The notes beneath the pieces are model-generated. The model was not told where the DNA came from. It ran no database searches and saw nothing but the letters and a program-made list of their open reading frames with translations. Below, piece by piece: positions 1 through 64,000 of a stretch of 64,000 nucleotides of DNA. The translations under genes and the position numbers were made by a program. How positions within the stretch are numbered: position 1 is the stretch's first letter; the number at the start of each line of letters is the position of its first letter. The stretch is from positions 32,001 through 96,000 of the forward strand of contig CBFIBM010000002.1 in assembly GCA_965660855.1 (NCBI GenBank). Direction: 5' to 3'. The DNA is from an uncultured bacterium. GTDB taxonomy: Bacteria > Fidelibacterota > Marinisomatia > Marinisomatales > UBA1611.

Positions 1-1
1 A

Positions 2-322
2 GTTGCAAAAATTATGCAAGATAATGTTCGTGCAGTGGATGTTGTAGCGAGGTATGGTGGTGAAGAATTTGCGATCATATTAATTAATTCAGACGCAGAT
101 ATGTCAAATATTGTTGCTCAAAGGATTGTTGATAATATTGCAGATTTTAATTTTAATATGGATGGTATTGAGACCAGTATTACTATTTCCGGTGGTATGT
201 CAGAATATCCAACTCATTCAGATAATACTAAAGATTTAATAGAATTAGCAGACCAAGCAATGTATGCAACAAAACAAAATGGTGGGAATGGAATAATGAC
301 TCATAAGGTTAAAAATGTTTAA
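2..322 (+). CDS. Diguanylate cyclase, GGDEF domain (5' part outside window)
   Basis: Frame is open from the window start; RYGGEEF active-site motif, RAVD (RxxD) I-site five residues upstream, ADQAMY terminal helix. Confidence 0.9.
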   Translation, partial: VAKIMQDNVRAVDVVARYGGEEFAIILINSDADMSNIVAQRIVDNIADFNFNMDGIETSITISGGMSEYPTHSDNTKDLIELADQAMYATKQNGGNGIMTHKVKNV

Positions 323-1829
323 AGTATTGAATAATAGATACCAAAAGTTAGATTTTATATTCAGGTATATTTTTTTATTATACTTTATAACATTTTTAGA
401 AGCTAGTGAGGAGAAGGCACTTCATCACTTTATGCAAGGTGAATTTCTGATGAATCAAGGAAACTACGCTCTTGCGGTAATTGAATTTCAGGATGCAATT
501 ACTTATGATCCCAATGTATCGACAATACATATATCGATTGCAGATGCATATCAAAGATTAGGTAAGATGAAGAGGGTTGAGGATCATTTGAAAATTGCAA
601 TGGATTTAGATCCTACAGATAAAGAAGCAAAAGAAATGCTAGGCCAATTTTATATTTCAGAACGTAAGTATAAAGATGCTGAGAAGACCTTTTTGGATTT
701 AAATAAAATTGATTCAGGAAATTTGGATTATATTTTTACACTAGCAGATCTTTTTAGAGTGCAAGAGAAATGGGAATCAGCTATTGATCAATATATCAAA
801 GGTTATAATGTGAATAACCAAGCAATAAACGGATTAGAGCAAGCATTGCAAATTGCCCTTACTACAAATAACTTTGAAAAGGGAGAAGAAATCTGTTTAC
901 TTCTAGTTGATGAAAACCCAGAAGAAATTAAATTATTAGAAACACTTCGCGACATATCTCTTTTTACGAAAAACTATGAAAGAGCATATAATACTATCAA
1001 AAAAATTGAGAAAATTAGTGGCTCATCAATCGAAATTTTATTTCAAAAAAGTGCCCTTCAAGAGGAATTAGATAATTTAACCTTGGCTATGGACTATATG
1101 TACGAAGCTTATAATAAAGATAGTTTAAACCTTGATGTCTTAAATAGAATGGTGACCTTATTAATTAATCAAGATAAAAATGATAAAGCAATTTTCTATA
1201 ATAGAAAAATAATAAAAAATTTCCCAGATAACTCCAAAGGATTTATTAATACCGCTCTTATGGCACTGAGCAGAGAGCGTCCTGAAGATGCAATTGAAGT
1301 TTTAAGCTCAAATTCAGAAAACTTTTTAAATGATTTTACATTTCAATATTTACTTGGTACCGCTTATTATCAGATGAAAAACTATTTAGAAGCTATAACG
1401 TATTTGAAATTAGCTTTAGATATCTTTCCTGATTCAAGAAATACAAAACATAATTTAGCATTAATTTATGACGCTCTTGATGAATGGGAAAAATCTGATA
1501 AATTATATATGGAACTAATAACTAGTGATAGTTTAGATGCTCAAGCGTATAATAATTACGCCTACAGTTTAGTAGAGAGAGAAGAGGATTTAGATTTTGC
1601 TCTGGATTTAGCATTAAATGCTATTAAAATTTCACCTGAATCAGCTGCATATCTTGATACAGTAGGTTGGATATATTATAAATTAAAGCTATATAAAAAG
1701 GCTAAAGAATATGTCGAGGAATCTCTTAAAATTGATTCAACCAACGTTACAATTCAAAAACACTATGATGAAATTCTCAATGTCAGAACAAAGATTGATA
1801 ATATAAAAGTTCAGCAGGCAGAAAATTAG
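315..1829 (+). CDS. Tetratricopeptide repeat protein, probably exported
   Basis: Many TPR helical pairs; C-terminal NNYAYSL...YLDTVGWIYY motif typical of periplasmic TPR proteins; hydrophobic N-terminal segment. Confidence 0.85.
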   Translation: MFKVLNNRYQKLDFIFRYIFLLYFITFLEASEEKALHHFMQGEFLMNQGNYALAVIEFQDAITYDPNVSTIHISIADAYQRLGKMKRVEDHLKIAMDLDPTDKEAKEMLGQFYISERKYKDAEKTFLDLNKIDSGNLDYIFTLADLFRVQEKWESAIDQYIKGYNVNNQAINGLEQALQIALTTNNFEKGEEICLLLVDENPEEIKLLETLRDISLFTKNYERAYNTIKKIEKISGSSIEILFQKSALQEELDNLTLAMDYMYEAYNKDSLNLDVLNRMVTLLINQDKNDKAIFYNRKIIKNFPDNSKGFINTALMALSRERPEDAIEVLSSNSENFLNDFTFQYLLGTAYYQMKNYLEAITYLKLALDIFPDSRNTKHNLALIYDALDEWEKSDKLYMELITSDSLDAQAYNNYAYSLVEREEDLDFALDLALNAIKISPESAAYLDTVGWIYYKLKLYKKAKEYVEESLKIDSTNVTIQKHYDEILNVRTKIDNIKVQQAEN

Positions 1830-1834
1830 ATTCT

Positions 1835-2428
1835 ATGCTGCCATTTATATATTTAATTCTTTTCATTTTAATCGGTGGGTGTAGCAGCACTCGAAATACT
1901 AATATAGACTCGGATTTATTCACAGCATTAAAATTAAATATCGATGAAAATTATTCTTGTTCAGGGAAGGGAAAGATCATCTCCACTGACTACAATACTC
2001 TTTCTTTTAAATATACATCAAAAAAAGATAGTTCTTTTATTCAGTTTTTAGATCCATTAGGGAGAAAAGCTCTTTTAATGTGGGTAACACCGAACTTTAT
2101 AATTGTAAGAAACCTTATCGAAAATAAACAGTATGATGATTTAGAGTTGAAAAAATTCATTCCAATGATGAATTTAATTAAACCTAATGATTTAATTAAA
2201 TTTATATGGGGAGAGAGGCCTAAATATGATAAACGTAATAAATTGATACCATTAGAGATTCGTAAAAATAGTAAGCTGAGTTTTGAAAAAGGAGTTAAGT
2301 CAAAATATGACATAGCTAGCTATGAAAATAAAGTTTTGGATCAAATAGTTAAAATTCAAATAAAAACAAGAAACTTCAGCACCGAAAAAATAAACTTAAA
2401 TAAATATTGGAAACTCTTAAAATATTGA
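1835..2428 (+). CDS. Putative lipoprotein, LolB-like
   Basis: Signal peptide ending IGGC (lipobox); FLDPLG motif resembles LolB-fold proteins; directly follows the TPR gene. Confidence 0.5.
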   Translation: MLPFIYLILFILIGGCSSTRNTNIDSDLFTALKLNIDENYSCSGKGKIISTDYNTLSFKYTSKKDSSFIQFLDPLGRKALLMWVTPNFIIVRNLIENKQYDDLELKKFIPMMNLIKPNDLIKFIWGERPKYDKRNKLIPLEIRKNSKLSFEKGVKSKYDIASYENKVLDQIVKIQIKTRNFSTEKINLNKYWKLLKY

Positions 2429-2429
2429 C

Positions 2430-3371
2430 ATGTTAGTTACTGTAATAATACCAGTTTTTAATGAAAAAGAGTCATTACAAGATCTTTTTAAAGAATTGAA
2501 GATTAATTTGAGTTCATATGAGAAATGGGAAGTAATTTTTATTGATGATGGTTCTTCAGATGGTTCAACGGAGCTTTTAATCAGCGAGTCAGAAGTAAAT
2601 AAAAATTTTAAAATAATTCAATTTTATAGAAATTTTGGAAAATCAGCAGCATTGAATGAGGGTTTTAAAATGGCTTCGGGGGATTACATCATAACAATGG
2701 ATGCTGATTTACAAGATGATCCCAAAGAAATAAGTAATTTTATAAAAAAAATTGATGAAGGATGGGATTTAGTTTCAGGATGGAAAAAGAAAAGATTAGA
2801 TCCTTTGAATAAAAGATTACCATCTAAAATATTTAATTTTGTAACAAGCTTTGTGAGTGGTGTAAAAATACATGACTTTAATTGTGGTATAAAGGGTTAT
2901 AAAAAATCAGTTGTAAAATCATTAGAAATTTATGGAGGTAGGCATAGATATATTCCTGCAATTGCTGGACAAAAAAAATTTAAAATAACAGAAATTGTAG
3001 TAAATCATCGTGCAAGAAAATTTGGAGAAACCAAGTACGGTGGTTCAAGAATTTTCCATGGTTTTTTTGATTTAATTACTATTCTATTTTTAAATAAATA
3101 TACCCAACAGCCACTACATTTATTTGGTTCATTAGGTGTATTTTTTTCATTATCTGGAACTATCACTGAGTTTTTTGTTTTATACTATAAATATAACCTT
3201 GGAGAGCCTTTCTCAAAACACATAGCATTATTAATGTTTGGAGTGATGCTTATTGTAATTGGTATTCAGTTTTTTTCGATAGGACTATTAGGAGAGTTAT
3301 TAACTAAGTCTACACAAAATCAAGAAAAACGTGTGAGAGATTTTTATAATATCCAAACCAAAGAATTATAA
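2430..3371 (+). CDS. GT2 polyprenyl-phosphate glycosyltransferase (ArnC/DPM1-like)
   Basis: IIPVFNE, DDGSSD, RNFGKSAAL, MDADLQDDP, DFNCG motifs; two C-terminal TM helices. Confidence 0.9.
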   Translation: MLVTVIIPVFNEKESLQDLFKELKINLSSYEKWEVIFIDDGSSDGSTELLISESEVNKNFKIIQFYRNFGKSAALNEGFKMASGDYIITMDADLQDDPKEISNFIKKIDEGWDLVSGWKKKRLDPLNKRLPSKIFNFVTSFVSGVKIHDFNCGIKGYKKSVVKSLEIYGGRHRYIPAIAGQKKFKITEIVVNHRARKFGETKYGGSRIFHGFFDLITILFLNKYTQQPLHLFGSLGVFFSLSGTITEFFVLYYKYNLGEPFSKHIALLMFGVMLIVIGIQFFSIGLLGELLTKSTQNQEKRVRDFYNIQTKEL

Positions 3372-3406
3372 TTTCATAATTTTAATATATTTTATAATTC
3401 TATAGC

Positions 3407-4201
3407 TTGGTGACGATAATTAGGAAAAAAATCAAATCTTTTTTTAGAAGAAAAACCGATTTTAAAGTATCTTTTATCATATGTGGTACCCAGAAAGGTG
3501 GGACTACTGCCTTAGATTATTATCTAAGAAAACATGCTGAAATATGCATGGCAAATAAAAAAGAAGTTCATTTTTTTGATGATGATAGCCTTTTTCAGAA
3601 TAATAAAAATAATTATCTTGGGTATCATAAAAATTTTGATCCAAAATCAAAACATAAGGTTATTGGAGAAGCCACTCCAATATATATGTACTGGAATGAT
3701 TCAATCAAAAGAATATATAATTATAACCCTGAAATAAAACTTATTATGATTTTGAGAAATCCTATTACCAGAGCTTTTTCACATTGGAATATGGAATTTG
3801 ATAGACTAAAAGAACAAAATGATTTTTTTGAAGCTATTCAGAAGGAGTACTCTAGTATACAAAAAAAAATGCATATCCAAAATAGGGTTTCTTCATATTT
3901 AGAAAGAGGCTTGTATTCGCAACAAATAAAAAAGATTTTAGAATACTTTAGTAGAGATCAATTATTGATTATTCGTAGTAAGTCACTAAAAAATAACCCT
4001 CAAGAAACACTTAATAATATTGCAAAATTTTTACAAATATCATCATTTAGAGATATAAAGCAAAAAAAAGTTCATTCAAGAAGGTATTATCGAAAAATGA
4101 CTAAAGAGGAATATTCATTTTTAAAAAACTATTATAAAAAGGAATTATATAATTTAGAAAATTTATTAGATTGGGATTTGCGGGAGTGGAAAAATAATTA
4201 A
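3407..4201 (+). CDS. PAPS-dependent sulfotransferase (heparan-sulfate sulfotransferase-like domain)
   Basis: GTQKGGTTAL 5'-PSB loop, KEVHFFD, GEATPIY, LRNPITRAFS 3'-PB motif. Confidence 0.9.
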   Translation: MVTIIRKKIKSFFRRKTDFKVSFIICGTQKGGTTALDYYLRKHAEICMANKKEVHFFDDDSLFQNNKNNYLGYHKNFDPKSKHKVIGEATPIYMYWNDSIKRIYNYNPEIKLIMILRNPITRAFSHWNMEFDRLKEQNDFFEAIQKEYSSIQKKMHIQNRVSSYLERGLYSQQIKKILEYFSRDQLLIIRSKSLKNNPQETLNNIAKFLQISSFRDIKQKKVHSRRYYRKMTKEEYSFLKNYYKKELYNLENLLDWDLREWKNN

Positions 4202-5231
4202 TTATAAACCAAATATTAAAATAAGTATAATCACACCTTCTTATAATCGAGAAGATGAGTTACCCTATTTAATTGATTCCATTGAAAAACAAAGTATAAA
4301 TTTAAATCACCTTGAATTAATTATTTCTGATGATGGATCTACAGATAAAACATCAAAAATTATAAGAGAATGGAGTGAAAAAACTTCATTTGAAATCAAA
4401 TACATAAAACAAAAAAATAAAGGTCCTGGAGCTGCAAGGAATCATGGATTGAAATATAGTAATGGTGACCTTATCTTATTTATCGATTCTGATTGTGAGG
4501 CTCATCATGATTGGCTAAAAAATATTTTGAAAATTTACAGTAAAGAAAGCTTTGACGCATTTGGTGGCCCTGACGGATCAAAAAATGATTTTACATTATT
4601 ACAGAAAGCGATTGATTTCTCGATGACTTCAATAATTACTACCGGAGGAATAAGAGGACATGGTGATAAAAGATTTACGAAATTTTATCCAAGAACCCAT
4701 AATATGGGTATCACCAGATCAACATATCGATTAATTGGTGAGTTTGGTAATCTCCGTCATGGACAAGATATTGAATATAGTAATCGAATAAGAAAATCCG
4801 GGTTGAAAATTGCATTCATAAATGATGCTTTGGTTTATCATCGTAGGAGAACTAGTTTTAAACAATTTTTTAAGCAGGTCTTTAATTGGGGTTTGGCGAG
4901 GATAAATTTAGCTAAGCTAGATTCTGATATGTTGGAGTTAATACATTTTTTACCTACTTTTTCAATATTTTCTTCTTTTTTATTAATTCTAATTTTTTTG
5001 AGAATTGGTTTTTCAATTAGTGTAATATTTTTAACATTTTTCATACCTTTATTTTTGTTATCATGTTTTGGATCTTTAAAAAATAAAGACTTAAAAATAA
5101 TACCATTTCTATTAATTGTTATTCCGATACAGGTTATTGGATATGGAACTGGATTTGCTTTAGGTTTTTTTCGAAGATTTATATTTAATAGAAATGAATT
5201 AGTAGGCTTTAAAAAGAGTTATTACAAATGA
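4194..5231 (+). CDS. GT2 family glycosyltransferase; true N-terminus lies upstream of the ORF-track start at 4449
   Basis: Same frame is open from 4170 and reads ISIITPSYNRE...ISDDGSTD...GPGAARNHG before FIDSDC; C-terminal TM helices. Start codon uncertain. Confidence 0.8.
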   Translation: MINYKPNIKISIITPSYNREDELPYLIDSIEKQSINLNHLELIISDDGSTDKTSKIIREWSEKTSFEIKYIKQKNKGPGAARNHGLKYSNGDLILFIDSDCEAHHDWLKNILKIYSKESFDAFGGPDGSKNDFTLLQKAIDFSMTSIITTGGIRGHGDKRFTKFYPRTHNMGITRSTYRLIGEFGNLRHGQDIEYSNRIRKSGLKIAFINDALVYHRRRTSFKQFFKQVFNWGLARINLAKLDSDMLELIHFLPTFSIFSSFLLILIFLRIGFSISVIFLTFFIPLFLLSCFGSLKNKDLKIIPFLLIVIPIQVIGYGTGFALGFFRRFIFNRNELVGFKKSYYK

Positions 5232-5962
5232 TAACTATCATTCTAGGAATGCATCGAAGTGGTACTTCTACACTTGCAGGAGTATTACATCTAAATAAAA
5301 TTTCAATGGGTACTTATAAAAATTTTTGGCCAAGGCCTCTAGATCAAAATCCTAAAGGTTTTTATGAGAATTATGAATTTAGAAAAATTAATGATCTACT
5401 TCTTCAAGAAGTTGGATATTATGTCAAATCTTACAAGACTATTATCCCAATTTTAAAACCCTCTAAAAAAAGACTTGTTGAAATGGAGAAGCTTGTTTTA
5501 AAGTCAAATCAAGATTTTGGAAATTGGGGTTGGAAGGACCCAAGGACTTGCCTGACAATTAATGTCTGGATGGATATTATAAAAAAGATCAAACTTGAAA
5601 AAGAAGTAAAAATTATTTTTGTCTCAAGAAATGCACTTTCAGTTTCAAGATCTTTGAAAAAAAGGAATGATCTTCCAATAGAAATAGGTTTAGAAATATG
5701 GAAAACTTATACTGAAAAAGCATTAAGATTCTGTCAAAATTCAAATACAAATATATTTTATTGTTCATTTGAACAATTGCTTGAAAGACCTAACTCCACG
5801 TGCGAAAAATTATTTAATTTTTTAGATACAGACTGGGATTCTAAAGTTATTCAAAAATTTATAGATAAAGATATCAGTACAAGTGGAAAGGGAAAAGAAG
5901 TAGAAATTCCAGAAGAAATTAAAACATTACAAAAGAGAATTAATAATCTGTTATCAATATGA
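5228..5962 (+). CDS. Sulfotransferase family protein
   Basis: ILGMHRSGTS PAPS-binding loop, NPKGFYE, WGWKDPRT, RNALSVSRSL. Confidence 0.85.
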   Translation: MITIILGMHRSGTSTLAGVLHLNKISMGTYKNFWPRPLDQNPKGFYENYEFRKINDLLLQEVGYYVKSYKTIIPILKPSKKRLVEMEKLVLKSNQDFGNWGWKDPRTCLTINVWMDIIKKIKLEKEVKIIFVSRNALSVSRSLKKRNDLPIEIGLEIWKTYTEKALRFCQNSNTNIFYCSFEQLLERPNSTCEKLFNFLDTDWDSKVIQKFIDKDISTSGKGKEVEIPEEIKTLQKRINNLLSI

Positions 5963-6861
5963 ATAGCATTACAATACTTGTAGTTAGTTTTTTTTCTGCT
6001 AGACATATTAATCGTTTATTTAAAAATTTGTACGAAAAAGCAGAACAACCTAGTAATCTTCATTTTTTAATAGTAGACAATACAAATGGAAAAGATAACG
6101 ATTTACCAGGCTTAATTAACATTTATGATAATGTTAGTTTAATTTTTAGTTCCGGCGAAGATAGACAAAGGTCAATTTCTCATTCAATCGCTCTTGATAA
6201 AGGATTAAAAAATTCCAAGGGTATATTTACATTAATTATTGATCCTGATGTTTTCATTTTTAAAGAACATTGGGACACATTTTTCATTAATAAATTAAAA
6301 GTTAATAAAAAAAGTGTTTTAGGAGCACCATATCCTCAGTGGAAGGTTGGCAAAGTACATGATTTTCCAAGTGTTGTACTTTTATTTTTCAGGACATTAG
6401 ATATTCAAAAATATAATGCCTCATTTTATCCCTTTCCTAGAAATATGGTAAAATTAAAAAATAGTATAATTAGAAAATTAATCAGGTTTGGAATAATTGG
6501 GAATAAAGCTGTTTTAAATAAATATCTATTCCTTAGAAGAATAACAGTAAAATTAGAAAAATTAACTGGTATATCAAGCCCTGATACTGGAAATAAAATT
6601 ATAGAAATATTAAGAAAAAATAATTTTACTCCTATTTGTTTTGAGGCAAAATATTCAAATGATATAAAAAGTGGGGAAAATATAATTTGTTTAGCTCGTG
6701 AGTACGAAGTATTTTTTTTAAACAATGAATTAATAATGACACATATGTATGGCTCTGGAGTATTTTATTGGAAAACTAGAAAAGGTTCAGATATTAATCA
6801 TTGGACAAGTTTAATTACTAAAATTGAAAAAAGTAAAGATGAATATGATAAAAAAAAATAA
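5959..6861 (+). CDS. Divergent GT-A/GT2-like glycosyltransferase
   Basis: ILVVSF, LIVDN, HSIALDKGL, IIDPD (DxD) pattern; position within the glycosylation cluster. Confidence 0.65.
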   Translation: MNSITILVVSFFSARHINRLFKNLYEKAEQPSNLHFLIVDNTNGKDNDLPGLINIYDNVSLIFSSGEDRQRSISHSIALDKGLKNSKGIFTLIIDPDVFIFKEHWDTFFINKLKVNKKSVLGAPYPQWKVGKVHDFPSVVLLFFRTLDIQKYNASFYPFPRNMVKLKNSIIRKLIRFGIIGNKAVLNKYLFLRRITVKLEKLTGISSPDTGNKIIEILRKNNFTPICFEAKYSNDIKSGENIICLAREYEVFFLNNELIMTHMYGSGVFYWKTRKGSDINHWTSLITKIEKSKDEYDKKK

Positions 6862-9181
6862 AGCTGAGATAGCAATTTTAATTCTCATACCAATAATATT
6901 TCTATATAGGATGATATTTTTCAATGAGGTTGTGACAACGAACGATGAACTGGAGAGATATCCTATCAATGAATGGCGTGATAATTATCTATCAAATAAT
7001 GATGAAACACCACAATGGTTCCCAAATTTATTTTCAGGTATGCCATCATATGGAGGCTATATATATACAGATGGAGATCCAACTAAATTTATTAGGAATA
7101 CAATTCTTTTTAATCCAGGTTTAAAAATATGGTTTTACCTATCTATTTGTGGAATTGGGATGTTTGTTTTCTTGAAATTAGTTGGTATTTCAAGTAATGC
7201 AGCATTATTTGGAAGTTTAATATCAAGTCTTACCCCGTACTCATTTGGATTGATAAATGCTGGGCACTTAAATAAAATATTTGCGATGGCTTATATACCA
7301 TGGGTTATTGCCGCAGCAATTAACCTAATAAATAGAGTAGATTTAAAATCTATTTTATTATTATCTTTAGCAACAGCACTTCAATTATGGGCAAATCACC
7401 CACAAATCGCATACTATACTTGGATGTTAATTGGATTTTATTTTTCATGGGAACTTGGAAGCTCGTTTTATCAAAAAAGTTTTAATTTTCAAAAAAACAT
7501 TAAAATATTTTCAGGCATACTTCTAAGTATAATTATTGCTTTGATTATGGTTTCAGATCCATATATGCAGATTTTTGAATTTCAGAAAGAATCAGATAGA
7601 GGTCTTGAGTCTGTTCTAGATGATAACGGTAGAACTACAAACTCTGATAAGAAATGGGAATATACAACTAGGTGGTCATTTCATCCCGCTGAATTAATTT
7701 CTTTTATTTTTCCATATTTCTATGGACTTCAAAATATTGAAGATATTAAAAAAGGTGCTTATTGGGGCTATATGCCATTTACTCAATCTACACATTACCT
7801 CGGCCTAGTAGTCTTAATATTTTCCTTATTAGGATTATTATTAAAAAAACCAGATAAAAATGATAAGGTTTTTTGGATTATATCAATACTTACCCTAATC
7901 ACTGGTTTTGGATCTTTCTTTCCCTTGTTATATAAACCTTTTTTTCATTTATTCCCATTTTTTTCAAAATTTAGAGTACCCTCAATGATTTATGTACTTC
8001 TAGCAGTTTCTCTTCCATTTTTAGGTGCAAGAGGACTAGATATTCTTATAGAAAATTTTAAAAATAATGCTACTACTAAGATAATAAATAAAATATTCAT
8101 TTCTTTATTTGTTATTATAGTTATTTTTTTAATATTTGAAAATTCAATTATCAGCTATAATGCTTCAGGAGATTCTCGATATAACCCAAGTAGTATAATT
8201 TTTTTGAAAGACGCAAGATCATCACTATTTCAAAAAGGATTATTATTAGCATTTGGTATATCCATTAGTCTATATATTTTATTGAACAGTTTTCTAAAAA
8301 ATAGGATAAATAAGAAATCATTTATTCTAATTCTTATATCAATTACTTTGATTGATTTAGGCATCGTAAACTTTGAATTCATAAATTTAAAGACTCCCCA
8401 AAATTTTAATTTAATTTTTAAGTCGAATTCAAAAATAGATCACATGATTAAAGATAAGGATCATTTTAGGATTTTTCCGGCAGATAAAATGGGTTCAAAT
8501 TGGTTTAGTTATTGGAACCTTGAAAGTATAGCAGGATATAGACCAATTAAGTTAAGAAACTATCAAGATATTATGGATGCTGGGGGATTAAATAATCCAA
8601 AAATATTAAATATGTTAAATGTTAAATATGTCGTAACTCGGAAAAAAATTAACAATGTAAACTTTCATAAAATCCCTAATATGAATGGCCTGTACGAGAA
8701 TAAAAATGTTCTGCCAAAATCATGGGTTGTAAACAAAGTTTTACCTGCTGAAAATGAGAGAGAGTCTCTGCATAAGACCCTCTCGTCAAGTTTTGATCCA
8801 AATTCACAAGCTGTTTTAATTAATTATGATGGTAAATTTTTGAATGAAAAGAGTTCTGGAAGTTCCTCTGTAATTGAAAGAAGCGAAAATAGAATATTAC
8901 TTTCAACTGAATCGAAAACTGGAGGTGTTTTGGTACTGTCTGAAATCTATTATTCACCAGGGTGGAAAGCTTTTGTTAATGGAGTGAATGTACCTATTTA
9001 CCAAGCGAATCATATTTTGAGATCTATTGAAATCCCATCTGGGAAATCTGAAGTAGTGTTTGAATATGATATTAAAACTTGGGAAACTGCGCGAATAATA
9101 TCCAGAACTTCATTTATAGCAATTTTATTATTTCTAGGAATTTTATTTTATAAAGATAAAAAAATATATGAAACTTTATAA
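6824..9181 (+). CDS. YfhO-family polytopic membrane protein (GT-C-like); start may be ATG 6839 or 6845
   Basis: WFPNLFSGMP, NHPQIAYY, FSKFRVP, LNMLNVKY, LSEIYYSPGWKA and ANHILR motifs; many TM helices. Confidence 0.85.
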   Translation: MKKVKMNMIKKNKAEIAILILIPIIFLYRMIFFNEVVTTNDELERYPINEWRDNYLSNNDETPQWFPNLFSGMPSYGGYIYTDGDPTKFIRNTILFNPGLKIWFYLSICGIGMFVFLKLVGISSNAALFGSLISSLTPYSFGLINAGHLNKIFAMAYIPWVIAAAINLINRVDLKSILLLSLATALQLWANHPQIAYYTWMLIGFYFSWELGSSFYQKSFNFQKNIKIFSGILLSIIIALIMVSDPYMQIFEFQKESDRGLESVLDDNGRTTNSDKKWEYTTRWSFHPAELISFIFPYFYGLQNIEDIKKGAYWGYMPFTQSTHYLGLVVLIFSLLGLLLKKPDKNDKVFWIISILTLITGFGSFFPLLYKPFFHLFPFFSKFRVPSMIYVLLAVSLPFLGARGLDILIENFKNNATTKIINKIFISLFVIIVIFLIFENSIISYNASGDSRYNPSSIIFLKDARSSLFQKGLLLAFGISISLYILLNSFLKNRINKKSFILILISITLIDLGIVNFEFINLKTPQNFNLIFKSNSKIDHMIKDKDHFRIFPADKMGSNWFSYWNLESIAGYRPIKLRNYQDIMDAGGLNNPKILNMLNVKYVVTRKKINNVNFHKIPNMNGLYENKNVLPKSWVVNKVLPAENERESLHKTLSSSFDPNSQAVLINYDGKFLNEKSSGSSSVIERSENRILLSTESKTGGVLVLSEIYYSPGWKAFVNGVNVPIYQANHILRSIEIPSGKSEVVFEYDIKTWETARIISRTSFIAILLFLGILFYKDKKIYETL

Positions 9182-10331
9182 AAATGCAGGGAATATTAAA
9201 GCTGGATTATTTATCCTTGGTGTATCACTTATCATTATTCTTTTAGCTTATACTCAGTTTTTAGTAAACGAATTAAGAAAGGATAATAGGGAGGTAGTTA
9301 GATTGTATGCAAGTTTCATTGCAAATATAGTGCAAGATGAAAATGAAACGAACTTAAACTTTATTTTTGAAAATGTAATTCAAAAAGTAAAATTTCCTTT
9401 AATCCAAACAGATAATGAGGATAAACCTCAATTATGGAAAAATTTACCTAAAGATATTAAAAATGAGAAAGATCGAATTAAATTTATGAATTTAATTGAT
9501 AATTATAATTCTCCGATTCCATTAGTCTACAAAGATAAAAATATTGGAGAAATTACTTTTGGCTATCTCCATTTTGGTGATTCGTCGATTGTAGAAAAGT
9601 TAAAGTTTTGGACCTACCTAATAATTTTTGCAATTGGAATTTTTATTTTTCTTGGATTTTTAGGTTTTACTTTCATCAGAAATAATGAAAAAAAACATAT
9701 TTGGGTTGGAATGGCTAGGGAGACAGCACATCAATTGGGAACGCCAGTATCTGCATTAATGGGGTGGTTAGATTGGTTGAAAAATCATCCAGGAAAATCA
9801 AAAGAAATCATACCTGAAATCGAGCTTGATCTTCAAAGATTAGAACAGATTAGTAGAAGATTTAGTCAGATGGGTTCAAAGTCAGATTTTGAAAAGTTTG
9901 ATTTATCAATTAAAATAAAAAAAGTTTTAGATTATCTTGAAAAACGTCTTCCCTCAATAGGTAAAAAGGTTAATTTATTAAATGATATTGACCCGCATAT
10001 AATGATTGTAGGTAATGGGTCTTTATTAGCTTGGGCAATTGAAAATTTAATTAGAAATGGTATTGATGCAATAGATCAAGTTAATGGGGAAATAAGTATT
10101 ATTTTAAAAGAGGAAAACAAAAAAATATTAATTCAAATTAAAGATAATGGCATTGGTATTCCAAAAAAAGATTGGAAAAACATTTTTAGACCCGGTTTTA
10201 GTACAAAAAAAACCGGTTGGGGTTTAGGTTTATCTTTGTCAACAAGGATAGTTGAAGACATACATAACGGTGAACTAAGTGTTCTTAGTTCATCCAAAAA
10301 TAATGGGACCACTATTCAAATCAGACTTTAA
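9168..10331 (+). CDS. Membrane sensor histidine kinase
   Basis: ETAHQLGTP H-box, ENLIRNG N-box, DNGIG, GFSTK and GWGLGL G-boxes; two TM segments. Confidence 0.92.
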   Translation: MKLYKNAGNIKAGLFILGVSLIIILLAYTQFLVNELRKDNREVVRLYASFIANIVQDENETNLNFIFENVIQKVKFPLIQTDNEDKPQLWKNLPKDIKNEKDRIKFMNLIDNYNSPIPLVYKDKNIGEITFGYLHFGDSSIVEKLKFWTYLIIFAIGIFIFLGFLGFTFIRNNEKKHIWVGMARETAHQLGTPVSALMGWLDWLKNHPGKSKEIIPEIELDLQRLEQISRRFSQMGSKSDFEKFDLSIKIKKVLDYLEKRLPSIGKKVNLLNDIDPHIMIVGNGSLLAWAIENLIRNGIDAIDQVNGEISIILKEENKKILIQIKDNGIGIPKKDWKNIFRPGFSTKKTGWGLGLSLSTRIVEDIHNGELSVLSSSKNNGTTIQIRL

Positions 10332-10380
10332 AAGATTAATAACTATAAGTAAATTTTAAATCATTAATTAAGGATATTTT

Positions 10381-10704
10381 GTGGAATTTATATACGCTCA
10401 GGAAACTCAAAGTGGAGGAATAGCTGCTTTTTTACCTTTCATTTTAATCATGTTTATTATCTATTTCTTAATGATAAGGCCTCAAACAAAAAGACAAAAA
10501 GAAAAAGAGATGATGCGAGAGGGACTAAAGAAAGGTGATAAAGTAGTTACGATGGGTGGTATACATGGTACGATACAAGGGTTTAAAGAAAAAAATAAAT
10601 TAGTAGTGCTAAAGATTGATAACAATACTAATATAACCTTGAACAAAACTGCAATTCTTGGATTCACGAACTCTATAAGTAATCAAGAATTAGAACAAAC
10701 ATAA
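10381..10704 (+). CDS. yajC: Preprotein translocase subunit YajC
   Basis: Single TM then YFLMIRPQ and LKKGDKVVTMGGIHG. Confidence 0.95.
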   Translation: MEFIYAQETQSGGIAAFLPFILIMFIIYFLMIRPQTKRQKEKEMMREGLKKGDKVVTMGGIHGTIQGFKEKNKLVVLKIDNNTNITLNKTAILGFTNSISNQELEQT

Positions 10705-11258
10705 TGTCAATATTAGATATAGTCCATTATGGTGATCCTATTTTAAGGAAAAAATGTAAGCCAGTTACTAATTTTAATAAAATAGTATCCATCATTGATG
10801 ACATGTTTGATTCAATGTATGAAGCAGAAGGAATTGGTTTAGCGGCAAATCAGGTTGGCCTTGATATGCACTTATTTATTGTTGATATTTCACATACAGA
10901 TGAAACAGATCAAACACATATTTTTATTAATAGCACTATTATCAGTAAAAATAATGACGAGGAGTATTTTCAGGAAGGATGTCTTTCTATCCCAGGAATT
11001 GCGTTAGATGTGTTACGACCTAAAAAAATAACTTTAAAATATCAAACACCAGATCAAAAATGGCATAAAAAAAAGTTTGATGGATTGCTAGCTAGGGCAA
11101 TTCAGCATGAGATAGATCATTTAAATGGAGTATTTATTATAGATAGAGTTGATCAAAAAGAAAGAAAAAAATATAAGAAAGATTTAAAGTCAATAGCATT
11201 AATTCAAGCAAAGAATAGAAGTGGGAACAAATCAAAAGAAAAAGATTTCTTTCTTTAA
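10704..11258 (+). CDS. def: Peptide deformylase
   Basis: GIGLAANQ, EGCLS, QHEIDHLNG motifs. Confidence 0.97.
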   Translation: MSILDIVHYGDPILRKKCKPVTNFNKIVSIIDDMFDSMYEAEGIGLAANQVGLDMHLFIVDISHTDETDQTHIFINSTIISKNNDEEYFQEGCLSIPGIALDVLRPKKITLKYQTPDQKWHKKKFDGLLARAIQHEIDHLNGVFIIDRVDQKERKKYKKDLKSIALIQAKNRSGNKSKEKDFFL

Positions 11259-11296
11259 ATTTTATTATCAAAAATTATAAACCAACCTTTTAATAA

Positions 11297-12220
11297 ATGC
11301 GTATAATTTTTATGGGAAACCCTGAATTTTCAATTCCCGTTCTTCAAAAAATTATTGAATCAAAACACCATTTGCTTGCAGTAGTCTCTAATCCTCCAAA
11401 AAAAATGGGTAGAGGTAATTTGTATAAGTATACCCCAATTGGTGATTTTTCAAGGAAAAATGATTTACTTCTCATTCATCCTGATGAATTGGACTCAAAT
11501 CTATTTCAAGATAAGATCAGGGCATTAAAACCTGATTTATTTATTGTTGTTGCATATAAAATATTACCAATCTCTTTAATTAATATTCCGAATTACGGGG
11601 CATTAAATTTACATGCATCTCTTTTACCAAAGTATAGAGGTGCTGCTCCTATCCAGTGGGCCTTAATGAATGGAGAAAAAACAACAGGAATTACTATTTT
11701 TCAAATAAAACCAGATGTAGATACAGGTGATATTCTTTATCAAAAAGAGTATACAATTAATGAGAATGATACTATGTATTCACTTGGAATGAGATTGTGT
11801 GTCAGTGGATCAAAGTATGTTGTCAAGACAATTGATGAAATTCATAAAGGAAAAATTATAGCTGTGCCTCAAGATAGTAATAAAGCGACCTCTGCACCGA
11901 AAATAACAAAAAAAATGGCTACAATTAATTGGTCTTGGCCTGCACAAAAAATTCATAACTGGGTAAGAGGACTCAGTCCATTCCCTGGGATGGTAACTAA
12001 ATATAAAAATAAAAATCTTAGAATTTTTAAAACAAAATTATATCCAGGATTAGCTACGAATATTGGAGAAATATATTTAATAAATAAAAAAGAACTAATT
12101 ATTTCTACTGGAAATGGTCTTTTATCTCTTTTGGAAGTGCAACTTGAAGGAAAAAAGAGAATGGATATTCAAAATTTTTTAAATGGGAATTTACTAGCCC
12201 AAGGTGAAAGGCTTATTTAG
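11297..12220 (+). CDS. fmt: Methionyl-tRNA formyltransferase
   Basis: IFMGNPEF, NLHASLLPKYRGAAPIQ; follows def. Confidence 0.97.
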   Translation: MRIIFMGNPEFSIPVLQKIIESKHHLLAVVSNPPKKMGRGNLYKYTPIGDFSRKNDLLLIHPDELDSNLFQDKIRALKPDLFIVVAYKILPISLINIPNYGALNLHASLLPKYRGAAPIQWALMNGEKTTGITIFQIKPDVDTGDILYQKEYTINENDTMYSLGMRLCVSGSKYVVKTIDEIHKGKIIAVPQDSNKATSAPKITKKMATINWSWPAQKIHNWVRGLSPFPGMVTKYKNKNLRIFKTKLYPGLATNIGEIYLINKKELIISTGNGLLSLLEVQLEGKKRMDIQNFLNGNLLAQGERLI

Positions 12221-13536
12221 TGAAAAATGATGCTAGGGAACTATCTGTAAAAATCTTGATAAATTTTGATAAAACACATGAGCAATTAAATGAAATTCAA
12301 AATAAATTTTTTCTAAACAATAATTACAATACTCAAGTAAAATCACGATCAAAAGTTTTAACAAATGAAATAATCAGATTTAAAGGACGAATTGATTATA
12401 TCATTGAACAAATTTCAGGGAAAAAAAATAAAAATTTTAATAAAAATCTAATTTCTATACTTCGTCTAGCCATTTATGAGATTTTATTTGATCCTAAAAT
12501 TCCAGATTATGCATCTGTCAATACTGCTGTTGATTTAACAAAAATTAATTTGAATAAAAAAGCATCTGGACTAACTAATGCAGTACTTAGAAAGTTAATT
12601 CGTATTAAAGAAGAAAAAAAAAATTGGGATGAAAAATTTAGAACAGATAAAAAATGGAATTCATTTCCAATTTGGATTCAAAATAGGTTTAGTAATCAAC
12701 ATAAGGAAATAAATGCAAAATTATTTTTCCAATCTTTTAATAAAAGTCCTGAAACATTTGTAAGAAATGATAGCAAATTAAGCATATTTGATTTAAAAGA
12801 TAATCTTTACAGAAATAATATAAAATCTTTAATCTTCAATGAATTTTTTTTAAAAATAAAAAATGGTTCAAAAGATATTTTAGATAATGAATTCTTTCAA
12901 TCAGGACAAATTTCTATCCAAGACCCAGCATCATATGGAATTATTGAATGTTTAAATATTCAGAAGGACGATGTAATTTTAGATGTATGTGCTGCACCTG
13001 GAACCAAATCTCTTGCTATGTCCTATTTAGTAGGCGAAAAAGGAAAAATATTGTCCTCTGATATAAATAATTCCAGAGTTGAAATGGGGAGAAAAGATTT
13101 AAAACGTAATAATAGAAAAAATATAATATGGTCAGTTAAGGATGCGTCTAAAGATACATTCCCAATTGTTAACAAAATTTTAGTTGATGCTCCATGCTCC
13201 GGGCTAGGGGTGCTTAGAAGAAAGCCAGATATAAGGTGGAGAAGAAAAGAAAAAGAAATAACTTTCTTTTCAAATTTACAATTAAAAATATTATGTCATA
13301 TGTCCAGTTTTCTAAAGCCAGGGGGAGTCCTTGTTTATGGAACTTGCTCTATTGATAAAAAAGAGAATTTCAATGTTGTGCAGAATTTTTTGAGAATAAA
13401 TAAAGATTTCAAATTAGATAAAATGCCAAATACCATTGATAGAGAATTAATTGATGAAAATTATTGTTTTTCTACAATAAATGTGATTGATAATTTAGAT
13501 GGAATGTTTGCAGCCAGACTAAAAAAAAATGATTAA
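12220..13536 (+). CDS. rsmB: 16S rRNA m5C967 methyltransferase RsmB (NusB-like N-domain)
   Basis: DVCAAPG, LVDAPCSGLG, RKPDIRW, YGTCS; follows fmt. Confidence 0.92.
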   Translation: MKNDARELSVKILINFDKTHEQLNEIQNKFFLNNNYNTQVKSRSKVLTNEIIRFKGRIDYIIEQISGKKNKNFNKNLISILRLAIYEILFDPKIPDYASVNTAVDLTKINLNKKASGLTNAVLRKLIRIKEEKKNWDEKFRTDKKWNSFPIWIQNRFSNQHKEINAKLFFQSFNKSPETFVRNDSKLSIFDLKDNLYRNNIKSLIFNEFFLKIKNGSKDILDNEFFQSGQISIQDPASYGIIECLNIQKDDVILDVCAAPGTKSLAMSYLVGEKGKILSSDINNSRVEMGRKDLKRNNRKNIIWSVKDASKDTFPIVNKILVDAPCSGLGVLRRKPDIRWRRKEKEITFFSNLQLKILCHMSSFLKPGGVLVYGTCSIDKKENFNVVQNFLRINKDFKLDKMPNTIDRELIDENYCFSTINVIDNLDGMFAARLKKND

Positions 13537-14287
13537 GAATATTATTACTCATGTAGCCGTATTTAGTATTTCCTCAATTATATTAATTCTTTTTTTTAAT
13601 TCCTTTTTAATGCCAATTTATGTCAGAATGGATGAGGGAAAGTATATGGTGAATGTAGTGGATAAGGATATAAGTTATGCTGAAAAAATTCTAAAATCAG
13701 AAGGTTATAAAAGTCTTATATCTGATACACTTTTTACTGCAAAATTTAATCAAGGTACTGTTGTTGATCAATATCCTACACCAAATACAAGAGTTAAAAA
13801 GGGAAGAACAGTTAGATTGAAAATTGCGTATGCTGAAAAAATGGTTCAAATACCAGACCTTATCGGTAGATCAATTAGAAGTGCTGAGTTAGCTGTAAAT
13901 CAAATTGGTCTTACAATTGATACAGTATATCAAGAATATAATTCGGATGTTCCTTCTGGTAATGTTACATGGCAATATCCAAAAGGCGGAGATTTATTAA
14001 ATAAAGGTATGGGGCTTCATTTAACGACAAGCTTAGGAGTTCCACCAAATTTTTTTCAGGTACCTAATTTATTTGGACTTAGTAAGAAAAAAGCAATCAT
14101 AGATATTAAAAAAGCGGGTTTTAGCTTAGGTAAAATATTCTATAGACAAAATGAAGATCTCATCCCATATACAGTTCTGGATCAATCTATAATAGCTGAA
14201 ACAATACTAGAGGAGCCGACAACAATAGATTTGACAATAAGCGTCTTAGATATGCAGGATATTTTCAATCAAATGATCGATAAATGA
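13529..14287 (+). CDS. PASTA domain-containing membrane-anchored protein
   Basis: N-terminal TM plus three PASTA-like repeats (GTVVDQYP, IPDLIG, VPNLFG). Confidence 0.88.
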   Translation: MIKNIITHVAVFSISSIILILFFNSFLMPIYVRMDEGKYMVNVVDKDISYAEKILKSEGYKSLISDTLFTAKFNQGTVVDQYPTPNTRVKKGRTVRLKIAYAEKMVQIPDLIGRSIRSAELAVNQIGLTIDTVYQEYNSDVPSGNVTWQYPKGGDLLNKGMGLHLTTSLGVPPNFFQVPNLFGLSKKKAIIDIKKAGFSLGKIFYRQNEDLIPYTVLDQSIIAETILEEPTTIDLTISVLDMQDIFNQMIDK

Positions 14288-14880
14288 AACAAGATATATT
14301 ATTTGAAATTTATCGTAAATTAATTCACTGTAGTTCAGTCATCTTGCCAACTGGATATATGTATCTTGTAAAAGATCAAGATAAAATGATATTCATCTTA
14401 GCATCCTTATCATTATTTTCAATACTTGTGGAATTATTGAGAAATAAAATACCAGCTATAAAAAGATTATTTAATTCTACCTTAGGTAAAATATTAAGAG
14501 GAAAGGAAACTCAAGGTCAACTGACAGGAGCTTCATGGCTTTTATTGGGATCACTAATTACCACAATTATTTTCCCAATTCAAATTGCAGTCCCAGCTTT
14601 AATTTTTTTGACTATAGGTGATAGTTTTGCAGCAATTATTGGAAAGTTATTTCCAATTGGTAAAATTGGATTAAAATCGATAAGTGGAACTATAGCAGGA
14701 TTTATTACTTCTTCATTTTTTGCGTTGAAGATAAATAAATCTATACCACTAGAGATAATAATTTTTGGATCTTTGATTGCAATGATTGTTGAATTAATTC
14801 CAAATAAAAAACTCAATGATAATATAACAATACCAATTATTTCAGCCTTATCAATTCAATTAAGCTTAAAATTAATATGA
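14284..14880 (+). CDS. Polyprenol/dolichol/phytol kinase-like membrane protein (CTP_transf_1 superfamily)
   Basis: RKLIH, GDSFAAIIG, KSISG, DNITIP motifs of the SEC59/VTE5 type. Confidence 0.8.
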   Translation: MKQDILFEIYRKLIHCSSVILPTGYMYLVKDQDKMIFILASLSLFSILVELLRNKIPAIKRLFNSTLGKILRGKETQGQLTGASWLLLGSLITTIIFPIQIAVPALIFLTIGDSFAAIIGKLFPIGKIGLKSISGTIAGFITSSFFALKINKSIPLEIIIFGSLIAMIVELIPNKKLNDNITIPIISALSIQLSLKLI

Positions 14881-16937
14881 CATTTCTAAATCCATTAAAT
14901 CTTTGGTTCTTAATTTTTTTAAGTCTTCCGATAGTCCTTCATTTATTGAATAGATTTCAAAACAAAGAAGTAGATTTCAGCTCTTTAGTATTAATAAAAG
15001 AATTAAAGACAACATCACTAAAAAGGATTCAGCTTAAGCAGTTATTACTTTTACTATTACGGTTATTGGGAATTATCTTTTTAGTCTTTTCCTTCTCTCA
15101 GCCAGTGACAAATGGATTTATACCAAGTTGGGCTTCATCTGAGAAAGAGACTCGTTTATTTATAATCTTAGATAACTCAGCAAGTATGAGTGCAAAAAGT
15201 GACAAAAAATCATTTTTAGAACAATCAAAACACGGTATCATGTCTTTAATACCAATATTTGAGAAGAATTCTTTAATTTCAATTTTTAAAACATGTCCAC
15301 CTGAGAAGGTATTTGAAGGTTTTTCTAATGATCCTCAATTAAAAGAGGTTTTAAAATCTGTTAAGCAAACATATTCATTTGATGATGTCTGGAATAATAC
15401 AACGAATTTTATTAATAGTAATAAAATTAATGAAAAATTAAAAGAGTGTGTTATTTTTAGTGATTTAATGTATTTACCAGATAGTTCATTTATAAAATCA
15501 ATAAATGATTATGAAAATTGGAAATTTTATTTAATTCAGCCAGATCCAATAAATAATAATATGTCAATTCAAAGCGTCCGTTTTGAAAACAGGATTAATA
15601 CATTACAACAATTAACTAAGGTCAATACTCAAATTAAAAATAATAGTAACTTATTAAAAAAAAATATACCTGTTGAACTTTTATTTAATAAACAACGAGT
15701 AGGACAAGTCATTTCTGAATTTTCACCTGGCATTGAAAAAGAATTTCAATTTAAAGCATATCCATTGGATGAGGGAGTTTTGCATGGTGAAATCACTATA
15801 CCTAATGATGACTATATATACGACAATAGCTGGTTTCATACTATTCCAGTTTTAAAACAAATAAGTTGTGCAATTATTGGGAAAAATTCATCTGAGATAA
15901 AGTTATTAGAGATGGTATTAAATTCCATTGATCCTGAAAATTTATTTTTAAAGACTGAATCTAGAATCCAGCCTAACCTAAATCGTCTTTTTTTAGATGA
16001 GTTTGATATGGTAATCATTTATAATTCTTCATTATTATCCAAGAAAAGTATTGAAGACTTAGACGCTTTTACTAAAGAGGGTGGAGGTGTCCTTTGGTTT
16101 CAGGGTGAAAAAGCAGATTTTTCTGTTAGTCGACAGATCGGTGGCATATTGGATTTTCCAATCAACACAAAAATTGTTGAATCTGGTCAAGGATTTTTTT
16201 CTACTAAAATTGATTCTGTAGAACCTAGTATTTTTAAAGAAATAAAGGTAAAAAATATAAATGATGAAATGCCTAAAGTTTATAAATATATAAAAAGTAT
16301 CCCAAACAATGGCCATAAAGTACATCTGAGCTTGAATAATAATGATCCCTTACTTATAGAATTTACTAATGGTAGTGGTAAAATATTTTATTTTACCTCA
16401 TTGCTAGATATAACGTGGAACGATTTACCTATCCGAGGAATAATTATACCATTAATCTACAGATTGATAATACTTGCTGGAACAGATGAATTTAATACAG
16501 CTTCTGTAGAAATTGATCAATCTAAAATAATTTCTATACAGGAAAGTAAACTAAGAGATAAATGGGAGGTAATTTCTCCGTCCGGTCAAAAAGAGATGCT
16601 TGTTCCAGATTATAATTTTAAAGGGATACAGATTAGAATGACGAATGAGCTTGGTATTTATCAAGTTTATGCGAATGGAGAGCATGTAACTTCTTTCCCA
16701 ACTAAATTAAATAAAAAAGAACTATTAAAAAACCGTATCAATAATATAGATATAGAACCAATTATTCCTTCAAAATATGTGAAACTAATTAAATTAGATA
16801 AAAATATAAATAGTTCATTTTCTGAAACTAGAAGTGGAAAAAGCTTATGGAAGATTTTTCTTTATTTAGCAATTTTTGTCTTTTTTATTGAAAGTATTAT
16901 TGGATTACCAAATGAGAAAGCGATAAAACGAATTTAA
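14877..16937 (+). CDS. BatA N-terminal domain + vWA membrane protein
   Basis: MTFLNP...LPIVLHL N-terminus, LDNSASM MIDAS-like motif, FSD, C-terminal LWK TM. Confidence 0.85.
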   Translation: MTFLNPLNLWFLIFLSLPIVLHLLNRFQNKEVDFSSLVLIKELKTTSLKRIQLKQLLLLLLRLLGIIFLVFSFSQPVTNGFIPSWASSEKETRLFIILDNSASMSAKSDKKSFLEQSKHGIMSLIPIFEKNSLISIFKTCPPEKVFEGFSNDPQLKEVLKSVKQTYSFDDVWNNTTNFINSNKINEKLKECVIFSDLMYLPDSSFIKSINDYENWKFYLIQPDPINNNMSIQSVRFENRINTLQQLTKVNTQIKNNSNLLKKNIPVELLFNKQRVGQVISEFSPGIEKEFQFKAYPLDEGVLHGEITIPNDDYIYDNSWFHTIPVLKQISCAIIGKNSSEIKLLEMVLNSIDPENLFLKTESRIQPNLNRLFLDEFDMVIIYNSSLLSKKSIEDLDAFTKEGGGVLWFQGEKADFSVSRQIGGILDFPINTKIVESGQGFFSTKIDSVEPSIFKEIKVKNINDEMPKVYKYIKSIPNNGHKVHLSLNNNDPLLIEFTNGSGKIFYFTSLLDITWNDLPIRGIIIPLIYRLIILAGTDEFNTASVEIDQSKIISIQESKLRDKWEVISPSGQKEMLVPDYNFKGIQIRMTNELGIYQVYANGEHVTSFPTKLNKKELLKNRINNIDIEPIIPSKYVKLIKLDKNINSSFSETRSGKSLWKIFLYLAIFVFFIESIIGLPNEKAIKRI

Positions 16938-16938
16938 T

Positions 16939-18222
16939 ATGATAGAAAAAGAGAAAATTATATTGAAGAAGGAGAAAGTATTTATTGTGGGAACAGTCCT
17001 ACCTAAATTAGGTGATTCTCAGGTAAATGAACATCTTAAAGAATTAGAATTATTAGTAATTACTGCAGGAGGAATAGTATCTGGAAAAATTATACAGCGT
17101 ATATCAAAGATAAATTCCGCTACATTTATTGGAAAAGGGAAAGCAAATCAGCTGATTAGTCAAGCTGCTGAATTAGGTGTAAAAGTTATAATTTTTGATG
17201 ATGAGCTGACCCCAGCTCAAATTAAAAATTATCATAAAATATCAAAAAAAATAAAAGTAATGGATAGAAGTGGTTTGATCCTTGATATCTTTAAAAGACA
17301 CGCAAAAACTAAAGAAGCTACCACTCAAGTAGAATTAGCATACTTAGAATATTTATTACCTAGATTAACAAGACAATGGACACATTTAGAACGCCAAATG
17401 GGTGGAATTGGTACCAGAGCAGGTATGGGAGAAACTCAAATAGAGGTAGACAGAAGGATTATTAGAACAAAAATCACAAAACTAAAAAAAAACCTTCTTC
17501 AAATAGAAAAAGAAAGAAAAATTCAAAGTGCCAGAAGAAAATCAGAATTTAGAGTTTCACTTGTAGGATATACCAATGCTGGAAAATCTACACTATTTAA
17601 AGCTTTAACTGGATCGGATGTATTTATAAAAGATCAGTTATTTGCTACTTTAGATACTACGGTAAGAAAACTTATGATTAATTCAAGCCATAATATTTTG
17701 CTCAGCGATACAGTTGGTTTTATAAGAAAGTTACCACACAATTTAGTTGCTTCATTTAAGAGTACTTTGAAAGAGGTCGTTGAATCTAATTTGATATTAA
17801 TGGTCTTAGATATTTCTTCTGAATATATAGAGGATCATGTCAAAGTTATAAAGGGCGTACTAGAAAGTATAGGAGCAAAGAAAATTCCAACTCTTTATGT
17901 TCTAAACAAGGTAGATTTAATTTCTCAAGAAAAAAAAATTATTTCTATTTCAAACAATTATGAAGATTCTGTAATTATTTCAGCCAAGAGGCATTTGATG
18001 TTATCTAAATTGAAAAGGGCTATTATTAAAAAAATGGAAGAAAATTATCAAACTTTAGATATTCGACTTCCATATTCAGAAGGTAGAACTATTTCTCAAA
18101 TTAAAAATACGTTAGAAATTTTGGAGGAGAGTTATGAAGAGGATATTGTAAAAATGAAAATTAGAGGTAGCAAGTATAAACTAGAAAAAGTCTCTGTGTT
18201 TCAATTTATAAATAACGGGTAG
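16939..18222 (+). CDS. hflX: GTPase HflX
   Basis: GYTNAGKST, LFATLD, DTVGFI, NKVD; GETQIEVDRR. Confidence 0.97.
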   Translation: MIEKEKIILKKEKVFIVGTVLPKLGDSQVNEHLKELELLVITAGGIVSGKIIQRISKINSATFIGKGKANQLISQAAELGVKVIIFDDELTPAQIKNYHKISKKIKVMDRSGLILDIFKRHAKTKEATTQVELAYLEYLLPRLTRQWTHLERQMGGIGTRAGMGETQIEVDRRIIRTKITKLKKNLLQIEKERKIQSARRKSEFRVSLVGYTNAGKSTLFKALTGSDVFIKDQLFATLDTTVRKLMINSSHNILLSDTVGFIRKLPHNLVASFKSTLKEVVESNLILMVLDISSEYIEDHVKVIKGVLESIGAKKIPTLYVLNKVDLISQEKKIISISNNYEDSVIISAKRHLMLSKLKRAIIKKMEENYQTLDIRLPYSEGRTISQIKNTLEILEESYEEDIVKMKIRGSKYKLEKVSVFQFINNG

Positions 18223-18381
18223 ATTGTTTTTTATAGATCATTCTATGTTTATTGAATGAAAGGAACCTCTTAAACCCAGCAAACTTCCTTGATCTGAGAA
18301 CAGAAAGGCCTGTTTTTTGAGCCTAAAGTACAGAACCTAATTATTGATTATAGATCAAAAAAATACAGAATCCACCCGTTA
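18213..18381 (-). ncRNA. Putative 6S (SsrS)-like rod-shaped RNA
   Basis: Ends are complementary (TAACGGGTAGATT / AATCCACCCGTTA); inner helices pair only on the minus strand using G-U pairs; poorly paired central region; TATAAT on minus strand at 18382-18387. Family not confirmed. Confidence 0.6.
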
Positions 18382-18421
18382 ATTATAGATGAAATTATTA
18401 ATTAACTATATCTTAAAAAAA

Positions 18422-19708
18422 TTATTTTTTAATTAATTTATTTTCCAAACTTTGTATCACTACTGCTACAGAGGCGTCCCCAGTAACATTAACACTAGTT
18501 CTTATCATATCCAAAATTCTATCAACCCCGAGTATGAGAGCTATGCCTTGGCTAGGTACATTTATGGACTCAAGTATAATAACTAGCATTACAATACCTG
18601 CTCCTGGAACTGCTGCTGTTCCAATAGATGCTAATACTGTAGTCAAAACAATTATCATCTGTTCTTCCAACCCAAGGGTAAGATCCATTGCTTGAGCAAT
18701 AAATACAGCTGCAACTGCTTGATATAAAGCTGTTCCATCCATATTTATTGTAGCTCCTAGTGGCAGAACAAAAGATGAAACCTCCTCTGATACATCAAGT
18801 TCTTCTTCACATCTATCCATCGTTACTGGTAATGTCGCTCCACTGGAGCTTGTGGAAAAAGCTAATAATTGCGCAGGTGCAATACCTTTGTAAAATTTTA
18901 AAAGTGATACTCTAGTAAGTATTTTAATTAATCCATTATAGGTGAATATTGCATGAGTTACTAAACCTATAATAACTGCAAACATATAATATGCTAACGC
19001 TCTTAGAATTTCTAAAACTTGTTCAGGATTATCTCCAGATATTTTATTAATTGTTTGTGCAATTAATGCAAACACACCATAAGGAGCAAATAGCATAATT
19101 AGATCAACAAGTTTTACAACTACATCAGATAAACTTTGGAAGAAATCTTTTATTGGTTTTCCATTTTTTTTAGGAACCTTCACTAAACCAATACCAATGA
19201 AAATAGATATAAAAACAATTTGCAACATATTTTTATTATTAGAAGCCGATAGGAAAAAATTATTAGGAACTATATCTATCAGAGGTTGAAGTGGACCTCT
19301 CTTTTTTATTTCATCCAGATTACTGGCCTTTTTAGTAGCGGCATCATTATATTCACTCTGTAATTTAATTTTTAAATTTGCAGGTATTTTATCGCCAGGT
19401 TGGATAAAGTTAACTGAAATTAATCCTATAGTTACAGCTACTGCAGTTGTAAAAATATAGATTGAAATAGTTTTACTACCTATCCTACTAAGTTTTTTCA
19501 TATCGGATAGAGATGCAACACCTGTAATTAATGAAGATAAAACTAGAGGAACGGCTATGAGCTTTAGTAGGTTTATGAAAATTATACCAAATGGTGCAAT
19601 CCAATTGGTTGTAAATGAACCTAGGCCACTTTTTATAGATATTACACCATAAACTAAACCTAAAATAAGACCAATAATAATTTTCCAATGAAGTGCGATT
19701 TTTTTCAT
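18422..19708 (-). CDS. Dicarboxylate/amino acid:cation symporter (GltP/DAACS)
   Basis: FSTSSSGATLP, GATINMDGTALY, DRILDMIRTSVNVTGD. Confidence 0.95.
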   Translation of the reverse strand: MKKIALHWKIIIGLILGLVYGVISIKSGLGSFTTNWIAPFGIIFINLLKLIAVPLVLSSLITGVASLSDMKKLSRIGSKTISIYIFTTAVAVTIGLISVNFIQPGDKIPANLKIKLQSEYNDAATKKASNLDEIKKRGPLQPLIDIVPNNFFLSASNNKNMLQIVFISIFIGIGLVKVPKKNGKPIKDFFQSLSDVVVKLVDLIMLFAPYGVFALIAQTINKISGDNPEQVLEILRALAYYMFAVIIGLVTHAIFTYNGLIKILTRVSLLKFYKGIAPAQLLAFSTSSSGATLPVTMDRCEEELDVSEEVSSFVLPLGATINMDGTALYQAVAAVFIAQAMDLTLGLEEQMIIVLTTVLASIGTAAVPGAGIVMLVIILESINVPSQGIALILGVDRILDMIRTSVNVTGDASVAVVIQSLENKLIKK

Positions 19709-19714
19709 ATATGT

Positions 19715-21796
19715 TTAATATTTATCAAGATTTTTTAAGATAGTTTTAATATTAGTTGTAGGACGTTTACAATTGAAATTATGACATAAATAATATGTTG
19801 TTTTATTATCAATCATGGAATGGCCTTTAACCCATGGAGCAACCTTTTCAAGATCGTTATCAAGTGAGGTATCCTTGAATAAGATAATTTTGTTTGGGTA
19901 ATAAATTAGGTTAATTTTATTTGATAAAGTTCTTATATCAGTTTTTTTACCATCTCCCACAATCACTAATTCAATAGGGTCTTTATGGTCGAACATAAAT
20001 CCTGTAGTCATATGAGAAAATCCAGTTAAAGATTGTTTTGACATATCAGAAAAATATTTTAAGGTATTAACAGCATGTTTTTTATAATCCTGATTCCCAG
20101 TCATTTTTGATAGTCGAAACAAGTTATTTACTGCTACTGAATTCCCAGATGGTATTGCTCCATCATAACTATCTTTGGATCTGATCATTAATTTTTCTGA
20201 ATTTTTAGTTCCAATAAAAAATCCACCATTTTCATCAGAAAAATCAGTGATCATTATTTGAGCTAATTTCACAGCTAGATTAAGGTATTTTACTTCAAAC
20301 GTGGCATCATAAAGGTTCAGGTTACCCCATATAGTAAATGCATAGTCATCTATATGCGGTGCTAATCCGGAAGTACCTAATCTATATCTTTTTAATAACT
20401 TTCCTTTCTTGTCAGTTAATTTTTTATCAATGAAATTAGATGCTTTTTTTGCAGATTCAATTAATGATTCATCTTTTAGAATTAATCCACCATAAGCAAG
20501 AGATGCTATCATAAGTCCATTCCAATCTGTTAAAATTTTATCGTCCTTGAGAGGTCTAATTCTTTTGGAGCGTTCTTTGTATAACTTATTTTTTGAATTT
20601 TTTATAAAGGTTTTCATCAATTCTTCTTTCATCTTATGTGCTTTTGATAAATCTTTTATTGGTCTTGATAAATAAGGAATATTTTTTCCATTAGAGTGAC
20701 CAGTTGATTCGTCAAAAAAATTACCATTCTTTTCAAATCCATAAATTTTTGCAAATTTAGTGCCATTTTCGTCTCCTAATATTTGCTTTATTTCATCAGT
20801 TTTCCAAATATAGTAAGTGCCCTCTTCTCCTTCACTATCAGCATCTTCTGCTGAGAAGAATCCACCCTCCTCATTTGTCATATCTCTTCTAACGTATTCA
20901 AATATTTCCAACGCAACATTAGCATATTCTGGGTTTTTTGTTTTATTAAATGTTTCTAAATATGCAATTGCAAGCATAGCTTGATCATAAAGCATTTTTT
21001 CAAAATGTGGTAAAAACCATTGTTTATCTGTTGAATATCTATGAAAACCTAAACCAATATGATCATAGATTCCACCTCTCCTCATATACTGAAGAGAGGT
21101 TTCAACCATTTTTAGAGATGTAGGGTCTTTATAATAATGGCTAAAGCGAAGTAAAAAAATTAGATTATGGGCAGATGGAAATTTTGGAGCTTTTCCAAAG
21201 CCACCATAATCAGGATCAAATTTACTTGCAAAACTGCTGAATGAGTTTTTTATGATTGTTTCATCCCAATTTTCTCCTGGCTTACTCGTGTTAATTTGAA
21301 CTAAATAATTTTTAACCTTTTCGATTGTATTTTCAATTTCATTTTTTTTATTTATCCATGCATTTTCTAAGCTAGGTAATAATTGAAGCATGCCTGGCCT
21401 CTTCCCAATAGTTTCTTTTGGAAAATATGTTCCAGCAAAAAAGGGATTTTTATCAGGTGACATAACTATGGTGAGTGGCCAACCACCTCTCCCTGTCATT
21501 GCCTGACAAACAGACATATAAAGATGGTCAATTTCAGGCATTTCTTCGCGATCAACTTTAATATTAATAAATTTTTTGTTCATTAATTCTGCTACTGATA
21601 AATCTTGGAAAGATTCATGCTCCATTACATGACACCAATGGCATGTTGAATAACCAATAGACAAAAATATTGGCTTATTTTCTTGTTTTGCTCTTAAAAA
21701 AGCTTCATCACTCCACGGATACCAATCTACTGGATTCGTTGAATGTTGTAATAAATATGGACTTAATGATTTAGAGAGTCGATTTTCACGTTTCAT
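19715..21796 (-). CDS. YyaL/SPATA20-like thioredoxin-domain protein
   Basis: NRL...[43 protein letters not shown]. Confidence 0.93.
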
Positions 21797-21925
21797 GATT
21801 TATCAGTTTTATTTTAATAGCAAGTTAATTGTATATATTATTTAATTTTTTGAATGTTTTTTTTATGTAGCACAATAAAAATAATAATTATTTATATATG
21901 GACTTAAACTAAATAAAATTTTTTA

Positions 21926-22906
21926 ATGTTTTTCAAGTTTTTTAAAATAATTTTAATCCTAATGCTTACAACCTCTAATCAATTTGGTATGAATGAGTAT
22001 AGATGTAAACATTGTAATGTAATTATTTTAAAATCCTATATAGTCGTTGATCAAAAAAACTATCATGAGATTTGTTATAATGATTTTATACGACCAAAAT
22101 GTGATTTTTGTAAAAATAATATTATTAACACCTTTACTGAATATAATAGTAAAAAGTATCATCAAAGTTGTTTCATAAATAATATTTTAGAAAAATGTAG
22201 TATATGTAAAAAACCACTAGAGGGTGAATATTTAACAGATTTCTATGATAATAGGTACCACACTTACCACCATAATGACTTGGCTGAATGTTCTAGTTGT
22301 AATAGATTAATATCGCAACAATCCACAAATGGTGGTTTTGATATAAATAAAGACACCAAGATGTGCGCTAAATGTTATCCATATATTATTAATAGGGAAA
22401 ATCAATTATCGAAAATAAATTTAGAAGTACGTAGCTTATTAAGCTCGGTTGGTATTAACAACCTACCTCAACAGATACCTATCACCTTAGTGAAAAATAT
22501 AGAAGAATTGGAAAAGTATTCAGGTAGAAATAATATTTCCATAAAAGGATTTACTTACTATAACAAAACTATGTTGCAAGGAGTTAAAATTAATGAAAAT
22601 ATACACATATATATATTATCTAATTTACATAGTACTGCATTTAAAGCTGTATTAGCACATGAATTAATGCATGTTTTTTTATTTGTAAATAACTACAAAC
22701 TTAGTTCAGATACAATGGAAGGTTTTTGTAACTTAGGTTCTAAATTAATTTATGATAACACTCAAACAGAGTTATCTGATTATTTAACATTAAGTATGTT
22801 TAAAAATAAAGATCCAGATTATGGGATAGGGTTTATTAAAATGAATGAAGCTTTAAAGAAGAAAGGATGGGGGAAATTAATAAAAGAGTTAAATTATTTA
22901 GATTAG
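21926..22906 (+). CDS. DA1-like protein: LIM-type zinc fingers plus zinc metallopeptidase domain
   Basis: Two C-x2-C-x16-H-x2-C units, a C-x2-C-x17-H-x2-H unit, a CSSC...CAKC unit, then AHELMH and EGFC; hydrophobic N-terminus. Confidence 0.8.
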   Translation: MFFKFFKIILILMLTTSNQFGMNEYRCKHCNVIILKSYIVVDQKNYHEICYNDFIRPKCDFCKNNIINTFTEYNSKKYHQSCFINNILEKCSICKKPLEGEYLTDFYDNRYHTYHHNDLAECSSCNRLISQQSTNGGFDINKDTKMCAKCYPYIINRENQLSKINLEVRSLLSSVGINNLPQQIPITLVKNIEELEKYSGRNNISIKGFTYYNKTMLQGVKINENIHIYILSNLHSTAFKAVLAHELMHVFLFVNNYKLSSDTMEGFCNLGSKLIYDNTQTELSDYLTLSMFKNKDPDYGIGFIKMNEALKKKGWGKLIKELNYLD

Positions 22907-22913
22907 TGATTAA

Positions 22914-24455
22914 ATGACATATGTAACAGGAATATTTATATATCTAATACTACTTGTTGCTGTTGGAATTCATAAAGTCAAATCGGTGAAAAATAGTGAA
23001 GACTTTATGGTGGCAGGAAGAAGTTTACCATGGTATATATTAGTTGGAACCTTACTCGCTACCTGGATGGGAAGTGGGTCACTTTTTAGTGGAGCTGGCT
23101 TAGGATTTAGAAATGGTCCCGCGGGGTTATGGTCAAGTGCAGGAGCATGGATTGGTATCGCTTTAATTTATTTCATTGCTAAAAGAATTCGCAATTTTGG
23201 AAAAGTAACTGTCCCAGATATTTTTGAGATACGCTATGGACCTCTTGCCTCTATTTTAGCCACAATAACTACAATAGTTGCTTATACAACTATTGTATCT
23301 TATCAATTCAGAGGTGGAGGGAAAGTACTATCTCTCGTTTCAGATAATTTGATTAGTATGGAACATGGAATAATGATCACAGCTATTTTTGCTATTTCTT
23401 ACACTGTCATGGCTGGAATGTTTTCAGTTGTTTATACTGATGTAATCAATGGTATTTTAATAACTATAGGTACTATATTGGCGTTGATTTTCTTAGTCCA
23501 AAAAGTTGGTGGAGTTAGTGAAGTAATATTAATTGCAGAATCTACTGGTAAATGGGACCTCTTTGGTAATTGGTCCTCTGAGAGGGTAGGTGTTACTTCT
23601 GGACCCTTAATTGCTATCAGCTTTTTTGTACCAACAATGCTATTATTATTAGGTGATGCAAATATGTATCAAAGAATATTTAGCGCTGAAAATAGTAGCT
23701 CTGCAAAAAAAGCAGTATTTTTTTGGATTATTGGAGTGATTGTATTAGAGTCAATTATTTCGCTACTAGGTCTTACAGGTGCAGTTGCTATTGCAAAGGG
23801 ATATATACCAGATATTATATCTCAGGAACAACAGTTATTATCTAGTAAAAATGAATTATCGTTATTGGTGGCGGAACAATCTGCGAGTGAGTCTATTATA
23901 CCTGCAATTGCAAGATATGCAAATCTTCCTACTTTTTTAGGTTTAATTCTAGTATCAACAATGATGGCAATAATTGTTTCTACGGCTGATTCATTTTTAC
24001 TTATTCCAGCTACTAATTTAACAAGAGACGTGTATGTAAAATATATTGATAAAAAAGCTACAGAAAAGAAAATTTTGTTGGTAAGTAGATTTTTGGTATT
24101 ATTTTTGGGCTTAATCTCATATTTATTAGTAAGCCAATTTAAGACTGTACTAAGTGCAGCTTATACAGCTTATAATATTTATGGTACTTCGATTACTCCT
24201 TCTTTACTAGCTGCCTTCTTATGGAGAAGAGCTACAAAGGAAGGGGCAGTGGCTTCCATCATTGCTGGAACTACAACAACAATTATATGGACTTACTTTT
24301 TACCTAACTGGGCTGGCTTTAATAATTTAAATCCTTTTTTAAAAGAAATGACTTACCCCGCGGCAAGTTTATCAATTTTTGCATTAATCATAGGTAGTTT
24401 ATTAACGGAAGCACCCTCTAAAGAGAAGGTTGATCCATTCTTTCATGATAAATAG
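22914..24455 (+). CDS. Sodium:solute symporter family transporter
   Basis: DFMVAGRSL, YQRIFSA, AIIVSTADS; about 13 TM segments. Confidence 0.93.
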   Translation: MTYVTGIFIYLILLVAVGIHKVKSVKNSEDFMVAGRSLPWYILVGTLLATWMGSGSLFSGAGLGFRNGPAGLWSSAGAWIGIALIYFIAKRIRNFGKVTVPDIFEIRYGPLASILATITTIVAYTTIVSYQFRGGGKVLSLVSDNLISMEHGIMITAIFAISYTVMAGMFSVVYTDVINGILITIGTILALIFLVQKVGGVSEVILIAESTGKWDLFGNWSSERVGVTSGPLIAISFFVPTMLLLLGDANMYQRIFSAENSSSAKKAVFFWIIGVIVLESIISLLGLTGAVAIAKGYIPDIISQEQQLLSSKNELSLLVAEQSASESIIPAIARYANLPTFLGLILVSTMMAIIVSTADSFLLIPATNLTRDVYVKYIDKKATEKKILLVSRFLVLFLGLISYLLVSQFKTVLSAAYTAYNIYGTSITPSLLAAFLWRRATKEGAVASIIAGTTTTIIWTYFLPNWAGFNNLNPFLKEMTYPAASLSIFALIIGSLLTEAPSKEKVDPFFHDK

Positions 24456-24498
24456 TTTTTTAAGAATTATTTAATTGATTTATTTTTGAATTATAATT

Positions 24499-25077
24499 TT
24501 ACGATTGATAAGAATCTAAATCTCTTCTGTAATATTCAAATATGAGTCCAGTTTTATTCCAGTTATTTATTTTATCAAGTACTTTTATTTTTCCCTTAAA
24601 ATTATTTGAGATACCTTCGCGAACATGGCCTGTAATATAGAAAATATTTTCTTGTTTTTTGATATAGTTAAGAAAAACCTTTTTTAACATTTTGGCGTAA
24701 CCATTTCTTTTATATTTTTTTTCTATAACAAAAGCATATGTATAAATGGTGTTATTCAATCCAAAATTGACATCTAACCTTGCCCAAGGTTCCATTTTCA
24801 ATTCTTCAAGGGGAACACCAATTATATAGCCGATAATTTCATTTTGATATCGTGCAATAAATGGAATGGACCCAATCTTATTAAAATAAGTATTTATTGT
24901 GGTCTCAGTTAGTTTTGAAGCCTTTCCATAATCTTCTACCAACGATTCTGATATTGCGATCAAAGAATCAAAATCATTTTCACCAATGTATTTTATTAAT
25001 TCAACTTGAAATTGACCTCCCTTAGCAATGATTTTTGTTTTTGATTCTTTACTTTGATTTTTATTTTCTTTTTTCAT
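24499..25077 (-). CDS. GNAT-fold acetyltransferase-like protein
   Basis: IIGYIIG strand and FVIEKKYKRNGYA acetyl-CoA-binding-like motif. Confidence 0.6.
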   Translation of the reverse strand: MKKENKNQSKESKTKIIAKGGQFQVELIKYIGENDFDSLIAISESLVEDYGKASKLTETTINTYFNKIGSIPFIARYQNEIIGYIIGVPLEELKMEPWARLDVNFGLNNTIYTYAFVIEKKYKRNGYAKMLKKVFLNYIKKQENIFYITGHVREGISNNFKGKIKVLDKINNWNKTGLIFEYYRRDLDSYQS

Positions 25078-25174
25078 ATCTAAGTTTATGAAGATGCTCT
25101 TAAAAAAGATATAAACTTAAAATTAAAATAATTGAGTTTTTTGATTTAGTTTTACGATAAGTAAATTAATAAAT

Positions 25175-25969
25175 ATGAAATCTTTCAATTGTAAACTATA
25201 TGAAGACATAAATAAAAAGAATTCTCGACTCTGTGTCGGTTTGGATATCAGTCCAGAAGCTTTGCAAAATAGTAGTCTAAGAAATTTAAAAGAGCACACT
25301 TTTAATGTTATTGATGCAACGAGAGAATTCGCTGTTGCTTATAAACCAAACTTTGCTTTTTTCGAACGTTGGGGCGCAGCGGGTTTTGCTTGGCTTGAAG
25401 AAACAGTTTCATACATTGGAGACAATCACATTAAGATTGCAGATGCAAAAAGAGGGGATATTGGTAATACGGCAAAGCAGTATGCCGAAAGTATTTTTAG
25501 TCATTTTGATTTTGATTGTGTGACGATCAATCCTTACATGGGAAAAGATAGTATAGAACCTTTTTTACATTACAAAGAGAAAGGTGTTTTCATATTATGC
25601 CGGACGTCAAACCCTTCTGCAAAAGATTTCCAAGATAAACTTATAAATGGAAATCCATTATACACAGAAGTTGTACATTTTGCCGATAGCTTAAATAAAT
25701 TTGATAATGTAGGTTTAGTTGTTGGAGCAACAGCACCTGAAGAGCTTCAAAAAATACGTAATTTGTCACCCGAAATACCTCTTTTAATTCCTGGTGTCGG
25801 CTTGCAGGGTGGAGATTTAGCAAACAGTATTGAAGTTTCAAATAAAACAGGCGTAGGCATTGTTAATATATCCCGAGGAATAAGTTTTGTTGGCAGTATG
25901 AAAGAAAAGGAAATCTATAATGCTGCTAAAAATTATTACGAGCAAATAAAAGAGGTCTTGTCCGGATGA
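25175..25969 (+). CDS. pyrF: Orotidine-5'-phosphate decarboxylase
   Basis: [33 protein letters not shown]. Confidence 0.96.
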
Positions 25970-26544
25970 ATAATAACGAGAAAATTTTATCCATATTTAG
26001 AGAAACAAATGCATTGTTGGAGGGGCACTTTGTTTTAAGCTCTGGTAGGCATAGTCGTAATTATTTTCAATGTGCAAAAGTTTTACAGCATCCTGAGTAC
26101 TTAACTGCATTTTCAATTATGATTGCTGATGAATTTGAAAAATATAAACCTGATGTTGTGATTTCACCAGCGATAGGAGGAATTGTATTGGGAACTGAGG
26201 TAGGAACTCAAATAGGTTCTAGAACAATTTTTGCTGAAAGGAAAAATGGAGAGATGGTAATAAGAAGAGGATTTTCTATAAATCCAGGAGAAAAAGTCCT
26301 TATCGTTGAGGACGTTATTACCACTGGAGGATCAGTTAACGAGGTTGTAAAAATAATTGAGAAAATGAAAGGTGAAATTATCGGTGTTGGAGTTTTAGTT
26401 GATAGAAGCAATGGAGATGTAAAAATCCATCCGAATCAGTATTCAATAGTAAATTTAAATGTTGAAAGTTTTGATGAATCGGATTTACCTTTCGACTTAT
26501 CTAAAATTCCAATACAAAAACCAGGGAGTAAATACTCAATATGA
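25966..26544 (+). CDS. pyrE: Orotate phosphoribosyltransferase
   Basis: [25 protein letters not shown] motif; follows pyrF. Confidence 0.96.
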
Positions 26545-27212
26545 AAAAGATAATACCACTTATACTCATTTTGGGCTTAATTGAAATGAGTTGTGGAGAA
26601 ACTAAAAAAGAAGGTTCAAAAAAAGTGATGTCAAATAATATAATAGAATCAAATGATGTAGAAAAGGTAAAGGAAAAACAAGGAAGAGATGTAGCTATTA
26701 TATCTACTTTTTATGGTGATATGGTGGTTGAATTTTTCGAAACTAGTGCACCAAAACATGTTGAGAGCTTCAAAGAACATGTAAAAAACGGATATTATGA
26801 TGGAACTATTTTCCATCGTGTTATACCTGGATTTATGATACAAGGTGGTGACCCAAATACAAAAGGTGATAACAAAGCTATATATGGAACAGGAGGACAC
26901 GCGGCAAAATATTTCGGCATCGGCAAAGAAAGTGAAAATTCTACATGGAATTTACCTGCAGAATTTTCTAAAATAAGTCACAAGCGAGGTATATTATCAA
27001 TGGCGCGCTCAACTGACCCAAACAGTGGTGGTAGTCAATTTTTTATCTGTGCTGCTGATGCTCCTCATCTAGACGGACAATATACGGTTTTTGGTCAAGT
27101 TATAGAGGGTGACAATGTCATTGATCAAATTGTTAATTTGCCTAGAGATGGAAGAGATAATCCAAATAGAAGAGTAGAAATGAAGGTCAAGTTAGATAAA
27201 AGAACTGAATGA
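26541..27212 (+). CDS. Cyclophilin-type peptidyl-prolyl isomerase, probable lipoprotein
   Basis: [36 protein letters not shown]-terminal signal ending MSC. Confidence 0.93.
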
Positions 27213-28099
27213 GTTTTCCGCATCTAGGCATCGCATTGAGCGGTGGGGGTGCTAGAGGAGCTGCACATATAGGTGTTCTACAAGGTCTTCAAAAATCTAA
27301 AGTAAAAATTAGCGTCATATCGGGTGTAAGTGCTGGGTCTGTAATCGGTGCAATGTATGCAATCGATGGAGATGCAAAATGGGTTGAGATTCAATATAGA
27401 AATGTACTAAATAAATATATTTCATCTAGCAAAATGATGAAATATGCAAATGTTCATTTATGGTCAGATTCGGGAATTTCAAAAATAAAACATTTTTTAT
27501 ATCAGCACTTTCTCCAAATTATAAGGTTATACAGAAATTCAATTATAAGTAAGGATTTATTAAAAAAGATTATTTCTGAACTATTACCAGTAAAAACATT
27601 TGAAGAATTGAAAATTCCGTTAAAAGTATGTGTTACTGATCTAAATTCGGCAAAAAGTATAGTATATGAGAATGGAAATTTAATTGAACCTCTAGTAAAA
27701 AGTTGTAGCATACCGGGAGTAATAGAGCCAACAATAGAAGGTGAAAGGGTTCTTGTCGATGGTGGTATTCTTACTCCTATTCCTATATCAGTTCTAAAAA
27801 ATGAGTGTAACTTTATTATTGCTGTAAATATTCCCCAAAATAAATATTCAATGTTAAATACCAAATCCAAAATGTATGATCTTAAAGGAAGAGCTGATTT
27901 AATTATTTCAAATCGATTAAAGTTCATTGAAACAAAAGATGCTGATTTCGTATTTAACCCAGATACGATGGGAACCCATTGGTCTAATTTCCAAAAATTT
28001 GAAGATTTAGTAAAATCAGGTAAAAATGAAGTAAAAATTAAAATAGAAAAATTAGAAAGTGCAATTTTATTGGGTAAAAATAATATAAATAAAGAATAG
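27209..28099 (+). CDS. Patatin-like phospholipase
   Basis: LSGGGARG, GVSAG (GxSxG), DGG. Confidence 0.93.
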   Translation: MSFPHLGIALSGGGARGAAHIGVLQGLQKSKVKISVISGVSAGSVIGAMYAIDGDAKWVEIQYRNVLNKYISSSKMMKYANVHLWSDSGISKIKHFLYQHFLQIIRLYRNSIISKDLLKKIISELLPVKTFEELKIPLKVCVTDLNSAKSIVYENGNLIEPLVKSCSIPGVIEPTIEGERVLVDGGILTPIPISVLKNECNFIIAVNIPQNKYSMLNTKSKMYDLKGRADLIISNRLKFIETKDADFVFNPDTMGTHWSNFQKFEDLVKSGKNEVKIKIEKLESAILLGKNNINKE

Positions 28100-28130
28100 T
28101 TGAGTTAAATCACAAATCCACTTACCTTTC

Positions 28131-30083
28131 GTGTCCTTAAAAACTATAATTAATTTGAAAAATACACTATACTTACCATTTTTATTTTGTTTGCTTTTTT
28201 CGCAAAGTGACCAAAACCCTGTAGAATTTCACACATCATCGATGGCCGTTGCAAGAGCAGGAGAGGTCATAAATATTAAAATAAATGCAAAAATGGATAA
28301 GCAATGGCATATTTATTCCATCTATAAATCAAGTGAAGGACCTTTGCCTACAGAAATTTCAGTATCGGGTAAAGCTGTCGGTCAAATTGCTCCAATCCAA
28401 GAACCAGAACCTGTTTATCTTTATGATCCGGGATTTGAAACAGATACTTATTATCATGAAGGAGATACTGAATTTATTTTACCATTAAGGTTGAAAAGAA
28501 ATTTGCCACCAGGATCATATGAGATATATTTAGATATATTCTATATGGTTTGTAATGAGAGACTTTGTTACCCTCCGATGACAAAAACAGATACTCTTTT
28601 TATTGCAATAGAATCAGGAGAACCTAGAGATGAATTCAAAACTTTTTCTTCAATTAAAGCAATTAATGATAATAATATAAATAACAATGAAAACTCTCTC
28701 TTAGGAATTTTACTACTTGCTATTGGTGGGGCTATTCTTAGTTGGGTCATGCCGTGTGTTTACCCTATGATACCTATTATCATATCATTTTTTGGAAAAA
28801 TGTCTGAAGAAAAACATGTTGGTAAAAATACAATTGCATTTATTTATGGATTAGGTATTTCTGGTACATTTGTTCTTATTGGATTACTTGTAGGTTTTTT
28901 ATCGTGGGGATTAGAGGATGTTGGAGCTCAAGCAAAAAATGCAAATATTGGAAATTTCATTGCAACAAATCCATGGATAAATTTATTTTTAGGATTCCTA
29001 TTTATATTTTTTGCACTATGGATGTTTGGAATTATAAATGTAAATGTAGCTGGAAGCTTAGTAAACAAAACGGATAAAGCAGGTCAGTCCGCAAAAAGTG
29101 CTTATTTAGGGGCTTTTGTACTCGGAGTTACTTTTGCTATTACAAGTTTTAGTTGCACTGTGCCTGTTGTAGGTACACTACTTGTTGTTGCGGCAGCAGG
29201 TACAACTGGGGGTATACTAACTAGCCTTTATGGAATGATAGTTTATGGGATTATTTTTGCTGCCCCATTTGTTGCCCTGTCCTTATTTCCAAGGGCTCTT
29301 GAAAAGCTTCCAAACTCAGGTTCTTGGATGGAAACAATGAAAATAGTTTTTGGTTTTATTGAAATTGCTGCAGCCATTAAATTTTTGTGGGTACCAGATT
29401 TAGAATGGGGGTTAGGTTTGCTCCCAAGAAACATAGTCCTAATTCTATTTCTTTTAATTGGATTTATTCTTATTGCATATTTACTTGGATTTTTTAAGAT
29501 AGGCTTAGTAGAAAATGTTCAACTTTTAAAAGTTGGTAAAGGCAGGATTGTTACTATTATTTTATGTCTTTTTACTCTTTATCCAATTGCTAAATCTCTA
29601 GCCTCTGCACCAACGTACCACTACTCTGAGATGCCACGTCTCATTGATGAGCTTCTTGAGGCTCTATTACCACCACCACCAACTGATGATGAAATTGCGA
29701 TAAAAGAAGGGTGGTACGTCGATGATTACGATGGTGCTTTAGAAAGAGCTAAGAAAGAGGGGAAGCCATTGTTCATTGACTTTACCGGGGTTTATTGTGC
29801 AAATTGCAGAGTGATGGAGAGAAGAGTTTTCCCAACAGAATCTGTAAAAAAGCAATTTGATAAAATGATTTTAACTAGACTTTATGTCGATAAAAAAGAT
29901 AGTCTTAGCCAGGTATATGCCAAGTTACAGTTTGAAAAATACAAACAAGCAACCCAGCCATATTATGTATTGCTTGATCCCAAAGATGAAACTACTTTAG
30001 TTGATACTGGGGGTTATGTACCCAATGGATTTTCGAACTTTTTAGAAAAAGGAATGAATAAATTTCATTCCTTAAATAAATAA
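28131..30083 (+). CDS. dsbD: DsbD-type thiol:disulfide interchange protein
   Basis: N-domain CNERLC, TM cysteines in MPCVYP and FSCTVP, C-terminal thioredoxin YCANC. Confidence 0.88.
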   Translation: MSLKTIINLKNTLYLPFLFCLLFSQSDQNPVEFHTSSMAVARAGEVINIKINAKMDKQWHIYSIYKSSEGPLPTEISVSGKAVGQIAPIQEPEPVYLYDPGFETDTYYHEGDTEFILPLRLKRNLPPGSYEIYLDIFYMVCNERLCYPPMTKTDTLFIAIESGEPRDEFKTFSSIKAINDNNINNNENSLLGILLLAIGGAILSWVMPCVYPMIPIIISFFGKMSEEKHVGKNTIAFIYGLGISGTFVLIGLLVGFLSWGLEDVGAQAKNANIGNFIATNPWINLFLGFLFIFFALWMFGIINVNVAGSLVNKTDKAGQSAKSAYLGAFVLGVTFAITSFSCTVPVVGTLLVVAAAGTTGGILTSLYGMIVYGIIFAAPFVALSLFPRALEKLPNSGSWMETMKIVFGFIEIAAAIKFLWVPDLEWGLGLLPRNIVLILFLLIGFILIAYLLGFFKIGLVENVQLLKVGKGRIVTIILCLFTLYPIAKSLASAPTYHYSEMPRLIDELLEALLPPPPTDDEIAIKEGWYVDDYDGALERAKKEGKPLFIDFTGVYCANCRVMERRVFPTESVKKQFDKMILTRLYVDKKDSLSQVYAKLQFEKYKQATQPYYVLLDPKDETTLVDTGGYVPNGFSNFLEKGMNKFHSLNK

Positions 30084-30099
30084 TAAAAAATATTATAAT

Positions 30100-30672
30100 A
30101 TGAAATACAATTTTAAAATAAAATATAACGAATTATTAAAAATATTGACTTTATTTCTATTTGTTTCTTGCGATAACAGCACAGCACAGCAAAAAAAGAA
30201 TGAAAAAGTAAATAAAACCAATAATAAACAATTAATCAAAGCTCCAGAATTTACTTTAGCTGACTTAGAAGGGAACCTTGTGACATTAAGTGACCTAAAA
30301 GGAAAAGTAGTAATGTTGAACTTTTGGGGTACATGGTGTGGCCCATGTAGAAGAGAAATACCAGATTTTGTTAAATTAATTGACAAACATCAGGATTCAG
30401 GACTTGAAATATTAGGTGTAACATTATCTTCAGGCTCACCAGAAAATATTCAATCTTTTGCAGATCAATGGAATATTAATTATACTCTATTAACCGATAT
30501 CAATAAGAATGAAACACAAGTAGTAACAAGTTTATATGGGCAGGTTACAGGACAGCCTATCACAGGAATACCAACAACTTTTATTATTGACAAAGAAGGT
30601 TATATAAGGCAAAAATACGTTGGTCCTAGATCCGAAAAAGTCTTTTTTAAGGACATAAAGCCCCTTCTCTAA
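30100..30672 (+). CDS. TlpA-family thioredoxin-like lipoprotein
   Basis: FVSC lipobox, APEFTL, NFWGTWCGPC, GIPTTFIID. Confidence 0.92.
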   Translation: MKYNFKIKYNELLKILTLFLFVSCDNSTAQQKKNEKVNKTNNKQLIKAPEFTLADLEGNLVTLSDLKGKVVMLNFWGTWCGPCRREIPDFVKLIDKHQDSGLEILGVTLSSGSPENIQSFADQWNINYTLLTDINKNETQVVTSLYGQVTGQPITGIPTTFIIDKEGYIRQKYVGPRSEKVFFKDIKPLL

Positions 30673-30697
30673 TCTTAAAATTATTAATAAAATAGGT

Positions 30698-33600
30698 TTG
30701 ATTTTGCGGGTAGTCTTTCAAGTTCTTTTGATATCCTGCAGTTTTACTAGTGCAAATAATATTGATAATTACTGGCAGCAAGATGTTGATTATAAAATGA
30801 AGGTCTCTTTGATTGACTCAATCCGGCAATTAACTGGAACTTCAATTATAAAGTACACTAATAACTCCCCAGATTCCTTAGATCGTATATATATGCATTT
30901 ATATCCAAATGCATTTCAAAAGAATTCAGTAAAATATAGAGAATATTTAGATAGCTACGGTCGAAAATCACGAGCTAAAGAGATTCAAGAATCACTAAAT
31001 AGTTTTATAAGTAAAATTGAGATCCATAATCTTTCAATTTCATTGCCTCAGGAGGGACTTTCATGGATACATAAAAAATCGATATTAGAATCTTTTAATA
31101 TCGAAGATACCATTTTAGAAATAAAATTATTGCATAAGATTGGACCAGGGGAGACCTCGAGAATTGACTTAAGTTGGACACATCATATTGGTGAAATGGT
31201 TGAAAGAGCAGGTTTTCATAAAGGACAATACAATATGGCTCAATGGTATCCTAAAATTGCAGTTTATGATCATAGTGGATGGAATGCAGACTTCTTTCAT
31301 GCAGAAGGTGAATTCTATGGTGAGTTTGGAACTTTTGAAGTTGAACTTACTATACCGAAAGCTTTTGTTATTGCGGCAACTGGGATAGTAGAGAATGGGG
31401 ATCCTGGATGGAGTGATGTTGAAGTAGATACTTCATTTGATTTTAATATTTGGCGGGATATTTTTGACTCTACGTATATCGCTCCAAAATCAAATGAATC
31501 ACGGAATGTAACTTTTATAGCGAAAAACGTTCATGATTTTGCATGGGTTGCTTCAAAAAATTTCTTCTATGAGGGTGGGAAAAGTAAAGATTTAGAGACT
31601 GATATTCATGTTTTGTACGATAGAGATCGTGGAATGAATTGGTCAAAAGTTGTTTTGGATAGATCTGTTGAGGTCTTAGATTGGCTTGAGAAAAAAATTG
31701 GGGAATATCCTTACCCTCAAATATCTACAGTAGATAGAGTCAAAAATGGTGGAATGGAATATCCAATGCTTGTGATGAATGGAAGAGAAGACGAGAGCTT
31801 GATAGCACATGAGTTTGGACATGTTTATTTTTATGGAATACTCGCCAATAATGAAGTTGGTGAAGCATGGCTTGACGAGGGATTTGCAACGTTTCAAACA
31901 ACTGAATACATGGCAGAAAAATACGGACCTCATGGATATGACCCAGAACTTTTTAATGGATATGACAAATATCCGAAAAATAAAATGCCAAAACAAAGTG
32001 AATTGTTTTCAGATCAGTGGTCTGCAATAAGATTTCAAATAAGCGGGAATGATGAGAATATAAGTAAGCCTTCTCATTTATTTAATTCATCAAGGTCATA
32101 CAGTCAAAATGCATATACAAAACCATCTTTGATGCTTTTTGAATTAAAATATATTTTAGAAGATTCTCTCTTTAATGAAGTCATAAAGCAATATTATGAG
32201 AAATGGAAATTTAAACATACAAATGAAGAACGCTTTATTTCCATTGTAGAGAACGTAGTTGGAAATGATATGCGATGGTTCTTTGAACCATGGTTACATA
32301 CAACGAGGAAATTAGACTATAGTATAAAATCATATAAAAAAAGTATTAATAAAGATAATTCATGGAAGATTTTTCTTGAAATTGAAAATAAAGGGTCACG
32401 TTTTCTTCCAATGAAAATCCAAACTATAATGGAAGATGGGTTAGAAGATGAGAGATGGTGGGTTAATCATGATTGGAGATACAAGGATACCCTATCTTAT
32501 CATGTCCCTAAAAAACCCTTAAAGATTACATTAGACCCAAATACAGAAACTCTTGATATAGATTATAGAAACAATACAACTAAAATGGGGAAAAGAATAT
32601 TATTTAATTGGCCTGATTCATACTATAATCCTAGAGATAAATTTGTCTATAAATGGAATCCTAATTTTTATTATGAAAGTTCAAAAAAAGATTTCGCACC
32701 TGGTATTTTTTTGATTAGACAATATGGACCTTACGAAAAAAGTACCTTTGACGTGAATTATAGTTATTCTTTAAAAAAAATATACTGGGACTTAACAACT
32801 GAAAGACTTCCTGTGCATTTTTTTCCAAGGACTAAATTTAAAATATGGTCAATGAATAAACCTGGGATTTTCGAATACGGTGCAGAAATAAATAAAAAAT
32901 GGAACTTTGCTTATGGAAGGACGCCAACTCAAAATTTTTATATGGGGTTTTATGTTCAACCTAAATACAATTTACTTCGCAAGAGATATATTGATTTAGA
33001 GACATCTAATAAGCTTGGAGTAGGTTATTTTAAATTAGTTGGATCTATGGGTATATTTAACATAAAACTTGATTTTTTCTCAAGTTTAGGCTCATTAACA
33101 TTTTGGAATTTTAATAAAGTAAAATTTCAAGGTAATGCAAATTTTTCAAAAAAATCATTTTCTAATGAAAGAGATATATTTAAGATGATACCTAGTTTTA
33201 AGGTTACTTCTCAAAACCGTTTTTTTGCTGGAAAAGTTTGGGGGCATGCACCTAATCGGGAACTTTTTAGCATTCAGGGTAACGAAGAATATGATCTTCT
33301 AAAAAAAAGATATTTAATTGATGGACTTTATGGTAATTCAAATTTAGCTGGGCATTATTACATCCCTGGAGGAGGAAATCTCAGAGGTTTTATTTTAAGC
33401 AATCAACCTAAGGTCAATGGATTATTTTCAATGACAAATGAAATAATTTTTTCTAGTATTTTGTCAGGTGTAAATCTCATTCCAAAATTGAAGATGTTTA
33501 TTGATAGCGGTTTTTTCTGGGAAAAACAATCAACCAATAATCCTTTCTTCCTTGCGGATGCAGGTATGGGATTATCTTTTAATTACTCTTTCATGGGAAA

Positions 33601-33700
33601 GGATTTCTATGTGTTGGTTGATTTTCCTTTAATTATTTTTAATAAAACTGTGGAGATAAATAAGGGAAACTGGATTTTCAGTGTTCAGAGAAGTTTCTAG
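30698..33700 (+). CDS. Exported M1-family zinc aminopeptidase with long C-terminal beta-rich domain
   Basis: Signal peptide, YWQQ, AQWYPK, GGMEYP, HEFGH...EAWLDEG; aromatic beta-strand tail ending in Phe. Confidence 0.88.
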   Translation: MILRVVFQVLLISCSFTSANNIDNYWQQDVDYKMKVSLIDSIRQLTGTSIIKYTNNSPDSLDRIYMHLYPNAFQKNSVKYREYLDSYGRKSRAKEIQESLNSFISKIEIHNLSISLPQEGLSWIHKKSILESFNIEDTILEIKLLHKIGPGETSRIDLSWTHHIGEMVERAGFHKGQYNMAQWYPKIAVYDHSGWNADFFHAEGEFYGEFGTFEVELTIPKAFVIAATGIVENGDPGWSDVEVDTSFDFNIWRDIFDSTYIAPKSNESRNVTFIAKNVHDFAWVASKNFFYEGGKSKDLETDIHVLYDRDRGMNWSKVVLDRSVEVLDWLEKKIGEYPYPQISTVDRVKNGGMEYPMLVMNGREDESLIAHEFGHVYFYGILANNEVGEAWLDEGFATFQTTEYMAEKYGPHGYDPELFNGYDKYPKNKMPKQSELFSDQWSAIRFQISGNDENISKPSHLFNSSRSYSQNAYTKPSLMLFELKYILEDSLFNEVIKQYYEKWKFKHTNEERFISIVENVVGNDMRWFFEPWLHTTRKLDYSIKSYKKSINKDNSWKIFLEIENKGSRFLPMKIQTIMEDGLEDERWWVNHDWRYKDTLSYHVPKKPLKITLDPNTETLDIDYRNNTTKMGKRILFNWPDSYYNPRDKFVYKWNPNFYYESSKKDFAPGIFLIRQYGPYEKSTFDVNYSYSLKKIYWDLTTERLPVHFFPRTKFKIWSMNKPGIFEYGAEINKKWNFAYGRTPTQNFYMGFYVQPKYNLLRKRYIDLETSNKLGVGYFKLVGSMGIFNIKLDFFSSLGSLTFWNFNKVKFQGNANFSKKSFSNERDIFKMIPSFKVTSQNRFFAGKVWGHAPNRELFSIQGNEEYDLLKKRYLIDGLYGNSNLAGHYYIPGGGNLRGFILSNQPKVNGLFSMTNEIIFSSILSGVNLIPKLKMFIDSGFFWEKQSTNNPFFLADAGMGLSFNYSFMGKDFYVLVDFPLIIFNKTVEINKGNWIFSVQRSF

Positions 33701-33805
33701 AAAATAGATTGAATTAAATTAAAGAGTGTTTAAATTATAATAGTTTTATTTATTACACTTTTCTACAGTAGTAAAATTTATAGAATATCCAATTGGAGAA
33801 TTATC

Positions 33806-36800
33806 GTGAAAAATAAATCATTTGTTTTATCAATTTTCATTTATTTGCTTACTTTTATCTTTTCTCAAGATGCAGAACTTTGTGAGCCAAGAGCTCTTTC
33901 TGTTTTTGGTGGTGATCAAGAAAATATCATTTCTTGGAGTGAACCAGGTGGCAACATTGCTTGTGGAGATTATTTAATTGATCAATTACCCTATACTCAC
34001 GTAGGTAACAATTCGGGACAAGGAGACGATTGGCCCTTACCTTATGATGGTGATGATATTGCTTACACATTAAATGTAGATGAGATTTCTTCTTATAATA
34101 TAACTCTTTGTAGTTTTACAACAGACTTTGATTCTTATTTAGAAATTTTTACTAATGACGAAAGTTGCCTTAGCCCTGTTTCTACTGGTAATGGAAATGA
34201 TGACGATTACAATAATTGTCCTGATTACACTGCTCCTTATCCTCCAAGTGGTTTATGGGCTGTAACATTGCAACCTGGAACGTATTATATTGTTGTTGGT
34301 GGCTTTTCCGGTGATGTAGGGAATTATGAAATTTCTGTTAGTTTAGCTGGAGGAAGAAATAATAGTATTGTGGACAATTCAGTTAAAAAAGATTGGGAAA
34401 ATCAATATGCGAAACTGGTTGAGTTAGGTGTTAATCAGGAAACTATTGATAACTATTCCGAGATTATTCTAAACTCACAAAGATATAGTCGAACAGAAAA
34501 CTCTAGAGAAATTCCAGAAGAGTGTGGATCTTTTACAACATATAATATTTATAATGCATCAAATGATGCATTGATAGCTTCTACAACAAATCTTTCATAT
34601 ACACATTCCTCGTTGATTAATGGAACAGAATATTGTTACTATGTAAAAACAGAATATGTTGAGGGAGTATCAATCGCAACGGAGATAATTTGTGGTACCC
34701 CTGCTTCATGGACTCCTTCTCCTCCTACAAACGTCTATGCTGAAGTTTGGGATGAAGAGGTATCATTATATTGGACTTCTCCTGAGATAACAAATTTGAG
34801 TGTACCTTATACTGAAAATTTTGACGAGGGTGGTTTATTAGATTTATGGTTGGTGGACGGTGGCGATAATTGGATTTATAATAATGCTTCTGGTAACCCG
34901 GCTCCAGCGATGTATTTTAGTTGGACACCATCTGTTCAAAATTATGATCAGAGTCTTTATTCACCGTCGGTTCCCCTTGGATCATTAACAGAAGCAACTA
35001 TATCATTTGATTGGGAATTTAGTAATTATAATCCATCTGGGAATGAGTATTTTTCAATAGAATACAAAACAGGCTCCGATGCAGATTGGACAGTTCTTGA
35101 AGAATTTTCGAATTCAGGAGAAGGTTTTAATTTTACAAATTATTCCTATGATTTAACTACTCTTTCAAATAACCTTCAAGTTCGTTTTCGATGTTATGGA
35201 GCAGATTCCTTTGATTTAAATTGGTACATGATTGATAATTTTTCAGTTACCTCTGATCAAAGAACAAGTAGAAATGAATATGATTTTTTAGGTTACAATG
35301 TTTATGTTGATGGGGTTTTAAATAACGAAGCAATTTTTGATACTCTTGGCTATACAGTCTATGAATTAAATAATGAAATTGAGTATACTTTTGGGGTGAC
35401 ATCTGTTTATGAAGGTGCACCAGGAGAAAATAACTATGAGAGTGATCCAGTGAATGTAATGGGGCAACCTATTTATGTTTATGGTGATGTTTCAGGTACT
35501 GTAATTGACCCCAATGGCGACGTTCTTGATAGTGTAGTAGTTTCATCTAATGGTATCAGTGACACAACTGATATTAACGGTAATTTTTATTTATGGAACT
35601 TAGATGTTGGCCTTAATTCTGTCCAAGTAAGAAGGTCTGGTTTTTCCACTACTACTGAAGATGTTGAGGTACTAGCTCAAGCAGAACCAACAATACAAAA
35701 CTTTACTCTCAGCCCAGATATGCCAAGCCCAGTTGCATTGAATTCCATACCGATGGATGAAGAAGTATTTCTAACCTGGCGTGAACCGGGTGGAGTAAGT
35801 TTGTATGATGTTGCATACTACGATGATTCTTTTGAAGGACAAATTGGTTGTGGAGGAACTTGTGGATTTGGTGTTCGATTTACACCTGCTAATTATCCTG
35901 CAACATTAACTGGATTAGTCCTTAGCTTTCAGGGCGGTGGAACTGCTGCGGGTGCATCTGTAGACATCTATTTAGATCCTAATGGTTTAGCTGGTGGTCC
36001 TGTAGGGGATCCAATTAACTTAGTTGTTTCATCAGATTTTAGTGCACCAGAGGCTCTTGTACAATTCCAAGTTGATGCTTCGGAAGCTGCCATTGAAGTT
36101 CTTAGTGGGGATATCTATGTAGTCGTAAACGAGAATAATTCAGGTTTTATGGGTATTTCTAACGATCTTGAGCCCCAAACTCCAGATTACTATAGTAGGA
36201 ATTGGGTTACTCTAGGAGATGGTACTTGGTCTACTATTAATGATGTGGTTGCTGGTGATCCAACACTCACAGGTAATTTTGGGATTTTAGCACAATTTTT
36301 AGGTGCTCCAGGGATGTCATTTGCTCATTCTGCAATAAATAATCCAATTGCAATGGGTAATAATCAAGTTGGAATTATTTCTAATTACAATAATTTTAAT
36401 AGTGAAGTTAGTAGGAATGATGTTTCAGAGATTATTCCAGCCTTAGACTCTCCTTACGAGCCTTTAAACCCTTCAATCTTCAATCTTAATAGAGATGATT
36501 TAATCGAATATCGTGTTTATGAAGTTGATCCTCAAGGAAATGAGACTTTTGTATTAGCTACTTCTGATACTTTTGCAACAGTTTCAGTAAGTCCAAATTA
36601 TCAAGAATATTGTTTTAATATTTCTGCATTTTGGGGTACTGATAATTACGGTGATTTAGAGTCCAATCATTCAAATACATCATGTGCTGTTCCGTATAAA
36701 TATGGTGATGCTGATTTTGATAGTGATACTGATATCACAGATGTTCTAGCAGTTGTTGATTTTATTCTTGAAGAAGATATTCCTTCTGAAGATGAGTTTA

Positions 36801-37579
36801 GGAACGTAGATGTAAATATGGATGATGAAATTGATATAGCAGATGTTATTATGATTGTTGATATTATCTTTGGATCGAATGCAAGAATGGTCAATACATC
36901 ATATTCAACCGCTTATGTAGATTTAGTAACCAATTTATCTTCAGGAAGTCTATCGCTTGAGGTTGAAAATGCTGGAATAGTAAGAGGGATTGAATTTGAA
37001 ATTAAATACGATGGTCAACTAGTTGATTTAATTACTCCTTCATTGAATAATTTTATGGAAGATGTCTTTATTTCTTCAAATTCAATACAAAATGGAAATA
37101 TTAAAATAGTGGCTGCAAATTTAAATGGTGGCGAAATAGCTAGTAAGGATAATTCGTATATAACCATTCCATTTAATTTTAAAGGAAATAAATATGATGC
37201 ATCTCTAGTTGAAATTGAAGATGTTAAGTTGATTGGGATAGATGGTAGTAAAATTGATATTATTGTTAGAACAAATAACTCTAAGATAAACTTTTTACCT
37301 ACTGCTTATGCTCTTAAACAAAATTATCCAAATCCTTTTAACCCTACCACAGAAATTAGGTTTGATGTACCAGAAGCTGGATATGTTACATTAGCAGTTC
37401 ATAATATGTTAGGTCAAAAAGTAAAAGTTTTAAAATCCGAAGAGCTTCAAGCTGGTTATCATATTGTCAATTGGGATGGTACTAATGATTTAGGAAGTTT
37501 AATGTCATCTGGAATGTACTTTTATTCTATTCAAGCTGCTGAATTCCAAGCAACTAAGAAAATGTTATTTCTAAAATAG
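33806..37579 (+). CDS. Large secreted multidomain protein (FN3-like, dockerin, C-terminal T9SS/FlgD-Ig-type sorting domain)
   Basis: Signal peptide; FN3-like W and Y strands; paired dockerin loops GDADFDSDTDITD and DVNMDDEIDIAD; QNYPNPFNP...KKMLFLK C-terminus. Confidence 0.85.
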   Translation: MKNKSFVLSIFIYLLTFIFSQDAELCEPRALSVFGGDQENIISWSEPGGNIACGDYLIDQLPYTHVGNNSGQGDDWPLPYDGDDIAYTLNVDEISSYNITLCSFTTDFDSYLEIFTNDESCLSPVSTGNGNDDDYNNCPDYTAPYPPSGLWAVTLQPGTYYIVVGGFSGDVGNYEISVSLAGGRNNSIVDNSVKKDWENQYAKLVELGVNQETIDNYSEIILNSQRYSRTENSREIPEECGSFTTYNIYNASNDALIASTTNLSYTHSSLINGTEYCYYVKTEYVEGVSIATEIICGTPASWTPSPPTNVYAEVWDEEVSLYWTSPEITNLSVPYTENFDEGGLLDLWLVDGGDNWIYNNASGNPAPAMYFSWTPSVQNYDQSLYSPSVPLGSLTEATISFDWEFSNYNPSGNEYFSIEYKTGSDADWTVLEEFSNSGEGFNFTNYSYDLTTLSNNLQVRFRCYGADSFDLNWYMIDNFSVTSDQRTSRNEYDFLGYNVYVDGVLNNEAIFDTLGYTVYELNNEIEYTFGVTSVYEGAPGENNYESDPVNVMGQPIYVYGDVSGTVIDPNGDVLDSVVVSSNGISDTTDINGNFYLWNLDVGLNSVQVRRSGFSTTTEDVEVLAQAEPTIQNFTLSPDMPSPVALNSIPMDEEVFLTWREPGGVSLYDVAYYDDSFEGQIGCGGTCGFGVRFTPANYPATLTGLVLSFQGGGTAAGASVDIYLDPNGLAGGPVGDPINLVVSSDFSAPEALVQFQVDASEAAIEVLSGDIYVVVNENNSGFMGISNDLEPQTPDYYSRNWVTLGDGTWSTINDVVAGDPTLTGNFGILAQFLGAPGMSFAHSAINNPIAMGNNQVGIISNYNNFNSEVSRNDVSEIIPALDSPYEPLNPSIFNLNRDDLIEYRVYEVDPQGNETFVLATSDTFATVSVSPNYQEYCFNISAFWGTDNYGDLESNHSNTSCAVPYKYGDADFDSDTDITDVLAVVDFILEEDIPSEDEFRNVDVNMDDEIDIADVIMIVDIIFGSNARMVNTSYSTAYVDLVTNLSSGSLSLEVENAGIVRGIEFEIKYDGQLVDLITPSLNNFMEDVFISSNSIQNGNIKIVAANLNGGEIASKDNSYITIPFNFKGNKYDASLVEIEDVKLIGIDGSKIDIIVRTNNSKINFLPTAYALKQNYPNPFNPTTEIRFDVPEAGYVTLAVHNMLGQKVKVLKSEELQAGYHIVNWDGTNDLGSLMSSGMYFYSIQAAEFQATKKMLFLK

Positions 37580-37596
37580 ATTTAGTTAAGTTGTTT

Positions 37597-37633
37597 AAAA
37601 AAAGCCTCGTTTTGATTTCGAGGCTTTTTTTTT
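37597..37633 (+). terminator. Intrinsic terminator, possibly bidirectional
   Basis: AAAAAAAGCCTCG-loop-CGAGGCTTTTTTT right after the secreted-protein gene. Confidence 0.9.
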
Positions 37634-37682
37634 GGAACTTCTGAAGCAAAATAGTCTTTAATTAAAAAATGGAATTTTTATA

Positions 37683-39062
37683 ATGAAGTTTGTTTATTTA
37701 TTTATTTTATCAATCCAATTAATCAATGCTCAAAATTCAGTAGTAAGACAATTTAGCAAAGCTTTTGCAGATGTTGCTGAAAAAGCTAAACCTGCAGTGG
37801 TCACAATAATTACTGATAAAACTGTTTCTCTCAGTCAATATGAAGATTTTGGTTTTTTCTTTTACCAACCAGGCCAACCTAGACAAAGAGAATTTAAGAC
37901 AAATGCGATTGGATCTGGTGTTATAATTGATTCAAAAGAAGGATATATATTAACAAACAATCACGTTGTTGAAGAAATGGATGGGATAAAGGTTAAATTG
38001 ATTGATAAAAGAGAATATGAAGCCACTATAATTGGGACAGATCCTAAAACAGACCTTGCTGTTTTAAAGATTGAAGCAGAAAATCTTGTGGATATTACTT
38101 TAGCTAATTCTAATCAGGCCAGGGTTGGTGAGTGGGTGATGGCTGTGGGTAGCCCTTTTTCGGAGAACTTAAGTCATACAGTTACAACAGGCATTATTTC
38201 GGCTCTTGGTAGAAGTAATATTATGAATTCCCAAAGCTATGAAGATTTTATCCAAACAGATGCAGCGATAAACCCAGGGAATAGTGGTGGAGCTCTTCTA
38301 AGTATGGATGGAAAATTATTAGGAATAAATACCGCTATTGCAACTGGTGGATATGAAAAATCAAATAGAGGTGTAGGTTTCGCAATTCCGTCGAATATGG
38401 TGAAACGGATTATGTCTGATCTAATTGATAAAGGTTTTGTTACAAGAGCATGGCTTGGAGTTTTTATTCAAGAACTTGATAGCGAAACAGCTAAAGGTCT
38501 GAATATAAAAACAAGAAATGGTGCTCTAATCACTGATGTAGTAGATGGAGGTCCTGCTGAAGAAGGTGGAATCCAAGAGGGAGATGTAATAATTGCGTTT
38601 AATGATCAGTTGATATCTAACCCTTCTAATCTTAAAAATGTTGTTTCTTTAACTCCACCTAGCTCTAAAAATCGTGTAAAAGTTATAAGAAACGGATCTA
38701 AAAAAACTGTTGAAGTGGTATTGGCGGAACTTCCCGAAGAAGTACAAAATTTTCCCAGTAAACGAAACCGAGTAAGATCTAATGAATTCGGTTTGCAATT
38801 AAAAGAGGTTAATAATAGGCTTAAAGAAAAATATAATATTGAAGAATCAGATGTTTTAGTCGTTACAAAAGTGGATGAAGAGGGCGAAGCTTTCTCAAAA
38901 GGCATCAGGGAAGGTGATGTCATTAAACGAGTTGGTACAGAACAAGTTAAAACTGTGAAACAATTTAAAAGACTTATTGATAATTCAAGAGATAGAGGTT
39001 CATTGTTATTACTTGTAAAAAAACCTAATGGTGGTTCTAAATTTTATACTCTCAGGTATTAA
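37683..39062 (+). CDS. DegP/HtrA (Do-family) serine protease with two PDZ domains
   Basis: TNNHV, DLAV, QTDAAINPGNSGG; two PDZ-like regions; signal peptide. Confidence 0.95.
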   Translation: MKFVYLFILSIQLINAQNSVVRQFSKAFADVAEKAKPAVVTIITDKTVSLSQYEDFGFFFYQPGQPRQREFKTNAIGSGVIIDSKEGYILTNNHVVEEMDGIKVKLIDKREYEATIIGTDPKTDLAVLKIEAENLVDITLANSNQARVGEWVMAVGSPFSENLSHTVTTGIISALGRSNIMNSQSYEDFIQTDAAINPGNSGGALLSMDGKLLGINTAIATGGYEKSNRGVGFAIPSNMVKRIMSDLIDKGFVTRAWLGVFIQELDSETAKGLNIKTRNGALITDVVDGGPAEEGGIQEGDVIIAFNDQLISNPSNLKNVVSLTPPSSKNRVKVIRNGSKKTVEVVLAELPEEVQNFPSKRNRVRSNEFGLQLKEVNNRLKEKYNIEESDVLVVTKVDEEGEAFSKGIREGDVIKRVGTEQVKTVKQFKRLIDNSRDRGSLLLLVKKPNGGSKFYTLRY

Positions 39063-39153
39063 ACCTATATTTATTATTTATTAAAAGACATCTACCAATA
39101 GAAATTAAAAAAAGATAATTTCAAGCAATTAATTATTGAGTTGAAATTAAAAA

Positions 39154-42100
39154 ATGAGTATAAAGAAAGTTGATAATAAAGTTGACTTCATTTCCGAAGA
39201 ACATAAAGTTTTAAAATTTTGGAAAGAAAATAATACTTTTGATAAAAGAAGAAAGCTAAATATTGGTAAACCAAAATGGAGTTTTATTGATGGGCCAATT
39301 ACAGCCAATAATCCAATGGGTGTGCATCATGCTTGGGGTAGATCATTAAAAGATATATATAATCGATACAAAGCAATGAAGGGTTTTGATCTTCGTTACC
39401 AAAATGGTTTTGACTGCCAGGGCCTCTGGGTTGAAATAGAGGTTGAAAAAGAACTCGGTTTTAAATCAAAAAAAGATGTTGAAGATTTTGGCATAGAAAA
39501 ATTTGTAAATCTGTGTAAGGAGAGGGTAAAAAAATATTCTAAAATTCAGACAGAGCAATCAAAAAGGCTTGGGTATTGGATGGATTGGGACAACTCTTAC
39601 TACACCATGTCTGATGAAAATAACTACACGATTTGGTCATTCTTAAAAAAACTTTGGAAAAAAGGGAAAATTTATAAAGGTACTGATGTAGTTCCTTGGA
39701 GTGGGAGATCTGGAACATCCTACTCGCAAATGGAAATCATTGAAGGACGTAAATTAGTAGCTCATACATCAGTTTTTGTGCGGTTTCCAATAAAGGGCAA
39801 AAAGAAAGAATATTTATTAATATGGACTACTACACCATGGACTTTATCTTCCAATGTAGTCGCAGGTGTAAATATTAATCTTGATTACATTAAGATTAAA
39901 ACACATGATGGATCTATTTACTATTTTGCAGAAGAAAATTTAGAATTTAAAAGACTAGAAAAACAATTTCAGGATAAAAAGCAGTGGGTCGAAGGAGTTC
40001 CAAAATTAAAAACTCTCCACCAAATTTTTAATGAAAGAGGTGGTTATGAAAAATGTGGAACCCTCAAAGGTTCTGAAATGGTTGGTTGGCAATATACAGC
40101 CCCTTATGATGATTTTGATGCTCAAAAAGAGTTAGGTGGATATCCTATTTGTAATGATGATTTAAAAAAAGAAGGTCTTTCTGCCTCCACATCTCATAGA
40201 GTAATAAATCCGGGTAAAGATAGTATAGGCGGTGATATAGTAGTTGCTGGCGAAGGAACGGGTATTGTCCATATGGCTCCAGGTTGTGGAGATATAGATC
40301 ATAAAATTGGTAAAAAATTAAATCTATTAAATATTGCTCCTCTTGATGATGAATCCAGATTCTTAAATAAGTTCGGCTGGTTATCTGGAAAAATCGCTAC
40401 TAGTAAAGAAACCACAAAAGAAATTATTAATGATTTAAAAGAGAGAGATTTTCTGGTATATGCTGAAGAATATCCACATGTGTATCCTCATTGCTGGAGA
40501 TCTGGTGATGAATTAGTATTCCGTTTAGTTGATGAGTGGTATATAAATATGGACTGGAGAGGAAAAATTAAGTCAATTGTTGATGATATTAATTGGATAC
40601 CCGAATGGGGAAATGAGAGAGAGCATGAATGGTTAGATAACATGGGTGATTGGATGATCTCAAAGAAAAGATTTTGGGGATTAGCTCTTCCAATTTGGGT
40701 TTTTGAAGATGGATCCTTCTATGTTGTAGGTTCTAAGGATGAACTTAAAAGTTTATGCGTAGATGGCTGGGATGATTTTCAGGGTAATTCTCCACATAGA
40801 CCATGGATTGATAAAATTAAGATTAGACATCCAAAAACTGGATTGATCGGACAAAGAATCAAAGATGTAGGAAATCCATGGCTTGATGCAGGGATAGTAC
40901 CTTTTTCAACGTTGAAATATAGTACAGATAAAAACTATTGGGCAGATTGGTTCCCAGGTGATTTTGTTACAGAATGTTTTCCTGGACAATTTAGGAATTG
41001 GTTTTATTCTTTATTAGCAATGTCCGCAGAGCTTGAGGGGAAAGCACCCTTTAAAACACTGCTTGGGCATGCTTTGGTTAAGGATGAAACTGGTCGAGAT
41101 ATGCACAAGAGCTGGGGGAATGCAATTTGGTTTGATGATGCAGCTGAAAAAATGGGTGTTGATGTTATGCGTTGGATGTATTCAATCCAAAATGTTGAAC
41201 AAAATCTACTTTTTGGATATACCATTGCAGATGAAGTAAGAAAAAAAATGATTACACTATGGAACGTTTATTCATTTTATGCAACATATGCATCTGTTGA
41301 TGGTTTTTCTCCAGAGGAAAATATTCTTAAAATAGATTCATTATCTTTACTTGATCGCTGGATTATATCAAAAACTCATTTATTACTAGAAAATTCTCAA
41401 GAATCATTTGATGAATATAGAGTTGATCGTTTTATGAAAGCCTTTGAAATATACCTTGAAGAGTTATCAAATTGGTATATTAGAAGAAGTAGAAGGCGGT
41501 TCTGGAAATCAGAGGATGATGAGGACAAGAAAAATGCATATATAACTCTATACCACGTTTTGTCAGTTAGTATTAAATGTGTTGCACCGATTTTACCGTT
41601 TATAACTGAAACTATTTATCAAAATCTGATTAAAAATTCAGAAAATTCTGTACCTGAAAGTATTCATTTATGTGACTTCCCTCAACCAAATAGTAGCTAT
41701 ATTGATCATCAGCTCATGAAAAATGTTGATTCATTAAAAAAATGTGTTGAGTTAGGAAGATCTGCTAGAAGTCAAAATAATATAAAAATAAGACAACCAT
41801 TAGGAAAGGTGCTTTTTGCGATTGAAGATAATGATATTGCGGAATTTTTTAACCAAAATAAAGAAATCATTCTTGATGAATTGAACGTCAAATCGATTAA
41901 CAGAATTACTGAAAAAGATGACCTAATTAAATACAAAGTTAAACCAAATTTGAGAACTTTAGGCCAGAGGTATGGGAAAGGTCTATCAGAAATAAAAATA
42001 ATATTAAATGAAACAGATCCAAGTTTATTAGTTTCTTCTTTACATAATAATAATGAGATTGATTTAGGGAAAGGTAAATATATTTTGACGAGACAAGATA

Positions 42101-42450
42101 TATTTATTGAAACAGAAGCTAATTCAGGATTTGCTGCTGCAAGTGATAGTGGTATTACAGTAGGTCTTCAAATTGAGTTAACAGAGGATTTAATTCTTGA
42201 GGGCAAGGTAAGAGATATTGTTCGTAAAGTACAATCCATGAGGAAAAATGCAGGATTTGCGGTAGAGGATAGAATAAAAGTTAGTTGGGATTTTGATGGC
42301 CAAATGTTAGATGCTGTAACTAAATTCAAAGACTATTTTTTAACTGAAACACTTACTAGAGTAGTGTCGAAAAATCTGTCTGATGCTAACTACAGTGAAG
42401 AGTATGAAGTAGATAATAATATATACTTATTGAAAATTAAAAAGGTATAA
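39154..42450 (+). CDS. ileS: Isoleucine--tRNA ligase (type 2)
   Basis: DGPITAN, GVHH (HIGH variant), WTTTPWTL, GTGIVHMAP, DMHKS (KMSKS variant), long type-2 C-terminus; upstream of lspA. Confidence 0.95.
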   Translation: MSIKKVDNKVDFISEEHKVLKFWKENNTFDKRRKLNIGKPKWSFIDGPITANNPMGVHHAWGRSLKDIYNRYKAMKGFDLRYQNGFDCQGLWVEIEVEKELGFKSKKDVEDFGIEKFVNLCKERVKKYSKIQTEQSKRLGYWMDWDNSYYTMSDENNYTIWSFLKKLWKKGKIYKGTDVVPWSGRSGTSYSQMEIIEGRKLVAHTSVFVRFPIKGKKKEYLLIWTTTPWTLSSNVVAGVNINLDYIKIKTHDGSIYYFAEENLEFKRLEKQFQDKKQWVEGVPKLKTLHQIFNERGGYEKCGTLKGSEMVGWQYTAPYDDFDAQKELGGYPICNDDLKKEGLSASTSHRVINPGKDSIGGDIVVAGEGTGIVHMAPGCGDIDHKIGKKLNLLNIAPLDDESRFLNKFGWLSGKIATSKETTKEIINDLKERDFLVYAEEYPHVYPHCWRSGDELVFRLVDEWYINMDWRGKIKSIVDDINWIPEWGNEREHEWLDNMGDWMISKKRFWGLALPIWVFEDGSFYVVGSKDELKSLCVDGWDDFQGNSPHRPWIDKIKIRHPKTGLIGQRIKDVGNPWLDAGIVPFSTLKYSTDKNYWADWFPGDFVTECFPGQFRNWFYSLLAMSAELEGKAPFKTLLGHALVKDETGRDMHKSWGNAIWFDDAAEKMGVDVMRWMYSIQNVEQNLLFGYTIADEVRKKMITLWNVYSFYATYASVDGFSPEENILKIDSLSLLDRWIISKTHLLLENSQESFDEYRVDRFMKAFEIYLEELSNWYIRRSRRRFWKSEDDEDKKNAYITLYHVLSVSIKCVAPILPFITETIYQNLIKNSENSVPESIHLCDFPQPNSSYIDHQLMKNVDSLKKCVELGRSARSQNNIKIRQPLGKVLFAIEDNDIAEFFNQNKEIILDELNVKSINRITEKDDLIKYKVKPNLRTLGQRYGKGLSEIKIILNETDPSLLVSSLHNNNEIDLGKGKYILTRQDIFIETEANSGFAAASDSGITVGLQIELTEDLILEGKVRDIVRKVQSMRKNAGFAVEDRIKVSWDFDGQMLDAVTKFKDYFLTETLTRVVSKNLSDANYSEEYEVDNNIYLLKIKKV

Positions 42451-42463
42451 GGAGAATCTTAAA

Positions 42464-42856
42464 ATGGCTTCAAAAAAATACTCAAAAACTAAATTAGAAT
42501 TTTTTAGAAAAAGTATTGAAAAAAAAATTAATAATGTTGCTAATGAATTAGACGATATAAAAGATACATTAGATACCAATACCAGAGGGACTGCAAGTCT
42601 TTCTCAGGACTCTGTTTATAGCGTTCATATGGCAGATGCTGGCACTGATTCTTTTGAAAGAGAAAAAGGTTTTCACTTTATGAATAGAGAAACTGATTAT
42701 CATAAATTACTAGTCAAAGCATTACAAAGAATAGAAGATGGTACTTTTGGTGTTTGTAAGATTTGTAATGAACTGATTGTTGAAGAAAGAATGTTAGAAG
42801 TTCCAAATGCTACAAAATGTGTTAAGTGTAAGGAAAATGAAAAGCTAAATATTTAA
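42464..42856 (+). CDS. TraR/DksA-family C4 zinc-finger protein
   Basis: Coiled coil with HMADAGTD tip, ALQRIEDGTFGVCKIC...CVKC. Confidence 0.9.
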   Translation: MASKKYSKTKLEFFRKSIEKKINNVANELDDIKDTLDTNTRGTASLSQDSVYSVHMADAGTDSFEREKGFHFMNRETDYHKLLVKALQRIEDGTFGVCKICNELIVEERMLEVPNATKCVKCKENEKLNI

Positions 42857-42857
42857 T

Positions 42858-43334
42858 ATGTATTTGGCTATTCTCATCACTTTTATAGTTGCCATAGATC
42901 AATGGTCAAAGTGGTTAATAAGATCTAAGTTCTCTCTTTATCAATCTAAGCCAATAATTCAGGATTTTTTCCATTTTACATATGTTACAAATGAAGGAAT
43001 GGCGTTTGGACTTGAATTACCTGGTGGTAAATTAATTTTATTAATTTTAACTGTAATATTAACAATTTTTCTTGCTTTTTACCTCTACAGTGAGAAAGAT
43101 GGACATCCACTTTCAAAATATGGTTTAGCATTAATTTTAAGCGGTGCTATAGGTAATTTAATTGATAGAGCTTTTTTTGGAAAAGTGGTGGATTTTTTGG
43201 ATTTTATGATTGGTGATTTTCATTGGTATGTATTCAATGTTGCGGATTCTTCAGTAACAATTGGAATGGTTCTTTATATTATTTATTCAATTATGGAAGA
43301 AAAATTAAACTCAATAAAACAAACCCCAATCTGA
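42858..43334 (+). CDS. lspA: Lipoprotein signal peptidase II
   Basis: DQWSK, NEGMAFG, GNLIDR, VVDF, FNVAD. Confidence 0.96.
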   Translation: MYLAILITFIVAIDQWSKWLIRSKFSLYQSKPIIQDFFHFTYVTNEGMAFGLELPGGKLILLILTVILTIFLAFYLYSEKDGHPLSKYGLALILSGAIGNLIDRAFFGKVVDFLDFMIGDFHWYVFNVADSSVTIGMVLYIIYSIMEEKLNSIKQTPI

Positions 43335-44302
43335 TTCTATTTACTATTCTCCATAAAGAAGATGTTGGTAAAAGACTAGATAGATATTTAGTTCAAAAAA
43401 TAAAAAATGAATCAAGATCAAAAATTCAAAATTGGATACGATCAAAATTAGTTCTCGTAAATAAACTACACAAAAAAACAGGTTATTTATTAGAACTCGA
43501 AGATGAAATTCGGCTCAAAATACCAGATTCCCCTCCAATCAATAGTGAAAAACCAGAGCCGATAGAACTAAATATTGTTTATGAAGATGATGAAATAGCC
43601 GTAATAGATAAACCTTCAGGTTTAGTTGTTCATTCTGGTATTTCTAATACATCTGGAACTCTTGTAAATGGTCTCCTTTTTCATTTTAAATCATTATCAG
43701 CAGGAAATCAATCTTTTAGACCTGGTATAATTCATAGATTAGACAAAGAAACATCAGGTGTTATCGTTATTGCAAAAACAGATTTTGCTCATTCAAAAAT
43801 AAGCAAACAGTTTCAAAATAGAGAGGTTGAAAAGAAGTATATTGCTTTAACATGGGGACAATGGGAAAAAAAACATGGTTTTATAGATTTTTCAATTGGA
43901 CGTAATCGTAAAGAGCCAACATCTTTTATTATCGATGAAAAAGGAAAAGCATCTTTAACAAAATATTCTGTGGAAAAACAATTTCGACATTTAGCACTAG
44001 TATCCTTTTTTCCAAAAACAGGAAGGACGCATCAAATAAGAGTTCACTCTTCTTCTTTGGGGCATCCTATTTTTGGGGACGGTAAGTATGGTGGAGGCGT
44101 ATCAAAAGCAAAAGGATATTTACCTGAGTTCACAAATTTTTATAAAAAGAATATTAAAGAATTAGATCGACACGTTTTACATGCGAAAGAAATTAAATTT
44201 AAACACCCTAAAAATAATAAAATTATGAATTTTAAGGCGCAATTACCTAAAGAGATATTAAATTTGATTAATTCATTAGAAACACTTTATGAAAAAAAAT
44301 AA
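43223..44302 (+). CDS. rluD: RluA-family pseudouridine synthase (RluD-like); real start probably near 43331
   Basis: S4 domain RLDRYL...SRS, DKPSGLVVH, HRLDKETSG, TGRTHQIRVH. Confidence 0.88.
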   Translation: MVCIQCCGFFSNNWNGSLYYLFNYGRKIKLNKTNPNLILFTILHKEDVGKRLDRYLVQKIKNESRSKIQNWIRSKLVLVNKLHKKTGYLLELEDEIRLKIPDSPPINSEKPEPIELNIVYEDDEIAVIDKPSGLVVHSGISNTSGTLVNGLLFHFKSLSAGNQSFRPGIIHRLDKETSGVIVIAKTDFAHSKISKQFQNREVEKKYIALTWGQWEKKHGFIDFSIGRNRKEPTSFIIDEKGKASLTKYSVEKQFRHLALVSFFPKTGRTHQIRVHSSSLGHPIFGDGKYGGGVSKAKGYLPEFTNFYKKNIKELDRHVLHAKEIKFKHPKNNKIMNFKAQLPKEILNLINSLETLYEKK

Positions 44303-45299
44303 CAATTCAACCTTTCATGAATTTCTAGTATTCATTAAAAAAGAGCGAGGATATAGTCTCAACACTATTGATGCATACAAAACAGATATCAAAAAGTTCA
44401 ATTGTTTCCTTTTACAATATTTTGATTCATCAAATATTGATTATAAAAAAGTAGACAAATGGGCTTTGAGGAATTTTTTTGGAAAAGAAGAAGAAGAAGG
44501 TATCAGTAGTAAGTCACGTAGGCGGAGATTATCTAGTATAAGGACTTTCTTTAAGTTTTTAAATAGAGAGAATAAAATTACTAAAAATCCAGCGTTAGAT
44601 ATTTCATTACCAGCAATTAATAAAAATATTCCCTTTATAATACCAAAAGAGAGTCCAAACCCAAATGATAAAACAGGAAAAACAAAAATAGATAATATCC
44701 AAGCACTCGTTAATCAACCTAATATAGATTATCAAAAAAGTAAAATAGAAAAAAAGGAGAGAAAAGGTGCATACCTTAGAATGCTTAGAAATACTGCTAT
44801 ATTAGAACTGTTTTATGCAACAGGTATTCGTTTAAGTGAGCTAGTGAACTTAAATATCAACTCGTTTAATGTAAATGAAATGTTACTTAAGGTGAGAGGA
44901 AAGGGAGATAAAGAAAGATTAATTCCATTTGGTAGAAAAGCAATGAACTCTATTTCTCATTATTTAGATGAAAGATCTTTGAATTGGGATTCAAATGGTG
45001 AAAGGCCTATTTTTTGTGGTTGGGGTGAAAAAAGAATTTCTCAAAGGTTAGTTCAATTAATCTTAAAAGATTATCTTTCCACAATTCTAAGGTCAATTGA
45101 TATTAGAAATCCCAAAGGAACTAGTCCTCACACTATTAGACATACATTTGCAACACATTTATTAGAGGCTGATGTAGATATTAGAATCATACAAGAACTT
45201 TTAGGGCATAGTAGTATAAGTTCAACACAAATATATACCAAAGTTGATACTAAAAAATTAATTGAAATTTATAAAGAATCACACCCTCATGGTTCCTAA
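44289..45299 (+). CDS. xerC: Tyrosine recombinase, XerC/XerD type
   Basis: ERGYSLNT..AY N-domain, GIRLSEL, GKGDKER, HTIRH, LLGH, TQIY; housekeeping context. XerC vs XerD not certain. Confidence 0.8.
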   Translation: MKKNNNSTFHEFLVFIKKERGYSLNTIDAYKTDIKKFNCFLLQYFDSSNIDYKKVDKWALRNFFGKEEEEGISSKSRRRRLSSIRTFFKFLNRENKITKNPALDISLPAINKNIPFIIPKESPNPNDKTGKTKIDNIQALVNQPNIDYQKSKIEKKERKGAYLRMLRNTAILELFYATGIRLSELVNLNINSFNVNEMLLKVRGKGDKERLIPFGRKAMNSISHYLDERSLNWDSNGERPIFCGWGEKRISQRLVQLILKDYLSTILRSIDIRNPKGTSPHTIRHTFATHLLEADVDIRIIQELLGHSSISSTQIYTKVDTKKLIEIYKESHPHGS

Positions 45300-45314
45300 A
45301 AGGAGTAGTTTTTT

Positions 45315-46937
45315 ATGATAAATAATGAAAATATAAATTTAAAAGTCTTAGGATTAAAAAATCAAAAAAAGATATGCAGAAATTTACCAGTTGAATTATT
45401 AATTGATGATATCATTAATAATAATGAAGGTATTGTAGGACCAAAAGGATCAGTGTTGGTAGATACGGGGATATATACTGGGAGATCTCCTAAGGATAAA
45501 TATTTTGTTGAAGAATCATCTTCAAAAGATAAAATATGGTGGGGAGAGGTTAATAAAAAAATATCAAACGATACTTTTGATATCCTTTATAAAAAAGTAG
45601 TACAACATTATAATGAAGAGGGCTCATCGAATACGTATATATTTGATGGATTTGCCGGTGCTGATAAAGAACATACTTTGAATGTTAGGTTTATTGCAAA
45701 AAAAGCGTGGCAATCACATTTTGTGCATAACATGTTTATTAGGCCAAACAACAATGATTTAGATGATTTTCAGCCTGGATTTACTATCATTAATGCATCA
45801 GAGGTATACAATGAAGATTTTAAAAAATTAGGTATGCACTCTGAAACTTTTATAGTATTTCATTTAGAAAAGAGAATCGCTATAATTGGAGGAACTGAAT
45901 ATGGAGGAGAAATGAAGAAAGGTATTTTTTCAGTTTTACATTATCTCCTTCCACAGAAGAATATCCTCTCAATGCATTGTTCAGCAAATGTTGATCATAA
46001 CTATGAGAATACTGCAATATTTTTTGGACTTTCTGGAACAGGAAAAACTACTCTAAGTACTGATCCTAATCGTCCTTTAATAGGTGATGATGAGCATGGA
46101 TGGTCAGATAATGGAGTTTTTAATTTTGAAGGTGGTTGCTATGCTAAACTTATTAACTTAGATCCAAATGAAGAGCCTGATATTTTTGGGGCAATAAGGC
46201 AAGGAGCATTGGTAGAAAATGTAGTTTATAATGAAAAAAAACAAGAAATTGATTTTTCAGATGGGTCAAAAACACAGAATACAAGAGTTTCATACCCAAT
46301 TAGTCATATCGAAAATTCTGTTTCAAATAAAGGGAAAGAGAGTATTGCAGGCCATCCGGAAAAAATAATTTTTCTCACTTGTGATGCCTATGGAGTTTTA
46401 CCACCAACAGCAAAACTAAATCCAAACCAAGCAATGTATCATTTCATCAGCGGTTATACTGCAAAAATTGCAGGAACTGAATTGGGCGTCAATAAACCTT
46501 TGGCAACATTTTCTCCTTGTTTTGGAGGACCTTTTCTAACCCTTCATCCCTTAAAATATGCGGAGTTATTAAAAAATAAAATTGAACAATTTAATACTAA
46601 GATTTATATGGTAAATACTGGTTGGGTTGGAAGTGATGCAAGCTCTGGTTCAAAACGTTTTAGTCTACCAAAAACTCGTTTAATTATAAATTCCATTTTA
46701 AGTGGTGATATTGAATCTTCAGATTTTACTATAGATCATTATTTTGGCTTTAAAATACCAAAAAAGATAGATGGGATAGAAAGTAGTTTATTAAACCCTA
46801 TAGCTGCTTGGAGAGATTTTAAAAGCTATAAAACTGCGGCAGAAAAATTAGTGCTAAAGTTTCAAGAAAATTACGAAAAATATGATTTAGGTGATAAAAT
46901 GGTAGCTTTGGGAGGTCCTAGAATTCCAAAAGAATAA
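45315..46937 (+). CDS. pckA: Phosphoenolpyruvate carboxykinase (ATP)
   Basis: TGRSPKDK, YGGEMKKG, GLSGTGKTTLS, IGDDEHGW, FEGGCYAK. Confidence 0.97.
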   Translation: MINNENINLKVLGLKNQKKICRNLPVELLIDDIINNNEGIVGPKGSVLVDTGIYTGRSPKDKYFVEESSSKDKIWWGEVNKKISNDTFDILYKKVVQHYNEEGSSNTYIFDGFAGADKEHTLNVRFIAKKAWQSHFVHNMFIRPNNNDLDDFQPGFTIINASEVYNEDFKKLGMHSETFIVFHLEKRIAIIGGTEYGGEMKKGIFSVLHYLLPQKNILSMHCSANVDHNYENTAIFFGLSGTGKTTLSTDPNRPLIGDDEHGWSDNGVFNFEGGCYAKLINLDPNEEPDIFGAIRQGALVENVVYNEKKQEIDFSDGSKTQNTRVSYPISHIENSVSNKGKESIAGHPEKIIFLTCDAYGVLPPTAKLNPNQAMYHFISGYTAKIAGTELGVNKPLATFSPCFGGPFLTLHPLKYAELLKNKIEQFNTKIYMVNTGWVGSDASSGSKRFSLPKTRLIINSILSGDIESSDFTIDHYFGFKIPKKIDGIESSLLNPIAAWRDFKSYKTAAEKLVLKFQENYEKYDLGDKMVALGGPRIPKE

Positions 46938-46982
46938 TAAAATTTATAATTTTTTTTTGTTTTTTATTTTCTTAATTTATGT

Positions 46983-47030
46983 AGTCGGTTTTGAACCATA
47001 TTGCTCGACTTTAAAATAGCTAAAAAGGTT
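46983..47030 (+). promoter_or_regulatory. SAM-II-class riboswitch aptamer
   Basis: P1 AGTCGG/TCGACT, loop TTTTGAACCATATTGC, 3' TAGCTAAAAAGG; AACC can pair with GGTT (pseudoknot); sits upstream of the metH-metK-ahcY operon. Confidence 0.85.
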
Positions 47031-47037
47031 TTATAAT

Positions 47038-47064
47038 AAGCCGGTTTAGTGCCGGTTTTTTTTT
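47038..47064 (+). terminator. Riboswitch-associated intrinsic terminator
   Basis: AAGCCGG-TTTAGTG-CCGGTTT with a 9-T run ending directly at the metH ATG. Confidence 0.8.
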
Positions 47065-50000
47065 ATGCAAAAATTAGAACAATTATTAAAAGAAAATATT
47101 TTAGTTATGGATGGTGCGATGGGTACCATGATCCAAGAATATAAATTAGAAGAACTTGATTTTAGAGGTGAACAGTTTCTTAATCATCATTCTGATTTAA
47201 AAGGTAACAATGATATTCTATCCATCACGCGCCCGGATATTATTGAAAAGATACATGATAGTTATCTTAAATCAGGTGCAGATATAATTGAGACTAATTC
47301 TTTTAATTCAACTAGTATATCACAAGCAGACTATGGTTTAGAGAATATAGTTTATGAATTGAATAAATGTTCTGCAAAACTAGCAGTATCTGCATGTAAA
47401 AAATACAATGTCAAAAATAACAATAAGCCTCGTTTTGTTTGTGGTTCTATTGGACCAACAAATAAAACTGCATCTATGAGTCCAGATGTGTCTAGTCCTG
47501 GTTTTAGAAATATTGATTTTGATGAGCTAAAAGACTCTTACTCTGAACAGATTAGAGGCTTAATTGATGGTGGTGTAGATTTACTACTCATAGAAACTGT
47601 ATTTGACACACTTAATTGTAAAGCAGCAATTTTTGCAGTAGATACAGTTTTTGAAGAAAAGGAAGTTAACATACCATTAATGATTTCTGGTACAATAACT
47701 GATGCCAGTGGACGGCTCCTATCTGGTCAAACGGTTGAAGCTTTCTGGCATTCAATAAGACATGCTAATTTAATTGCTGTGGGCCTCAACTGTGCATTAG
47801 GTGCAGAGCAAATGAGGCCTTATATTCATGAATTTTCTAAAATAGCAGATACAAATATATTAGTGTACCCTAATGCAGGTTTACCTAATGAGTTTGGAGG
47901 CTATGATGAAAGTCCAAAAGATATGGCAGTCTATCTTGAAGAATTTGCATCATCAGGATTAGTTAACATAATTGGCGGATGCTGTGGAACAAGCCCAGGG
48001 CATATTTTTGAATTTTCTAATTCAATAAAAAATTTAAAACCACGTCAAATTCCATCTTTTGAGCCTTTGACAAAGTTAAGTGGTTTAGAATCAGTTACAA
48101 TTCGTTCTGAATCTAATTTCATTAATATTGGGGAAAGAACAAACGTAACAGGATCAATAAAATTCAAAAGATTAATTAAAGAAGATAAATATGATGAAGC
48201 ATTATCTGTGGCACTTGATCAAGTTAAAAATGGTGCACAAATAATAGATGTTAATATGGATGAAGGTCTTATTGATGGTGAAAAAGCTATGGTTAAATTT
48301 TTACGATTAATTGCAGCTGAGCCTGATATCTCTAAAGTGCCGATCATGATAGACTCTTCTAAATGGTCAGTAATTGAAGAGGGCTTGAAGAATATCCAAG
48401 GGAAGGGTATTGTTAATTCAATCTCATTAAAAGAAGGTGAAGAAGAATTTATAAGGCAAGCTAGACTTGTGAGGAAATATGGAGCTTCTGTTATTGTAAT
48501 GGCTTTTGATGAAAAAGGACAAGCAGATAGTTACAAAAGGAAGATAGAAATTTGTAAACGAGCATATAATATTTTAACAGGTATAGTTAAAATTGATCCA
48601 GAAGATATTATTTTTGATCCTAATATTTTTGCAATAGCGACTGGAATAGAGGAACATAATCAATACGGCAAAGCATTTATTGAAGCTTCAAGATTTATAA
48701 AAAAGAAAATGCCTTATTCACATGTAAGCGGTGGGGTTAGTAACCTTTCCTTTTCTTTTCGTGGTAATAATGGAGTAAGGGAGGCAATGCATTCATGCTT
48801 TCTTTATCATGCAACCCAAAATGGAATGGATATGGGTATTGTAAATCCAGGCCAACTTACATTATATGATGACATAGATGAAAAATTGAAGGAAGCAATA
48901 GAGGATGTTTTATTTAATCGCAATCAAAATGCTACTGAAAATTTAGTTGTTATAGCTGAGAATTATAGAGGTGTGAAAAAGAATAAAATAGTAGAAAACA
49001 AATGGCGTTCTCTTCCAATTTTTGAACGCCTTGCGTACTCGTTAGTGGAGGGAATAGATCAGTTTATAATTGAAGATACTGAATTAGCTAGGAAAAATTT
49101 AAAAAAACCAATTGATGTAATTGAAGGTCCATTAATGGATGGTATGAATAAGGTAGGTGATTTATTTGGGTCTGGAAAGATGTTTTTACCACAGGTTGTA
49201 AAGTCAGCAAGAGTGATGAAAAAATCAGTTGGTTATCTAGTTCCTTTCATTGAAAAAGAGAAAAAGCATAATAATATTAAGCAAGCAACCAATGGAACAA
49301 TAGTGTTAGCAACTGTGAAAGGGGATGTTCATGATATTGGCAAAAATATTGTTGGAGTTGTTTTAGGTTGTAATGGATATAATATTATTGATTTAGGTGT
49401 AATGGTAGCTACAGACAAAATTATCAATGCAGCAATCGAATCAAAAGCAGATATTTTAGGACTTTCTGGCCTAATCACACCTAGCCTTGAGGAGATGGTA
49501 TATGTTGCATCGGAAATGAAAAGAAGAAATCTCAATATTCCATTATTGATTGGTGGAGCAACTACAAGTAAAAAACATACTGCTGTAAAGATTGATGAAA
49601 AATATCCCAGGAATGTATTTCATGTTTTAGATGCAAGTAGATGTGTAGGTGTTGTATCCAAGTTGCTGAAACCAAAGGAAAAAAGAATTTTCATAAGTGA
49701 AATGAGAGATGAATATGAGACATTAAGAGATAACTTTTATGAAAGTCAGAAGTCTTTTAAGTTTTTAACTTTGAATGAAGCTAGGTTAAATAAACCAAGC
49801 TTAAGTTATAATCCATATCTACCTAAAAATTTTGGTATAAAGTGTTTTGAATCAATTCCTTTGAAAAAACTGGTAAATTATATTGATTGGGCACCATTCT
49901 TTCATGCTTGGGAACTGCATGGTAGTTTTCCCAAAATTCTCGATGATGAGAAGATAGGATCTGAAGCAAAAAAACTTTTCGATGATGGTAAGAAAATGTT

Positions 50001-50628
50001 AAATATGATTGTTGAAAAAAATCTATTAGTTGCAAAAGGTATTTATGGTCTTTTTTCTGCTAAATCAAACTTTGAAGAAGTAATAATTAAAGAAAAAAAT
50101 ATTAAATTTAAATTTCCACGACAACTTATAGATAAAGGGAAAAATCCTAATTTTTGTTTAGCAGATTATATCTCATCAGAAAATGAAGATTGTATTGGAC
50201 TTTTCGCCGTAACTGCTGGACATGGTTTAAAGAAAATTGTTGATGTGTATGAAAAAGATTTAGATGATTATAATGCTATAATGGCTAAAGTTCTTGCAGA
50301 CAGGCTTGCTGAAGCTGCAGCTGAGTGGATGCATGAATATGTAAGAAAAATAGGTTGGGGTTATGATAAGAATGAATCGGTAAATTTTGAAGAAATGTTA
50401 AAAGAAAAATATATTGGAATTAGACCTGCTCCTGGATATCCTGCATGCCCTTCTCATGAAGAAAAAGATAAAATATGGAGTCTTTTAAATATAGAAAAAA
50501 GAATAGGGATTTCTTTAACTGAATCTCGTGCAATGCTGCCCACTGCATCAGTTTCGGGATGGTATTTTTCGCATCCTGAGTCTCGATATTTTAGTGTTTT
50601 AAAAAATGAGTTGAAAAATGAGAATTAA
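47065..50628 (+). CDS. metH: Cobalamin-dependent methionine synthase
   Basis: [30 protein letters not shown]12 motif, [10 protein letters not shown]. Confidence 0.98.
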
Positions 50629-51565
50629 AGATAAAATAAAAAAACCACAAAGGCCAGTGGTCGCCTACGAAATTTTGCCGCCAAGGGAAAAGGATGGTAC
50701 TCTTAACTCTTACGCTGAGACTATTAGTTCCCTTTTATCTCAAACCCATATAGATGCAATAAATATCCCGGAAGTACATGATGAGGCAGGAAGAGGAGAT
50801 CGGCCTGTAGCAAATCATGAAAGAGGTGAACCTCGTAAATTTGGTTCACTTCTTCAAGATATTGTAGGAATTGAATCTATAGTCAATAGGGTTGTTGTTC
50901 ATGAAAAATTTGAAGTTCAAAAAAACTGGATCAAAGAAACAAATAAAAAATATGAAATTGAAAACTTAATAATAGTAGGTGGTGAATCCAGTTCAATTTC
51001 TTATCCAGGACCATCAGTTAATCAAGCATTGAAATATATTAAAGAGTCTTATAACCAACTTAGTGGAAATATCCTTTCCGGTTGTATCGCAATTCCTAGC
51101 AGGAAAAATGAATCTCAAAACTTATTAAAAAAAAGCCATAATGGTGCAGAATTTTTCACGACTCAGGTACTTTATGATTCAAATAATATAATAAAAATGA
51201 TTAATAATTATCAAAATTTATGTAATGTAGATAAAACCTTTCCAAGAAGAATATTATTAAGCTTTGCTCCTGTATCATCTCAAAAAAACATTAATTTTTT
51301 AAAATGGCTTGGAGTTGAAATTCCTATCGAAACAGAAAGGTATCTACAAGCTAGACCTGGTTCGATGTCAGAAAGATCTTTAGATGTTGCAATCGAGGTT
51401 CTGAACGAGGTACTTGATTATATCATAGAAAAAAAGTTAAAAGTTCCCATTGGCTTAAATATAGAGCATATCATGTCTTATAATTTTCAATATTCAGTTG
51501 AAATGCTTCAAGAATTAGCAAGAATTTATCGTGAATTTTGTATTAAGACTAAACAATATAATTAA
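50618..51565 (+). CDS. Methylenetetrahydrofolate reductase-like protein, resembling the mycobacterial flavin-independent type
   Basis: [39 protein letters not shown]; located between metH and metK. Confidence 0.75.
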
Positions 51566-51612
51566 TTAATATTGCCACCGAATATGGTAAAAAAAAAGGG
51601 TAGAGGCTAAAA

Positions 51613-52788
51613 ATGAGTAAACTTTTATTTACATCTGAGTCCGTAACTGAAGGTCATCCTGATAAAGCATGCGATGCATTCTCAGATGCTATTTTGGATA
51701 GTATTCTTGAACAAGATACAGAAGCACATGTTGCATGTGAATCTCTAGCAACAAAAGGTCTTGTTGTTGTTTCAGGAGAGATTAGAACATCAGCAAATAT
51801 TAATGTTGAAAGTATAATCAAAGATACAATTAGGTATATCGGCTACCACAAAGGAAATAGTGGTGTTGATCCAATTAAAGTTGAAATTTTAAATCATCTT
51901 CACGAGCAAAGTCATGAAATTGCACAAGGGGTTGATTCCGAAAGTATCTCTGATCAAGGTGCAGGAGACCAAGGTCTTATGTTTGGATATGCATGTAAAG
52001 AAACTCCAGAATTAATGCCTCTTCCTATTCAAATTTCTCATAGACTTACAGAAAAATTATCCGTTTTAAGAAAAGATGGTTCTTTACCATGGTTAAGGCC
52101 TGATGGTAAATCACAGGTTTCAGTTTTTTATGAAAATGGTATTCCTAAATCTATAGATAAAACTGTAATTGCAACCCAGCATGATGATATGCTAGATAAA
52201 TATGGTTCAGAAGAAAAAGAATTGGAATTCGTGAAAAGTGAAATTGAAAACAAAGTAATTATACCAGTTTTAGAGTCATATGGATATGATTATAAAAATG
52301 AATTTATTGTTAATGGAACTGGTCGTTTTGTTTATGGTGGTCCAGAAGCTGATACTGGTTTAACTGGAAGAAAAATCATTGTTGATACTTATGGTGGCTA
52401 TGCCCCTCACGGTGGGGGAGCATTTTCAGGTAAAGATTCATCTAAAGTAGATCGCAGTGCAACTTATATGGCAAGATATATTGCAAAGAATATTGTTGCA
52501 TCTGAATTAGCTGAAAAATGTGAGGTCCAACTTTCATACGGTATAGGTGTAGCAGAACCTACATCTTTTTACGTAAAAACATTCAATACCGGGAAAGTAG
52601 ATGATGAATCTCTTACAAAAATTGCAAGAGAAATTTTTCCAATAAGACCTGGTGAAATAGTTAAACACCTAGACCTAAAAAAACCACGTTATAGAAATAC
52701 TGCGGCTTATGGCCATTTTGGAAGAGAACTAGAAGAGTTTACATGGGAAAAAATCGATATGGTTAATTCTCTACAATCAAAAATATAG
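51613..52788 (+). CDS. metK: S-adenosylmethionine synthetase
   Basis: [28 protein letters not shown]. Confidence 0.98.
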
Positions 52789-52795
52789 GAAAAAA

Positions 52796-54238
52796 ATGAG
52801 TAATACAATTATTAAAGAAATAGTAGAAAATCTACCTTATAAAGTTAGAGATATTTCCCTTGCATCTGATGGTCGTAAATCATTAAATATTTCAGAAAAA
52901 GAGATGCCTGGATTAATGGCAACAAGGGAAAAATATGGTCAAGAAAAACCTTTAGCAGGTAAAAAAATTACCGGTTCACTTCACATGACTGTGGAGACAG
53001 CAATTTTAATTGAAACATTAGTTGAATTAGGAGCAGATGTGCGTTGGGCAAGTTGTAATATCTTTTCAACTCAAGATGAGGCTGCAGCCGTTATAGCTGA
53101 AGCAGGAATACCTGTTTTTGCTTGGAAAGGTGAGACTCTTGAAGAATACTGGTGGTGTACAATGCAAGCACTTACATTTCCCGATGGTTCAGGACCAGAT
53201 TTAATAGTAGATGATGGTGGAGATGCCACACTACTTATTCATAAAGGTTATGAATTAGAAAAATATTTTGCTAAGAACGGAACAACGCCTGAAATCAAAA
53301 CAAATGTAGAAGAAGAAATCATTGTAGAAAAGTTAATTAGAGAGGTACTTGAAAAAGATCCGAACCATTGGTTTAAAGTTCAAAAAAATATAATAGGAGT
53401 ATCTGAAGAGACAACAACGGGCGTACATAGACTTGTTCAGATGGAGAAGGAAGGCAAATTACTTTTCCCTGCTTACAATGTAAATGATTCCGTTACAAAA
53501 TCTAAATTTGATAATGTATATGGCTGTAGAGAATCACTTGCAGACGGTTTAAAAAGGTCTCTAGATGTAATGCTTGCTGGAAAAACTATTGTTGTTTGTG
53601 GATATGGAGATGTAGGTAGAGGATGTGCCCAATCTATGAAAGGGTATGGAGCAAGAGTAATTGTTACTGAAATTGATCCAATTTGTGCACTACAGGCTGC
53701 AATGGAAGGGTTTGAAGTAAATACTCTTGAAAATTCAATCAAAGAAGCACATATATTTGTTACTACTACTGGAAATAAAGATGTTATAACAACGGCTCAT
53801 ATGCATAAAATGAATGACCAATCTATAGTATGTAATATCGGACATTTTGATAATGAAATCCAAGTTTATGCCTTAAACAGTGATCAGAGTGTAAAAAAAG
53901 AGGAAGTAAAGCCACAAGTTGATCAATACACTTTTCCTAATGGAAATAAAATATTCATTTTAGCAGAAGGTAGGTTAGTTAACTTAGGTTGTGCTACCGG
54001 TCATTCAAGTTTTGTAATGTCTAATTCCTTTACAAATCAAGTTCTTGCTCAATTGGCTTTGGCTGCAGATGCTCCTGAGGTTGGTGTTTACATGCTTCCA
54101 AAAGAATTAGATGAAGAGGTCGCTAGATTACATTTAGATCATCTTGGAGTAGTTCTTACTGAATTATCTGATGAACAAGCTGACTATATTGGGGTTCCCA
54201 AAGAGGGTCCTTATAAACCAGATCACTACAGATATTAA
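52796..54238 (+). CDS. ahcY: Adenosylhomocysteinase
   Basis: [41 protein letters not shown]. Confidence 0.98.
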
Positions 54239-54263
54239 TATAAGATTAATAAAAACAATAATT

Positions 54264-54297
54264 AACCCCAGTTAATTAGCTGGGGTTTTTTGTTTTT
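54264..54297 (+). terminator. Intrinsic terminator of the met operon
   Basis: AACCCCAG-TTAATTAG-CTGGGGTT followed by a T-rich tract after ahcY. Confidence 0.88.
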
Positions 54298-54357
54298 GTA
54301 TCTATCATAATAATTCTACAAATTCTATAGCGGAAGTCCAATAAATTTTGGCATAAC

Positions 54358-57300
54358 ATGAAGGTAAAACCGAGACATATTTTATTACGCATTAAAAAGG
54401 GTATTTTATATCCATCACTTGTAGCTACACTACTAAGTACAGTAGCGTGTGATTTTGATATTCCAAATAAATTTGAAATGCCTACCTGGTATTTGGAATT
54501 AAAGATTCCTCTTCTACAAACAAAACTTCCCATGACAGACCTTGTCGATTCATTAACAATTTTCCCTAAGGATAGTCTAGGATTTCAAATTATTCAATCT
54601 GGATCGATGCCAGCAACAGAGCTTCCAACTTTGCCTTCAATTCCAGTAGGGCTTGACCAAGCAATTTCATCAGGTGAAATTCCAGGAGTTTCGCTTAATA
54701 TACCCATTCCACTTCCTGACCCAGTTGAAACAAAAATACCAGTTGTTAATACAGAAATACAATATTTAGATACAACAGATATAAAAGATCCTTTAACTGG
54801 TATTATCCTTGCTGATTATACGCCTTTTAATTTTCCTAACTTGGATACAGTAGTGATGGATTCTCAGACATATAATGCATTAATTGTAGCTCCTTTTAAT
54901 ATAATTGTTGAAGGAATATTTACTGATTTAGCTACACAAATTGAAATTGGTTTATCAAATATCGAGCCTCCCTCAGACCCACCAATTATAGCAAGTATTG
55001 ATACTTTAATCATCGCTACCGATGAAGAAAATAGTATTTACAGAACATTATTTAAAAATAATTACATTCCAACAAATGTTGAGGGAATTTTTTCGCATTT
55101 GGTTACAGGAAATTTTCAGCCATTGCAAGATACTCTAGCTAATCATAATAAAGTACCATCACTAAGTAATGGTGAAACATACGCGGATACAACATCTTTA
55201 TCTGGAAAAGGATTAACTAATTTTCTTAAAATAGCAAGTAGCCTCTCACTTCAAAAAGCAACTACAGAATATATTACAATTCCACCTTTACTAGAACCTG
55301 ATTTGATGTGGGTCGATTTTCATTTTTTATTTAGTATACCTGGGATAGGAGCTATAGATATAACAACAAATAATTATTCAATGTCAGATGGAATCGAAAT
55401 GCCAGATATGAGATTGCCTGAGATGGATATGTCAGAATCAGGTATTACAAAAATGGAAATTTATAGAAATATAATTAAATCAGCTGAGCTTGGAGCCTTA
55501 GATTTTGAAAATAAATTAATAATTCAAAATTTAGCTAGTACTTTTCCTTTTGATTTAGAATTTTTATTAGATTTTCAAAACTTTTTCCCACCAAGTGGAA
55601 ATGAGTTAGTTCGAATTGATACTATTTTAAGAGCTGGCGTAGAAATTAATAAAATATTTAACTTAGCCGGAGATACTTTACAAAGTATTGTTCCGGATAA
55701 TAATAATGATTCTTGGCCAGATAGTGCATTTACAAGTTTTGATCTAATTTTAGATATTACGGTACCTACTCAAAAAGCTAGAATTCCTCTTGATGGTACT
55801 CCCCTTGGTGAGTTTACTATGAACATGAACCTACAGCAATTGTCTTTCTCTGAAATTGGTGCCAATATGTATATGGAAATGCCTGCAGATGAAACTTCCC
55901 AAGAATTTCCTCCAGGATTTACAGGTGCAATACCTACAGAAGCAGAGTTTAATTTAATATTTAAAAATCAGATTCAGCTTCCAATTCAGATGTCTATGCA
56001 ATTTAAAGGTTATAACTCTTTAGGTGAGTTAACATATGTACCTGTCAATATTGATACAATGGGTCTTCCATTAACAAGTAGTGATTTGGATACGGCGGTT
56101 ACAGTAATTTCATTAAATAAATTAGGGACGACAATTTCTATTTTTAATGAAATTGATTTATTTAATTCATATTTATTAGATCCTTTGGAAGTATCTCCTT
56201 CATTTACAAAAACAGAAGTTCCATGCGATACTTGTTCATCTATAATTGATTTATTAGCATCTAACCCTGTACAATTGGTAATAGTTCCAGAAGTTAAAAT
56301 TGATGGACGAGGATCTATTACTGCAAATAAAGCAATAGCTGGTGGATTTGAAGTAAAAATACCATTTATTCTACAAATAGAGCCAATGGCCTTTTTAGGA
56401 GGAACTGCTACGGAGATTAAGCCATTTGATCATCAAACTAGATATAAAATAAGAAATAGCCTTTTAGAGACTAGTCTAGTATCAACAATCACCAATGCAA
56501 TGCCATTTGGTGCTGAGGTGTCTGTATTGATGAGTAATTTAGAATTTTTTCCTACAGATACATCTAGAGAACAGTTAAACTTTTTTCGAGATACTTTAAT
56601 AAGTCAAGGTAAATTATCTATGGGAGATAGTTTATATATTGTTAGAGAGTGCAATGAAATATCTCCTGATAGCAGTGCAGTTTATGTCTTTAATGTAATG
56701 ACAGATTTTTCTGATTGTATAAATGGCTTACCATATATTGTAAAATCTAATGGTGTATCAAGAGATACAATATTTTCTTACGTAGATACATTATTTAAAT
56801 TTACTCTTCCAGATCCAGAATCCTATTATGGTGCAAATGATACTACTGGATATCCCCAAGGTATGGTAGCTATCCCTGGAACTGGGGTTTATCCAAGCAC
56901 TATTGACACCTCTCAGATTTTTCTGTTAACTGACTTTGGTTCTCATTACACTATGCCAAGATTTTATTTACCCGGAACTGGAAATAAATCTGTTTTTCTA
57001 TCCAAAGATGATTACTTGGATATAAGCTCATTTATAACATTTACATTAAGTAGCTCTGGCGCTTTTGGGTCTGCAGCTAATGAATTACTAATAATTTCAC
57101 CAAATGGAACAGAAACTTTTTATGATGATGAAGAATTGAATATAAAGTGGGTAGCATTAGGGGAAAGCGAAGAAAAAGTTGATTTATTTTATTCAACTTC
57201 AACTGATTCCAGTACTTATAAAAAAAGCTTGGATTCATGTAAGCAAACTACTGATTGGATTTTAATAGAAAATGGGTTGACCAGTGTAGCAGATACAAAT

Positions 57301-57483
57301 TCATATTCTTGGTCACTATCTAATCTCTCCTTTCAGGACTCGTTAAAAATTAGACTTAAAGTAGTGTACTCTAATGGTGAAGCTTGTGATATCAACGGTT
57401 ATTTTGTGAATATAAAGAAAAGGTCTCTTTCTAGGGGATTTGCAATATCTAGAAAGTATAAAGTCAGTAGTAGTTTCAAATGA
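54358..57483 (+). CDS. Large acidic lipoprotein of unknown function
   Basis: 1041-aa ORF; basic then hydrophobic signal ending TVAC (Cys31); beta-rich; C-terminal ISPNG.E...IKW Ig-like module. Confidence 0.7.
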   Translation: MKVKPRHILLRIKKGILYPSLVATLLSTVACDFDIPNKFEMPTWYLELKIPLLQTKLPMTDLVDSLTIFPKDSLGFQIIQSGSMPATELPTLPSIPVGLDQAISSGEIPGVSLNIPIPLPDPVETKIPVVNTEIQYLDTTDIKDPLTGIILADYTPFNFPNLDTVVMDSQTYNALIVAPFNIIVEGIFTDLATQIEIGLSNIEPPSDPPIIASIDTLIIATDEENSIYRTLFKNNYIPTNVEGIFSHLVTGNFQPLQDTLANHNKVPSLSNGETYADTTSLSGKGLTNFLKIASSLSLQKATTEYITIPPLLEPDLMWVDFHFLFSIPGIGAIDITTNNYSMSDGIEMPDMRLPEMDMSESGITKMEIYRNIIKSAELGALDFENKLIIQNLASTFPFDLEFLLDFQNFFPPSGNELVRIDTILRAGVEINKIFNLAGDTLQSIVPDNNNDSWPDSAFTSFDLILDITVPTQKARIPLDGTPLGEFTMNMNLQQLSFSEIGANMYMEMPADETSQEFPPGFTGAIPTEAEFNLIFKNQIQLPIQMSMQFKGYNSLGELTYVPVNIDTMGLPLTSSDLDTAVTVISLNKLGTTISIFNEIDLFNSYLLDPLEVSPSFTKTEVPCDTCSSIIDLLASNPVQLVIVPEVKIDGRGSITANKAIAGGFEVKIPFILQIEPMAFLGGTATEIKPFDHQTRYKIRNSLLETSLVSTITNAMPFGAEVSVLMSNLEFFPTDTSREQLNFFRDTLISQGKLSMGDSLYIVRECNEISPDSSAVYVFNVMTDFSDCINGLPYIVKSNGVSRDTIFSYVDTLFKFTLPDPESYYGANDTTGYPQGMVAIPGTGVYPSTIDTSQIFLLTDFGSHYTMPRFYLPGTGNKSVFLSKDDYLDISSFITFTLSSSGAFGSAANELLIISPNGTETFYDDEELNIKWVALGESEEKVDLFYSTSTDSSTYKKSLDSCKQTTDWILIENGLTSVADTNSYSWSLSNLSFQDSLKIRLKVVYSNGEACDINGYFVNIKKRSLSRGFAISRKYKVSSSFK

Positions 57484-58823
57484 AATATTTTCTAATTATT
57501 ATTTTTATTATAACAAACTTGAATATTAAATCTCAAACAAAAAGGGATCCTCGTGTAGTTGGAATGGCTGGTGCATACACAACCATAGCAAATGGAATTT
57601 TTTCAATTGGTTACAATCCCGGTTTAATTGGTCTTCAACAACATGATCCAATGATGATACAAGGATTTCAGTTGGATTTTGGTATTCTTGGAAACTTTTT
57701 CTCAATAGAAAATATAGCTCAATACAGTGGAGATACACTTAATACAAGAGAGAAAAATAAATTGTTCAAAGAATTAAAAGATGAAGATGGATTATCTTTT
57801 TTTATGGATACACATATGCCAATACCATTGTTGAATATCTCAAAAGGAAACATGGCTTTTACTGCAAATAATATTATTTTACAAAATTATAGACTTCCAT
57901 TAGGCCTACTTGAATTTATATTTTACGGTAACGGACAAAAAGATAATTTAGACCTTGAATTTAATTATGAAATAGTGGGACTTAATGAATTTGGATTTTC
58001 TTTTGGAATTCCCTTCAAAAGTATGTCTTGGGGAGTTACGGCCAAGTATATGCAAGGTCTCTTTTATTTAGGAGTTGATGAGGATTCGTCATCCTCAACT
58101 CTTATTACAGATGATTTAGGAATTTATGGTTCAGGAAATTATATAATAAGGCAGGGTGTTGGTGGATCAGGGTTTGGATTTGATTTAGGAGTAGTTTCTA
58201 GGCCGTATAAAGGATGGCAATTTGGAGCTTCAGTAATAAATTTGACAGGAAGTATCAGATGGAAGCAGGGAGGTGGTGAATCGACGAAAAGTCTCAATCC
58301 ATTAACCTCTTCTTTTTATCCCTTTCAATGGGGCGATAGTACTCTTAACTCAAATGAATCTATTTTATATACATTTCAGATTGATACAATAAGAGCAGAT
58401 AAACTAAGTGAGGGTGAATTATTTACCAATGAAACATCTTTTTTTGTTCCAAAGAATACCACTGAATTTGTTACAAGAGTTCCGGCTATTTTTAGGTTAG
58501 GTGCAAGTCGTAAAATGGATAGTTTTTTAATAGCTTCTGATTTAGTAGCGGGTTTTGAAAATTCATATTATGCAAGAAAACAATGGAAGTGGTCAATTGC
58601 AACTGAATGGTCAAAAATTGAGACCGTTCCAATGCGTATTGGATTTGGATGGGGAGGTGGAGATTTTAAAGAATTAGGAATGGGATTTGGACTTAAAAAA
58701 GGTCCTATTATGTTTGATTTAGGGTTTTCTTTTCGAAATGGAATGTGGTTACATACAATGAAAGGATTTAACTTTTCATTTGGATTTACTTATGTTGGTA
58801 AAGAGAAAAAGAAGAGTGGATAA
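57480..58823 (+). CDS. Outer-membrane beta-barrel (FadL/PorV/TraF-like N-terminus; DUF5723-like)
   Basis: Signal peptide, PRVVGMAGAY...GYNPG hatch-like motif, GFGFDLG and alternating amphipathic strands. Confidence 0.7.
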   Translation: MKYFLIIIFIITNLNIKSQTKRDPRVVGMAGAYTTIANGIFSIGYNPGLIGLQQHDPMMIQGFQLDFGILGNFFSIENIAQYSGDTLNTREKNKLFKELKDEDGLSFFMDTHMPIPLLNISKGNMAFTANNIILQNYRLPLGLLEFIFYGNGQKDNLDLEFNYEIVGLNEFGFSFGIPFKSMSWGVTAKYMQGLFYLGVDEDSSSSTLITDDLGIYGSGNYIIRQGVGGSGFGFDLGVVSRPYKGWQFGASVINLTGSIRWKQGGGESTKSLNPLTSSFYPFQWGDSTLNSNESILYTFQIDTIRADKLSEGELFTNETSFFVPKNTTEFVTRVPAIFRLGASRKMDSFLIASDLVAGFENSYYARKQWKWSIATEWSKIETVPMRIGFGWGGGDFKELGMGFGLKKGPIMFDLGFSFRNGMWLHTMKGFNFSFGFTYVGKEKKKSG

Positions 58824-58852
58824 ATCCCACAAACGAAAGGAATTATATAATC

Positions 58853-59956
58853 CTAAGTTTTTGCACGCCATAATAAGAATAGACCACATAAAAAAAATAC
58901 AATATTTCCAATCCATGCGGATAATAAAGGTCCAATTATTCCTTTAAAACCCAGAGATTGACCAAATTTTATGAATGCGTAGTATCCAAAAATAACAAAA
59001 ACACTAGCGCCTGCTCCAAAAGACAGACTATTTTCTTCTTTATATAAAACTAATGGAATTCCAAACAAAACAACAATTAAATTTGTAAATGCAAAGGATA
59101 TTTTCATGTAGCGAGTTACTTCCCACTTGATTGTATCTACTCCATTACTTTTGAGTTCATTAATTCTGCTGGTTAACTTAAAAAAATCAAGTTCGTCAGG
59201 TTTTCTTGCCTGTTTTTGAATTTCTTGAGGTGTAAACCCAAGGTCAATTAAAGTATCTGACTTACTTATTATAGTTGAGTCCTCAATTCCATTTAAATTA
59301 AAAATTCTTAATGAATAATCAGCCATTATCCATTTATTTGATTCATTATCCCATTCAATTTTTTTCGCGTCTATTCTTTCTTTCATTGCTCCTTCTTTTA
59401 ATTCAATTATGGTTAAATCATTACCAAATTGTTTCTTAATGGAATAATATGAAAGAGAAATGTGATTGGTGGATTCTTTTTGGAGAAAAATATTTTTAAG
59501 TGAATTTTTCAGTTTATGCCTAGATTTTCTCTTTACATAATCTCTATCAATTTCAAACCTCTTTTCATTTCCATATGAAACTAAGAGGTTATCAAGAGAG
59601 AATGAAATTGCAGAGATGATAAATCCTAGAATTAAAAGAGTAGATGTTATCCTGTATAAACTAATCCCGGATGCTTTGATAGCTGTCCATTCATTTTTCT
59701 TAACCATCGTACCAATACTAAAAATCGTTGATAGTAAAACAGACATTGGCAAGCCAATACTTATAAAGTATGGTATTGTGTATATGTAATATTTAAAAAC
59801 AATATAAAAAGAAACCTTATTATCCATAAAACGGTCTAAATTTTCAATAAGATCAACAATTAAAAATATTGAAACAAATCCAAAGACTGATAGTCCGAGA
59901 ATTACTAAAAATTGATGAATGATATATTGGTCTAACTTTTTTAACATTAAATTCAT
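58853..59956 (-). CDS. lptG: LPS export ABC transporter permease, LptG-like
   Basis: LDQYI, NEWTAIKASGISLYRI, 3+3 TM layout around a periplasmic domain, AWIGN. Confidence 0.82.
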   Translation of the reverse strand: MNLMLKKLDQYIIHQFLVILGLSVFGFVSIFLIVDLIENLDRFMDNKVSFYIVFKYYIYTIPYFISIGLPMSVLLSTIFSIGTMVKKNEWTAIKASGISLYRITSTLLILGFIISAISFSLDNLLVSYGNEKRFEIDRDYVKRKSRHKLKNSLKNIFLQKESTNHISLSYYSIKKQFGNDLTIIELKEGAMKERIDAKKIEWDNESNKWIMADYSLRIFNLNGIEDSTIISKSDTLIDLGFTPQEIQKQARKPDELDFFKLTSRINELKSNGVDTIKWEVTRYMKISFAFTNLIVVLFGIPLVLYKEENSLSFGAGASVFVIFGYYAFIKFGQSLGFKGIIGPLLSAWIGNIVFFLCGLFLLWRAKT

Positions 59957-59998
59957 AGTGAATTTGATAATAATGAATGAAAAATAAAAAGGTTCAGA

Positions 59999-61360
59999 AT
60001 GGTTTTTTATAATATCTTAAATAATTCAATTTCGCAGCTTTCAAGTATGCTTTGGAGCATGCCATTAGTTATACTTCTTCTTGGAGGCGGTATTTTTTTC
60101 TCTTTTTATAGTCGTTTCACTCCATTACTTTACTTTAAACATGCTTTATTAGTTTTAATGGGTAATTATGATTCCGATGATGATCCAGGTCAAATAACTC
60201 ATTTTCAGGCATTATCAAGTGCACTCGCTGGTACTGTAGGGATGGGTAATATTGCGGGAGTAGCTGTAGCAATAAACACGGGTGGTCCAGGGGCAGTTTT
60301 TTGGATGTGGATTACTGCTGTAATAGGAATGAGTACAAAATTTTTTACTTGTACTCTTGCATTGATGTATAGAGGCTACGATGATCAAGGTGAGATACAA
60401 GGCGGTGTCATGTATTATATCCAGGAAGGTTTGGGCCAAAAATATAAATTTTTAGCTAAAATGTTTAGTGCTTCAGGCTTATTTGGATGTATTTGTTTTT
60501 TTCAAGCAAACCAGTTAGCACAAATTGTAAAAGATTTTTTTTATACTCCTTTAGATTTATTTCAAGAGAACCCATTTACTGGAAATTTAATTACCGGTCT
60601 AATTATTGCAGTTATAGTTGGAAGTGTAATTTTTGGAGGAATTCAGAGGATTGCAAAGGTTGCTAGTCGGCTAGTACCGACAATGGTAGCGCTATATTTT
60701 TTAGCTGCTATGATTATTCTAAGTAAAAATTTTATAGAAATACCTAAAATATTAAGTTTAATCATTTCTGACGCATTCTCAGGTAAAGCGGTTGCAGGCG
60801 GTGCAGTAGGAAGTGTAATTATAATTGGGGTAAAAAGAGGTTTGTTTTCAAATGAGGCAGGTACTGGTACCGAAACAATGGCTCATGGTGCTGCTAAAAC
60901 AAAAGAACCTGTAAGAGAAGGTTTAGTAGCAATGTTAGGACCATTTATTGATACTATAATTGTATGTTCGATTACAGCTTTTATAATATTAATCAGTGGT
61001 GTATACGTAGAAAATTTAAATGGGGTAAGTATGACAGCTGCTGCATTTAAAATGGAATTAGGTATTCCAGGACAGGTATTTCTTTCTATAGCAGTTCTCA
61101 CATTTGCATTTTCAACTATGTTTGGTTATTCATATTATGGACAAAAATGTGTTTCATATCTTTTTGGAACAAAATGGAAAAAACCATATAATTGGTTCTA
61201 TGTATTAATGCTTATAATCGCATCTATTTCATCCATAGATATAGCAGTAAATTTTGTAGATAGTGCATATGCATTAATGGTGATACCCACAATGTTTAGT
61301 TCATTGGCTCTTGCTCCCAAAGTTATGAAAGAAGCAAAGAGATATTTTTCAACTATTTAA
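59999..61360 (+). CDS. Alanine/glycine:cation symporter (AGCS)
   Basis: GTVGMGNIAGVA, GGPGAVFWMW, RGLFSNEAGTG, FIDTIIVC. Confidence 0.95.
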   Translation: MVFYNILNNSISQLSSMLWSMPLVILLLGGGIFFSFYSRFTPLLYFKHALLVLMGNYDSDDDPGQITHFQALSSALAGTVGMGNIAGVAVAINTGGPGAVFWMWITAVIGMSTKFFTCTLALMYRGYDDQGEIQGGVMYYIQEGLGQKYKFLAKMFSASGLFGCICFFQANQLAQIVKDFFYTPLDLFQENPFTGNLITGLIIAVIVGSVIFGGIQRIAKVASRLVPTMVALYFLAAMIILSKNFIEIPKILSLIISDAFSGKAVAGGAVGSVIIIGVKRGLFSNEAGTGTETMAHGAAKTKEPVREGLVAMLGPFIDTIIVCSITAFIILISGVYVENLNGVSMTAAAFKMELGIPGQVFLSIAVLTFAFSTMFGYSYYGQKCVSYLFGTKWKKPYNWFYVLMLIIASISSIDIAVNFVDSAYALMVIPTMFSSLALAPKVMKEAKRYFSTI

Positions 61361-62236
61361 ATTTCCATGTAACAGGCACCAACCTTTCATTTCGTCAATT
61401 AATTTTAAATCAATCCATTCTTTATACTTCTCAATAATTGTATCTACTTGATTAATTAATATTCCGGATAATAATATTTCTCTTTTAGTTAAAATTTTAA
61501 AATCTTTTGACAAACTAATTAGAATGGATGCAAGAATATTTGATATAACAATATCATATTTATTTTGAAGATTAAAATCTTTGGGTAACCAATATTTAAT
61601 ATCAACTTCATTTAAAAAATTGTTATAATTAGCATTTTTAATTGCATTCGAGTCAATCTCTACACCAGTTACCTGACAATTAAAGATCTTATTTGAAGCT
61701 ATGGATAGAATACCAGATCCAGAACCATAGTCAAGTAACCTAGTATTTCTTTTTAATTTTTTTTCAATCCATTTAAGACAAAGTTTTGTTGTCGGGTGCG
61801 AACCAGTACCAAATCCACCACCAGGTTCAATTTTTATGGTATTTCCCTGAAAATTTTTATCTTTAACCCATGAGGGAATAATTCTTAATGAATTAGATAT
61901 TCTAATTTCTTTAAACATTGATTGAGTATATGTTACCCAGTCCTGATCTTCGAATATTTCTTCGCGGTAGAAAGGTTCTTGCATTAATCCAAGGATTGAT
62001 TTTACTTCAGAAATTAATTTATTTGTTGAAACCTTACCATCTACAAGCAAAATAATTTTGTGAGTTTCATTACTTATTTTAGATGGACTTTTGGGATCAT
62101 CGAACCAATCAGATTCATTTAAAATTCTTTTATCTTGAATTGTTACAGAAGTAACATTCAAATATGAGAGTGTTTGAAAAGCCTCTTTAAGATCATAGTT
62201 ATCTAAAATAAGACTTATATTTTTCCAGTGGCTCAT
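61349..62236 (-). CDS. prmA: Ribosomal protein L11 methyltransferase
   Basis: EDQDW, PGGGFGTGSHPTT, LDYGSGSGIL, SNILA, LSGIL. Confidence 0.93.
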   Translation of the reverse strand: MSHWKNISLILDNYDLKEAFQTLSYLNVTSVTIQDKRILNESDWFDDPKSPSKISNETHKIILLVDGKVSTNKLISEVKSILGLMQEPFYREEIFEDQDWVTYTQSMFKEIRISNSLRIIPSWVKDKNFQGNTIKIEPGGGFGTGSHPTTKLCLKWIEKKLKRNTRLLDYGSGSGILSIASNKIFNCQVTGVEIDSNAIKNANYNNFLNEVDIKYWLPKDFNLQNKYDIVISNILASILISLSKDFKILTKREILLSGILINQVDTIIEKYKEWIDLKLIDEMKGWCLLHGNLNS

Positions 62237-62256
62237 AGATTAGTAATTTACGACCT

Positions 62257-63153
62257 ATGATAAATCGTAGCGAATTAAAAACTGAGCAACAGAATAATAA
62301 TTCTAAAAATATTGATTCAATGTCAATATCAAATATTCTTCAAACAATAAATGGAGAGGACCATAAAATTGCTTCAATTATAGAGGAGTCAATACCGAAG
62401 ATAGAGAAAATAGTACATCACACACTTAAATCAGTAAAATCTGGTGGTCGAGTTTTCTATATTGGTGCTGGAACTAGTGGAAGGCTAGGAGTCCTAGATG
62501 CTTCTGAATTACGACCAACTTTCTCTTTAGAGAAGAATATATTTATTGCTTTAATTGCAGGTGGAGATAAAGCACTCAGAAATTCAGTCGAAGGAGCTGA
62601 GGATGATAAGCAATCAATTATTAAGGAACTAAAGTCATATAACATAACAAAAAACGATACAATTATAGGAATATCATGTAGTGGGGCAGCAGATTATGTT
62701 GTAACTGGTTTATCTTATGCGAGGAAATCAAAGGCAAAAACTGTTTATATAGTAACCAATCCCAAGCCTCTTTATATGGTAAATGTAGATATTTTATTGA
62801 CACTAGATACGGGACCTGAAATACTTGCAGGTTCTACTAGAATGAAGGCGGGCACTGCTACGAAAATGGTTTTGAATATGATTTCAACCTCTACCATGAT
62901 TAGATTAGGAAAAGTTTATGGAAATTTGATGGTAGATTTAATGGCTGTGAATAAAAAATTACTCGATAGGGGTTTACGAATAATTTCACAAGTTAGAGGA
63001 CTTAATTATGAAGAATCTGAAGTATTGTTAAAAAATGCAAATTATTCTGTAAAATGTGCAATTGTTATGAGCTTTTTAAATTGCTCTCTAAAAGAAGCTA
63101 AAAAAGAACTTGAATCCTCAAATGGTTTTTTATCTAAGGTATTAAATGGATAA
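62257..63153 (+). CDS. murQ: N-acetylmuramic acid 6-phosphate etherase
   Basis: GAGTSGRLGVLDASE, EGAED, GPEILAGSTRMKAGTA. Confidence 0.96.
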   Translation: MINRSELKTEQQNNNSKNIDSMSISNILQTINGEDHKIASIIEESIPKIEKIVHHTLKSVKSGGRVFYIGAGTSGRLGVLDASELRPTFSLEKNIFIALIAGGDKALRNSVEGAEDDKQSIIKELKSYNITKNDTIIGISCSGAADYVVTGLSYARKSKAKTVYIVTNPKPLYMVNVDILLTLDTGPEILAGSTRMKAGTATKMVLNMISTSTMIRLGKVYGNLMVDLMAVNKKLLDRGLRIISQVRGLNYEESEVLLKNANYSVKCAIVMSFLNCSLKEAKKELESSNGFLSKVLNG

Positions 63154-64000
63154 GAAAAGATTATATAACAAAATAAATAAATCAGTTTTAATAGAATCCT
63201 TAAAAAATGAAAAATTTAAAAGAATAACTGCTTCTTTTTATAAGTATATCATAATTAATGAACCTCAAAAATTCCGTGATTTTTTATACATTTCATTTCA
63301 TAAACATAAAATTTTTGGAAGAATTTACATTGCAGTCGAAGGTATAAATGCTCAGGTGAGTGTTCCTGAAAAAAAGTGGATTTTATTTTTAAATATAATA
63401 AATCAGATAAAAGAACTTAGAGATATACACATAAAAAAAGCATTACAAGAAGGAAATTCATTTTATAAACTAACAATTAAAGTTAGGGAAGAACTTGTTG
63501 CATATAACTTATTAGAAAATGAATATGATATTGATAAAGTAGGTAGACATTTAGATAGTGAGGAATACAATTCTGCGCTAGATAATCCAAATACTACGAT
63601 AGTTGATATGCGAAATTATTATGAAAGCGAAGTAGGCCAATTTAAAAATGCCATAATCCCAGATGCAGAGACCTCTAAGGAACTACTTCCTAAAGTAAAA
63701 AAACTTCTAAAAGGTAAAGAGAGGGATAAAATTTTACTTTATTGCACCGGAGGAATTAGGTGTGAAAAAGCTAGTTCATACTTAATTAAAAATGGATTTA
63801 AAGATATAAACCAATTGCAAGGTGGGATTATCCAATATGCACATGATATGAAGGAAAAAAATATAAAGTCTAAATTCATTGGGAAAAACTTTGTTTTTGA
63901 TAATCGTCTTGGCGAAAGAGTCACGGATGACGTGATATCAAAATGTCATATATGTCAAGAATCTTGTGATAATCATACAGACTGCAAAAATGATGCTTGT
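63146..64000 (+). CDS. trhO: Rhodanese-domain tRNA U34 hydroxylase TrhO/YceA (3' end outside window; absent from ORF track)
   Basis: ATG at 63146; translates to ...TASFYKY...GRIYIAVEGINAQVS...DMRNYYE...YCTGGIRCEKAS; no stop seen before the window end. Confidence 0.92.
   Translation, partial: MDKKRLYNKINKSVLIESLKNEKFKRITASFYKYIIINEPQKFRDFLYISFHKHKIFGRIYIAVEGINAQVSVPEKKWILFLNIINQIKELRDIHIKKALQEGNSFYKLTIKVREELVAYNLLENEYDIDKVGRHLDSEEYNSALDNPNTTIVDMRNYYESEVGQFKNAIIPDAETSKELLPKVKKLLKGKERDKILLYCTGGIRCEKASSYLIKNGFKDINQLQGGIIQYAHDMKEKNIKSKFIGKNFVFDNRLGERVTDDVISKCHICQESCDNHTDCKNDAC

Follow-up and report, generated by a model that had tools for sequence, protein, structure and literature searches.

The window, as we call the whole stretch of 64,000 nucleotides analysed here, carries on its forward strand a set of methyl-cycle genes preceded by pckA, which encodes an ATP-dependent PEP carboxykinase (45315..46937; Pfam PF01293, E 7.5e-205). 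Between pckA and metH, on the same strand, lie a pseudoknot aptamer (46984..47029) and an intrinsic terminator (47038..47064). The metH gene (47065..50628), for a cobalamin-dependent methionine synthase, was identified by NCBIfam NF007024 (1923 bits against a cut-off of 1497) and five Pfam domains. It is followed by a divergent MTHFR-like gene (50618..51565), by metK for SAM synthetase (51613..52788; three Pfam domains, E 2e-65 to 4e-36) and by ahcY for SAH hydrolase (52796..54238; Pfam PF05221, E 6e-141), all on the forward strand. An earlier note on this DNA, made from the sequence alone, had called the same genes; metH, metK and ahcY hold, but the MTHFR call is a weak match only (Pfam PF02219, 31.2 bits against a cut-off of 24; NCBIfam score below its cut-off), to a gene whose first 11 nt are shared with the end of metH. 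A terminator-like hairpin with a T-rich tail 3' of ahcY (54264..54297, forward strand; 10-pair stem with 5 G-C pairs) is likely the end of the operon. Metatranscriptome contigs from four runs, which give no starts, ends or strand, match parts of pckA, metH, metK and ahcY at 93-99% likeness, and none among the pieces listed bridges 46937-47065.

Our scan found no terminator-like site on the forward strand between the pckA stop and 47038, in agreement with the earlier note. In the wider family pckA lies upstream on the same strand at 36 of 42 loci, and in none of these 36 spacers is there a separate hairpin with T-run, so that the suggestion that the hairpin before metH also ends pckA transcripts is plausible. 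A possible but weak -10 box (TAATTT, 46973..46978, forward strand) stands 5 nt before P1 of the aptamer without a matching -35. Shuffles predict 0.7 family loci with a TTGAxx-N16-18-TAxxxT pattern that ends 5-11 nt upstream of P1, and 24 of 42 were observed to have one; the window copy does not match this strict pattern and has a T-run in place of the -35. Another promoter-like site, within the riboswitch itself (47010-47037), was ascribed to chance, the scan having returned 48 sites against 69.6 in shuffles. The 30 bases before the metH ATG contain no purine-rich Shine-Dalgarno motif, as had been observed before, and since only 5 of the 44 ORFs in the window have one, this is normal for the source genome.

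The aptamer and its relatives

Where the earlier note had placed a SAM-II-like pseudoknot (46983-47030), we find an H-type pseudoknot aptamer on the forward strand at 46984-47029. The P1 5' strand (46984..46988) pairs with the P1 3' strand (47005..47009), and the five pairs of the window copy, read from the sequence, comprise a closing G.U besides four Watson-Crick pairs. The U-rich L1 (46989..46995), the third strand of the predicted triple helix, contains a UUUG motif that is invariant in 42 family sequences. The 3' half of the P1 loop forms the P2 5' strand (46996..47004), whose partner is the switching sequence, the P2 3' strand (47019..47029), with its invariant GC-U-AA core and the unpaired U 47021. 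Between P1 and this 3' strand lies L3 (47010..47018), a linker of 9 nt that reads as almost entirely A/U and has no stem-loop.

Both helices are well supported by comparison. In the aptamer alignment of 65 distinct sequences the six pairs of P1 have 96.1% of cells paired, with three of the six changing on both sides, and the eight pairs of the P2 pseudoknot have 94.4%, with four of eight doing so; jointly the values are 95.1% and 7 of 14. None of 500 shuffles matched P1 plus pseudoknot on any of five measures, a result to be read with the relatedness of the sequences in mind, because of which shuffle tests overstate support. When the partners were slid along the alignment, the paired fraction was at most 57%. 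The P2 core GC-U-AA with its unpaired U is invariant in all 65 sequences. The 116-nt region as a whole folds no better than shuffles (z -0.71). The nucleotides of the SAM-II ligand site are present and do not vary in the alignment: L1 is rich in U, the P2 5' strand has UU-GC and the 3' strand GC-U-AA. Kelley and Hamelberg 2009 describe, for the solved SAM-II structure, ligand-contacting motifs that include U10-U12, and a U44 that pairs with the adenine of SAM; judged by alignment, the L1 UUUG motif probably corresponds to the former and U 47021 to the latter.

Assignment of the element to a class required more than the Rfam models, none of which matched anywhere in the window at gathering thresholds. 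The window copy reaches 22.2 bits with SAM_alpha (RF00521; threshold 36), 25.3 bits with SAM_V (RF01826; threshold 41), its highest raw score, and 13.3 bits with SAM-II long loop (RF01726; E 5.5, threshold 44), failing all three SAM-II-type cut-offs. The earlier note had proposed a check against SAM-II and SAM-V models; in the whole 2.09-Mb genome the aptamer site is the best match for both SAM_alpha (E 0.008) and SAM_V (E 0.067), but both scores fall under their thresholds. Two other weak SAM_V hits of this genome, located in an ORF and in a convergent gap without a downstream gene, were dismissed as chance, and among the 23 places listed in a SAM_V scan of the family 11 were metH leaders and 12 unrelated sequence.

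We built a covariance model, R1, from a seed of 10 relatives. The window copy was left out because its P1 was misaligned in the MAFFT alignment (A1); its absence also keeps R1 independent of that copy. The aptamer site is the single match of R1 in the source genome (43.3 bits, E 7e-9). Across the family, 42 of 54 genomes contain a single strong R1 match each (E 7e-9 or better), and R1 has a match in all 15 high-quality genomes. The window copy, with its short L3 and its P1 of five pairs, scores lowest among the 42 strong matches; it retains all the core positions that are invariant in the family alignment, and two genus-mates keep the same layout. At the homologous site the Rfam SAM-II cut-off is passed in 22 of the 54 family genomes, as it is at 4 of 20 metH loci from further afield, whereas that of SAM-V is passed in none of the 54. 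In all 67 unique leaders collected the aptamer stands directly upstream of metH, that is, in the 5' leader of a methionine/SAM gene. On these comparisons we assign the element to the SAM-II class of riboswitch aptamers, as a divergent, AT-rich member from a marine Marinimicrobia host; since its own score is below threshold, membership rests on homology to the copies that pass.

Terminator and antiterminator

Terminator scan and folding both identify the intrinsic terminator on the forward strand. Its hairpin (47038-47045 with 47051-47058) has eight pairs, four of them G-C, around a 5-nt loop, with a fold energy of -10.4 to -10.7 kcal/mol, and its nine T (47056-47064) run up to the metH ATG at 47065, as the earlier note had described. 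By the scan rule of this analysis, hairpin and T-run occur in 64 of 67 unique homologous leaders; two of the others (L089, L132) have the hairpin with an interrupted U-run, and L071 has none.

The mutually exclusive antiterminator that had been proposed (47019..47050, forward strand) is borne out in both its helices. The outer one joins GCUAAA (47019-47024) to UUUAGU (47045-47050) and the inner one GGUUU (47027-47031) to AAGCC (47038-47042). Together they are the minimum free energy (MFE) fold of a transcript ending at 47050 (-9.8 kcal/mol, z -5.19), a stability that none of 200 tail shuffles equalled. This places the window copy among the best supported of all leaders, and the fold is nearly isoenergetic with its terminator (-9.8 against -10.4 kcal/mol). 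At equilibrium, with the tail free, the full-length leader adopts the terminator fold in the window copy and in 49 of 64 leaders, the antiterminator being preferred in 15 of 64; because this fold lacks the antiterminator in the window copy, the test was moved to nascent-length transcripts, and there 42 of the 44 leaders tested have the antiterminator as their MFE fold. These 44 were chosen from the 64 for a UAG in the hairpin, a selection that by itself ensures pairing at three core positions. Across 42 distinct sequences 85.1% of the outer helix is paired, with five pair types next to the core: the pair in question is U-A in 17, C-G in 9, U.G in 5, A-U in 1 and G-C in 1, unpaired in 8 and a gap or N in 1. 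Its covariation score (0.169 against 0.132) was reached by 2 of 500 shuffles. Several of the remaining 20 leaders, which lack this UAG, show by eye other complementarity to the tail. A GC-rich stem, a U-run and a mutually exclusive antiterminator that uses the switching strand of the aptamer are thus all found at this locus by computation, as are their conservation and covariation.

Proposed mechanism and alternatives

We consider it probable, at roughly 85%, that the SAM-II element is a kinetic OFF switch acting by transcription attenuation. While the leader is transcribed, the aptamer (46984-47029) would either bind SAM or not. With SAM, its 3' strand (47019-47029) would be held in the P2 pseudoknot and the triple helix, the hairpin (47038-47058) and U-run would form, and RNA polymerase would stop at about 47060-47064, one base short of where metH starts. 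In the absence of SAM, this strand would instead pair with the 5' arm and loop of the terminator (47038-47050) as the antiterminator, and transcription would continue into metH, the MTHFR-like gene, metK and ahcY. Because pseudoknot and antiterminator share the 3' strand, SAM would free the terminator and shut off these genes; this direction of control, with SAM binding and termination themselves, is what we infer. The same shut-off was proposed in the earlier note, and the comparative and thermodynamic evidence, all of it computational, supports it. Since the terminator is preferred at equilibrium, the switch would have to be kinetic, which lies beyond what folding programs show.

It is possible, though we think it rather unlikely, that the hairpin controls translation, in addition to or in place of transcription. 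In the SAM-bound fold a stable stem would close nine bases short of an AUG without Shine-Dalgarno motif and could block the 30S landing site, whereas in the antiterminator fold about 47051-47064 would be single-stranded and U-rich. Given the rarity of Shine-Dalgarno motifs in the window, start sites would probably need open leaders; in 37 of 64 leaders the U-run is in direct contact with the ATG, and translational SAM-II and SAM-V switches are on record (Huang and Lilley 2018; Scheuer 2022). However, the other 27 leaders, most of them belonging to other families, have 3 to about 25 bases between U-run and start codon, so that contact with the ATG is unneeded and may reflect mere genome compaction, and a GC stem with 6-9 U behind it is the hallmark of intrinsic termination. 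That the hairpin should be a constitutive pckA terminator only, uncoupled from the aptamer, is very unlikely. The lack of any other terminator-like site after pckA, there and in the family spacers, would fit such a role, as would the equilibrium fold of the full-length leader, but the hairpin loop and 3' arm covary with the aptamer 3' strand, and the hairpin is kept where there is no PckA match upstream (L069, L072-L075) and also in metH leaders of Gemmatimonadota. Moreover, as the promoter-like site is upstream, a terminator without bypass would silence metH in most relatives.

We give equally little credence to the window copy being a decaying relic that does not bind SAM, with the operon simply attenuated or read through from pckA. 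Its bottom rank among the strong family matches, its shortened P1 and L3 and the lack of an evident -35 box point that way, but its intact invariant core, its strongly supported antiterminator and the shared layout of its genus-mates argue against decay. It is extremely improbable that the element is a SAM-V riboswitch, or a sensor of SAH such as precedes ahcY, metF and metH in Proteobacteria. The operon content does resemble the SAH-riboswitch regulons described by Leyn 2014, and SAM_V gives the top raw score on the copy. Yet the family passes the SAM-II cut-off repeatedly and that of SAM-V never, and the element lacks a P3 stem-loop. It conserves the U-A.U triple positions that account for SAM preference in the solved structures. 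SAH riboswitches turn genes on, whereas the platform here appears wired as an OFF switch.

Attenuation by SAM may also be one of several tasks. It is conceivable, though less likely than not, that the 27 bases of hairpin and U-run do three jobs in a streamlined genome, as SAM attenuator, as the sole, conditional 3' end of pckA and as a translation gate for a start without Shine-Dalgarno motif. If so, pckA and the methyl-cycle genes would be co-transcribed at low SAM, and the hairpin would hide or expose a U-rich landing site at the AUG.

Significance and comparison with known riboswitches

SAR406 (Marinimicrobia) is an abundant uncultured ocean lineage, in which the present assignment places SAM-II riboswitches. 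Our literature search on SAR406 riboswitches found no such paper; among the papers listed, the single co-mention is in one on Caldithrix, which leaves the topic untreated. The Rfam threshold misses about half of the AT-rich copies (SAM-II in 22 of 54 genomes, against 42-43 of 54 with the lineage-specific model), so that riboswitch censuses of streamlined marine genomes undercount. The sole R1 match in the genome precedes metH and, in this branch, the whole SAM cycle, which would offer a direct handle on methyl-cycle regulation in metatranscriptomes. The new points are minor ones, the lineage, the regulon and the compact layout, and knowledge of how SAM-II works is unchanged by them. Terminators after SAM-II aptamers and copies outside Proteobacteria are already known from Corbino 2005, with which the SAM-II class was founded, and from Barrick and Breaker 2007, Huang and Lilley 2018 and Scheuer 2022. 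The earlier note had held SAM-II switches to be mostly translational, which the accounts in the literature contradict: Corbino 2005 reports putative intrinsic terminators 3' of many SAM-II aptamers, Barrick and Breaker 2007 name SAM-II as the class most often tied to terminators, and Huang and Lilley 2018 describe most SAM-II switches as transcriptional. It had also held them to be mainly proteobacterial, and this part of the novelty premise falls too, since copies from the Bacteroides group are already in print (Corbino 2005).

Among known systems, the SAH riboswitch (ahcY, metF, metH) and the SAM-Chlorobi motif (metK-ahcY) share targets with this operon, according to Leyn 2014, but their folds are unrelated to this element and neither was reported as a match in the window. 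SAM-II long loop (RF01726; 'Bacteroidetes, marine'), as presented by Weinberg 2010, is likewise a marine, non-proteobacterial extension of SAM-II. SAM-V (RF01826; metY of Candidatus Pelagibacter ubique) also combines an H-type pseudoknot with a triple-helix site in marine, AT-rich hosts, and the loop sequence of the window copy resembles its consensus. However, SAM-V is described by Huang and Lilley 2018 as translational and as having a 3-bp P3 stem-loop after P1, and we assign neither feature to this element. The closest likeness is to SAM-II itself (RF00521), known as the metA motif of Agrobacterium tumefaciens and from the metZ leader of Sinorhizobium meliloti, which likewise has P1 and a P2 loop-tail pseudoknot, with U-rich sequence as third strand and one U left unpaired within the GC-U-AA core. 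A promoter only a few bases ahead of P1 is part of the layout given by Corbino 2005, and a promoter-like pattern so placed recurs in 24 of 42 relatives, although the window copy has no convincing -35, and a terminator between P2 and the ORF with an OFF-switch reading is common to both (Corbino 2005; Barrick and Breaker 2007; Scheuer 2022). In contrast to proteobacterial SAM-II, the closest named records here are from Candidatus Neomarinimicrobiota (SAR406), the AT-rich window copy falls below the Rfam cut-off, and its U-run touches the start codon. The regulon differs as well: in the Proteobacteria treated by Leyn 2014, SAM-II controls metY, metA, metX, hom and metC while SAM-cycle genes are under SAH riboswitches or SahR, whereas the predicted target here is metH together with SAM-cycle genes.

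An aptamer, a predicted terminator and a predicted antiterminator before metH

pckA stops at 46937 and metH starts at 47065; the 127 AT-rich bases in between hold, on the forward strand, a stem P1 (46984-46988 with 47005-47009) read from base pairing in the sequence, and an H-type pseudoknot in which the 3' half of the P1-enclosed loop (46996-47004) is complementary to 47019-47029, with U 47021 as the single unpaired base of the 3' strand. Further 3', bases 47038-47058 (+) make up a hairpin that has a 5-nt loop and 8 pairs, four of them G-C, and nine T at 47056-47064 (+) directly adjoin the metH ATG. The earlier note had read this region as a SAM-II attenuator, and its coordinates, its pseudoknot and both helices of its antiterminator (outer, 47019-47024 with 47045-47050; inner, 47027-47031 with 47038-47042) are all present as it described them. 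The element is a genuine SAM-II riboswitch, and we put the probability that it acts as a transcription attenuator at roughly 0.85.

Detection and class assignment

At gathering thresholds Rfam returned no match anywhere in the window, and the leader region overall folded no better than shuffled sequences (z -0.71). In a permissive scan of 241 bases, the Rfam SAM-II model (SAM_alpha, RF00521) scored 22.2 bits (E 0.004; cut-off 36), SAM_V (RF01826) 25.3 bits (E 0.03; cut-off 41) and the model of the SAM-II long-loop variant 13.3 bits (cut-off 44); the leader site was the best match of both SAM_alpha and SAM_V across the 2.09-Mb assembly, which is 84% complete. An initial SAM_V scan of 54 same-family genomes gave 23 weak places, namely 11 metH leaders and 12 unrelated sites, and ten of these 11 leaders, excluding the window copy, were used to build a covariance model, R1. 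The R1 test was thus independent of the window copy, and we regard it as decisive. The sole R1 match in the window's genome was the window site (43.3 bits, E 7e-9), and there was one strong match apiece in 42 of the 54 family genomes; all 15 genomes that are at least 90% complete gave a match. The window copy is the most divergent among these 42 strong matches, with P1 shorter by one pair and L3, the linker before the pseudoknot 3' strand, shorter by five bases.

The SAM_V score at the window site is the higher in bits, and the SAM_alpha match has the lower E-value. At the homologous site the SAM-II cut-off was passed in 22 of the 54 family genomes, at up to 48.2 bits, and the SAM_V cut-off in none of the 54. 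SAM-V has a P3 stem-loop, as part of Huang and Lilley 2018 describes it, and the window element has no P3. The SAM-II cut-off was also passed in 4 of 20 scanned metH loci (80 fetched), three from Marinimicrobia and one from Gemmatimonadaceae. From these observations we conclude that the window element is a SAM-II riboswitch. Sixty-seven leaders, 65 of them distinct, went into a model-fitted alignment, in which pairing across P1 and the pseudoknot was 95.1%, against at most 57% when partners were slid; both-sided changes occurred in 7 of the 14 pairs, and none of 500 shuffles matched any of the pairing measures. In solved SAM-II and SAM-V structures SAM is held, according to Huang and Lilley 2018 and Kelley and Hamelberg 2009, by an unpaired U, by U-A pairs that accept a third-strand U, and by the U-rich strand L1. 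The alignment counterparts of these nucleotides are invariant, and we infer that these are the SAM-contacting positions.

Expression platform

Our scan asked for a hairpin with a folding energy of -6 kcal/mol or lower whose end meets four or more consecutive T, and it identified one in 64 of 67 unique leaders; two of the misses have the hairpin with an interrupted T-run, and one (L071) lacks the hairpin. The U-run adjoins the ATG directly in 37 of the 64, and 3 to about 25 bases intervene in the others. Among the 64, 44 have a UAG in the hairpin loop that is in register with CUA of the aptamer 3' strand. The helix between loop and aptamer tail averages 7.0 contiguous pairs in these 44 leaders; their selection for UAG means that the three core pairs are paired by choice and only the flanking pairs are informative. 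The position adjoining the invariant core was U-A in 17, C-G in 9, U.G in 5, A-U and G-C in one each, unpaired in 8 and a gap or N in one. In the leaders as aligned by MAFFT alone, pairing in the outer helix was 85.1% (slid partners, at most 44%) and its covariation 0.169 versus 0.132, with 2 of 500 shuffles reaching it.

When the RNA was folded at its nascent length, cut at the end of the outer helix, the antiterminator was the minimum free energy structure in 42 of the 44 leaders. The window copy's nascent optimum is the very antiterminator that the earlier note had drawn (-9.8 kcal/mol, z -5.19, with none of 200 shuffled tails folding as stably). Its terminator reaches -10.4 kcal/mol, and the full-length equilibrium fold favours the terminator in the window copy and in 49 of the 64 leaders. 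On these models, since equilibrium favours the terminator, the choice between the two folds would have to be made while the RNA is being transcribed, as happens in other riboswitches that work by attenuation.

Leader variants were also observed. L071, upstream of metH in one genome, has an intact aptamer (R1, 54 bits) followed by ~30 AT-rich bases to the ATG, with neither hairpin nor U-run; this leader may represent an attenuator-free variant, one that perhaps acts on translation. The four leaders of genus g11 (L072-L075, genomes G029-G032) have terminator loops lacking the UAG that would pair with the aptamer tail, and any antiterminator there must presumably be of a different build; no PckA match was found upstream of them, and in the three g11 genomes sampled (G029, G030, G032) metH stands alone, with metK and ahcY absent. 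L045 and L048 (genus g13) carry an extra short hairpin, a 6-bp inverted repeat, directly 5' of P1, which is absent in other genera.

Operon, candidate promoter and translation start

metH lies directly downstream in every leader. Of eight family genomes sampled, five have the full operon of metH, an MTHFR-like gene, metK and ahcY, and the other three, all of one genus, have only metH; among six genomes of other families, metK-ahcY lies downstream in two and only metH within 8 kb in four. In one locus (L159) the MTHFR-like gene and ahcY match as several shifted pieces, which suggests frameshifts or assembly errors. The window gene called MTHFR (50618-51565, +) overlaps the metH end by 11 bases and is 70-77% identical in relatives; its likeness to MetF is weak (Pfam, 31.2 bits over residues 159-267; NCBIfam match far under cut-off). 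Directly after the ahcY terminator, a 1041-aa ORF (54358-57483, +) without a Pfam or NCBIfam family keeps its position in relatives (32-50% identity over the parts compared).

At 36 of 42 family loci pckA precedes the leader in the same orientation, and none of these 36 spacers between pckA and the leader has a hairpin and T-run of its own, so the earlier suggestion that the same hairpin may gate read-through from pckA is a reasonable one. Adjoining the 5' side of pckA is a tyrosine recombinase (44289-45299, +) of the phage-integrase family, XerC/XerD type, with an N-terminal SAM-like domain. In 24 of 42 leaders the pattern TTGAxx-N16-18-TAxxxT has its 3' end 5-11 nt ahead of P1, against 0.7 from shuffles; the window copy retains only the -10-like hexamer. 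A core Shine-Dalgarno motif precedes 5 of the 44 window ORFs of at least 150 aa, against 2 of 44 at a control position, in a crude survey that took the first ATG as the start. Translation in the window (G+C 30.7%) would on this count mostly start independently of that motif, and a metH start without one is thus unremarkable.

All five genes are represented by fragments in the contigs of four metatranscriptome runs, and these contigs carry no end or strand information. In run X3 the summed contig depth was 124.9 in the bin 46926-47246, which contains the leader, against at most 5 in neighbouring bins; this value is a contig-wide mean and could reflect an abundant short leader RNA or another organism's contig.

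Distribution and comparison with known SAM-II riboswitches

The nearest records with a name bear the titles Candidatus Neomarinimicrobiota or Marinimicrobia, both denoting SAR406. R1 matched 29 of 151 sampled genomes of the phylum: every sampled family of the window's order, some families of the class and very few beyond. The same aptamer was seen in five Gemmatimonadota metH leaders (L117, L118, L132, L140 and L154; titles Gemmatimonadaceae, Gemmatimonadales or Gemmatimonas), where the outer pseudoknot pair is G-C in place of C-G; the scan found a hairpin and T-run after it in four, and none in L132, and L117 scored above the SAM-II cut-off (46.2 bits). Two other metH leaders carry a SAM-I riboswitch instead (L112, a Promineifilaceae record, 87.6 bits; L149, a Hymenobacter record, 71.9 bits), and thus different SAM aptamer classes serve metH.

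The earlier note had taken SAM-II switches to be mostly translational and mainly proteobacterial. Corbino 2005, where SAM-II was defined, reports in part putative intrinsic terminators after many SAM-II aptamers and copies in the Bacteroides group; passages of Barrick and Breaker 2007 count Bacteroidetes among the hosts and name SAM-II as the class most frequently linked to terminators, Huang and Lilley 2018 in part gives the majority of SAM-II switches as transcriptional, sections of Scheuer 2022 give in vivo data from Sinorhizobium, and sections of Weinberg 2010 describe a long-loop variant from marine bacteria and Bacteroidetes. The premise was thus only half true, and the wiring in the window is the textbook wiring of SAM-II. 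According to portions of Leyn 2014, proteobacterial SAM-II regulates metY, metA, metX, hom and metC, and SAM-cycle genes are controlled by SAH riboswitches or SahR; by that account the regulon of the window element differs. The riboswitch class and its wiring are already known; what differs from published SAM-II elements is the lineage, the regulon and a very compact layout.
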